64,000 nucleotides of DNA from the NCBI GenBank assembly GCA_951406725.2, contig OX597816.1, positions 103,354,001 through 103,418,000 of the forward strand, written 5' to 3'. This stretch comes from Octopus vulgaris (lineage: Eukaryota). Below the pieces are notes generated by a model. That model ran no database searches and was not told the origin of the DNA. It saw only the letters and a program-made list of their open reading frames with translations. The position numbers and the translations under genes were made by a program. This document shows, piece after piece, positions 1-64,000 of this stretch (positions are counted from its first letter, which is position 1; each line of letters begins with the position of its first letter).

Positions 1-317
1 GGATTCATATAAGATTCTGTGAGGTCCACGTAAAAAAAAAGAGTAAATTAAAGATCCACAATAGAAGTTGAAGGGCCCTTGAAAAAAATGTTGCTTTAGA
101 TGTAAGGATTGGTATGTATTGCAAGAAACAGCAAGGATTCTTTCCCTAACATTTTACATAGTTCAACCTACGCAAATCAATGTGCGAAAAACAAAACAGG
201 AATTTTGAAAGACGTTTCTATAAAACCAGATTTTAAAAATTGAATGGCTAGAGGGGTCCATCAGAATAAAATAGTTATCAAAGGGGTCCATAGATAAAAA
301 ATGGTTGAGAATCACTG
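1..317. mobile_element. hAT/Charlie-like MITE, left end cut by the window edge
   Basis: Ends in TIR GGTTGAGAATCACTG (303-317). Its start (ggattcatataagattctgt) matches the interior of the complete copy at 50644-50879. Confidence 0.7.
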
Positions 318-334
318 CTCTAACTACTGAGCCA

Positions 335-545
335 CGCGTCTTCACAAATAATAGCTAAACACCGCTTAAATTACAGACTTGAATAAAGTAAGGAAAGAGA
401 AATCGTTAGATAACTTAACCCTACATACTTCTAAAAGAAACAAAAAAGCAAGATGGTCATAGTTGGAATGTATTTGATTATAAATCTTGTCTGCTGGATT
501 AGAGTTTCGCTGAGCCTAAGTAGCAAGAACTAATACAACTACCGT
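335..545 (+). mobile_element. Old dispersed repeat (family D, probable SINE/LINE tail ending ...ctggggctaaacaacaac), degenerate
   Basis: Shares the motif chain aaatagc.gccaaat / gatggtca.ggctggaatg / tttgatcatagg / ctaa(caa)n with decayed copies near 8050-8200, 10330-10500, 16490-16680, 23478-23560, 28835-29060, 42325-42750, 48970-49635, 51610-51710 and 53170-53370 (both orientations). Confidence 0.5.
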
Positions 546-1384
546 AGCCACAACCACTGTATAAAAGTATCAGAACCTGCTGGAATCATAGGGTTACTTT
601 TATAATACATATGGCTTGCCTTGCGCATTCAGCCTAGCACGTTCCATCCGTCCTTGATCACTGCCGATTTCTTCTACTACTAGAGAGACAGTAAAAAAAG
701 AATGTAAGTGTGAGATAAGGAAGAGTCAAACAGTACTGAACAAGAACTTTGTTTACATACACGGAAAGAGTCAAAGACAAATTTAACCTACATGGCATTT
801 GAGCGTTTAATACAGATACCCGGAACGAACATCGCATGTCTTTCCATCCAACTCTCTAAAAACTCTTCCAAATGAACGCTATTATAAATACTGAACAACA
901 AATACCATAAAGAGAAGACATGATTGTATCATGTTGCTGGGAAAAAAAAGTAGCTTATATTACAGAAAAATATTTTAAAAAATGTGTTCTTACACAAGCA
1001 AGCAAGAGCTCTGATATTTTGTGGAGAATGTTTCACTTGATTATATGGAACTCAGATTTAGACTAATATTTACTTTTACTGAGCCAATAGAAATTGGACA
1101 ACAAATAATAAAGGAATGTGGCAAAATTCTGCAAAAGCATTTTGCCGTTCTGTTTAATGAAAGAAATTGAAGACATAAAACGAAATTTTTAACATACGTT
1201 GCGCTTGAAACCACAAAATCGAAGATGTAATTAACATTTTTAATTTAATGAGACAATGTTATGAAAATCTGTAAGTTTATGTATGAAAACTGAAATAAGC
1301 ACGTTTTTAAAACGACGGACTTCTACACTGCTATTATGTAACTACATTACTCTAGATATCTTATAGATAAGAATAGCTAAACAC

Positions 1385-1660
1385 ATATAGGGGCATGGCT
1401 ATATCAGTTGCTTGGTAGACCATAATCTTCGTCTTCAAAGTTAGGTCTTTGTTTTTAAATACCTGTCTTGTTAGTTTAACGAAAGCTGAGTTAACCGATC
1501 TGATTCTTCGTTCCACATCTTGCCTAGAATTGCATTTGGTGGAGAACACGCTTCGAAGGTAAACAAAGTGATTAACTTGAACTAGTGGTGTGCTCGAAAT
1601 GACAATATTAAAGTCCAGAAGGGCAGGATTCGGGGCTGGTTGGGCGGGGACTTGAGTATT
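1385..1660 (-). mobile_element. RTE/BovB-type LINE fragment, region just C-terminal to the RT domain
   Basis: ORF 1361..1747 contains LVQVNHFVYLRSVFS...DVERRIRSVNSAFVKLTRQVFKNKDLTLKTKIMVYQA...LY, matching the RTE pattern V..F.YLGS..S...EV..RI..A..AFG.L...VW....L.TK..VY.A. Confidence 0.85.
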
Positions 1661-2199
1661 TTTAAGTATCTTCAGTAAGCCCAAAACGTTGATATGCATT
1701 GGTGTAATTATCGACAGCTTTTTGCAGTTCAATATATAATTACACATTCAATTATACATCAAGCAATATGTGAATAACTAAAAACATTTATGAAAAATGA
1801 AAGATGACGCAACGCCTTGTGGAGCGCAAATTCATTAGATTGTTCAACAAATTCAGGGATCAGTTTTCAAAATTGCATATTTTTTAGGACATAATTTGGG
1901 CGTTTCTCAGTAAAGATTAATATATACAGGAAGCATTAAAAATATATCAAAAATGTAAACTGACTATGTATAAATCGACATCTTCCTCCTCTTCGTTATA
2001 TTCTCGTTTTTTCTCATAATTCTGAGAATAGAAAAAGGTTTTTACTGAAAGATTTACAGTTTGTTCACTTTTAATTCATTTAGTCGAGAACAATGTTTCT
2101 TAAGCGTTAAAAAATGTTAAAAAATGTAAAAAAAGAGAAAGAAAAGAAAAAGGAAAACAAAAGTAATAATCTTTTATCTTTGTAGTTCATATTTTGCTT

Positions 2200-2520
2200 G
2201 TTTTAGTGATGGGAATACTGCTATGCTGGGTTCACTACCAGGTTCTTATTCTACCGGTCTCTTTTGCTGAACTACTAGGTGACGAAAATATAAACAAACT
2301 AACACCGGTTGTCTACTGGTGGTGGTGGGACAAACACAAACACACACACACACATAACGGATTCTACACAGTTTCCGTCTACCAAATTCACTCACAAGGC
2401 ACTGTCCAGCTCGGGGCTATAGTAGACAGCACATGCACAAGGTGCTGCGCAGCGGGGGAAGACTCTGAAGTCGCATGGTTGCAAAGCAAGCTTCTTAACT
2501 TCATAGACCGTCTGCACCGA
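2200..2520 (-). mobile_element. tRNA-derived SINE family A, degenerate
   Basis: Reverse complement of family A motifs (cagtttccgtctaccaaattcactcacaaggc...gctatagtag) with an internal (CA)n. Confidence 0.7.
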
Positions 2521-2630
2521 TTTGTTTGATGATGAAAAACAGTAGCAGTTAGATATTCACGTTCCAATCTGACAGAACGTACTGAGAATGAATAGATACA
2601 TTATTGCTTATAGAGATATTTATTTTCTGA

Positions 2631-2920
<290 letters not shown>

Positions 2921-3179
2921 GCATATTCTTGTGATCTTTAGTTATGTCATTTTTAAAAAAAATTTTATATAATGTCACCGCATTATCGTGGGATACTTCT
3001 TATAAGTTAGTTAAATGATTTTGTCCTTAATATTGCTTGGCGGTTCGGTATATGGAGATTAAATTAAAGTTAAAGTGACAGTGTTCCACAGTTCCGATTA
3101 CATGGTCTAAGCCCTATTGGCTAAAAGAGAGAAGCACAAATACATAATCAACTGAACTTAAAAATTTATCTCTTTCATC

Positions 3180-4140
3180 CCGAATCCTATTTTGGATAGA
3201 CCACCCCAAGCGTTTTACTAATTTTCAAACATATTTTCAGAGGTAGTGTTCACTTCTCGTAGCAATTTTTCTTTCAATTATTTTCTGTCATCGGAAATCG
3301 ATGATCTTTCAGAGTAGTTTCTAACTTGGGAAAGAAAGTTAAATCTACGCAGAGATGAAATCCAGAAAGGGAAGTTGCTCTGGGGTGAAACTCCCTTCCA
3401 ATAAGGTATGATGAGCGTGCAAGAGCTTTGTGTGGTACAACATCCAAGTTTTGTTTGTCCATGCCTCAACCGTCTCCCTCGTAACTACTTTTGTCAAATG
3501 CTACATACATATATTATATATATATATATGAAAAAAAAAAAGAGGAGCATCACCTTCACATGTAAGTAGCCTTGAGGAGGTTGCTGCGACGATAATGTAC
3601 TCCACTGCAACAACGATCTTTTTACACAGCTATGTTTCGTCACGTGTTATAACACTTTTCAGAAAGTTTCTATCAACATCCGAACGACTGAACGGAACTC
3701 AATTTTATTTTGGTTTATCTCTCAGCAGACCTGGGAAAAATTTTTGCTGTGACACGATGCGTCTTGAATTTGTTCTCTTACCACCTTACAACACGAAATT
3801 TCACAGATACCTACCTCTTTAGAAACTTTACGGGCAATGAAGCGACAATTATTTTCACGATGACAGTAGGAACTTTCACAAAATGATTGTGTGCAGTCCA
3901 AACACTCCTTCACGTTGTTTTGGCTACATTACAATGCATAGTTCCAGTAAAAAATTTTCTCAGTTTGAAACAAAATTTCTTTCAAACACCTTGTTATTCC
4001 AAATTCATTCTTCCGTGTAACAAATCATGAAGTACATCATACAAGTGAGGTGTAATGATAGATTAGGCTGAAAATGACGCTCACCAATACGTAGCATTGC
4101 AGTCACATAAACTTTGCGCCAAATCTGGTTGACCCGGTGT
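3180..4140 (-). mobile_element. Decayed mariner (Tc1/mariner) transposase relic, interrupted by a TA/A run at about 3505-3541
   Basis: Minus-strand frames give KFCFKL, IARKVSKEVGI, HRVTAK, EAWTNKTWMLYH (cf. W.LHHDNAPAH) and FFPKLETTLKDHRF (cf. LFPKLK..LKG.RF), with frameshifts and stops. Confidence 0.75.
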
Positions 4141-4216
4141 TTTACAAGTTTGTTTTCGTTTGGATAAATTTTGTGTGCGTGCGTGTGTGTATGTGTAACT
4201 GCTTACAAGTTTATAT

Positions 4217-4256
<40 letters not shown>

Positions 4257-4257
<1 letters not shown>

Positions 4258-4591
4258 TGAAACTAGGTAAATATAAGCCTTCGAACAGAGACGTCAGTGG
4301 CGACACCTGCGGGGTCTGACTGCGCTACATTGACAAGGGGCAATACCCCGAAACGCGTCTGTAGCTGTCGGACTGGCAGTGTGAAGTGGCTGACCTCCCT
4401 TGTTCGAAGGTTATAATGGATACAGATCGTGTATCAATAGCTATCTTAAGGCGGTGGCCTCATGGAGCTGACCAGGGGCAGCGATTATTCTTATATCTAT
4501 AAGAATGCCATATTAATATGGCGATAACAATTAATTTCCAGTAAACGCTGTCGTAATCTCTTTTATAGAGACTTAGTAATTTTAATATTTC

Positions 4592-4595
<4 letters not shown>
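4257..4595 (+). mobile_element. Structured ~340-bp element between (TA)n tracts; Penelope pLTR-like or retrozyme-like monomer
   Basis: GC-richer island bounded by TA microsatellites. Contains a hammerhead fold, a 144-nt hairpin (4272-4415), hairpin attcttata/tataagaat (4487-4506) and the perfect palindrome gccatattaatatggc (4507-4522). Confidence 0.6.
4324..4365 (+). ncRNA. Type I hammerhead ribozyme (minimal, U3-A8 core variant)
   Basis: Stem I GCTACA(4324-29)/TGTAGC(4360-65); core TTGACAA(4330-36); stem II GGGG/CCCC with loop CAATA; GAAA(4350-53); palindromic stem III ACGCGT; GTC cleavage triplet ending at 4359. Confidence 0.8.
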
Positions 4596-4647
<52 letters not shown>

Positions 4648-4804
4648 TTGTGTATATATATATATAAATATATATATGTAATTCTTTTCTGAACAGTGGA
4701 TTTCAAAGCAAATAAAACTGTGTTTCGAGATCCCCCGGTCCCCACAAAAAGATAAAAGAATTATTTCATGCTTTCTCGAAAGTTTATAAAATCTTGTGAT
4801 GTCA

Positions 4805-4862
<58 letters not shown>

Positions 4863-5559
4863 ATTTTCAAATAAAAAATAAAAATTATTTCACCACTGTT
4901 ACTGCTCGCAAGAAATATAAAGGCATCGCCAGAAATACTTCATAATACAAATGTGTAAACGTATAAAACCGACCCTTCGTGTTATTTGGAAGCTAACATT
5001 ATTGGAAGTAACTTGAGTTGAACGAAAGCAAATTGATTTCATACTCAAGTATTTTTTATCAAGGAGAAACAAAACAGGAAAAGAAAACCTATAAAGTTAG
5101 TCCAAAAAGCAATGCAATATTTCCTTTGTCTATGGATATCATGTAGGGTATAGAATAATATTATTTTAATGAATAATTGAATTACAAGGCTTTTCTTTAG
5201 ATCTTTTAGTATCAAAGTGCCTGCTTGAAGAGGACTTCTAAAGTAAGAATTAATGTAGACTCTTTACAGAGTCTTGATAAAAAGAATAGAACCCTAGAGA
5301 TTAACTGTTCAAAGTTCCAGTATTAAAATAAAAGAAACGATACCTACGATCTGAATACCTAGTTTAGTGGAATATCAGCTACAGTATAACTAATGAATAA
5401 AGATGAGGTAACACTTAACACTTTCTTATTAATCTACACCTGTGAGAATATTAAATGAAGGCGTAGGGAAATGATGGAATAACGTTGGCTAGAGTATAAA
5501 TAACTTTTATTATCTTAATAAAAAAAAAATAACAGATTATTAAACTGATACAGTTAAAT

Positions 5560-5670
5560 CTATCTCTCAGCAGACCTGGCACAAATTTTTGCAGTGACAC
5601 GATGCGTCTTGAATTTGTTCTCTTACAACCTTGTGACACGAACCTTCACAGATACCTACCACTTCAGAAA
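5560..5670 (-). mobile_element. Second mariner fragment, near-copy of 3716-3826
   Basis: tatctctcagcagacctgg...gtgacacgatgcgtcttgaatttgttctcttac...cacagatacctacc occurs at both loci. Confidence 0.75.
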
Positions 5671-6909
5671 GATTCTTGCTAATTTCCCTATAAGTTGTAT
5701 TTTAAAGTCAAGCTTTATAACTATAATAACTGGAAGCTAAAACATGGAATTCATATATTTTACTTCTGTTACATGTAACATGTACAATAGCTTTAGAACA
5801 TTTTGCTGTATTTCTAGCTGATTATATTCTCGCACACAATTTTTTTTTTTTTTTACATATCATTGAGATTACACACAGACACACACATACATATGTATGT
5901 ATGTCTATGCGCGTGAGTATATACACGAGTATACGTGCTTGTGTGCGTGTGCATGTCTGTATATGCTTCTGCGTTTGTGATTCACTTTCTTTGGTTATTA
6001 ATTTTACCATTCTCCTTTGGTTTTATTTTTGCTCAGAAACTAATTCTTTAATCTTATTATTTTGCATATGATCACGGATATGCTTCATGCAATACATGCT
6101 TGACTATCAGTATTAAGGGAACTCAAAGCAGCTTTATAGACGTATTTTTTTCCCACATGCACACACCTGGGGCTGATAAGTGTTATCATATAGATACTAC
6201 CATATTATTATAACAGTTGCTGTAATACCACTTAACAGATTCCATAGATAACTAGATATCATTTCATGGCAAACTATAAAAGCTATTTCACAATACTTTA
6301 TGCCTCTTTCAGAAACTGGGTGGTGAAGTTTAATTTGGTGAAATATATTTTTAGATAATACATAAAGCTATATCTAACGGCTTAAAAAGCATATTTCTTT
6401 CCCTTAGAATAAGTATTGCCCCCCAAAATCAGCCTATCCCATATAAACACAAAGTCTAGGGTTTGAGTTACTGGCAATTATATTGCAGTGCCCCATAAAA
6501 TGAAGCTTATCTTTAACAAAACTACTTCCGAAACAATATATATATATATATACCAATAATACTTATAAAATAAAAACTCCATTTGGAAAATTAAATGTCA
6601 AGCGCTTAACCACGTACATAAACAAACTAGTGGTCTACAAAATAACTCCCCCCCCCCTCAAAAAAAGAACAAGCAAACAAATAACTTTACAAATATTTAT
6701 ATTCCGAAAATTTGAGATGTTCGACAAACCCAGTTATCTTCGTCGCTCAAAACCCATTGACTACTTACCTTCATTTCATTCAATTGTTTTATATAACGTC
6801 CGAGGAAAGAATCGCTTTTCAAAACGCAAAGAAGAAACAAGAACAAACTAAGTGAAATTCAGGCATTTAGGTTATTAGTAGCTATATAATATCATGTAAT
6901 ATAGTATAC

Positions 6910-6961
<52 letters not shown>

Positions 6962-7273
6962 GGTGGGGTGCTACACACATACATACATATACACAGACAC
7001 ATACACACATACACACATATACATACGTACAAACATACATGCATACATAATACATACATACATACATACATACATACATACATACAAACTTAATAGACTT
7101 GTATAAATGAGATATACTTACATTATGCAAATTAGTAGATCCAATTCTCTGCCGGGTGGCAGCAGCGTTTAGAGAGGTTAAATAATAAACACTTAGAGAA
7201 GTTAAATAACGGCAGTAGTCATTGTTAAATTTTTCACTATATTCTAATCCATTGTTAATATACCAATGACAAG

Positions 7274-7677
7274 AAGGCGGCGTGCTGGCAGAAACGTTAG
7301 CACGCCGGACGAAATGCGTAGCCGTATTTCGTCTGCCGTTACGTTCTAAGTTCAAATTCCGCCGAGGTCGACTTTGCCTTTCATCCTTTTGGGGGTCGAT
7401 AAATTAAGTACCATTTACACACTGGGGTCGATATAATCGACTTAATCCGTTTGTCTGTCCTTGTTTGTCCTCTCTGTGTTTAGCCCATTGGGGGAGTAAA
7501 GAAATAGGTATTTCGTCTGTCGTTACATTCTGAGCTCAAATTCAGCCGAGGTCGACTTTGCCTTTCATCCTTTCGGGGTCGATAAATTAAGTACCAGTTG
7601 TGTACTGGGGTCGATCTAATCGACTGACCACCTCCCCAAAAGTTTTGGGCCTTGAGCTTAGAATAGAAAAGAATATT
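7274..7677 (+). mobile_element. tRNA-derived SINE family B, dimeric
   Basis: Head aaggcggcg.gctggcagaaacgttag with B-box-like gttcaaattcc. A second body restarts at ggtatttcgtc (7507) after the tail gtaaagaaata. Confidence 0.9.
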
Positions 7678-9643
7678 TCAGTGGCAAAGTAGAGTGGCTG
7701 AAACTGCAGAAAGCAATATTACACTTTTCACGTTTCAAGTTCAAATCCCCTGTAGTATCATGTTTGTCTTTCTTTTCACCGGATCGATAAAATTGGTAAA
7801 CACCAGTAATGTATATCTCTTTCTCTCTGTCCTTTATGAAAAATGTTAAGAAAAACAAACGCTGTGAATATTTTACCTCAAGCCAGCCTTTTGATCGTGA
7901 AAAATTGCTCTTATGAAAGTATGTTTGGATGTATTTATACTGCATTCCGTTTTTTGTATAAACTGATTCTTCATTTTATATTAGCCCGAATGTCTGTTGT
8001 AGTTAGTTGCTCCTGTATTTCTTATTTAAGTCACCATAGCTGGATTAAATTATAATCAAAGATGTTCTAGCCATGGTCACTCCATAATTTGTATATCTAA
8101 AACATACTGCCTGATGCAACCTTCTTTTTTGAAATGATATGGTGTGATATGAGGGACATTTGGTGGTTATGTTTTACCAGGTCGAATAACCACATAGACC
8201 ACGTCCAATATTTCGCCATAAGTCGAATTTGAAACCATCTAACGCAGTCTCTAAAACCACATATGGAAAATAAATAGATAAATAAATAAATACATCAGCT
8301 GTTCAGATCTGAAGGCCAAAGCAATCATTGAATATATATATTGTATATCTATAAACTTACAAAATTACATATTCATTAGTTTTCTCCAAAAGTTCTTTTG
8401 TACTTGAACTTGAAATTTGTTCATCGTACTAAAAGAGGTAGAACGCCACCACCGAAAAGTAGAGCAGCATATCAATCTTATGAAAAATAAATAAATAAAT
8501 TGTGGATTTGTCTTGAGCTAAAGTTAGAAATCACTCCTTCCAATCTCATGTTCTACATGGTTTATTTGCTTCTAGATAAAAATCACTTCCTCTCATCTCT
8601 TCTTCCTTGAAGTTATATTTGACCTTCATGAGGAGGAGTAAGCAGTTTCACTTTTCCTCTCAAACTCTTATATAAGCGAACTATTATGCAATTTACTTCA
8701 AACATTAAGGTTATTTCATACTATGAGGAATATCTTCATATTTGAAAAAATGGTATTTAATTAAGTTCTATTTTAAACCTTCAGAAAATCATGCTTTAAT
8801 TTTAAAAGATTAATTTTTACTCTAAGAATCAGATGCACACCTTACAATTAATAAGACGGTATATTTTTTATTGATTGTTCTGTAAGTTATTGCTGCATTC
8901 AGTCAACATTTTCAATTTGAATTTTGATAATCCTCACTTAATTAATCCTTTAACTGATTTACTTTTTCATCTGGAATTTAAAAGGTGGAGTTTAATTATG
9001 GCTCAAGGAGAAAAAGGAATGTTTATTGACTTTCTTTTCGTCTCCTTGCACTCCAGGAAGGAATCGAAACTTCATCAAGTTGAAGTTCATTTGCTGAGTG
9101 TTCTGCTTCAATTGAGGCAAACCAAAAGTTATTGCGGAACAGGGATAGAATTCTAAAAGGATACATTTTCTTTTTGAGAAGGAAACAGAAAAGGAAAGCT
9201 GGAGAAGAAATTGGGCAGAATGGTACAATGATTATGATTACTATCCAAACATTTGAAAGTGGCGAAGTCGAATAAACGTATACTCGTACAGACTTATATT
9301 TTTTTCTATCGACCAGGGAAGGATAAAAAGCTAAGTCGCTCCTCCCTTACCTAATTTGTTTTCAGATATTACCAAATACCTTAAGGACATTTTCACATTG
9401 CTCTACCGATTCTGTAATCAACTTCAATATTAACCAAAAATCAACTAAATGAAAACCAAAAGAAAAAAGTAAGCATCTTGTCAGAATTTGGATAATTATT
9501 AATGTCATCAATATATGTCTTATGAAAGTATGTGTTTCGATGTATTTATAGTATTTATATTACATTTCGTTTTTGTATAAGCTGATTCTGCATTTTATAT
9601 TAATCCGAATGTCTGTTGTATTGCGTTTCTTACATAAGTCACC

Positions 9644-10031
9644 GGAGGCGCAATGGCCCAGTGGTTAGGGCAGCAGACTCGCGGTCATAGGATCGCGGTT
9701 TCGATTCCCAGACCGGGCGTTGTGAGTGTTTATTGAGCGAAAACACCTAAAAGCTCCACGAGGCTCTGGCAGGGGATGGTGGTGATCCCTGCTGTACTCT
9801 TTCACCACAACTTTCTCTCACTCTTACTTCCTGTTTCTGTTGTACCTGTATTTCAAGGGGCCGGCCTTGTCACTCTCTGTGTCACGCTGAATATCCCCGA
9901 GAACTACGTTAAAGGGTGCACGTGTCTGTGAAGTGCTCAGCCACTTACACGTTAATTTCACGAGCAGGCTGTTCCGTTGATTCGGATCAACCGGAACCCT
10001 CGTCGTCGTAACCGACGGAGTGCTTCCAACC
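9644..10031 (+). mobile_element. Full-length tRNA-derived SINE family C with 12-bp TSD
   Basis: A box tggcccagtgg and B box ggtttcgattcc; TSD ACATAAGTCACC at 9632-9643 and 10032-10043. Confidence 0.92.
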
Positions 10032-11887
10032 ACATAAGTCACCAAGCTGGATTAAATTATAATCAGATTTCTTGACTGAAAATTTTAACGTTCGAAACGT
10101 GCTTCTTAAAAATGTAATTATATATTTTTATATATATTCATTGATTATTCAGTAGTCTCTGAGATAGAGTGGGCACTCAATTAGCAATCTACCAAGCAAC
10201 ATGCCGGGCCAAAAGTTTGTGGCTCCAAATTCCTTGGTAATTGGATATAAGGCCAAGCTCTAGCAGTGCCTTCAGAACTGAATATTCTGGCTACATATTT
10301 GCAGGGCTTTTCTGTATATGCTATTGTTAATGTTTAGGCTCAGGTCAAGCCGCATCTGGTTGACCTATGACGAAAGGTATTCTGGTTATAAAAACACTAC
10401 CCTTTTGTATATTCCAGTGTGTTCTTTATTTAAGAAAGCTTATTTGTTAGAGAGTTGGCTGCTATTCTTAGCAGGTTGACTAATAGTACAGTGGTTTCCT
10501 GTATATATAATATTACTGTATCAAAGAATTGGAAGAGTGTTATTCTGCTCTGGTGGTTTGCTTTTTGATGAGTGCTTGCTCTGAGCTGTGTCAGGATGCC
10601 TTTTGAAGGAGTCAGAGGAAACAGTGACGATGAAACAGGAATTGATGAGTGTACATATGAACGAGAGTTTTTCCTGTAAGACGACAACATCAATAACACT
10701 TAAATCTTCTTGCATATCAATTACCTGACATCCGTAATATTTTTTTCTTTTTTCAGAAAAATTAGAAATATAATTTTTTGCAAAAACTTAATTAGGTGTT
10801 CCAACGTCCGTTATTTTAAATGGATGTAAATTATATACCCTCAAACAAAACATTTTATATTAAGGTCTCTGTAGCAGTCCCTCCAAAAAGATTTAGTATT
10901 AAGCTGCACTGAGAAGAGTATAAGAACCATCCAACTTTTGGATCGCTTATCCACCACTATAACTAACTCGTGTTTTCGCTCTCCCATTTACTCTTATGGT
11001 GCGGTAATTAATTCAGTTTGTTTCTGTTCATTTAACTTAGAAATATCTTCTGCTTATGGTTGAAAACACATAGTAATCGAACCATTTAACAACCTATAAC
11101 TATTTTAACAGTGTGTTAACAGCTGCTATGTGTGCATTTTAGGCTTAGTCTGTACTTTTTTTTATAATCAAAAGCTTTTAACTCATAACACGCATGAGTA
11201 AATGTAAATAATATAGATGATTCTCTATTTAAAATGGAGAAATTTAGCAAATCGGTTTTTCTTAATTTTGAATCTCAGCTTAAACGTGCAGTCTATTCTT
11301 TGCTCTATTCCTACCATTTTTATTTACTTAGTCTAACAATTTTTGGCATTTATTACCAAATTTGTACAGGCATTTATGAAATTATATACTTTCACGTTTT
11401 ATTCTGATAATTTTGTCTTTTAACTTTTTTTCCTCTTCACAAAATTGCTGAATGCTTCTTTTTTCCTATCAGTTTAATTCATGGTTGGATTAAAGTTCAA
11501 TTTGTTACATCGTAGCTTTTAGCTAAGCAATTTCGTGATTAAACTTCAGATTTTTCTAGTATATATTTATGTTGTACACATAATTAAAATAATCACTGCG
11601 ATAATATGCACACCGATTTAGAACTGTTTCTATAGCTGCGTTACTTCAAGCTGTATACTATATTAACTTGACAATGAGTTATTGACCAAGTAAAATACCT
11701 GCAAGAGATCAATACAAATGTGTGTTTGTATGTATGTGTGTGTGTGAGAGAGAGAGATAGAGACAGAAAGAGAGAGTGAGAGAGAGAGAGAGAGAGAGAT
11801 AACAATTCATATAAATCAAAACGAAGACATCTGATATTGTATTCGTACTGTTTGTATGTAATCTTATTTCAATATATATTGTAATGT

Positions 11888-12665
11888 AAGGCGGCGAGCT
11901 GGCAGAAACGTTAGTACGCCGGACGAAATGCTTAGCGGTATTTCGTCTGCCGCTACGTTCTGAGTTCAAATTCCACCGAGGTCGACTTTGCCTTTCATCC
12001 TTTCGGGGTCGATTAAATAAGTACTAGTTACGCACTGGAGTCGATATAATCGACCTAATCCGTTTGTCTGTCCTAGATTGCCCCTTCTGTGTTTAGCCCC
12101 TTCTGGGTAGTAAAGAAATAGGTATTTCGTCTGCGGTTACGTTCTGAGTTCAAATTCCGCCGAGGTCGACTTTGCCTTTCATCTTTTCGGGGTCGATTAA
12201 ATAAGTACCAATTACACACCGGGGTCGATATAATCGACTTAATCCGTTAGTCTGTCCTTGTTTGTCCCCCCTGTGCTGCCTTTCATCCTTTCGGGGCTGA
12301 TAAAATAAGCACCGGTTTTGCACTGGGGTCGATGAAATCGACTAGCCCCCACCCCCAAACTTCAGGCTTTGTGCCTTTGATAGAAAAGATTATTGTATTC
12401 GCACTTGTATGTAATATTATTTTAATATATATTGTAAAGTAAGGCGACGAGATGGCAAGATCGTTAGAACGCCGGCCAAAATGCTTAGCAACATTTCGTC
12501 TGCCTTCATGTTCTGAGTTCAGATTCCGCCGAGGTCGACTTTGCAAGTCATTCCTTTCGGGGTCGATAAAACAAATAACAGTTAAGCACTGGGATCGATG
12601 TAATCGACTTAGCCCGCTAGCTCGAAATTGCTGGCCTTGTGCCAAAATTCGATCCCATTATTTAT
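11888..12665 (+). mobile_element. SINE family B multimer plus a tandemly duplicated copy
   Basis: Heads at 11888 and 12441; internal restart at 12121 (184 bp after 11937). About 55 bp of upstream flank is duplicated (11837-11890 vs 12392-12443). Confidence 0.9.
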
Positions 12666-13030
12666 TGTAAAGACTGAATAAGCTGAAATGGAATTATCAG
12701 AAGATAACCGAACAAAATGTTCTGACTTCGCGTGTGTTGTGCTTAAAAACGTGTTTATATTTTTGAATATGATAAAGTTTAGAATTAGACTAGTTATCAT
12801 TATCTCCCACTCCCCCTCTCTTCTCCTTCCCCTCCTTTTTCCTCCCTTTAAGCTTTTTGTCTTTCTATATCTCCAAACATCTCTCCAAACCTTATCAGTT
12901 CATATACTTCCTATCCTTTCTCTTGTTTATCTCCCTCCACGTCTCTCTCCGTCCCATTCTCAGATTCCTACATGTACATTTTGTTAAATATTCATTTATG
13001 TAAATTTATACAGCTCACTCTTTCCGCTCC

Positions 13031-13062
<32 letters not shown>

Positions 13063-13454
13063 GTCACTATCTCCCACTTATAATCTTTCTTCAAATTCCT
13101 TCATCTCAAAACTCTTCTCCCCCAGCACCCTTTGCCTTTGTCATTCTTTAAATTGTATACAAGTTCTCACACTTTCTGTCAAACGACTATGAATGTTTAA
13201 TAACTGAAAAATCTTTCTCCCTTCCCCATACACGCATGCGTCTTAATAATCCCATACAATTACGCGTAGCACATACGTACATGTACAAGAATACTCGGAA
13301 ACTCGTTAGTAGTATACATTTGTATGTGGCCTAACACACACTCACACACACATACAGTGTGTGTGTGTGTTGCTGACTTATGTGTGGTTTCTAAAGTGGG
13401 TAGATCTTCAACTAGTACATTGTGCTAACGTGAGTGTGTGTGCCTGTGTGTGTG

Positions 13455-13492
<38 letters not shown>

Positions 13493-14126
13493 TGTGTGTG
13501 TGAGTGTGTGCGTGTGATTGTTATCTCATGCTCAGACAAATTGCTGAAAACAGGAAGAAGAGGAAATGTATATCAGATCATAAGCAAAAGATAAACAACA
13601 ACGAAAACACACCCGACCAAAAAGGACGAGGAAACACGCAGATACACACACACACACACACACACACACATAAACATACACACACATGCAAACACATAGA
13701 TATACACATACATACATACATACATACATACATACATACATACATACATACATACATACATACATACATGCATGCATACTATTAAAAATTACGCGCGAAA
13801 TTGTTTTCAGTGTATTTGTACATCAGAAGTATAGTTAACTAATAAAGCTCTTATTGTAACTGAGACTACTATTTTGTCGTATAAAGGGGAACAAAGAGAC
13901 GGATGGAATTGGGAATATTACGAATCAAACAATATGATAAATAATGAATATATTATGTCATACATATATCAAAGAATTATGCAATATATATTGATATAAT
14001 ATTTACGATATGTATAAAAGATAAACAATCGGCTAGATATTAAATATAAATATATGATGCATGATATATAGTACGTACTAATACATGCATGACTACACAC
14101 ACACACACACATACACACACAACTAT

Positions 14127-14464
14127 CTGGTAAGAAGTTTGCTTGCCAAGCACATAGTTCTGGGTTCGGTCCCACTACGTGGCATCTTGGGTTAGTGCCT
14201 TCTACAATAATCCCGGGCCGACCAAAAAGCCTTGTGAGCAGATTTGGATTTTGTCTGCGTGTTTGCTCCCACCCACAGCTCACCCTCCCCTACCGCTTGA
14301 CAACCGGTGGTGGTTTGTTTATGTTCTCTTTACTTAACGGTCCTGCCAAATAGACCTATAGGAATAAGTATCATGTTTAGAACAAATATATACTGGAAGC
14401 GATTTTGAAGGCGGTGCTCCAGCATGACAGCAGTCTAGTGACTGAAACGAGTAAAAATTAAAAG
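14127..14464 (+). mobile_element. SINE family A, degenerate
   Basis: ggtaagaagtttgcttgcc...gggccgaccaaaagccttgtgag...ggcggtgctccagcatg...tgactgaaac. Confidence 0.8.
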
Positions 14465-14899
14465 ACACACACACATACACACACACACACACAATCGTAT
14501 ATGCATATACACATTATATGTGTGCGGGTATTACATAAGGTTTGGATATAATGTAATATATAAAACGTTAATAAAGCATTGCACCTACAACTCTTAGCGT
14601 CTAACACACACGCACATATGTGTGTATGCACACACAACGTGTGGATTTGTGTACTCAGATTTCAACATAGGAGGGAAAAAAATATATTTGAATGAATGAA
14701 TAAATAAATAAAAGTTCGTTCCGATTTATTTATTTATTAATTTAAAAAATACAAAAACAGGAAGAAATTAAAAGAAAATATCGAATTCAACGATAGAGTA
14801 GTAAAAAGGCGTTAAATGAACAGCACGTACGATGGAAATATTAGTATTTAAAGAACTGGATGTGTCTGTGCAAGCAGTATTTGTTTTGCATCTGTTGAG

Positions 14900-15232
14900 C
14901 GCACAGGAGAGAGGTGAAGAGCGAAAGACATTTGAATAACATGCCTCCTACTCATGCTGACTGACCGGTTACCAAATACGCTTTTTTCTCTTCTTTCTCC
15001 CGTCTTATCGTCTTCTTTTTGCCTCTCCCATCTTTCTGCATACTAAATTATATAAATACATATATATTTATTTATCTATTTATGTGTGCGTATATGTATG
15101 TGTGTATGTATACACACGAAATTTTACTAACACCTACAGAGTTAGATTTCCTTTGGACAAAAAACATTTGTAAATATTACGACCTAGACCTGGACTGTAT
15201 ATGCTGAAGTTGGCTGGACCGGACTGAAATAG
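14900..15232 (+). other. Candidate non-coding (5' UTR) exon; left boundary unknown
   Basis: Unique sequence ending in a good donor AG|GTAAGC at 15232/15233. The coding exon at 44482 begins at an acceptor one base before ATG, so an upstream UTR exon is expected somewhere. Confidence 0.25.
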
Positions 15233-15252
15233 GTAAGCGACCGCTCTGCACT

Positions 15253-15337
<85 letters not shown>

Positions 15338-15339
15338 GT

Positions 15340-15404
<65 letters not shown>

Positions 15405-15480
15405 TTATCTGTTTATCTATTTATCTGTTTATCTATCTATCTATCTATCTATCTGTTTATCTGTCTGTCTATCTATCTAT
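15253..15480. repeat. (TCTG)n/(TCTA)n microsatellite
   Basis: Direct reading. Confidence 0.95.
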
Positions 15481-16037
15481 CGGTCGATCGATCTATATCA
15501 TATGTGTGTGTGCGTATTTACCTCTTTTGTTTGTTTAGTCACCGCAATCAAAGCCATGCTGGAGCACCGCCTTCAAATGCGTGTGCACTTGCGTATTTAC
15601 GTATTTAGGCATGTACGAGTGTGCAACGAATATATATGCATACGCTTGCACATGCATGTGGTTAAGATGTTTGATTCTTAACCATGATAATCTAAGTACA
15701 ATTCCAGAATTTGGTGGAGCCTCATACCTCACTTTTGGGTCAGTCGCAGACTCAAGAATGAGATTTATTCGGCGGGAAAATGGCTTGAAGTTTCTCGATG
15801 CACCTGCATTTCGAAAGAAGAACCTTGTCTTCGTATTTGACAAACTGATTCTATTTAAGGATCACATTCGGGATACAAGTGTCTATCGAAACCTCGACCA
15901 TTGAATGTAGTTGTTCATTCGATCGAACCGTTGTAATACTCAACATCGATATCTATAAAGATCCATTTTTATGAGCGAATATGTCAATATGTGTATGTAT
16001 CTCCCTCTTTCTCTCCCTTTCTCTCTCTTACCTCTTT

Positions 16038-16075
<38 letters not shown>

Positions 16076-16181
16076 TATAAACATGTACACAGTTGTTAAC
16101 ATACATACATATATATAATAATCTCATGCATACGCACATGCGTGTATTTATATATATATGAGATGCATATGTATATACATA

Positions 16182-16230
<49 letters not shown>

Positions 16231-16351
16231 GTGTGTGTGTGTGTGTGCGTGTTCGAGCGTACCCACATTTACACACACATACACACAAAATTTAAGTAAC
16301 TTTATCCAAAAGTCTGTTGAACATGCTAACAGTGACTATGGGACAGTTTTC

Positions 16352-16406
<55 letters not shown>

Positions 16407-16818
16407 ACTCTTCCTCTTTTTTAACCTTCCCTCATTGGTTCTGTTTATATCGGCGGTTCCTAAATACGCAAATAACTCTTTGTGCATGCTGTTGTTTACT
16501 CCCAGATCAGCTCCAACCGAGCAGGTTTATGATGAAAGACATTCCACTAATCACTACCTAACCTTTCGGAATAACTAAAACTACACTATCTAATGGATAC
16601 TTCGACAGTAGTATGTAGTTTGAGGGAAATAAATTTAGTAGCTGTTTCTGCTAAATCGAGAGACAATGAAGAGACTTGCTTGTATATTTATTGCAACTGG
16701 TGTTTGTTAGGGAGTACACAGTGTTTGTTGAGGATACTGTTGTATGATGCGCAGGTGCGGGTCTGTAACCATAGATTAATAAATGCGTTTTACATTTGCT
16801 TTATTTTTTAAAACTTCA

Positions 16819-16980
16819 GGCGCAGGAGTGGCTGTGTGGTAAGTAGCTTGCTTACCAACCATATGGTTCTGGGTTCAGTCCCACTGCGTGGCATCTTGGG
16901 CAAGTGTCTTCTGTTATAGCCCCGGGCCGACCAATGCCTTGTGAGTGGATTTGGTAGACGGAAACTGAAAGAAGCCTGCC

Positions 16981-17054
<74 letters not shown>

Positions 17055-17291
17055 ATATATATGTATGTGTGTGTATATGTTTGTGTGTCTGTGTTTGTCC
17101 CCCTCGCATTGCTTGGCAACCGATGCTGGTGTGTTTACGTCCCCGTCACTTAGCGGTTCGGCAAAAGAGACCGATAGAATAAGTACTGGGCTTACAAAGA
17201 ATAAGTCCCGGTGTCGATTTGCTCGACTAAAGGCGGTGCTCCAGCATGGTCGCAGTCAAATGACTGAAACAAGTAAAAGAGTAAAAAGAGT
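16819..17291 (+). mobile_element. Full-length SINE family A with internal (TA)n(TG)n
   Basis: Head ggcgcaggagtggctgtgtggtaag, B-box-like ggttcagtccc, tail tgactgaaacaagtaaaagagtaaaaagag. Confidence 0.92.
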
Positions 17292-17721
17292 AAACTACTG
17301 TATGTAGAAGACAGAAAACATACCTAGGTATTGCACACATGCATCTAAGTATTGTACGAATGCAGATATTCTCACACACAAACGTAATAAATGCTTACAC
17401 ACACAAACACAAGCATACGCATGGAATTTCACATACATATACACATCTACACATATACACCTAGTTATGTACAACATACACGCAGTCATACATACAAATA
17501 TATATACTTACATACAAAGAAACATACATACATACACATGCGTACATAAGAACATACTTACATGTGCATACACATGCATACACACACACATACAAACATA
17601 CAAACAAATAATTATACAAACACATACATACAAAATGTACAGACATATAAATTTTGTGATAGTTTGTAACCAAAAAGGGAAAACAGTCCTCATTCCATGA
17701 TAAACGTTTGTATAGGTATTT

Positions 17722-17957
17722 ATTTCTTATTTCTTTATTGCCCACATGGGGCTAAACATAAAGGGGACAAACAAGGACAGACAAAGGGATTAAGTCGAAT
17801 ACATCGACCCCAGTGCGTAAATGGTACTTAATTTATCGACTCTGAAGGGATGAAGGCAAAGTTGGCCTCGGCGGAATTTGAACTCAGAACGTAAAAGCAG
17901 ACGAAATACCGCTAACCATTTCGCCCGGCGTGCTAACGTTTCTACCAGCTCACCGCC
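17722..17957 (-). mobile_element. SINE family B monomer with ~15-bp TSD
   Basis: Reverse complement of family B; flanks tttgtataggtattt (17707-21) and tttgtatagttattt (17960-74). Confidence 0.88.
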
Positions 17958-18263
17958 TTTTTGTATAGTTATTTCTATTAAGGATTAGGCTGGTCTCGAA
18001 ATTACAAAAGTCCTTCAGATGGATTGCAACTCTAATTCAAAGATGCAGTCTTGTCACATATTTTCTCGATGATTTTGTCAGAGGGTTTCATTAAGGGCAC
18101 AACGTATCTGCGGAATTTCAATGAGCAGGTGATTAGCGTGACCAAACAATGGAATACTCGTCGTCGAAACTGACGGAAATCCATAAAGTACTACCTGTAC
18201 GTGTGTACACGCGTGCGCGCGTCTATGTGTGTGCATGTGTGCATACGCTTGTCTGTCTGTCCG

Positions 18264-18338
<75 letters not shown>

Positions 18339-18951
18339 GCATGCTTACGCTTATGTTTATGTACAGAAGTCTTATTACTATGTACATGCATGTGTGTTTG
18401 TGTGTGAGTGTGTGTACTTGCGTGTGTATACACTCACATACACACATACCTCCCCATAAACATGTATATGAATATATTTGCATAAACATATATGTATTTA
18501 CACATGTCTCTCATCAGGCTACACATTTGCCCCGTCTTCTCGTCACCTGCAACTTGTGTGCTCCAAGGCATGTTTATATATGTGCAATAAAGACTTACTT
18601 GCCGTCATTTAAAACGACGTACCTTTCAATGTAGAATAAACCCTCATCACTCTTGCTTAAACCTCTGTACATAGGCGCCAAACATGCTTCCTAGACGCAT
18701 CCTACTAGAACATGTGCAAGCACGTAAACATCCCTTAATGAAATATCAGCTGCACCATTGATAGATCAAAGAAGACATTCACTGCAATTGCTAGGTAACT
18801 GACCTCCTTTATTCACGACTAAAAAAGTCTGTAACCACCAAAGTGGTTTACAAACGCTTGATTTTAAAACTTTCGAGTATCTCTTGTAGACACCTCATTA
18901 ATGAAACATCGCGAGAGCTTCTTCCCCCAACTTTGTCTATCACTTCAGAAT

Positions 18952-19214
18952 ATATATATAAAAAAAATGCGCCCTTTTAAAGCCTAGCCAGGCTCATGGG
19001 CCCCGCTTCCCGGTTTCTATGGCGTATGTGTTCCCCAGCTGGACGGGACGCCAGTCCATCGCAGCGTTACTCATTTTTGCCAGCTGAGTGGACTGGAGCA
19101 ACGTGAAATGAAGTGTTTTACTCAAGAACACAACGCGTCGCCCGGTCCAGGAATCAAAACCACAATCTTACGATCATGTTGCTGACACCCTAACCACTAA
19201 GCCACGCGCCTCCA
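18952..19214 (-). mobile_element. tRNA-derived SINE family C2 with 11-bp TSD
   Basis: Minus strand reads ggaggcgcgtggcttagtggttaggg...ttgattcctggaccgggcg; TSD CACTTCAGAAT at 18941-51 and 19215-25. Confidence 0.9.
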
Positions 19215-19983
19215 CACTTCAGAATGTACTTGAGCCATAATCAGATGCCGAGTTTATACGACACTCAAATTAGATCGGCTACAGCAGGTATATTTATTAC
19301 ATTTAAACATTCGTAGATAGTATTTGACAGAGAAAATAAAAATCCATTAGACAGACAGGCAAAAATGAGCAACACGGATATACTCTTACAGATGTACACA
19401 CAACCCCACTTTTCTCCTCCCTATAATGCATGCACATCTTCCTCCTAACTCCTATTCCCTTTCTCCAAACACCTTTTCTCATTGATTTTCTTTCTTTTTT
19501 ATTTGTATCTCAGTCTGTCTTCTGATGAAGGACCTGCATCCGAAAAGTCAAGTGTCTTTCCCTTCATTTCAATCATTAAACTAAGGACATATTCGTTAAA
19601 ACCTGTCCCTCCCTACTGCCTTCTTTATAATATTTACAGAATATTTCATACACACACGCACACATGCATACACACACATATATATATATGTGTGTGTATG
19701 TGTGTGTGTGTGTATATACAAAGAGAGAGAGGGGGGATGGAGATAGATAGACAGAGAATGAGTGAGTGAGTGGGTGAGTGCAACATGTGCTCAAATGAAA
19801 GGGAGCTTAAAGTCAAACCGTTATCTATGGTCAGTGCTTTGGTATCGAAAGTGGCTATATGATGCTACAAAATAAAGATATTTAAAAATGATATAATTAA
19901 ATATCATTTAAATTCTAGAGATTTTTGTAAGACCCCTGTATATATGTATAGGTGTACATATGTATGTATTTATATATATATAT

Positions 19984-20077
<94 letters not shown>

Positions 20078-21986
20078 CCGTGCGTGCGTATCAATAGTTT
20101 TGCTTTGTGTGTATGAAGGTTTTTTTGAAACTGTTTCATATATTTGTATAAGAATTAAAGCACTCAGGGCGAGAAAAGGTGAGGAAATTTTATGGAATAT
20201 CTCTTACTCAGGAAATCTCTTGCTGGGATTTATGTCTTTGGTATATTTCTGGCTTATGTATTTCATTCAGCTTGGTTAATGTAAAAAAGAAAAAGCTTCC
20301 AGCTGATCAAGCGTACCATCCAGTTTCGATATCCGGTAATATTTGCAGCAAGTTTGTATATGCTACGTTGCTAGTGTATTTGAACAAAATGGCGTAAAAG
20401 AAAATCACATGGTTTCATTCAACCACTCCAGCCTTATATTAAATCTTGTGTTCAAAGAAGGGACTGTTGAGTGTGGTTGTTTTTATCATAATGTCAGTCT
20501 AAATGTATTCATTCGCAAATGAATTATATATAAGGATATTCTTATTGTACATTCAATTCTGTCCTACAATCGAAAAGGGTTTTGAACCTAATGTTAACTC
20601 AAACGTTAAAGTATGAACACAAAAAGAAATAGTTTTTCCACATATGGTGAAATATGAGGATGTACTATTAATTTAAATAGCCTGCTCGAATATTTACTCA
20701 AATTTATCTAAAATAACCAAGATTTATTGTCAGTATTTGAATATATTTTCTTGCACTAGCTATCGTATCCAACAATATGAGAAAGAAACTGTTGCTATTC
20801 CTATGCTCTTGATGATCGTATTTCTATTGGACCATGTTTATTGAGTAATTGAACAAACAAGAAGAATGAAAACAGTGGCACCTAATTTCCCAGTGGTGAG
20901 ACAACTTGAATAAGATGTTTAGAAACCGATGTGTCGTTTGCAGATACATAAAATAGCGCCAGAAAATTGTAAACATGACAAAGTCAAATATGTTAATTGA
21001 TGGAGGGCAGAACATAGCTAAGGATTTGACGGGCTTTATAAGATCTCAAATATAATACAATATTTACTGTGTACTTAAAAAAGGTTAATGCTTCCATACA
21101 GGAAAAACATTACGATAATGTTATCAGTTTTTTAACCGATCAGATTCTATATATTACTCGTATCATTTGTATCAGAGTCTAAATATTTTCACATCAGAAA
21201 TATTGATGTATCGGAACTTTAGACGTTCTATTGACTATTTTAAGACACGAATAATGTGGAAATTTTGAAATAGATTTAACATTAACCTGGATGGTAAATG
21301 GTATCATCCCATCACAATACACATCTAAGTATATACATATGTGTATGTATGCATGACTGTATCAATATATATATATATATATATGAATATTATCACAAAC
21401 ACTTAGATACAAGCATACGCATACACTAGGTCTGTTTAACAATCTCACCTCTTCTTTCAACCAAATATAGATATGATATTTGGATATATCGATATAATAT
21501 AACAGTATATCAATATTGTGTAATGAAAACATTCCACCTAATCGATGTAGAATTATTACTTTATCGCAATCTCTCCCAAGAATTTAGTTTGCAGGAACTG
21601 TTTTGGCTATTCATAATCCTTACATCAATTCCTGTTAAGATCGATTTAGTCTTTTATCGTTTTAGGTAAAGCCATTAATTTATTATTATTGTTATTGTTG
21701 TTGCTGTTGTTGTTGTTGTTGTTATTATGCATACATTCATATGTATGTATCTGTTATCTCTCTTTGTCTACCTATGTGTGTGTCTAGTTACATCCAGTCA
21801 CACACAGGCACACAGACACACAGGTACACAGGCACACAGGCATACACACACACACACACACACACAGATAAACATATGTATGTTTTCACATCCATAGTTA
21901 TCTATGAGAGAGGGAGAAATATAAGTATATCAAATACCATAGAACATAAATTTTTGATAATACAGTTCTATATCTTTATATGTTTT

Positions 21987-22024
<38 letters not shown>

Positions 22025-22159
22025 TTTATATATATATGTGTGTGTATTTGTACGTATGTTTACAAACAAGATGAGGACAAATATCCGTCAAATATAAATA
22101 ACGTAAATGATATAAATTTTTGATTAATTCATTTTAATCCACTGCTAGAGCATGTATCA

Positions 22160-23287
22160 TATACGACTGTTCAAAGAAGACTGCAAAAGTAAATAGTAGC
22201 GACTTCTTTTGAAGAGGCACAACATTTGGCATCGTGGTTAGCCCCCAAGGAAATTCATACTGGCATGGTTGTTACAGCAGATGACGCTCTAATTTTATTA
22301 ACAGTGCAAAAGTGGGCAGCTGAATTTAGGAAGGGAAGGTGAGAGTCTTGAAGATGACTCAAGGTTTGGACGGCCTGAAACTGATACCACACAGGTAGAC
22401 TTTGATCGTGTTTACCACATGGTAATGGATGACATGCGATTGATTATAAATCAGATAGTCAATACTGTTAACATATTCCGTGAAAGAATTGAGAATATTC
22501 TGCGCAATGAACTTGGTATGACGAATGTTTCTGCTCGCGTGATGCCACATCTGACACCTGATCAAAAACGCACCAGGCTGATTACATCACGGGAAATCTG
22601 ATAGTGTTTGAGGAAGATTCAGGTTTCCTTGAACGTTATCTAAGCCATGATGCGTGTTGAATTCCTCACTTTGAGCCAGAGACAAAGAGACAATCTATGC
22701 AGTAGAAACATCCTTCCTCACTTGCTTCAGAGAAGGCCAAGTTCGTTTTATCTGCAAGGAAGGTGATTGTCTCAGTTTTCTTTTTTGAGGATGCAAAAGG
22801 CATTGTGTTTATTCACTATCTTCAAAAGGGCCACAGCATCAACGCCAACTTGCTGAAGCAATTACGAAAGGCTATCAAGACCAAACGACCACGAAAACTG
22901 ATGAAAGGGGTCTAGTTTCATCAGCACAATGTTGCAGCACACAAGCCGTCGGCTTCAATGCCTGGTGTGGGTGACTGTGGCTTTAAACAGGTTGATCACC
23001 CTTCCTGTTCTCTTGACTTAGCCCGAATTAGCTATCATCTGTTCCCCAAAATGAAAAACACTTAGCTGGGAACGATTAGCGCAGTAATGATGACGTCATA
23101 TCTGCTGTTGATGACTTTTTTTGAGCAACAGGATGAAAGTTTCTTCACCAATGGGACCCAAGCGCTGTAACACCAATGGAAGAAGTGTGCGGACCGCAAG
23201 ATGAACTATGTTGATAATAAACCTCATTTGATCACATTCCATGTGAGTATCTTGGTCAGCCTCTGAACTTTTCATTCATCATTCATA
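22160..23287 (+). mobile_element. Near full-length decayed mariner transposon (transposase pseudogene)
   Basis: Frames give TVQKWAAEFRKGR, SLEDDSRFGRP, ELGMTNVSARVMPHLTPDQK (cf. WVPRLL), HFEPETKRQSMQ, DAKGIVFIHYLQKG, FHQHN, HPSCSLDLARISYHLFPKMK (cf. YSPDLAPSD) and WKKC...NYV; multiple stops and frameshifts. Confidence 0.92.
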
Positions 23288-23426
23288 ATCACGGAATAAC
23301 CAATGAAAATATACGCGTTCGTTCGATGTGTTAAAAATAGCTGCCAAATCTCTCAAATCATATCATATAATTTAAAAAGAAATGGGAAAGGCAAAGTGAA
23401 TAATGTCCTCCTATATATGTATGTGC

Positions 23427-23472
<46 letters not shown>

Positions 23473-24827
23473 AATAACCGGATGGTCACGGCTGGAAACC
23501 GCTTTGATAATAGGTCTGCTCAATCTACGATGATGTAAAGCCAACAGCATCAACAACAACCAATCAAGCCAGCACTGCTAAAACCACGGAGTTTTGTTTA
23601 GAAAGACGAGGCATATGATATGTGACATGATGAATTTTTTGAGAACATTAACAGTTTAAACGTTCTAAACGATTCATTTGGGGAAAAATGACCAATGTAA
23701 ACCAATCAAGAAAAATTACCAAATGTAGAGAAAGTTTACATGAGATTATTTGTTAATTACGTTGCTGTATTCTAAAGCTTCTTAGAATTACGATTTTATA
23801 ACTGGTTCTTAATAATTTAACTTGTTCCACGATATTAGCATCGCATTATTCAGTACATTAGTAGGAATCCTAAAGTATGTGTGTGCGTATGCATACACAC
23901 ACATGATGACAATCTTGTAGAACCTGTTTTACCATTTATATATGCAGCGTTAAATAGTTCATTCTAGTATGGCATTACTTAGCAAATTTAGCATGGTATT
24001 GTGTTGCTAGTATTACTAATTATTTGATAGTTTGCATTGTATTAAGACATGGTCATAAGAAAATATTTTATACGCCTGTTTAGAAAACTATATTACGTAA
24101 CCGTAGAACAAACATATATTTGAAAAGGTTTCTGAAACTATCAACTAGCAGATTATCGATATTAATGTTATATTTGAACATGGTGTCTTTAGACATGCTG
24201 TATTTGGACAAGTGTATAACCTGCCCTTAAAACCATCATTTTATTTACTTAGCCCAGCTTTATAGATTAGTCATGTTTACTGTAAGTCGTTTCTCGCAAC
24301 ATAATGCTTGTCATATAAGGAAGCCCTCTCTAATCATGTAAATTGAGAGAGCGATGAGGTGGCAGAAGTGGTAAGGTGATGGACGAAATATTTTACAGAA
24401 TCTGGTTACGTTTTCTTCGTGGATTCAAACACAGTTCAGAATTTAACAAATTAGCTTCACAATCATAAAGATCTGCGTTTGATCCCATTAGGCGTTATAG
24501 TTGACGAAGCTATTGTCAAGGCATAGTCTCGGGTCAACCCAATCCTTCTGAGGGAAATTAGTTAGAAGGAAATTGCTTTAGAACTTTTCGGAAAGATTGC
24601 ACATGTAATTCAAAGGGTCTAGCCACGTTATAATTTGTTTCACTCTGATTCGGCTGAGTAGACGTGTGCGGAATACTCAACCATTACGCGTTAATATCAC
24701 AAGAAAACAGTTCGCTTGATCTAATAACTGAATGCTCATCACCGAAAATAATGGAGGAGCCAACATCGTCATTGAAGTTGGAGTCATAATCTTCATCGTT
24801 GTCATCATTGAATCATCATGGTCGTGG

Positions 24828-24860
<33 letters not shown>

Positions 24861-24967
24861 CTGGCAGCAGTAGCACTACTACCACCATTATCAACACATT
24901 TCTTTACACTCTAAATTGAACTTTTGTCGAGGTCAACTTTACTTTCCATGTTTACTTCTTTGATGAT

Positions 24968-25145
24968 GTCTCATGTAAAGCTTCTTTTGTGGTTCATGAA
25001 AAAGATTCCTTGCAGACTCATGTAAAGACTCTCTCATTTAATCGTATTGAGACTCATTTATTGAATCATTCAGACTCTCTGTTTGACTCATGTAGTAGTT
25101 TTCGTAAGTACTCATGTAGAGACTCTCTTATTGGCTCCTGTATAA
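24968..25145. repeat. Degenerate minisatellite built on gactcatgta(a/g)agactctct
   Basis: At least six irregular repeats of the ctcatgta/gactc motif. Confidence 0.6.
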
Positions 25146-26929
25146 ACACCCTTGTTTGCCTGAGTAATGGATCTCTTGTTGTCTTGCGAGATTTGATTTT
25201 AAAACTCTATGCGGAAATTAAATATTTTGCTCATTTTTGAAATACACGCAAAATTTTTTTTTATACTTAAAAATCAATGGTCTTTAAATGCTTTTAACGA
25301 GGACTGCTTTGCGCTGATTTATTGCCATGAAGAGAACGAGGTTAAATTTCCATCGATCAGGAGGCTGGTCTCCCACATCTAACTCTCAGATGATCAGATG
25401 GCATTTAAACATACTGGCAATCAGGTGAATTGAGACAGCTAAAATAAGAAAAAAGGTATTTTACCCAGAAACACAATGAAACACCTTCGATCGATTCGAA
25501 CTCACAATTTAGGTAATCCATTTGGTTCGTCTCTGCTGATAGAAGATTTTTTCCATCAAAATGTAAAAATCCTGAATGCTAAGATTCTATTTAAGGGTGC
25601 ATTACCGCTACATTTAGAAACCAGTGGATCACTGGAGAACTACTGAAAACTCCGTTTTCAATCATTTTAGTCACAAAAACACTGAAAGCCCCACCACTTG
25701 AATACTATCTTATCTGAGATACGTTACACGAGGAAATATTTATACCTTATGAATCGACTCAAAGTGATCATGAAAAAAAAATTAAGATACTCCTCAAACC
25801 AAGGGGTTCCAAAGCAAAGAATTATTATGATATCTCGTTGATGTGTGTTCTAACCTTGCCAGCCCATTTCGACATTCCTAAGTCGCTAAAATAGGTTCTA
25901 GCAAGGAGATAGAAACGATTCAATTTACATTTTCAAAAAATAAAGCCTTTCACCATGACTAAGCAGGTTTACACAAAGATGTGTATTTTTAAATAAAACA
26001 ACCTAAGAAAAAAACTTTTGTGAAAGAGAACCATGAATAGTAGGACATTCAATATAACTAATAAATTATATTTGCATTCTCCGATAAAGACCCCTGCCCA
26101 AAACGTCAGACTTTTCCTCTTCCCCAAGGCAAAATATCACCCCTCATTTTGTCGATTGTCTGTATTTAGTATTTACTGACACTGACTGACATCATTATAT
26201 AATCCCACATATAACAGGAGCGGATCCAGAATTAAACGTACATGGGAAGCGCAATTTAGGGACGTCGTAAAACTCATTAAAATTGAGATAGTTATTCATA
26301 TGCACTATAAAAACAAACATTTTTAAAGATTGTCTTTATCTCTAGCTGAACCTGCCGCAGTATAGGGAAATTAAAAGCTATGATTAACTGACAGACCAAC
26401 ACTTGTTAGTATTCTACTGCCGCACTTACTGATTTACAATTGGTTTGCTATTTTCACTTCAGTCAAGGCTGAGATTAAAATCATTGTTCTCTTTTTAATT
26501 TGTTAACTAAATGATCGGATATTGCCATGTCATTAAACACATTTATCATACGAAATGTGTGGGAAGAGTTAGCATATTGTAGCCCAATGTAAAATGTGAA
26601 AGTTGACACGGAGAAGCATCATATGATCATGCTAAAAGATGATGATGATAACGACGACGACGACGACGACGATGATAATGATCATGATGATGATTACAGA
26701 CGATACAAATTGGGATTTAGGAATAATAATGGTTTGTAACATGAGCGAAAAAACAACGCATTTCTATTGGGAGTGGAGGGGAATATTAGTATTAAATTGA
26801 CTTAAATAGCATATATTTTGTCAAGGCCAGGATCTAAAAGTAAGGTATTTTATCGAATGTTCAGTAAGGTCTGCCACAAGCCATGATGATAATTTCCTGA
26901 TGTTTGTTCCAGGGAAAACATTTTAAGAT

Positions 26930-27400
26930 AAGATGACTTCATTAAATCGACACCACTACTTGACTAGTACTCGAAAGGGTGAACGGCAAAGATGACCTCG
27001 GTGAATTTTGAACTCAGAAAAAATCGCTTGAGAAAATTTTGTCAGATTCTCTAACAATTCCGTTTATTCAGTGCCTTAATATAATTTCTTATTTAGGTAC
27101 AAATCCAGTAACTTTGAGGGTTCAGTCAATAAAATCGATCTCAATACAAATGGAAAATTTATTTTACCGACCCAGAAGAATAAGATTTTAGCTCAGAACA
27201 AAATCAGAAGAATACTCGTAATCTAACAGTTCCGCTTATTAACTGACCTACAGATCTAGTGGAACAGTCGATCAGATCAGTCTTAGCGCTTTACTAATAT
27301 ATTTTATTGACCTCTGTAGAAGAAATCTTAAAGTCAACCTTCACTATATTTGAACTTAATACCACCAGACCTTTTGTCCGGTTTTACACCGATTCTAATA
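26930..27400 (-). mobile_element. Cluster of old SINE family B fragments
   Basis: Repeated aatcgac...tact...gaaaggg..aa.ggcaaag.tgacctcggtg.attttgaactcagaa motifs in tandem. Confidence 0.6.
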
Positions 27401-27977
27401 TTTGCTACTCTACAATACTGTATATTTATCATGTGTCTAAAGGTGGATGTATCAAAATGAAAACTAAAGTAACAGTCTTTTTTTTTTTTTTTAGTTAATC
27501 ATTGAGTACAATTCAACCACTGTGAGTTGTCTGTAATTTGCAATATATCTTCATGTTTGCCTGCCTGTATGTCTGTCTGTTCTTTCCGTTTGCTCACTGA
27601 ATCTATGAACGCATAAACTGTACCGTATATTTTTCATATTTTTTCTTCTTCCGTTTGTTAATTTAAATATAAATGTATGTATATATGCATGTATGTATGT
27701 ACGTATGTATGTATGTACGTATGTATGTATGTATGTATGTATGTATGTATGTATGTATGTCCCTCCCTCCCTATTTCTTTCTCATACATACATACATGCA
27801 TACATGTCTAAGCGCTGTGTGTATATGTGTGTGTATATGTATGTATTCAGTTAGACCTGTGAAACGAATGGAGTTCTCTATAGGGACGTTCGCTCTCACA
27901 ATAAAGTATTTTACAAAATTTTGCAGTCTTAATTTGAACTATTGTTTTCCCAGACCTCCAGTGGGAATATTGTATCA

Positions 27978-28034
<57 letters not shown>

Positions 28035-28553
28035 ATGCATCTGTGTATGTACGTGAGTGTGCGTGCTTTGGATCTTTTTAAATTTGTTTTATAGTCGGAA
28101 TTAAGTTTAAATACTATTAGGTTTGATTTAGCCCTGTAGGTCTTTAACATCCTCTGTAGGTTGTTAACATAGGAAAACTTATTTACCGGCAGTAAATGAT
28201 TTTGAGGGCATTTGAGTCATACATACATACATACATTCATACATACATACATACATACATACATACATACATACATACATACATACATACATACATACGT
28301 GTATGCGTCTGAGATTGTACGGGCGTGTGTATGTGCGTGCGTTGTACTGTTGTTTTAAAAAAAAATAAATAAAAAGATAACTACAATAATTTCCTTACCA
28401 TTTTGCCTATGCTAATTTGAAGAGAACCAAAAAATAATCAATACTCTAAGACATTCTTACATAAATCATTCACTGTCTAGCTACACCGAATGTGTTTTTC
28501 AATGCATTGTATTAATATCATGTTCTGATGAATAGGTACAATATTGGTAAAAT

Positions 28554-28643
<90 letters not shown>

Positions 28644-29463
28644 CAACCTATCCATCTGTCTCTCTATGTAATTGTCGAATAATTGTCTTTATCAGTCCCT
28701 AGTTTGATAAAAATTAGTACCTATCAAATAATATAATTGATATACACACTGTCTTTCATACCACCCACGTTATTTACCTCACGAAAAAACATCAGTGTAG
28801 CATTATGGATAACATTTATCTCAAAACATGCTAGTGTGTTTGTCGGGTTATTTTTAGCTCCAAATCAGTCCTAATTGACCAGATCTATGAGTTGAGACAT
28901 TCCAGACGTGATCATTCTGCAGTTTTATATACTTATAACCCAGTCTTCACTATCCATCGTCACCTTTTTCTTTTTTTAATGTGGTTGGGTGTGATTTGAA
29001 GCATTTTGGTTGCTATATGGAGCATGTCAAGCGATCACGTACAGGCACTTTTGTTGGCAAGAATATTCTCTGGAATTTTTCTTGGCAAGACATATTCTTA
29101 GACTACCTACTAGATGTAGCAGTCATATTCCCCTGAAATCACGTTCTACAAAATGACATATGTTAAATAAAGTAATCCTAAATACGTTATGCCATAAAAA
29201 ATAAGGACAGTCTGCTCAAATGTTTTCCTCTTTTAAAGATAGTGGGTTGTGGTCAATGAGCGATTTAGATGGGTAGATGAAAAACTCTTCGAGCTCGAGA
29301 AAAATTTCGCTTGGATGCAAATATAAAATTTCACACTGGTGAAATCTAGAGAGGGTAATTGGTTAAAGCTACTATAGCCCGCCTAACAAATAATCTTAGT
29401 TTATCATGGGGTATGTTATTTTTTTCTTTTGCTAGCGACCATAATTATATAACGGTAAATATA

Positions 29464-29694
29464 TATTTCTTTACTACCCACAAGGGGCTAAACACAGAGG
29501 AGACAAACAAGGACAGACAAACGGATTAAGTCGATTACATCGACGCCAGTGCGCAACTGGTACTTAATTTATCGACCCCGAAAGGATGAAAGGCAAAGTC
29601 GACCTCGGCGGAATTTGAACCCAGAACGTAACGGCAGACGAAATACGGCTACGCATTTCGCCCGGCGTGCTAACGTTTCTGCCAGCTCACCGCC
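29464..29694 (-). mobile_element. Young SINE family B monomer with 18-bp TSD
   Basis: TSD TATATAACGGTAAATATA at 29446-63 and 29695-712. Confidence 0.93.
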
Positions 29695-30039
29695 TATATA
29701 ACGGTAAATATAGTGTTAGTAGCGTGGGAGAGGACAGTTTCAATGACTGAGTTTGAGTAAATGTTAACAGAACAGTTATAAGGAAATAGTTTGGTTTGTG
29801 ACATTTTCTTTATATAGGCATGTCAATACAGAGGTGCGATTTGATTCCGAGTTGTTGGACAGGTTCGATGTGACATACTACACGTACGAATATGTGTTTA
29901 TTCTTCAGCCAGCAAGTGATGCTTTTTTTTTTGTTTGTTTTTTTTCAGAACAGAGGCAATATATGAAAGATAGGATATTGTCAACATGAAAAAATATTGT
30001 TCGCTTTTTTTGTTTTTATTTTTGTTTTTGTTGTTACTG

Positions 30040-30777
30040 TACAGACTATGGATCTTTATCATCTGAGTTCAAATCACACTGACGTTAATTTTGCTTATTA
30101 TTTTTGGGGGTTTATAAAATAAATATCAGAAAATACGAGAGTTAAGTTATTTCCATCGACTGTTTCCTCCTCTCATCAATTTCTGATCCCGTGCCTGCTT
30201 TAGATAAAAAAAAAAAAATATCATCATTATTGGAGGTGGCAGATGGTTAGAGCGTCGAGAAAATGCTTTGCGGTATTTCTCTCGAGTTCAAATTCCGCCT
30301 GGGTGGATTTTGGTTTTCGTCATTTCGGGATCGATGAAATAAGTACCATTTAAGCCACTGGAGTCGATGTAATCGACTATGTATCTCTCCGCAAAATTTC
30401 AGGCCTTGTGTCTATAGTAGAAAAATTATTATTAGTGTTATTATTATTATTATGATAAGGCGGCGGCATTTCGTTCGTCTTTACGTTCTGAGTTCAAATT
30501 CTGCAAAGTTTGACTTTGCCTTTCATCCTTTCATGGTCGTTAAGTTAAGTACCGGTGAAACACCTGGGTCGATGTACCAAATTTCAGGCCTTGTGCCTTT
30601 AGTAGAAAGGATTATTATCGATAAAGCGACAAGGTGGAAGAATCGTTAGCATGCCGGGCAAAATGTTTAGCAGTATCTCACTCATCGCTATGTTCTGTGT
30701 TCAAATTCCGCCGAGGTCGATTTTGCCTTTCATCCTTTCTGAATCAAACTTGCTGGCCTTGTGCCAAAATTTGAAAC

Positions 30778-30811
<34 letters not shown>

Positions 30812-31635
30812 ATTATTATTATCATTATTATTATTAATAATAATAAGGCGGCGAGCTGGCAGAATCGTTAGCACACCGGGCGAAATGCTTAGCGGTGTTT
30901 CGTCTGTCTTCACATTTTGAGTTCAGATTCCGCCGAGGTTGACTTTGCCTTTCATCTTTTCGGGGTCGATAAATTAAGTACCAGTCAGGTACTGGGGTCG
31001 ATGTCATTGACTTGCCCCCTTCCCACAAATTTCAGGCTTTGTGCCTATAGTAGAAAAGATTATTATTATTATTATCATCATCATCATCATCATCATTGAT
31101 GTTGTTGTGGTGGTGGTGGTGGATTGGTAGTATCGTTAGAACGTCGGAAAAAAAATACATTACGGTATTTGTTCCAGTTCTTTACATTCTGTGTTCAAAT
31201 CGCACTCAAATCAACTTGCTTCCCTTTTTTTTTTTTTCGTGGAGTCGATAGAAATAAAGGCCCATTCAAAGTACTGGGGTCGATGAAATCGATTAATTCT
31301 GCCCCTCAGAATAGCTTGTCTTGTGCCTCATTCAGAAACCATTGTTATTATAAATAATAATGTTGCTGTTTTGGGGTTTTATTACACAGGCAGTAGAAAG
31401 AATAGTTAGAGCGAAGACAAAATGTCTTGAAGTATTTAGTGATATTCCTTTACATTCTGGGTATATATATCCCACCGGAGTCAACTATCTTTTATCTTTT
31501 GAGGAATAACGAAATAAATAAATAAATAAAGCGCTGGTCGTGTGCTAGGATCGATTTCACTGACTGTTTCTTCTCCATCTTCCCAACCATTCTAGTCTTG
31601 TTCCTATTTTAGAAGTAATAATGGTAATTATTATT
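30040..31635 (+). mobile_element. Head-to-tail cluster of about 7 SINE family B copies separated by (ATT)n/(CAT)n
   Basis: Heads or bodies at about 30040, 30233, 30456, 30620, 30845, 31120 and 31385, all in the same orientation. Confidence 0.85.
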
Positions 31636-32293
31636 AATATTCGACGTCTAATGAAAGAAAAATCGTGTCTATCAAACCACTTAAACACACCAATAATTAT
31701 CCTATTACGAGTGCCTATCTATGTAAGTGTGAGTGCGTGTGCCTGTATGCATATGTGCGTGCGTATGTGTGCGTGTGTGCGCGCGCACGCTTTTCATTCT
31801 GTGTTCAAGCTTGCATTTAACTGTATACTTTTGTTTGTACTTTTAAGTGTGCACTCCTTCATCGGCAACAAGCGATGCTATGCATACTGCGCGCCCTATG
31901 CCTGCTTCTGCGTGTGTGAGTGCGCGCGTGCTTAAAATGTGTGGTGAGGAAGGACTTGGAGGAAGAAGTCCCTCTTTGTGTGTCTGTGTGTCTGTTTGTC
32001 TTTCTCCTCTTCTCTTTCTCCCTTTCTTCTTCCCTCTCACTCTCTCCCTCTCCTTCTCTCTCTCCCTACTCATTCTTCATGCTATGTAAAATCGATACTT
32101 GACGGATTCGATTTATGATTCGATATTGCCCAAGGTCAGCAAGTAAACTAGAAAATTTGTTTTCGTTTACCTTTTGTTGCGCGTGCACATACTACACGCT
32201 CTCTCTCTCTCTCTCTCTCTCGCTCTCTCTCTCCCTACACACACACATATATATATATACATACATACATACATACATACACATATATATAAT

Positions 32294-32341
<48 letters not shown>

Positions 32342-32602
32342 ATGTGTGTGCGTGTGTACGTGTGTGTGTGTGTATGTATGTATGAATATGAAGTGGGGCT
32401 TAATTGATTGATTCATATGAGTTTCTGTGTCACTGATTAGAAGAACCAACTTTAAGTCATGCATGATTTGGTTCGCTAACAGCCAATCTTCCTTCCCTTC
32501 TTCGCATTTCCTTCTTCCCTCCTTTCCCGAGTTCCTCACGTGAAGAAAGGTATTGTAGAAGGGTGAGTTAACCTACATGTTTCTTATCATACCTTACCTT
32601 AC

Positions 32603-32704
32603 CGACAATGCAACTGTTGTTGCTGTTAGCTGCCTCCATAAATTCTTCAATCCATCTACTTCCGCATCTTGTGTTTTCGTTAGTATAATATTTAGTATTT
32701 TCAT
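32603..32704 (-). other. Candidate minus-strand exon with tandem donor sites
   Basis: Minus strand ...TGCATTGTCG|GTAAGGTAAGGTATG (three overlapping donors). Short open frames MEAANSNNSCIV or MKILNIILTK...VALS precede it. Confidence 0.25.
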
Positions 32705-32987
32705 TCTTTTTTATGTTTTTTTTTTGTATTAATTTTAATAGCATATCTCCCCCCCCCCATCCACAGCTGATGAAATGTCAATCGATTTCTGTTGAAGAAC
32801 TAAGACATGAGAACTAACATCGAAAAGATCTTCGAATATCTGCGTGAGTGTCTAGAGAGAAAGTGGTGGTGGTGACAGTGGTGATAATAATGGTGGATAT
32901 GTTGAAGATTGGCAAGAAATGCTACGGTCTGTGTCTTTATTATGACTGACGTAGAATTTCTATGCAAGATATAAATGAAAAAATTGT

Positions 32988-33305
32988 TAGTGAGTTCGCA
33001 GAATCGTTAGCGCGTCCAAGAAAATGTTTAGCAGTATTTCTTCCGGCTTTTTATGTTCAAATTCCGCAGATGTCAACTTTACCTTTCATCCTGTCGAGGG
33101 TCAAGTAGCGTAGCTAGCGAGGCAGGGGTGATGGTTCGCCTTTGGTCATGCTTTTATGGGTGCCTCACATAGGGCTTAAAGAATGCCATAAAGCACACGC
33201 TGTAACTACACTTCTGCAGAGATCGATTAAATAAAGAACCAGTAATTGACTAGATTCCTCTCCTTGAAATGCTGGTCTTGTGCCAAAGTTTAAAACCATA
33301 ATTAC
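32988..33305 (+). mobile_element. Old SINE family B interrupted by a hAT-type MITE (33103-33216)
   Basis: SINE body is split at ggggtc|gat. The insert has imperfect TIRs aagtagcgtagcta / taactacacttctg and degenerate 8-bp flanks cgagggtc / cagagatc. Confidence 0.6.
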
Positions 33306-34244
33306 TATAATGAACGAATGATGAGGTGGTGGAAAGAAAACATAAGAGCTGAGTTATTTAGATACATCTCTTAGCGTTTGGAGTTCGATTCCCACCTGAA
33401 TTAGTGTTATCCATCATCCTTACGAGTGGTTGAAACTTGTGATGATAAAATAAAATAGTACAAGTTGTATACTATGGTTTATAAATCAATCCTTCCTTCA
33501 TCCTTAATCAGTGTTAAAGCGTCAGGCAAACGCCTTTTGATATTTGGTTTCAACAGTTTACGTCCTAAGTTCAAATCCTGTTGAAGCTCACTTTATCATT
33601 TCGAGGAGTTTCGTTTCTGAGACCTTTCGTTCTCAACGCCTTTCTTTCAGTTTAAAGGAAAACGATAAGTTGAAGTAAAAGCGTCAATAAAATATATTAT
33701 TTCCTACCCACTGCTTAATTTTTTGGTCCTTGTCCATAACTAAGACACCATTCTCTAATCAATGGCATAAGCATTAACGGTGGACAAATATTTTACGGTA
33801 TTTAAGTCCTTTTATGTTCTGAAGTCTACTTCCGCTGACGTCAACTTGAGGGTTGTCATAAATCAGATAATGACACCACATTAAAGGGACTACCTACCCT
33901 AGCTTTGCGTTGAACTGCCTGGTTTCTGGAATTTTATCTAGAGTAGAAAATCGTTATCATTATTGTTCTGGTTAATGAATTTAAAAATCCCGCCCTAACC
34001 TAGATCAAATATTTATTTCCGGTTTTCTTTAGCGTAACATGGATTAGTGCCAAATAATAGTTTCTGCAATATGTCAAGGGCGAATAGTGTCACAAGGAAA
34101 TGGAACAAGGAAAGCGACAAAATAAATTGCCATTGTTGTTGATACAGACACCTTTCCACTCTCACACACATACACATACATGCATACATATATATATAGC
34201 ATATGTAAGCACATATGTATGCATATATGTATCTGTCAGTCTGT

Positions 34245-34470
<226 letters not shown>

Positions 34471-34551
34471 GTGACAACAAAAGAATGAGACCTCGTTATT
34501 AGGTAAATAGAGGATTATTGATATATGTATAATTTAGGACAATCAATAAGT

Positions 34552-34625
34552 TGTCATTATAGTACTCGGTGTTTCGAATGTCGGCGCGAAGAGCTACGAC
34601 GCATTCTCGTCGGCTATTAATGGCA
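34552..34625 (-). ncRNA. Type I hammerhead-like fold (U4C variant)
   Basis: Minus strand: tgccattaatag CCGACGA gaatgcgtcg...cgacattc GAAA caccgag TA ctataatgaca. Stem I is about 11 bp with a bulge, stem II is gaat/attc plus gtcg/cgac, cleavage triplet GTA. Confidence 0.6.
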
Positions 34626-34838
34626 TCAGACCCTATGAAAAACCGTTGAATAAAAAGAAAGTTACTCTAATAGGTAGAAAGAAAGATAAAGGATAAAAAG
34701 TAAAAAAAAAATACATGCAACCCTATTCTCACAAGGCATAGACATAAAACTTCCTGTGTTCATAACGTCTACATGCGTACACACTCACAAAACATTTATA
34801 CGTACATGTACATACACTCACAAACACACACACACATG

Positions 34839-34907
<69 letters not shown>

Positions 34908-34994
34908 AACTTCATATTCATATACACATAGGTGTCTGCATGCATACATATATATTTAGACACTTATACATATAAATATACGTGTGTGTGTGTA

Positions 34995-35042
<48 letters not shown>

Positions 35043-35142
35043 CACATGTGGAGATGATCCAAAAAGCGCTGTCTTTCTAATATGGAAAGAGCGCTCATCT
35101 GGAAAAGTGCCTTGCACCTCGCTACATGTGTAATATATATAT

Positions 35143-35353
35143 TTCATATTTCGGCACAAGGTCACCAGTTTGGGAGGGAAGGATTAAGTCGATTAAATCG
35201 ACTCTATCTCTGAAGTGGTACTTATTTTATCGACCCCGAAAGGATAAAAGGTAAAGTCGAACTCGGCGGAATTTGAACTCAGAACGTATAGACGGATGAA
35301 GTGCCGCTAAGCATTTTACCCAGTGTGCTAACGATTCTGTAAGCTCACTGCCC
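35143..35353 (-). mobile_element. SINE family B monomer
   Basis: atcgaccccgaaaggataaaaggtaaagtcga...atttgaactcagaacgt...gctaacgattctgtaagctcac. Confidence 0.85.
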
Positions 35354-36780
35354 TGAATTCCAGACTAATATTGAAATTGTTCAGTGTAGGAAATCCAGGT
35401 CTCTCAAGGATAAAACCCCTGTGTGGAATAAGCGAAGAGCAAAATAAAATCCAAATAAGAACACAAAGAAAGATTTTGACACATCTTTAATGTTCAGTTA
35501 CAATTGTTTCTGTACCAATACACACCAAAGCGCCAAGTGAAAATTTACGTAATATTTGTAGTTTTAAATATTGGAATGGCACTTTCTCGGACCAGTATCA
35601 AAGATGCGCTCTTATATTGTAAGATTAAATTGCAATACAAGAATGAAACTCTGATACTGTAAATATTGTGAATTTCATACCACAACACACAACAGTGCTT
35701 CTAAATTCTCCTTCTATACTCAACTTGTGCCATATGTATCTACGAAGTTGCCCATTGCCAACAATTTCGAGCAAACTCTAACCCAACATGTTACCGGTCC
35801 CGACAGTGTTTTGACTTTACTCCCAAAAATATACCCCAGGGCTAAATTTTATCTCAAATAAACTCTTCAGTATTTTTTTTTTCAAAAATTTATTCCGATC
35901 TATGGCACATGCTACAGTGTGCCATTTACAAAACGACAATCCTTTTGATCTGGTCACATTACTCACATCACTAAAATCATATCAATTCTGTTGTAAACAA
36001 CCATATCTTCTTAATTTTGACTTAATTTCCTTTCTTGCGGAGTATCGTTATGCTCTCCGTGAAGCAGATTCTAACAGAAGAGTGATTCTCAATCGTTTTG
36101 ATTTTTGCTGCCCACTGAAGAGCAGATAGAACATCACTAACGCATTTCATATAGAAATTAAAAAAAAAAAAAGAAAGCTAATTTAAAGATAAATATTTTT
36201 GAAAATATAGGAAACTATTGCTTACTACGTTTCATTCACCATACTTCCGGATAACAAAAGTTTGAATAACTCGCTTTCAAGATGTCTACACCGTTAAGTA
36301 TGAACTTTTGAAAACCATAAGTTATATTTTTTAACATCAAAGGTGCACATTAATACTTCAGTATGGTGCACTATGGTATCGTGAGATGTATTGTTTAAGA
36401 ACAACATTAGTAGTGACTCTCAGTCGTCACATTCCAGCTGTCACCTATGTTTTGAGAAGTACTGTTGTTGCACTTGCTATCAACAGAACCTGAAACTATA
36501 TCTAGATGAGAATGTTTTAGCCAAGTTGCTCGCCCATGTAAACCATCTGTTTATCATCTCTTGAATTGCAAATTTCCTGTTAGACAACTTCATTGCAGCG
36601 ACCCATACTCTATCAACACTGGTGTACCCAAACTTTGTTGTGTTTCACTCATTAATAACCTGCTTTTTTATTATTGCAAACCACAAACTCTTAAAATACA
36701 TGATACCATCCTTCACATTCGCTTCCTTAATTTCTCACACTATGTCACACATACGAACTCAGAAACGCACGCGCACACGC

Positions 36781-36822
<42 letters not shown>

Positions 36823-38149
36823 CACGCACACATATATACACACAACATAGACGACCACGGGGAAACATGTAATGCTTCCGTACAAGAGACACCTTCACCA
36901 GGACATTCATATCAGAGTGACGCTGAAGAAAGATGATGAACATAAAATCACATCGTGCTGTCTTAAAAAAGGAAGTGCAACTCGACCAATATATTCCTAG
37001 GTATACAGCGTGGACGAAAACCACACCTCGAGCAAAAGGGCAAAAAGCTCGCTCGATCTCGGTTTTCAGTACAGGATCATCATGGCTGCAACGATTTTTA
37101 TCATCACTCCGTTTATTCAGAATCCTTAAGGGGTAGATAAGATACCAGTCATGGCCTGGGGTTTGATTCTTTTCCCTCTGTACGCTCCCTCTGTCCCTCT
37201 GTCTGTCTGTCTGCTTCTCTCTCTCTCTCTCTCTCTCTCTCAAGGAATCAGCTACGATACATTTTGAGAACTTTCTTTAATGACCCGTTTCAGCAAAATG
37301 ACCTTGTTGCTATCAATCCTGCCTTCTTCTCTTAGAAGAACAGAAATTAATCACCCTCGAAAATGGTCCAGCGCGCAGTGCAGCACAGAAAAGGAAATAC
37401 AGAAGCAGAGTATACATACAGGAAATTTAAAGAGAAATCCAAATAAAGGAAGCACAAAAAATAAATGAGAAAAGTGAACTTTGTGCATATATGTATGTGT
37501 CTTAAAAAGAATGGCGAGGACTATACAGCAAAGCAAAAGTAGTGAAAGGTAGATTCTCATTAGAATTAGTGAAAGAAGAGAAGATAAAGGAGTAAGAAGA
37601 GAAGTGGTTGCTGCTGTTGGTGGTGGTGGTGGTCGTGGGGAATAATTGACAGTTGATGATGTTAGTGGTGGGCGTAAAAACCTAAACAGCTAATGCACTT
37701 ATAGGGTGGTATGGTTCATTTTCTGCAGAAATAGCATGATTGAGTAATTAAATGCACATACACACACACACACACACACGCATACATACATACATACATA
37801 CATACATACATACAATCATGCGCGCGCACACACATAATGGACTCAATAGAACTGATCCATTGAGTGGAAAAGAAAACACGATAAAATATGAAAAAATTGC
37901 TACTCTTCAAATAAGTAATTTTTTTTAATGTTTCTTTTTCCCGTTTTATGTTTTATTTGAGTAGATTCATTTGTGTGTGTGTGTGTGTATGTGTCTGTCT
38001 GTCTGACTGTCACTGTCCCACTTCATTTTTTCTTCTCTCTCTTTCTATACAAATGCAATGAAGTAAGTTTATAAACGGCAGGGGAAACTAACGAAAATCT
38101 GCCAATAATCATTGTGATTGTTTCACAGAACAGAATGTTTAAAAGAGAT

Positions 38150-38221
<72 letters not shown>

Positions 38222-38324
38222 CGTATACGCGTTTGTGTGTGTATATATGCAAATATAAAAAAAGTATCAACATTGATTTTTAGACTGAACTTAACTCTAC
38301 TGCTTCCGATACATCTTAATTAAA

Positions 38325-38363
38325 AATAATAATAATAATAAGAAGAAGAACAACAACAATAAC

Positions 38364-38415
<52 letters not shown>

Positions 38416-38579
38416 GTGATTTCATTTATTTGCCACAAGGGCGAAGGATGAGGGGTACAATACAAAGACGGACATAAAGTGTTGAGGTTTACATATAATG
38501 AAATGATAAAAAGAAAAGAAAGTATACACGGTATATACTAAAGGGACATATGCATAAGATACAAAGGTTAAAAAATAAT

Positions 38580-38649
<70 letters not shown>

Positions 38650-38650
38650 A
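38325..38650. repeat. (AAT)n and (CAG)n/(TAG)n trinucleotide tracts
   Basis: Direct reading (38325-38415, 38578-38650). Confidence 0.95.
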
Positions 38651-39324
38651 AAACTCATGAAACACCGAAGCAGAAATTAAAAGCCATTTACCTGTACTTA
38701 GCAACGATTTGTTACATATAAATGGATATTATAATGAATTTTGTTTGTGAGTTTTTTGTATAAAGAAGCAATTTAATTAACTCATGTATGTATGTATGCA
38801 TGCATGTTTGTATGTATGTGTGTGTAATACATTGTATTTCGTTTAAAGTTGTGTGTTCCTATTTGACTCCATACTTACCAATCTATGAAAGATGAAAAAA
38901 GTTTCAAGCCTATCTCTAGTGTAATGCATCAATGAACTACATAGTCTATCTACTTTCAAACTTTACAAAGCAATTTTTTACTGCCGTTAATGTTAATTGC
39001 ATTTATCTTTGCCAGACAAAATCTACTTTTACTGAGAAATCTCTTTTCATATTTGTTTATATTAGCTAATATAGACGCAAGCGCGAGTCTGTATGGTTAC
39101 GAAATTCGTTTCAAAACCATGTAACTCCATGTTCAGTTCCACTTCACCGACACCTTGGGTGAAATTTTTCGATCGTCACGTTAGTCAAACTAAACCATAA
39201 GAACGAAAGTAGATGGGCAGAAACTGCGGACATATGTAAGATTGAGTTTACCTGTTTCTGAGTGGAGGACTGAATTAATCTTCTCGTTTAACAGTACAAA
39301 CTTGGAATCCTTTCGTGTGCTGGA

Positions 39325-39610
39325 TAATAGTAAGTTTATTGCATAAAGTGCTCAGGTGCACTGCAGCTTATCGAAAATTGGTAAAAAAAAAAGGGGGGGG
39401 GACAGAAAGCACCACTAATTTATGTGAGGAAAGAGATCAATGAAAGCTAAAAGTACGTGCACAGTGCACAGGATAAAGCACAAAAAGGCAGAAAAACGAA
39501 CAATAAAAGAGCAAGAACTGCAACTAGGTGTACATTCTGATAATGCCTAGATCATTCTTTCGTTTTCATACCAGCCTTTTGAACTCTGGAAATAAGTCAA
39601 CTGTAGCCCC
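39325..39610 (-). mobile_element. Possible 3' UTR relic of a non-LTR retrotransposon
   Basis: Minus strand ends ...gtgcacctgagcactttatgcAATAAAc. Distinct composition with repeated gtgcac motifs; family assignment is a guess. Confidence 0.3.
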
Positions 39611-39691
39611 ACCCGTTTCTAAATATGTTATAATAAAATTTCTGTGATATGCCCTACAACTGTAATGCCCATTAATATTTCAGGTATGCTG

Positions 39692-39905
39692 TAAGGCGGT
39701 GAGCTAGTAGAATCGTTAGCACGCCCGGCAAAATGTTCAGCGGCATTTCGTCCATCTTTATATCTTGAGTTTAAATTCCGTCGAGGTCGACTTACCCTTT
39801 CATCTTTCGGGATCGATAAAATAAGTACCAGTTGAGTACTGGGGTCGATGTAAACGACTTATCCCCTTACCCAAAATTACCAGCTTTGTGCCAAAATTTG
39901 AAATC
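39692..39905 (+). mobile_element. SINE family B monomer with 18-bp imperfect TSD
   Basis: Flanks aatatttcaggtatgctg (39674-91) and aatagttcagatatgctg (39906-23). Confidence 0.88.
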
Positions 39906-40732
39906 AATAGTTCAGATATGCTGATGTTTCTGTTATTCTTATTGCTGGTAGCTTCGAAAATTGAAAATTTCGATGACGGAAAAGTAAAAAGTATGGTTTA
40001 TTCATTAATTTTCAGAAATCTGAATCAATGATTATTTCAGAATCGTATCAAAATAATCCTCCAATAATTGATAATCAAACTGTCAAAATGGTGAATGACG
40101 TTTGCAACATTGAAAGTATTATTACAAAACAATGACAGGGTAAACATAATTAGAATTGTATTAACAAATCTTACTGTTATTTCTTTAAACCGTATTTATA
40201 TTAATCAATCAGTAAAGAGACAAATTTAAATTTGACATTCCAACAGTAAGGTATGGATCGGACTTTAAAAATGTTTAAGAAAAGAAACAGTTTCCATGTT
40301 TTGTATTGTAGAAGATTGTTAAGAATTAGTTTAATACAGAAAATGAAAACGGAAAATCAGAATAGACTTGAGAGGAGCCTTGTAAAAAGAGTTGGGCAAA
40401 CAAGAACACTGATATTTTGAGCGTATCATAAAGGCAGGTGGTCTACATAGTGTTAAGTGTTAAGTGAAATTTGGCAATCGAGGATCGGATCCACGGTATG
40501 CCTTCATAAAGCCACTACAAATACGCTGTGGAATAAAAATTTATCTACTGTCATGGAAAAAGTGTAACTGTAAAAATATGTATGTATAGAAATGTATGAA
40601 TGAAGTATTTAAGGTTTAAGATTCAAATGAAGGAAGTGCAATAATAATGTTTAGCAGTTCAAAACTGAGTAGTGAAATGCAGAATTAGGTTATCTGATCA
40701 TGAGAATCAAATATTGATCGCTTCGCTAAAAA

Positions 40733-41470
40733 CTGCAGGTGGTATGGCTATTTCCCTTCGGTTGTTTAAATAAAATATTAGTAATATGTAGTAGATAGAA
40801 GAATCCATTGGAGGGACCCTATTATCGATATTTTTCAACAATCTAAGTACGTCACGAGGTTTTCAGGCATGAGTTCTACTCCCGCGTGAAATAAAGTATA
40901 AAAGTGATATTATCTGCAAAAATTAGAAATTGGGCACACAAAAATTCAATATTCAAAGTAATCGAACATAAACAATAAAATTACTATGCATAAAATGCAA
41001 AATATCTTTTTTTTTTGTAAATTAGGTAGGCATAATTCATCCCTGCCTTTCAATTTCAGTATTAAAACTACGTATAGTACTGCTGTAGTACACGTGCTGT
41101 GTATATTCCCGCAACAACGTTTTCTTTACACGCTATAAAGGAAGAAGTAATTCTATCTACAGCTCAGCGCGCGCCTGTGTTTCGCTTTTTTTTTGCTTGG
41201 TTGAAATGGATTATTTCCCTTGAGTGTTTTTAAAAAATGTCGTTGCAGGTGCTATAGGTTATTTCCCTTGGGTGTTTAAAAATTAGCTATATGAGGTAGA
41301 TATCAAGGTCTCTTCCAGGGGTAGTATTATCGAGATTTTCAGCAATCTAAGTATGTCATGAGGTTTCCAGACATGTCTTCTACTAACGTGTCAAGTTTCA
41401 TCAAAATCAATAAAAGGATGTAGGAGGAGTTAGCAAACAAAGACACACCAATTTTCCACATGTAGTAGAT
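40733..41470 (-). mobile_element. Non-autonomous Helitron-like relic with internal duplication
   Basis: 41243-41392 is a diverged copy of 40733-40890. The right end aagtttcatcaaaatc...gtaggaggagttag...tagtagat reads A|TCTACTA on the minus strand, like a Helitron 5' TC terminus. No clear CTRR end was found. Confidence 0.4.
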
Positions 41471-41477
41471 ATATATA

Positions 41478-41953
<476 letters not shown>

Positions 41954-43225
41954 TAGACTTTTAAGACAAAACCGAATTCCTTGTTCAAAGATGATAGCAG
42001 TTAACATAAACAACGGCGAAATTTTCCTTTGAATGAAGTTTGAGACCAGACAGAAGAAGTGATCCAATTATACATTGACCTTTCATAGACTGGTGGGTGT
42101 CTAGTTAAAGAGAAATATAAAGCTTTTAAAACAATGTATAACATTATGTACACATATAAACACAATTGAATATATATATACTTAGTATGGTTTTCATCTA
42201 ATAGCAGTGATAACTAATAATATTTAACATTTATATTTCTTTTTATCTATATCGGAAATAAAGTGAAACAAACAAAGGTCAGCTTCCGTTGTAGCTGTAC
42301 TAATATGAAGAGACCTTAATGTGGTTGGTAGAAATAGCAACCAAATTTGTCTCCATGTCATAAAAAAAAGGGAAAAGATATATTTGATAATGTGATTGAT
42401 ACACTGTCTGCACGAAAAAGAAAATGTGATCCCACCTGGAATAACTTATCAAATAGGCTCACTTGGGTCTCAACAATAACAAAAACAATAGCATAAACAA
42501 CTGCAGTAAATCAACTATTCCAACACTCTAGTATCTGTGACAATATCCATCAACAATGCTTGAAACAGCAGTCAAATCTCTCGTATCTCACAACTCTTTC
42601 ATCTTCATTAAAAATGAGAAAGATATATAGGATGCGGTGCTAAACACTCTGTGTCTCAACAGAAAGAAATATCATGGTCACAACTGGATTGGCTTTGATC
42701 GCAGGACTGCTCAGTTAGGACTTAGGTCTCACCTGGGTCTAAACAACAACAGCAACTAGCTTCCCTTGTGCTACCACCAACATACATCTTGCGGTAGGAG
42801 GATTATTTGGCATACTATAAAATTATTTGGCACACTGACTTACTATTGTGTTATTTTCCTTTTAATCTGATATAGTTTATGATTTTCTTACCGGTCCCCA
42901 GAGATACATTGTTTGTCTGCTAAATACGGAATGGAGCTGAATGTTTCTGGCCCCTAGAGACAGACATTTGCATTTTAAGATAATGATATATAATATGTGC
43001 GTGTCTAATATGTGTATTACTACAGATGTGTGTGTGTGTGTGTGTGTGTGTATACATATGTTTTTATGCATGTATATTATGTACGTGTGCGTATGAGCGC
43101 ATGTCTGCATGTTCTTTATGTTCGGACAGAATGATATATATATATTATATATTATATATGTACGCATATATAACCATAAATACATACACACATATATATA
43201 CATACATATATACGTGCATATATAC

Positions 43226-43259
<34 letters not shown>

Positions 43260-43332
43260 GCACACACATATATATACATATACATACATACCCCCACACA
43301 CACGTATATATATATATATGTATATATATATG

Positions 43333-43369
<37 letters not shown>

Positions 43370-43372
43370 ATG

Positions 43373-43406
<34 letters not shown>

Positions 43407-43557
43407 TGTATGTATTAAGCTAATAATGTTTTAAAGTACTCTCAGACTTGTTTCGTGTGTAAACTACTTTGAAATTCTTTGGATATTGCTTACACCTCAA
43501 GCTCAAGGATTCTGCATAATTCTTAAATTATTTCTATTTCCAAATTAATGCATATGT

Positions 43558-43775
43558 AATATTTTCTAATTTGGGTATAAGACCAGCGATTTTGAGAGAA
43601 AGTGACAAGTCGATTACATCATTCCCAGTATTTGACAGATACCATATTATATCGATCCCGAAACTATGAAGGGCAAAGTTAACTTCGACGGAACATGAAC
43701 TCAGAACATAAAGGGTCGGATGAAATGGTGCTGAGCATTTTGTCCGATATGCTAACGATTTTGCCAGCTCGCCAA
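43558..43775 (-). mobile_element. SINE family B, moderately old
   Basis: gctaacgattttgccagctcgcc (head, reverse), gaactcagaac, atcgatcccgaaa. Confidence 0.8.
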
Positions 43776-43820
43776 TATAAAATAAAGAAGAAAACAGAAA
43801 AAGAAAAAATGTTAGGTAGA

Positions 43821-43996
43821 GGCGCAGGAGTGGCCGTGTGGTAAGTAGCTTGCTTACCAACCACATGGTTCCGGGTTCATTCCCTCTGTGTGGAACCTTG
43901 GGCAAGTGTCCTCTACTATAGCCTCGGGCCGACCAAAGCCTTGTGAGTGGATTTGGTAGACGGAAACTGAAAGAAGCCTATATGTGTATATATAAT

Positions 43997-44084
<88 letters not shown>

Positions 44085-44321
44085 TATGTGTGTATGTGTG
44101 TGTGTTTGTGTGGCTGTGTTTGTCCCCCCAACATCGCTTAACAACCGATGGTGGTGTGTTTACGTCCCCGTAACTTAGAGGTTCGGCAAAAGAGACCGAT
44201 AGAATAAGTACTAGGCTTCCAAAGAATAAGTCCCGTGGTCGATTTGCTCGACTAAAAAAAGGCTGCGCTCCAGCATGGCCGCAGTCAAATGACTGAAACG
44301 TATGAATAAATGAGTAAAAGA
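43821..44321 (+). mobile_element. Full-length SINE family A, 160 bp upstream of the coding exon
   Basis: Same structure as the 16819 copy. Confidence 0.92.
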
Positions 44322-44482
44322 AATTGCTAGAAAAAAAAAAAAACGGTTAACTAGCACAAGTTGCCAGAAGCTTAAGTTTTCGCTTTTACAAATACACTTA
44401 GACATATAATAATTATTGTTTATTTCAGTCAAGTTTCCTCCAGCTGTCACAATAATATTATTTCATTTTTTGTTATTCCAGC

Positions 44483-44756
44483 ATGAAGAAGTCTCAGAGA
44501 AGATGTTTGTTAGTGGTAGCCTTCCTGGTGTGCTGCTTACAATTCTCAGCTTCAGCACTCAACGAGACTTCCCATGAACCTGTATTTGACGTACAGCCAT
44601 ACAATGGTTCAACAACGCTTGTTCTCTTGGATATTAATCAGAAGTTGAACACCAATGGAAGTTGCTCACAGCCGGACATTCGCTCACTGTTAGTAGCTTA
44701 TTCAGCACTTTGGACCCATGAATACGTCAACATAGCTTCTTCACAAACGAACCGTG
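44483..44756 (+). CDS. First coding exon of a secreted or membrane protein; probable divergent class C GPCR (Venus-flytrap/ANF-receptor-like ectodomain start)
   Basis: Acceptor ttcattttttgttattccag|c-ATG; donor CGTG|GTAAGT at 44756/57 (phase 1). The 91 codons give a signal peptide (MKKSQRR-CLLVVAFLVCCLQFSASA|L), sequons N27, N41 and N58, and VLLDINQ...GSC...SLLVAYSALWTHEYVN...G, which resembles the VFT start (G.F..H...C....G.Q..EAM.WA.E.IN...G). The exon is well supported; the family call is weaker. Confidence 0.75.
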
Positions 44757-45761
44757 GTAAGTTATCCTCCTTTGAAATATATTTTATTCTTATATATAAC
44801 TAACATGGCTTGAAGAAGAATATGCCATACCATGTCTATTTAATGACCTTTTCTCTACGTGAGTTCATTAGCAGTGCACATAAATTATGTCCTTGTGACT
44901 CATTAGGTTAGAAAGAAATTCACCTTAAATAGTAACACCTTATGATTCGTAAACACCAATTATTTCATTTCTAATTTCTCAAAATCCAGTTTCTATTTCA
45001 GGCTTCGTAGTTAGGTTTCCCTGGTACTTAACAAGTTTCGCTATTTTCGCTTACCTTTTCTTCAGGCTTCTGAGTTTTGACAGCTTAAACTGCACTTCGT
45101 TGTCATCGCTGTTTAAATATGGCTAAGAATTGTTTGTTTTTTTAAAAAAGACAACGAATTTTTATTAACTATTTTATTTTTGGTACCATTTCATTTAATC
45201 CATTAAAAATAAAATAAAATTGCTTCTGAACATTATTGTTTTTTTTTTTTCTCATAAAACATAAGAAAAGGCGTTATATTATTGTTTTGAAACTAGAAAA
45301 CAACTATCCCAGACTCTCCGTACAAACAATTGTTAATACGATAAAAATACATTCTCTTTATAATTCCAGTAAATAACAGTTCTTTAGAATTAATGCGATG
45401 CGAGGAAAAAATACGGAAGCAATATAGAACATAACTTACATTAAAAAATACATACGGGAGTAATGTGTTCCCGAGAGTTTACCGTAAAGTGAAATCCCGC
45501 GACGCGAAATTAGCTTTCCTATCGATTTTCATGATATAAAATGATGATGCTTTCCAACAAATATGTTCGAAAAGACAAAAGAAGAACAAAAAATAAAAGA
45601 GAAAAAAGCGAGAAATAAAAAAGAGTATAAAGAAAAGAGAAAAAAAGCAATATGATCACTCTTTTAAGCATGAAAATAACACACATTACAATATGTATAC
45701 ATAAAGATATTTCAAGTGAAATATATTAGAATCGTCATATCGTAGTAGGATATGTACTTAC

Positions 45762-46772
45762 CACAAAAAATGTTGACTACTGTCTGAGAGGTAGTGATGG
45801 ATAAGAGTTACTTAGATGATGAGGTACGCTATCTTCTATATTATAGTCAACAACTACTTGAGAGGCGAACTTATTCGAAATTGTTTGATGTTTATGACCT
45901 ATCAAGTTTTTGTACAGCTCGGTATAGAAATTGAAGTCGTTGTAAAAACCCTTTGTAATTACATTCAGGATTAGGGTTGTGAGTTGTCATTGGCAAAAAC
46001 TTGCTGATCTTCCTCTACAAGTTACAATATTTAACAATATTCTTTGCAGTCAGCTTAAGTGCATCTGTTGGAATTTCTGTATTTTCAACGGCATCCTTAG
46101 TTTGCTTTTGTTTTAACAATATCAGCCCATTGTTAAATAAAGTTTCCCTAAGGGACACGAAAGACTCAACTATGTCATCCTACATGACTTTTTCCTGCAA
46201 CATTACATAATCCTTAAGCTTAAGATCAGTAGCCATTCCCTACTCTCTGAAAAAAATACAAATATCCTTGTATAGAACTGTGTGCTTCACAGTTCCAGCG
46301 AAGCGGTATTTGGCTGTTGTGCGCATGCTCACATGTCCGAGATAAGAAGCTTCACGCTAGGGAGAGAGAGCACTGTCGTTCATGCAGTACCGGTAAAAGG
46401 TGGTGTTTCTTTTTGACTTTGCGTGTGTTGTTTTTTAAAAACGTGTTTGTATTCTTGAATGTGATAAAGTGTAGAATTAAATTATTATCCTGCTTGCAAC
46501 TTCAGTGTTGCTATCAGGATTTGAAAAATAGGACAAATTTTCCCCCTTATTTTGTGATTTAGGGGGGATTTTTGAAAAGCAAGGGGTAATTCGCGGCGGT
46601 ATTCAGTGAACAAATTAAACACATTATACGGCAGTGGCTAAAACGTGAACCGATTAAGTTTATGTATAAACATTCTTTTTATATGTTTGTTTCCTTTTAC
46701 ACAATATTAAAACAACGGCTAAAAATTTTCTAAAGCAGCACCCCAACTAATTTTATCTACGAGCCGCTACTG
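45762..46772 (-). pseudogene. Decayed DNA-transposon (probably hAT) coding relic
   Basis: Minus strand MATDLKLKDYVMLQEKVM*DDIVESFVSLRETLFNN...KYCNL* then ILNVITKGFYNDFNFYTELYKNLI in a shifted frame. CAG-starting TIR-like cagtagcggctc at 46772; 46415-46490 matches 12724-12800. Confidence 0.4.
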
Positions 46773-47559
46773 TACTTTATAATTCTAATAAGTGCAAAAT
46801 CACGTAAACTGAAGTAGCCGTAACAGGAGATACCTGTATTTAGTTATTTGAATTGTTGCGTCATGAAATACTGGATGTTTAGAATCGCTTTGTCTGCATT
46901 CCTGGCGAAAACATCTCTTAACAGTCTCCTTCACATCCAGATCTTCTCTAATTGTAGCTGAAGTTTATAACGTGGGTGGAAAAAAAAAGCAGCGATGGTG
47001 TTGTTGTTGTTAGCGGTATTAGTATTTGTTTTTCTTTTTTGTACTGGAAAAAAAGACGGAGACGAAAACGTATGTAATAATCGACAAACGTCTCAACTGT
47101 CCAACATTAAGCATAAAAAATAAAAGCGTCCAAGTTATGCGCACTAAATTTTCTGCGATAGTCAGTAATCTTGTATACGTTCATCTACGTTATAAATTCA
47201 TATGAAACGCATTTGTAACAAGCAAAATCCCAGTAGAGACAAGTGATGATAATAAGAGATGTCAGTAAACGGTGACAGCAAAAGAAGACATAAGAGTGCG
47301 TTAATATGACAGAAATGCATTCATTAAATGGCTCATTGGACATGTGGATTTATCAACGAGATAGTTTCAAAATCAATAATGATTTCGAATACATATTACC
47401 CTGGAGCTGTATTTCTCTCGTGAAACTGTCTTGGTGACCAGATCGCTGTTGAGCAACGAAATTTTGGCAATAGAAATTAGTGCAAACTAAATTGAAAGAT
47501 TTTGTGGAGCTTTAAATAGCTGATAAGGCTGTTCACCAATGTAATTTATCAGTTTAGTT

Positions 47560-47970
47560 TTATAGTTGTTTCAGTCAAGGGACTGCGGCCATGCTGGGAC
47601 ATCGTCTAGAAATGTTTAGTTGAGCAAATCGCCCCCAGTACATTTAAAAAAAAGTCTGATGCTTATTCTATTCGGTTCTTTTGCAGAAACTTAAACTAGA
47701 CAACATCAATTGTCGAGCTTTGGTGGAGGACAAACGCACATACATATATTAGTCACACACACACACATACACATAGACACACTTTATATACACACAATGT
47801 GTTTCTTTTAGTTTCCGACCACCAAATCCACTCACATCGGCCCGAGGCTATAGTAAAAGATACATAATCGGTCCGAGGCTATAGTAAAAGATACATGTCC
47901 AAGGTGCCACTCAGTGAGACTGAATCCGAAACAATATAGTTGGGAAGCAAACTTCTTATCACATAATCAC
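47560..47970 (-). mobile_element. SINE family A, degenerate, with a 31-bp internal tandem duplication
   Basis: tttcagtc...gactgcggccatgctgg and accaaatccactcac; (gg.ccgaggctatagtaaaagatacat)x2 at about 47839-47896. Confidence 0.8.
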
Positions 47971-48072
47971 TTACTCAATTTAATTATTGTTATATTTATG
48001 AAAATTATCTTTGATTGAATTCATCTTGTATGTATTTCCGTCTAAGACTAAATTTAAAATGTTTACACACTC

Positions 48073-48153
<81 letters not shown>

Positions 48154-48203
48154 ACTATCTGTCTGTCTGTCTATCAATCCATCTACCCATCTTTTCTCCC
48201 TTT

Positions 48204-48241
<38 letters not shown>

Positions 48242-49754
48242 GCACACTCATATATACGTGTATACTTGTATATAATTTACACACACTTGTGTATAAATAT
48301 ATAATTACTCATATGTATGTATATATTCATGTATATGCATATGCATATATGTGTGTACACCAACGCGCGCGCACTCTCATATACATACACAAATATATAA
48401 AAATAAGTCTGTCTGTAAAATATGGTTATTCCTTAAATAATCTATGAGACTCAGAGGAAAGTCAGCGTTCTCACTTTTCAGAGGAAACAAAGAAGCGGAA
48501 GTTGACCTCTGTAATTTGTCCTCCTACAGAGGACGTTCTCTTAGGAGGCTCTAGGATAGAAAATAAAAGTCTATTCTTGGATATAAACAGAAATACATGA
48601 CTTTTATACTGGTGAATTGGAATCAGTATCTGAACTATATTGGTTATTGTAACAGTTGATGAGATTAATGGTTTTTGTAGCCTGTTACAGACGGGTTGAG
48701 AATCTGGACCTAGAAAACTCCTAGCTAAGATGTAAGCTTGTCTAAGACTTATGGAGGAAGACAAAAAGTAGCTCATGCAATGAAGTTTTTAATCTCCACA
48801 CCGCCGATGTGGTCAAAGGGAAATATATCTTCGATGCAGGTTGGCACCAGTTTTGTTTGAGGACGTAATACTCAAATGCTGAACATAGGAACAAATATCG
48901 TCAGGTCTCCATTCTGACGCTCTAATAAATCCACCAATCATACTACACTCAGTGGCACACGAACTAACGACGTAGTTGCTACATGGTCGCTCTTGCTAGA
49001 TATAGCTGCAAAATATCCGTGAAGCCTCCACAACTCTGTTATAAAATATAGGAAACATTTCTGTGCAGTTTTCAATACATTTACCCCTAAAAACACAAAA
49101 TGACTATAATTGTATACTATGTTCCTAGAATAACTTTAACAACGAGGGTCCTTGATCTGAAGAAAAATTGTTACAGTCGTTACACTTTTTCCGACTCTCT
49201 ACCCTCTGATTTCTAATCTCGCCGAGATCAGATTTGACTTTCAGCATCTAAGGGAGATGAAAATTAAAAAATTATTCAGATCTGTCTTGAACACTGGTCA
49301 TACATAGTGAATATCAGTAAAATGTATAGTCACTATAAACATACATATGCTGTTTATAGTGAACACTATAGTGGATAGTTTTCAGATGTTCACTCGCCAG
49401 TGTGCAGGTATCCAGTGAACATTGAAAAGTGCCTAGTTAGTACTATTTATATTGAGCCTATAAATGGTTACACGACCAGTTAGAAATAGCAACTAAATCT
49501 GTTGCAAGGCACATCCGACATCTTAACAATCGAAGATACATAGAATACCAGAATCCCAGATACACTGCGGTCAAAGTTATAAGTCGAATGATTTTTTTCT
49601 TATCTCCTCAATCAGGGTTGAACTGGGGCTAACACCGACTAGATTATTGTCTGAATTTTTAATCGACAATATCCAGGTGTGTTATCAAATTTTTTCCAGA
49701 CGTTAACTCAAATTTAAGCAGATATGTAGTGAATGATGGTTTGTGTTTAATCAG

Positions 49755-49980
49755 TGAAGGCACACGGCTTAGCGGTTGGGGGGTTTTCAGCTCACGATCA
49801 TAAGGTCATTAGTTTGATTCCCGTTGTCCTTGAGCACTTTATTTCACGTTGCTCCACTCCATCCAGCTGGCAAAAATGAGTTCTATCTACATTCCAAAGG
49901 GCTAGCCTTGTCGCATTCAGTGTCACGCCGAATAGCTATGAGAATTGCGTTGAGGATATGTGTATCTGTGGTGTGCTCCT
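49755..49980 (+). mobile_element. Old SINE with a C2-type head/core and a C-type tail
   Basis: 5' part matches 18952-19214 (tttcacgttgctcca...cagctggcaaaaatgagt); 3' part matches 9855-9940 (gccttgtc...tgtcacgc.gaat...gagaa.t.cgtt). Confidence 0.65.
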
Positions 49981-50643
49981 GAAGCAACTTCTCAGCACTG
50001 AATGCATATCTATGGATCACAAAATAAGTAACGATACAACTTTGACAGACCAATTGATTAACTATTTGATCAATTAATTAGCTACCTAATTGATTGGTAA
50101 TAAAACTGAAGTAAAAACATAGCCAGTGTTTGTGCCATTATTGGCAGTATGTTGCTCCTAAAATATAGTAATGAGTGTCTGTGTGTGTACAGAAATGCAT
50201 ACACATTCCTCTTTTGCAATGAGTCACTTGCATTTCATTTGCAACAATAAAGTCCTTACAGTCTTAAAAATTAAGCTTTCTAGATTTCATACTCTCATTT
50301 TCAGGATTTACATTGTTATTAGCGCTTGTAACTGCTTCGTTGTCATGACAAGTCAATCTTACTTTCGCTGTTTTGCCCAGTTTTCGATATTTGATTGTCA
50401 GATGTATACATCCTTACACTCTTTTTAATTTTGCTTGTGACTTGTGAGAGTTTTGTGTGACTTGTCCGTTTTAACATTGGCCATACAGGCACAACTAAAT
50501 CCACCTTTCTCTCTCTCTCTCCCTCTCTCACTCACTCACTCACTCGTATATTTCACATACCCTTACAAGAAGCATAAAACAAAACTAGATATCAAGAGAT
50601 TTCTGGGTAGTAAATACATCTGTACTATATGGATGTGTTGGAC

Positions 50644-50879
50644 CAGTATTTCTCAACCAGGGTTCATATAAGATTCTGTTCTTAAATTTTTTCTGCTATA
50701 AACTGGATATGTTTCTACAATAAACAAAATATTTTAACAATTGTTTTTATACAGTTCCTAATATTTATACATAATTATAGGACGTTTTTTTTTTAGCGTC
50801 AACTGGTTATGGGATCCATCCAAATAAAATGGGAAACAACGTGATCCATAGGTTAAAAAACAATGGCTGAGAAACACTG
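50644..50879. mobile_element. Complete hAT/Charlie-like MITE with 8-bp TSD
   Basis: TIRs CAGTATTTCTCAACC / GGCTGAGAAACACTG; TSD tgttggac (50636-43) / tgttagac (50880-87). Confidence 0.85.
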
Positions 50880-53800
50880 TGTTAGACAATGATGGAAGTA
50901 TTACTCTTGACCTGCAAGTAAATGAAACAGAAGAAAAGTTGAGCAGGGCTTGAATCAAAAGCATATAGAATTACTTGAATAGAAAACAGAAATAAATCCT
51001 GTCATTTTTTATTGGTACTACACTATCGTGTATGTCATTGCGTGTGAATGTGTTAGTGTATGTATGCATGAAGGGAGAAATAGAGGAGGAGGAGAGAGAT
51101 GAGAACAGTGTTGGTCTCTTTGTATAAATACAAAGGCTTGGAAGAAAAAGTCTGTCCCAAAGGTATTGGCATAGTATGTGAGAGGAAATTGCTTCAATCG
51201 GGAATTGAAATTCAATGACGGTTTGAGCTTTGCTCTAGTTCATTTTAGACGGTGTGACTTTCTCTTTGAATGAATTCTTCTGAAAATTCTGGCACGGAAT
51301 AAAAAAAAAGAAAGAGATTTAAGCTTTCACTTTACGAGCTTCTAACATGATTTAATGTAAACAGCCTTGATGATAAATTAACAGGATTTTGATAAAAGCG
51401 AATCTAAAACCCCAATCTTTAGAAGTACGATAAGAATAATAATGGACAAATAACCGTTTTGAAGTCGATTCTGAAAGTTATCTTTTGCAATTTTGAAGGT
51501 TTGAATTTTTAATTTTATAGTGAGATATGTTTGATAATTAGCTGCTTGATTTGTTGGTTGGTCGCTTGGTTGTTTGGTTGGTTCGTTGGTTGGTTGGTTG
51601 GTCGTCGTTGTTGTTTAACGATATGTCTGTGTTAATTTAACGTGTTAATTTGACCCAGGTCAACCTTCGCTCAAGCAGGTCTGTAATCAAAAACATTCAA
51701 ATTCTCTTCATGTGACACTTGAAAACGTTTGCAAGGACTTAACCGAAGAGGAAAGTCCTTAATAATTTATAATTACTTTCTTCTATTTATATAGTAGATA
51801 TATCTGTACTCACTGTTTCATTTGTATTCATCGATGCAGTTAATATCGATGTTTTCTTATTTATTGAAGCATGAATTATTCATTTGTAATTCATAATAAC
51901 ACCATAATACTCTGTTCAAATAATGTAAATACAAGGATAAAAATTCATAATTCTTATGCAAATTAACATCCCTAATCAAAAATTTATGTAGATACAAATA
52001 AGTGACAGATGGCTGTGTTGAAAGCAAGTCAGTTTCCAATGCATAAAAGTTTCATAACTTTCACTTTCCTTTTGCAAATGCTTTGGTGTTCATCGCAGTT
52101 ATAACTAACTGTTAATTTACCCAATGTATCAAACAGTAAATTGATAGCATGTAGGCAGCAGTGGTGGTAATGTTGATGTTGTTGGCGGTGACAGGAAATA
52201 GCAAAGTATGGAAATGAAGAATAGCTAGATTGAATCAATTACGTTTGTTACTTGAGATTGTAATGCTGAGCTCTAGGTCTTCCATAGAGTCGGTGACAAT
52301 GTGAGGATGGGTTCTAAAAGATTGACCTTTTCTCTAAATATATCAGCCGACGATGATATCTACAATGCTGACCCAGTAATCTAATCGGTTGCAAAGCTTG
52401 CCATATCTATAAGCGTGTGCATCACCTTTTTATATTTCCAGTGTAGCTTTACTATTACAAGCACTGAAAATAGAATATCTGGAAAGGTTTCAACCTGTTA
52501 TCAATTTCACATCAAATAGTGTGTATACCAAATACATGTGCATATCAAGTGATGTGATACTTTTCGAAGTATCGTAGAATATCAAATCATTGTCAACCTT
52601 TTACACTTCACCCGAAAATGTAAGGCTTTCTGTATAGTGAAACCTGTGAGTGCTGAAGATACCATATGGTGCTCACTATAATGTATATGATTATAATATT
52701 TGTGGCTACCTATGTATAGACCTTGTGTTCATATTGCTGTACACCTCTTTGTTTTGTTTCTAGGAGAAAAATTTTACTTGGAAGGATCCTTCGTCAATCT
52801 TGCTGATGAACAATCAGTTTTTCGATGGACTAAACATCTATGTCGTTAAATTAGCGTTTAACTGACAGTAATTTACAGATACGTATACAGTTAATGTAAA
52901 TTCATAAGCAGAACCAGCGTGACAAAATGTAACAAGGCTGTTTCTCTGAATTACAGATACAATCCATCTGACAAGCTTTCACTAACCCGATTCCACTCAC
53001 AAGAGTTGGGTTGACTTGAGGCTTTGATAAAGATATGAGCCCATGATACCACGCTGTATGATCGAACCAAAGAGCTTTTGAATTGCGGAGCGAAAGTCTT
53101 AATCCTTCAGTTATGCTTGCATTAACACTTTATTCTAGACTGCATCAATTCACCTAACTTCGGAGACAAGACATCGAGCTGCTAGAATTAGAAATCCGAT
53201 TTCTTTAATATCACACACTAACGTTTGCAAGAAAGAAAAATCTCTTGCATAAGAGATATAGTCGTAGATAAATAAAAAGATGAAATGGCGACAACAGGAA
53301 CGTCAGAGCTGACCTAGGGATAAACAATAAGAACAATAACAAAAACAGCAACAACAACAACAACATCATATCAAGTCAATCAAGTCAACAACAACATTGC
53401 ATCAAGTCAATCCAGTCCTTGACAAGGATCTCTCAGTCGTTTTTGTCTTTGCCACTTTATTACTAGATTTGACTCTTGCTCTGTTTATAGGGTGGTATGT
53501 GATGGTTGGATATATACTTAACAGTTTTAATCGTTGTTAAAAGTTTTATGCACGGACCATGTGGGTTAAGGGTTTTCCTTAAACAGATATAGGTAACCAG
53601 CAAAAAATAGACATCGGTTGATATTATTGGATTACCTGATCGAGAGTTCAACCTCTACTGCTGAATTTTCACTGTTGTAGCTAAATGTACGTCATTTAGC
53701 TACAATAGCGTAGCTAAAGTTTTCGGTGTCCGGGTATAGATACACTATCACCTTGACAAACAGGCAGGATAACTAAAGAAATATTTACCCCTGCATCGGG

Positions 53801-54111
53801 AGTGACTGTCTGTTCAATCGTCCACTTCTTACGGAAACTCTAGTTTTATCAAAAGGGTAATTTATCACTTCTATGTTTGACGTCAGAAGACCAGGACTAA
53901 CCACCAGTAATTTGAACCCTTCTTGAAGCTAGTTACATTTTTTCCTACACCCGAAAGTACAACGAAGTTCCAGTCCTTGTAGGTTGCTACATTTCATTTG
54001 TGTTGATGCTCTTAAAAAAGATACGAATGTTACAATTCTTTATTATTATTGTTTTTTAAATATATTCTTTGTGCGAAGTCCAAAATATCTTAATATGTAA
54101 AAGTGAAAAAA

Positions 54112-54865
54112 GAAGTGAGCTGGCAGAATCGTTAGCGCGTCGGAGAAAATGTTTCGTGGTATTTCTTCCGATTCATTACATCCTGAGTTCAAAATCTACC
54201 GAGGTTGACCTGTTTTTCATTCTTTCGGAGTCCATGAATTAGGTATCGGTCATGTATTGAAGTCGATGCACTCGACTATTCCTCCTCTCACTAAAATTGC
54301 TGGTTTTGTGCCTATAGCAAAACCGAACTGCCAGAACAGTTAGAGCGTCGAGTAAAATGCTTAGCGGTATTTCGTCTGCCGCTACATTTTGAGGTCAAAT
54401 TCCGCCGAGGTCGACTTTGCCTTTCATCCTTTCGGGGTCGATTAAATAAGTACCAGTTACGCACTGGGGTCGATGTAATCGACTTAATCCGTTTGTCTAT
54501 CCTTGTTTGTCCTCACTGTGTTTAGCCCCTTGTGGGTAGTAAAGAAATAGGTATTTCGTCTGCCGCTACGTTCTGAGTTCAAATTCCGCCGAGGTCGACT
54601 TTGCCTTTCATCCTTTCGGGGTCGATTAAATAAGTACCAGTTACGCACTGGGGTCGATATAATCGACTTAATCCGTTTTCTGTCTTTGTTTGTCCCCTCT
54701 GTGTTTAGCCCCTTGTGGGTAGTAAAGAAATAGGTATTTCTTCTTTCTCTTTGTGTTCTGATCAAAATTCCACCGAGTTCGATTTTTACCTTTAATCTTT
54801 CGGGATCACTGGAGCACTGGAGTTTATCCCTCTCCTCAAAATCGATGGCCTCGTGCCAAATTTTG
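54112..54865 (+). mobile_element. SINE family B array: an old monomer, then an old copy containing two young 184/183-bp units
   Basis: ggtatttc restarts at 54366, 54550 and 54733. Confidence 0.9.
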
Positions 54866-55461
54866 CATAACGACACATTACATAATTTCCCCGTGGGGAA
54901 GATCACAAGCTATGTAACGTTCACTAGAGTTTGTTCTCTTTAGGCCCACATAGAAAGATTAAGACTATTATTTACCTACAAGTACTGTAAAAGACATTTG
55001 AAAACTTTAGAATAATTGTATAAAATACTACAGAAATTTGAGAAAAATGGATGCTTTCCAAGAAAATGTAAATGTAAAATTTTAGATTCTATATTTGTTA
55101 ATTTCATGCTTTTCTTTTTATCAAGTTCGGCTTAAACTATTTTCTACATGACTTGGATGCAAAACTTCTGACTGAATCAATATTTGCAGTCCAAGTGAAG
55201 ATTGTCAGTATCTTGTTGAATTAATTTACCGAAACTTAGGGAATTCATGTGGTTATATTTATTTTATACGTTGATATAACGAGATAAGGTCATGTGCAAT
55301 AGTTTATGAATGTGTGTGTGTGTGGTACTGTACCTAGATAAAATATTACTACCACTATTACTGACGAAGCATTGAGAAAGTTGGGAGCTGCTGGCTTCAT
55401 TCTGTACAGTTTAGCATTGTAGTCCATTTCCTCTTGTGGAGGAAGGAAATAACACAAACAA

Positions 55462-55741
55462 TAATAATTCTTTCTAATGTTGGTACAAACTAGCAGTTTT
55501 GAGTGGGTGGCGGAAGTCGGTTAGATCGACCATAGTACTTGACTGGTATTTTATTTTATGAACCTGCGAAAAGAGGAAAAGTAAACTTACACCTGCGGGA
55601 TTTGAACTCAAAACAAACAAAAATAATTCCTCTAAAGGATAGACAGCACAATAGACACCGGCGGAATCTGAACTCCGAACCTAAAGAATACGGATAAGCA
55701 TTTTTGTCTGGTTGATTAACTGTTCTGCCAGCTCACCGCTT
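55462..55741 (-). mobile_element. SINE family B, degenerate, with internal duplication
   Basis: ttctgccagctcaccgc head (reverse) and two gcgg.att.gaactc motifs. Confidence 0.7.
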
Positions 55742-56250
55742 CACAGCAAAGTATTCAACTATTGGGAGCTAAAATATTTCGCTTGCTTTCAAAACATCTA
55801 CATGAATGAAATATGTTTTACTTTTTTTTTCCGACAGAATGAGATTTCTCTTTCTCTGGTATTTTAGGAAACTGGAATGCTAAAATTTATTAATCCTTGT
55901 GGTACCATCGGGAATTTTTCCAGGTCATATTATTGTTGCAACTTATTTTCCATTTTTGTTTTTTCAGTTTTATATGACACTCAGCCAGGGAGGTGTTGTA
56001 GCAGAAATGGTTGAGTGTCGAACCAAATGCCATGAGAGATTTTTTTTCTTACATCATCTTAACTTTTAAGTTCAAATTTCCACTGGGGCTGATTTTGTCT
56101 GTGGTTCTTCCAAACTCGATAAAATTAATACCACTTGAGCGCTGACATTGATATAGTCGTCCGAATCGCCCATTAGACTTCGTTACCTTATAAGAATTCA
56201 TGATACACAGTGTTGATTTGCTAAAATCTCACGCATACGTAACAAGTCAC

Positions 56251-56931
<681 letters not shown>

Positions 56932-57293
56932 GGCGCAGGAGTGGCTGTGGTAAGTAGCTTGTTTACCAACCACATAGTTCCGGGTTCAGTCCCACTGCGT
57001 GGCACCTTGGGCAAGTGTCTTCTACTATAGCCTCGGGCCGGCCAAAGCCTTGTGAGTGGATTTGGTAGACGGAAACTGAAAGAAGCCCGTCGTATATATG
57101 TATATATATATATATGCGTGTGTGTGTTTGTGTTTGTCCCCCTAGCATTGCTTGACAACCGATGTTGTAGCGAGACCGATAGAATAAGTACTGGGCTTAC
57201 AAAAGAATAAGTCCCGGGGTCGAGTTGCTCGATTAAAAAAAGGCGGTGCTCCAGCATGGCTGCAGTCAAATGACTGAAACAAGTAAAAGAGTA
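56932..57293 (+). mobile_element. SINE family A with an internal deletion
   Basis: Lacks the gtgtttacgtccccg...ggcaaaa segment found in the other copies. Confidence 0.9.
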
Positions 57294-57922
57294 ATATATA
57301 TATATATATACAGGATGTGTTAGTTATTTGGGATAAAAAAGTTAAGAGACATGAGTAGCCCAAACTTTAAATATTGTCCCTGTTTTCAACCCCAACACAA
57401 CTTGGATGCTTCTTATGCGGAGATGAACAAGCATATCCTTCTCGTCTCTCTAACCCTAAACCACAGTGATTCTGAGATTGGCACCCTTACTAATTGTCAC
57501 CAGACCCTTCATACTTTAGATCAGAAAAAAACCACCTGGTCTCTGCTGGGAATGTGTCTTCACAAGTCACAAACAAAATAAAAAAGCGAAAAACATTCTC
57601 GACGGTCAGGCGTTGTCAGAAAAATTGAATTTGTCGAACAAGTCCAGGTTATCATCAACGAGAATTGCTAATTATCTCCTTGAGTCAACGATTAGACGTG
57701 TAGTGAGCGAAAACAACAGGTGCAAATTCTATGTCATGAGAAGAGGGCAGTCCATATCCGATAAGACTCGGAAGAACTACATTCCAAAGGAAAACATCGT
57801 TTTCTGGTCCTTAGTTCTGAAAGTTTTCAGAATCTATCTATCCATTCGTCCACAAACAATCACTATTTTGGGGATAAGTACTTGAAACAATGCATTTTTG
57901 CTCATTTAAGTACCCAGATATA

Positions 57923-58318
57923 GGCACAGGAGTGGCTGTGTGGTAAGTAGCTTGCTTACCAACCACATGGTCCCGGGTTCAGTTCCACTGCGTGGCACCT
58001 TGGGCAAGTGTCTTCTACTATAGCCTCAGGCCGACCAAAGCCTTGTGAGTGGATTTGGTAGACGGAAACTGAAAGAAGCACGTCATATATATGTATATAT
58101 ATGTATGTGTGTGTGTCTGTGTGTATGTGTGTGTGTGTGTTTGTACCCCCAGCATCGCTTGACGACAGATGCTGGTGTGTTTACGATCCCGTGACTTAGC
58201 AGTTCGGCCTAAGAGACCGATAGAATAAGTACTAGGCTTACAAAGAATAAGCTCTGGGGTTGATTTGCTCCAGCATGGCCACAGTCAAATGACTGAAACA
58301 AGTAAAAAGAATAAAGAG
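57923..58318 (+). mobile_element. SINE family A
   Basis: Same structure as the 16819 copy. Confidence 0.9.
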
Positions 58319-58822
58319 ATTACGCACAGAAGGTGACTGGGATTTCCATTCCTTCTGGTTCGAAATATGTTTGTTGCAGCGTTGGCACAAGCTGGTTTAC
58401 AGTGAATAGGTCGGAACTTTCCTGCATTAAATTGCATGTTGTTTTATTCATCCCATTTATGTATGTCATCTTGATCTTTCAGTAGATTAGGGTCAAAAGG
58501 TTTCGTGACCGCTTGCGCTATTTTTTGAATCATTAGCATAGCAAGTAGGAATGGCTGCCAGAGATCATTCACAAACTCCTTAGGCACCCCACTCGCTATA
58601 AACATGTCAGTTGAGAGGGATCGATTAGCTGCAACAGCCTTTTAAGTTGTCATGTGACCACTCCCTCAGTTTTCCAACTATGCCAAGTCCACGTAGTTTG
58701 TGACATAACATCATCCCGTGATCAACCTTATTTAAGGCCTTAGCAAAATCGAGATAACCCACATCGACGTTTAAGCGATTCATGAGTTGTTTCAACACTC
58801 AGTCATAATACTGCCGAAGCAT

Positions 58823-58863
<41 letters not shown>

Positions 58864-59006
58864 GTGTGTGTGTACGCACGCATGTGTTTGTGTGTGCATC
58901 GGTATAAGCTAAATATTAAAGTATATATGTATACACTCACACACACACATACGCACCGTGCGCGCACACACACATACACACGCACACACACACACACACC
59001 GACACA

Positions 59007-59040
<34 letters not shown>

Positions 59041-59042
<2 letters not shown>

Positions 59043-59264
59043 AGGGATGGGTGTGCCGAAAAGTTCTTGGACTTAAGAGTACTGCGAAAGGGCCGGCTGG
59101 AGGCCCAGCCTTCCGAATACTTTTACAGGGCTAAGGAAAACTTAAGGACCGCTGCAATAAGTTTGTGAATCTGAGAGGGGAATACGTTGACTAAAACTAT
59201 TATCAACTGATCCTTTTGTATTTCCTTTTACCCAAAAGCCAGGAACTTTTCAGCAGCCTCTTGT
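59041..59264 (+). mobile_element. Mariner-derived MITE inside a CA/TG microsatellite
   Basis: Imperfect TIRs tgccgaaaagttcttgg / ccaggaacttttcagca; retains the transposase C-terminus KLKDRCNKFVNLRGEYVD*. Confidence 0.8.
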
Positions 59265-59319
59265 GTGTGTGTATGTGTGTGTGTGTGTGTACGTGCGTAC
59301 GTGCGTACGTATGTGTGCG

Positions 59320-59360
<41 letters not shown>

Positions 59361-59424
59361 GTACATTCGCACACATACACGTACACATTATATAACTCGT
59401 TATTTTCCCCTTTTCTATCTATCC

Positions 59425-59492
<68 letters not shown>

Positions 59493-60318
59493 ACCAAACA
59501 TCCACTTAACTGTCTTTCTTCAACTTGCCTTCCACTATACTTAACATTCAAAGTTTCTTGTATTCTCTTAAAACAAAGCATTTTCTTTTCTTGTCTATTC
59601 GTTGCAGCAATTCAATCCGCGTTTCTGAAACTCGACTAAATTCGTTATTCTATTTTACTGTTAATTTCTCTCTCACACACACACACGCGCGCGCGTGCGC
59701 GCACACATATATATGAATGAATAAAGAAAACCGTTATTCTTTCTTTCGGTTCCTACATAATGTTTCTTCCCTTCTTTCCTTTATTTTTCCTTTTTTTTCC
59801 TCTCTTCTTTGTGTCTTTTTTTTTGTCGATTCTTCTGTTCCTTAATTTTTTAAAGTTCTCCGTCCCTTATCTCTCTCTTGCCTCTCGACCACTTTCCACC
59901 ATAAATCCAAGTTTTTATCTTTGTCTCCCCACCTCTCTCTCCCTCTTGGTCCCTTTCGGCGTCTCTATCTTTTCCTCTCCTTTTTCTCCCTTACTTTCTC
60001 TCCTTTCCTCTCCCCCTCACTCTCCCTCCCTCTTCCTTGCTCTTTCCACATGCGTGTGAATGAATCTGCATATCTGTTGCATCCTTTCTCATTACACACA
60101 CCTCCCTCTGTCCCTCACTTCTCTCTGCCTATTTTTCTCTTTACTTCTTTTTCTCTCTCTTCTTTTCTCTCATTTGCATTCTTGCTTACTTTATCCTTGT
60201 GTGAGTGTGTTTGTGCGCGTGCGTGTACATGTGTGTCCTCCTTTGACTTTCTATTATGTTTCTCTCACTATCACCCTCTTTCTCTCTCTCTTTGCCTCCC
60301 CCATTTTTCTCTATCACT

Positions 60319-60356
<38 letters not shown>

Positions 60357-61009
60357 CCATCTCTAGTTCCTTTATTTTCTCTCTCTCAATGAATTTTTCT
60401 CTCATATGCTCTTCCTTTCTCGCCATACCACTGTCCTACTTCTCTTAAGTCTCTCTTGCTCTCTTTCTCTCCTTCCCTCTCCCTCTCTCTCTCTCCTTCC
60501 GTCTCTTCAACCATTAAATCCTGTTAACACTAAACACCTCCCCACCTCAACTCTATCACTTTTACACAAGATTGAATTTGTTCCATACACCAATTCCATT
60601 ACACAATAAAGTTACACAAACACAACACAAACTCACACACAGTACATACATACATACACTCATACATCGCACATGATACATACACATGCAAAATAATCCA
60701 TATACACACACACACTTATAATACATACACATACACATAAATAATGCTCGCGCGCCCGCGCACACGCACGTTCATTAATTTCACTTGAAGAATTTTTTCT
60801 CAGTTTAGCACTAAAGATGGCTGTAAAAGGGATGATGAGATGGGGGCTGGAAGGAAGCAGGGGATATGGAGTGAAGAAGTTCTTGAATCATAATTTCTTA
60901 CACCCTGAAGTAAACAGCAAAACTGATAGATATAAATGAAATAAAGCAAAAAACAAAACAAAAAAAACGATAGAACAGAAACATAAAACGAAGAAGGCAA
61001 AACACGAAT

Positions 61010-61441
61010 AATAATAATACTAGCGACAACAACGGCAATATCAACAGCAACAACAATATCACCATCAGTACCAGCAACAGCAGCAGCCATCGTCAGCATC
61101 ATCATCAGTAGCAGCAGCAGCAGCACCACCACCACCACCATCAACATCAACAGCAACAACACAACAAAAACACCATCACCACCAGCACTACAGCTGCAGC
61201 ATCCGTCATCACCACCATCACCACTACCACCACCTCTACTACCACCACTACCACCATCACCACCACCAGCATTAACAAAACCAACAACTTCAAGACCAAC
61301 AACACCGCCACCTCCAACAATATCGCTGCCACCAACACCAGCACCAGTGCCAACCACCACTAAGACCATAGCCACCACCAACATCAACACCATCCACCAC
61401 CAAAATCAACGCCATCCATCAACACAACAACAACAACAACA
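61010..61441. repeat. Cryptic trinucleotide tract (CAA/CAG/CAC/CAT)n
   Basis: Direct reading; the plus-strand frames I translated contain stops. Confidence 0.9.
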
Positions 61442-61984
61442 ATGTGTATATCTCTTCTACCTATGTTGTTCTTTCAAAGATTTTACAGAAATAAACAGAT
61501 CTGATATGATTTCTCAGTTTTCCAAGAGCGTAACAGTTTGGATGGTTGAAAGTGGAGGTTGTGATGCTGGCTGGACGGATGGTTAGGTGAGCGAGTGAAT
61601 GGGATGGGTGGGTGGCTGGTTGAATTTTGTTTTGCACAGTTCCACCCTTTCCTGCCGCTTTCCCGCAAGCTCTGACTTCCATTTCATCCTTTTCCAACCA
61701 TATTAAGCGTAAAAGTGAGAAAATTAAAGTGTAACAGCTATGTATGTATGTATGTATGTATGTATGTATGTATGTATGTATGTATGTATGTACGTATGTA
61801 TGTACGTATGTGTTGTGTCTTTGTGTATGAGTGTGTGTATTATGTGTTCATTGAGTCTTTGTGTGTGTATATGTATGTGTGCATGTATGCATTGTGTAAA
61901 GAAATTGATGTATGGAATGACATAACTTGAAATAAATTCGGAATAGTGGAAGAGGAAGTGTTAACTAGATTTAATGGTTGAGAA

Positions 61985-62042
61985 AAGATTGGGAGAGAGA
62001 GAGAGACACTGAGAGAGAGAGAAAGAAACAAAGAGTGGAAGT

Positions 62043-62086
<44 letters not shown>

Positions 62087-63250
62087 AAAGAGAGAGAGGG
62101 GGAGAAAGAAAGAGAGGGTGAGAGAGAGAGAGACATCGCAGGAGAGAGATTGAGAGAGGGAAAGAAAGTGAGAGAGTTAGAGAAGCATGGATGAGAAGAG
62201 AGAAATGGAGAGTGGTATGGGACAAGTAATATAAAGAAAATTAAACAGTTGTAGAACAGAAAAAATTAAAACGATAAAGGAAATAATGAGAAGGATGAGA
62301 CAGAAGAAGAAGAAGAAGAAGAAGAAGAAGAAGAAGAAGAAGAAGAAGAAGAAGAAGAAGAAGAATTAGGTGAGGGGGTGATGAAGTACTGGAGAGAGGA
62401 AAGTAGAGGGATGAGAAAGAGAAGCGGGTGGAAAAGTGAAAAAAAGGGGAGACAAGAAGAGCAAAACGTGAAGAAGACTAAGCAAAGGAGAGGAGAAAAC
62501 AAAAGGAATAGCTAGATAGATAGAGTATCGAAAAAAAATGGGAAGTGAAAGGGTAAAAGTAAGTGAGGGAGAGAGAGAAAAAGAAAAGGGAGGGGTGAGA
62601 GAGCAGTGGAGATGGGGCAAAGAGAAAGAGAGAGGGAGAGGGGTCGGAGAGAAAGAGAGAGGAGGAAACGGAGAGAAAGAGAGAGGGGACACGGAGAGAT
62701 AGAGATAAAGAGAGACGGGGGAGGAGGGAATCGGAGAGAAAGCGAGAGAGGAGAGGGAGAGGTGGAGAGAAAGAGAAGGACTTTTGCAAAAGAGCAAAGA
62801 AGGAGGGAGAGATGAAAACAGAAAGCCAGTGAGAGAGGAAAAGAGAGATGCACGCACATGCATGCGCGCGCGCACGCACACACACACACACACACACACA
62901 CGCATGCACGCACCATAAATATGGAAAGCAAGGCAGTGAGAAAGTGGGCTGTGACAAAAATAGATGCAATGATAGATTGGAAAAAAAGGAGAGCGTGAAT
63001 AAGAGAGAGACGAGTATAAAGTAAAGAGTGAGACATTGTGACATACACATACACACACACACGTGTGTGTGTGTACACATACATATGTACCGCAACTACG
63101 TGCGTGTGCACGCAAACATGCACGCACGAATGCGAGCATGGAAAGCACGCCCGCAAACGTGCACGTATGCATGCAAATAGTCGCACTCAGCCACGCAGAT
63201 GAAAAGCAGAAAAGCAAGCAAACGTGCACAGAAGTGAGACAGAGCGGGAG

Positions 63251-63288
<38 letters not shown>

Positions 63289-63443
63289 GGATGGAAGGGA
63301 GAGATGGAGAGGGAAAGAATAGAGAGAGTGACTGCACGAGCGACAGATATAAGGGAGAGTGAGACACACGCACACACATACACACAGAGGCACAGACACG
63401 CACTTGCAGACACATACGCACGTCGATATACACAGCGGAGAAG

Positions 63444-63486
<43 letters not shown>

Positions 63487-63652
63487 CAGGAGTGACAGAT
63501 ATAGTGGAGAGTGACATACACACGCGAGTGCGCGCGCATACACACACACACACACACACACACATGCAAACACAGGCAGACACATGTGCACGTGGATATA
63601 CACAGTGGAGAGGGAGAAAGACTGAGTGTGACAGACAAAGAAAGAGACAGAT

Positions 63653-63707
<55 letters not shown>

Positions 63708-63716
63708 AAGGGAAGT

Positions 63717-63748
<32 letters not shown>

Positions 63749-63750
63749 CA
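61985..63750. repeat. GA-rich and CA/CG-rich low-complexity region including (GAAA)n, (GAA)n, (GA)n and (CA)n
   Basis: Direct reading. Confidence 0.9.
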
Positions 63751-63775
63751 TATAGAGATGCAAATGCTGTATTAC

Positions 63776-63884
63776 CGACTATACACCATTGTAGTTGCAG
63801 CATGCACTGAAGCAGAATGCAGTAAAGCATAATTTCTCTGTGAACTTGCAACAACAGCTGCACTAAATCTTCAATAGCAGTCAT
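63776..63884 (-). CDS. Candidate first coding exon of a minus-strand gene (signal-peptide-like N-terminus)
   Basis: Unique island. An A-rich leader precedes MTAIEDLVQLLLQVHREIMLYCILLQCMLQLQWCIV, which ends at GTCG|GTAATA (phase 1) and is followed directly by CT/GT-rich intron-like sequence. Confidence 0.45.
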
Positions 63885-64000
63885 ATGATGACAACCGCTT
63901 CTTTACTCAAAAATTTCTCTTCTTTTTTTTTTTCTTTTTCTAGAACAAACTTTTTTCTTTCATTTTTGTTGTTCCTTTCTTTCATTTGTTTTTTTTTTTA

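Follow-up and report, generated by a model that had tools for sequence, protein, structure and literature searches.

What kind of element occupies a TA microsatellite at positions 4257 to 4595 of this stretch of the Octopus vulgaris genome (the window, 64,000 nucleotides in all)? A first-pass annotation made from the letters alone had described a ~340-bp non-coding unit between two TA tracts, with a long hairpin, gatac/gtatc and attcttata/tataagaat pairs and a 16-bp perfect palindrome, and had suggested a retrozyme or a Penelope-derived structured RNA element that targets (TA)n. Coordinates and motifs are as it described them. We conclude that the copy in the window is probably a truncated member of a young, ORF-less family of animal non-LTR retrozymes mobilised by Penelope-like elements (PLEs). 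The two labels originally offered are not alternatives, because an ORF-less tandem hammerhead unit here shows a PLE footprint at its insertions.

A young, dispersed family without reading frames

A DNA search of the octopus's own genome (2.8 Gb, 227 contigs) yielded 40 near-full copies at 97–100% identity among the 40 scored of 1,939 candidates. The flanks of the genome copies define a 364-nt ORF-less unit, numbered m1–m364 (window position = m + 4231), of which the window copy retains 339 nt and lacks the first 25. The earlier description of the locus as a monomer thus holds as to family membership and fails as to completeness. The copy is 97.9–98.8% identical to three other copies, with changes at 4387 and 4476 that it alone of these four has, and it is the only copy of the unit in the 64-kb window. 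Taken alone it is an ordinary truncated insertion that cannot by itself yield a full-length monomer or dimer. The locus contains no ORF of 110 aa or more, and Pfam had no match for 18 of the 55 frames in the window that reach this length. Rfam gave no hammerhead and no tRNA-like match on the copy at E≤10; its 24 matches all lie on the TA-rich flanks, below the gathering score. The features of the locus are as follows.

4225–4256, no strand: (TA)16 tract, left portion of the target microsatellite
4257–4595, + strand: 5'-truncated single retrozyme copy of subfamily A, m26–m364 of the 364-nt unit (family comparison)
4262–4268 with 4571–4577, + strand: 5' arm of the conserved helix closing the unit's multiloop (helix 2)
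~4278–4410, + strand: long rod extending hammerhead stem I (fold and alignment)
4324–4365, + strand: predicted minimal type I hammerhead with U3:A8 core variant (read from sequence)
4324–4329 with 4360–4365, + strand: hammerhead stem I, 6 bp
4330–4336, + strand: hammerhead core, U at position 3 and A at position 8
4337–4349, + strand: hammerhead stem II, 4 bp
4350–4352, + strand: hammerhead GAA
4353–4358, + strand: hammerhead stem III, 6-nt palindrome
after C at 4359 (m128), + strand: predicted cut site
4418–4435, + strand: hairpin with compensatory changes between subfamilies (helix 10)
4487–4506 and 4507–4522, + strand: two adjacent hairpins (fold)
4533–4538, + strand: second fixed 3' end, ~m304, putative reverse-transcription start site 2 (arm mapping)
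4536–4595, + strand: ~60-nt tail between both fixed 3' ends (arm mapping)
4595–4644, no strand: (TA)25 tract, right portion of the target, adjoining the fixed 3' end

Searches with exact patterns, which give lower bounds, found at least 451 hammerhead sites genome-wide and at least 2,524 matches to the 27-nt 3' end of the unit, at least 961 of which run straight into the next unit; the controls returned 0 in each case. Units measure 360–365 nt at a GC content of 0.40–0.43 and carry no ORF. Sixty full units fall into four clusters of 9–25 members plus 4 single older units, diverging by 2–4% within clusters and 8–15% between them, and head-to-tail arrays reach 5.5 units. The family is young and dispersed, with thousands of copies and at least four young subfamilies, and single-copy status, one of the outcomes that the first-pass annotation had set against its own reading, is ruled out. 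A pattern for relatives keeping the unit junction alone found 3 sites, all ordinary unit variants, and widely spaced pairs of termini proved to be host duplications. Contigs from four runs that we guess to be RNA contain pieces of the unit at 85–100% identity; such contigs are blind to strand, ends, level and circles, and we draw no evidence from them.

Several neighbouring features are recorded here for completeness. Host tandem duplications of 2.4 kb (L183/L184) and 1.1 kb (L190/L191) each carry a whole insertion, and a ~780-bp insertion at L023:2014–2797 interrupts the third unit of an array near m170–174. In the window, a 110-bp direct repeat of 90% identity (3716–3825 and 5561–5670) flanks the element and resembles pieces of a DNA transposon. 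An abundant SINE-like repeat at 7240–7680 has many copies of 77–94% identity across the window.

A predicted hammerhead in a strongly paired unit

The first-pass annotation invoked hammerhead-bearing elements without placing a ribozyme. That reading gains support from a type I hammerhead that we recognise by sequence in the units and, in the window copy, at 4324–4365 of the + strand; its variant core is missed by Rfam. The U3-A8 covariant core is known from the minimal hammerheads of the Schistosoma PLE Cercyon (PMC4209133), with which the octopus motif shares the core covariation and a predicted activity as a dimer, and from which it differs in a stem I extended to a long rod, a 4-bp stem II and an ORF-less unit. 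Across 168 pattern-matched sites, core position 7 varies (C 90, A 40, T 38) and the remaining six letters of the core show differences at 5 sites altogether, in a tally whose search pattern leaves out decayed copies. Stem I shows an A-U to G-C swap, and both changes in stem III are CpG-type transitions. By folding energies, a double-hammerhead fold of two natural dimers is ~7 kcal/mol better than two single hammerheads. Both active folds are less stable than the minimum-energy structure, in which the core is buried; for the dimer the difference is 6.6–6.8 kcal/mol.

A genome pattern for other U3:A8 hammerheads matched 114 sites against 69 in the control and brought out no new large family. Older U3:A8 hammerhead-like motifs occur at L034:4010–4090 and L042:4010–4085, in unrelated surroundings and with a short 3' motif in common; they perhaps represent another decayed PLE family. 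On the − strand of the window, a C3:G8 hammerhead-like motif at ~45010–45065, downstream of decayed reading-frame fragments at ~45800–46400, is possibly an old PLE end.

For the + strand of 4257–4595 the folding energy is −121.7 kcal/mol, whereas 100 dinucleotide shuffles give −87.1 ± 5.0 and none was as good (z −6.9); the − strand gives z −7.1, and circular folds of full units on the sense strand give z −5.3 to −10.3 (25 shuffles each). Self-pairing is thus strong, as the first-pass annotation held, though its 'almost entirely' self-complementary overstates a unit in which 62–64% of the bases are paired (circular fold, full sense-strand units). In the model, the rod that extends stem I would hold both cut ends together, and the second of the two adjacent hairpins is the perfect 16-bp palindrome (4507–4522), just upstream of the second 3' end. 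A short hairpin bridges the m364/m1 junction at the main start site in the circular fold, so this site is present only in RNA that continues past the junction. In an alignment of 20 units, both partners change in 8 of 82 base pairs, one of them in hammerhead stem I, a result equalled in 0 of 500 shuffles; counting further pair types gave no excess (24 against 25.5 in shuffles). Since the sample consists of related sequences and the structure comes from the same alignment, we regard the covariation support as modest.

Insertion ends and the copied template

To describe the insertions we mapped arms at the loci of the first 100 of the 2,524 terminus matches, a 3'-selected set of 73 blocks and 117 arms that omits a host duplicate (L184), counts a duplicate block at L190 and a duplicate piece at L193, and drops pieces shorter than ~22 nt as well as blocks that a locus edge interrupts. 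Of the 117 3' ends, 60 lie at m360–364, 45 at m296–308 and 12 elsewhere; two fixed 3' ends ~60 nt apart thus take in 105 arms here and 98 of 108 in an earlier, partly overlapping set. The 5' ends are scattered. We infer that m364 (window 4595) is reverse-transcription start site 1 and ~m304 site 2.

The two ends are also distributed between arms in a regular way. In 42 outward two-armed insertions, 34 use one site per arm, 1 is m364/m364 and 7 have one other end; this sample requires an m364 terminus and is therefore biased against m304/m304 cases. A hammerhead-selected set, which has 10 loci in common with it, contains 24 mixed insertions out of 37, 3 that are m304/m304, none that is m364/m364 and 10 with another end. 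Targeting of (TA)n, as originally suggested, is borne out by 97 of 115 outer 3' ends lying within 6 nt of (TA)3, against a background of 7.7% of 20,000 random positions. Target duplications of ~9–14 bp occur at several non-TA sites (L006, L025, L027, L057, L064).

Partial tandems and an inverted 5'-truncated arm are present among the insertions; together with a tail at one end and a (TA)n bias, these are hallmarks of PLEs (PMC8557442). In the Poseidon PLE of the green anole (Frangieh et al. 2024, PMC11167929), likewise, reverse transcription begins at two internal sites that delimit the tail, both strands are nicked, the target is AT-rich and a hammerhead lies near the start sites; the octopus family is similar, its nicks being presumed. 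The anole element differs in being autonomous with a tail of 30–40 nt (the octopus unit is non-autonomous, with a tail of ~60 nt) and in showing no strand difference in start site in vitro, whereas the two arms of an octopus insertion seldom share a site.

A cluster of 5' ends at m24–40, considered as a possible transcription start, was prominent in the hammerhead-selected set (13 against 3.6) and was not accepted because it is absent from the 3'-selected set (3 against 3.4). In the latter, 5' ends gather at m166–170 (window 4397–4401; 10 of 117), the base of the long rod, and at m327–334 (4558–4565; 13 of 117), beside a small hairpin. These may be stalls of the reverse transcriptase or favoured sites of arm joining.

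What template was copied can be read in part from the length and content of the arms. The predicted cut is crossed by 63 of 117 arms, and 85 passes over it gave 2 stops where 1.9 were expected; 44 arms cross the m364/m1 junction and 38 exceed one unit, the longest reaching 1,998 nt. Arms that traverse both cut and junction, show no excess of stops and surpass one unit rule out a cleaved linear monomer as template. Comparing overlapping units within an insertion (pieces of more than 40 nt whose identity to a reference was 92% or higher), we counted 195 variants common to all units, 23 common to some and 454 unique. In subfamily D, units differ by 0.6–1.0% within an insertion and by 2.75% between insertions. 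Each array, across both arms, is one haplotype, and at L201 an insertion-private variant is common to all 5 overlapping units. The arm and haplotype data fit a circular or an uncleaved template, and a circle explains them most simply.

The cycle that we propose would begin with transcription of tandem copies. The palindromic stem III would let neighbouring hammerheads pair and act as a dimer, whose cuts would free unit-length RNA; a host ligase would make this RNA circular, and its single hammerhead would adopt an inactive fold. A PLE protein would then nick both strands of a (TA)n tract and prime cDNA internally, at m364 on one strand and at m304 on the other; reverse transcription would travel around the template over varying distances, and the truncated ends of the two cDNAs would be joined. 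One-armed copies such as that in the window, two-armed inverted copies and new tandems that restart the cycle would result. Mobilisation in trans by a PLE enzyme is likely. The circle steps, putative cleavage and circular RNA included, we hold with less confidence than the assignment of the window copy itself. A more specific geometry, which we offer tentatively and rate at somewhat under an even chance, has a dimer of the PLE enzyme copy one RNA circle into each insertion, priming each nicked target strand at a fixed site of its own, the two sites lying 60 nt apart in sequence, with the hammerhead serving only to make the circle and remaining silent in copying.

Penelope-like elements, rival readings and related systems

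We looked for the enzyme near the copies and elsewhere in the genome. Searching 174 loci with two Neptune-type PLE proteins (flanks of 1.2–4 kb) gave matches at 7, and at 6 of these the match apparently lies hundreds to thousands of bases from the unit (L253 mapped inexactly). None of the 174 loci has a pLTR-ORF layout by these two queries, and at the loci examined we found no RT + GIY-YIG ORF between pLTRs, as an autonomous PLE would have; the copies there are not attached to Penelope ORFs, the arrangement that the first-pass annotation had named as pointing to an ordinary pLTR. Among 73 insertions, no sequence continues commonly from either end of the unit, and 11 matches between flanks were judged from the table to be microsatellites, local duplications or other repeats at unlike ends. 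The 31 nearby long frames tested encode RT, Pif1 or endonuclease of other elements, with no GIY-YIG among them.

Only at L193 does a Neptune ORF fragment, in a frame ~78% identical to the young family described below, abut an arm, and it does so at a non-standard end. At L193:1930–2220 (L284) the abutting piece is an old N-terminal fragment of Neptune ORF2, and 238 bp of the junction are duplicated in inverted orientation nearby. Our tentative preference for this locus is an arm whose priming took place in old Neptune sequence.

Young PLEs do occur in the genome. Their RT + GIY-YIG frames are open over 781 codons, and a cysteine-rich linker, together with the labels used in PMC8557442, places them apparently in the Neptune clade. 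Like the unit, this family targets (TA)n and has the U3:A8 core; its two 3' ends are separated by 38 nt, and it shows no DNA similarity to the ends of the unit. It is a candidate partner enzyme only. Of 6,136 GIY-YIG candidates 150 were scored, and 50 GIY-YIG loci compared with the unit, which yielded families of Neptune type whose termini are unrelated to it, have the hammerhead core alone in common with it. The weak match of a second family (L111/L114) was rejected, being antisense and AT-rich.

The young element itself, ~4.7 kb at L104:768–4468 (also at L101–L108 and L110), has two overlapping frames of 479 and 781 codons, stop to stop, where PLEs are reported with a single ORF. A U-UUU-UUA-type slippery heptamer stands in phase for a −1 shift in 9 of 20 scanned loci and in the older fragment L284. 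No strong structure lies downstream of it (−4.2 kcal/mol), and ORF2 has its own ATG nearby. A literature search turned up no title on a two-frame layout or −1 shift in PLEs.

The readings that compete with a circle-templated retrozyme differ in what they would change. One keeps the same PLE-mobilised element and makes the template a linear uncleaved multimer, or lets the reverse transcriptase jump, so that the hammerhead is baggage or serves RNA turnover only and the circle is unnecessary. Uncleaved RNA also explains the free crossing of the cut site, a multimer transcribed from a young homogeneous array or jumping on linear RNA fits the DNA too, and the minimum-energy fold blocks the hammerhead core. 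Experience elsewhere leans the same way: the anole PLE mainly used unprocessed RNA, no reads ended at the cut, and its hammerhead mutants still inserted (PMC11167929), and 8 of 9 predicted Xenopus retrozyme dimers were uncut in vitro (bioRxiv 10.64898/2026.07.22.740005). Yet the core has been kept through four subfamilies with position 7 alone free, arrays are single haplotypes down to the private variant shared by 5 units at L201, and related mussel, coral and axolotl units do form circles (PMC7229834). Truncation at the 5' end, moreover, would be expected to shrink arrays in each generation unless they were regenerated. We consider a linear template unlikely, if well above negligible.

That the copies are ordinary pseudo-LTR fragments, solo 3' ends of an autonomous PLE, is a reading to which we assign very little probability. 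Every insertion feature is PLE-like, the minimal U3:A8 hammerhead is a PLE-type motif (PMC4209133), the L193 arm adjoins a Neptune ORF fragment, and our queries were Neptune-type proteins applied to flanks of 1.2–4 kb. Such fragments do not, however, account for a 360–365-nt period that lacks an ORF and whose 3' end is linked to the unit start at 961 exact junctions, and the shared continuations, adjoining ORFs and GIY-YIG frames expected of them are missing from the 73 insertions, from the 174 loci searched with Neptune-type proteins except L193, which abuts at a non-standard end, and from the 31 nearby frames. A LINE-dependent SINE, a MITE or a satellite spread by recombination is scarcely credible. 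A fixed 3' end, variable 5' truncation and target duplications would suit a SINE and tandem arrays a satellite, but SINEs explain neither two alternative 3' ends nor inverted arms with a 3' end of their own, and at non-TA sites the unit has no poly(A) or simple-repeat tail of its own, nor did Rfam report a tRNA-like match. Terminal inverted repeats, which a MITE would have, are absent, and the arrays are short and dispersed and end at exact positions.

The retrozyme reading places the family beside known ones. Animal non-LTR retrozymes are described as non-coding units of ~170–400 nt (Cervera and de la Pena 2020, PMC7229834), and at the DNA level the octopus family agrees with them: a short non-coding unit of GC below 45%, a predicted type I hammerhead per unit, head-to-tail copies that include two or more complete hammerheads, and strong self-pairing. 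It resembles the 350–390-bp mussel repeats especially in size, and that group generally in its ORF-less tandem with one type I hammerhead per unit, GC of 40–43%, highly paired fold, thousands of copies and PLEs in the same genome. Its U3:A8 core and 1-bp palindromic stem III recall axolotl HHR_Amex1 and PLE minimal hammerheads and set it apart from those retrozymes, as do its copies, which are mostly short one- or two-armed insertions. Mussel retrozymes are described as being without most canonical loop 1–loop 2 tertiary contacts (PMC7229834). Like the non-autonomous Chlamys PLEs such as MRC1, it is head-to-tail, non-autonomous and probably PLE-mobilised. Those elements resemble their partners at the 3' end, and canonical hammerheads are missing from most of them (PMC8557442); the octopus unit carries a predicted hammerhead, and its core is all that it shares with the 50 GIY-YIG loci compared. 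The words 'octopus' and 'cephalopod' are absent from the main text of PMC7229834, and our literature searches, which did not extend to the repeat databases Repbase and Dfam or to paper supplements, returned no octopus record of the family and no insertion-end analysis of retrozymes.

On this comparison of sequences, the family appears to add to the known animal non-LTR retrozymes one with a clear PLE insertion record. That retrozymes depend on PLEs was proposed in 2020, in passages of PMC7229834 that contain no insertion-end analysis. Li, Clavereau and Pollet (2026, bioRxiv 10.64898/2026.07.22.740005) then drew on co-occurrence and pLTR similarity across 35 species, none of them a mollusc, to conclude that retrozymes of animals derive from PLEs and are non-autonomous, and reported cleavage in 1 of 9 dimers tested in a Xenopus survey. 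In octopus, by contrast, the link is read from insertion ends, no pLTR homologue having been found, and the family is young and abundant enough for the PLE footprint to be directly visible. The weight of the finding thus rests on the family's insertion record and not on the copy in the window. That record also yields a rule for two-armed insertions, each arm having its own start site, and any account of the origin of PLE tails and inverted arms has to accommodate it. Since one genome supplies a short, well-delimited RNA, the exact positions at which copying starts and candidate intact enzymes, target-primed reverse transcription from a circle is now open to experiment. Should the single-circle, two-site geometry be true, three traits of Penelope elements in general (tail, inverted arm and pseudo-LTR) would follow from it, and the 364-nt unit would be a ready minimal substrate for demonstrating it.
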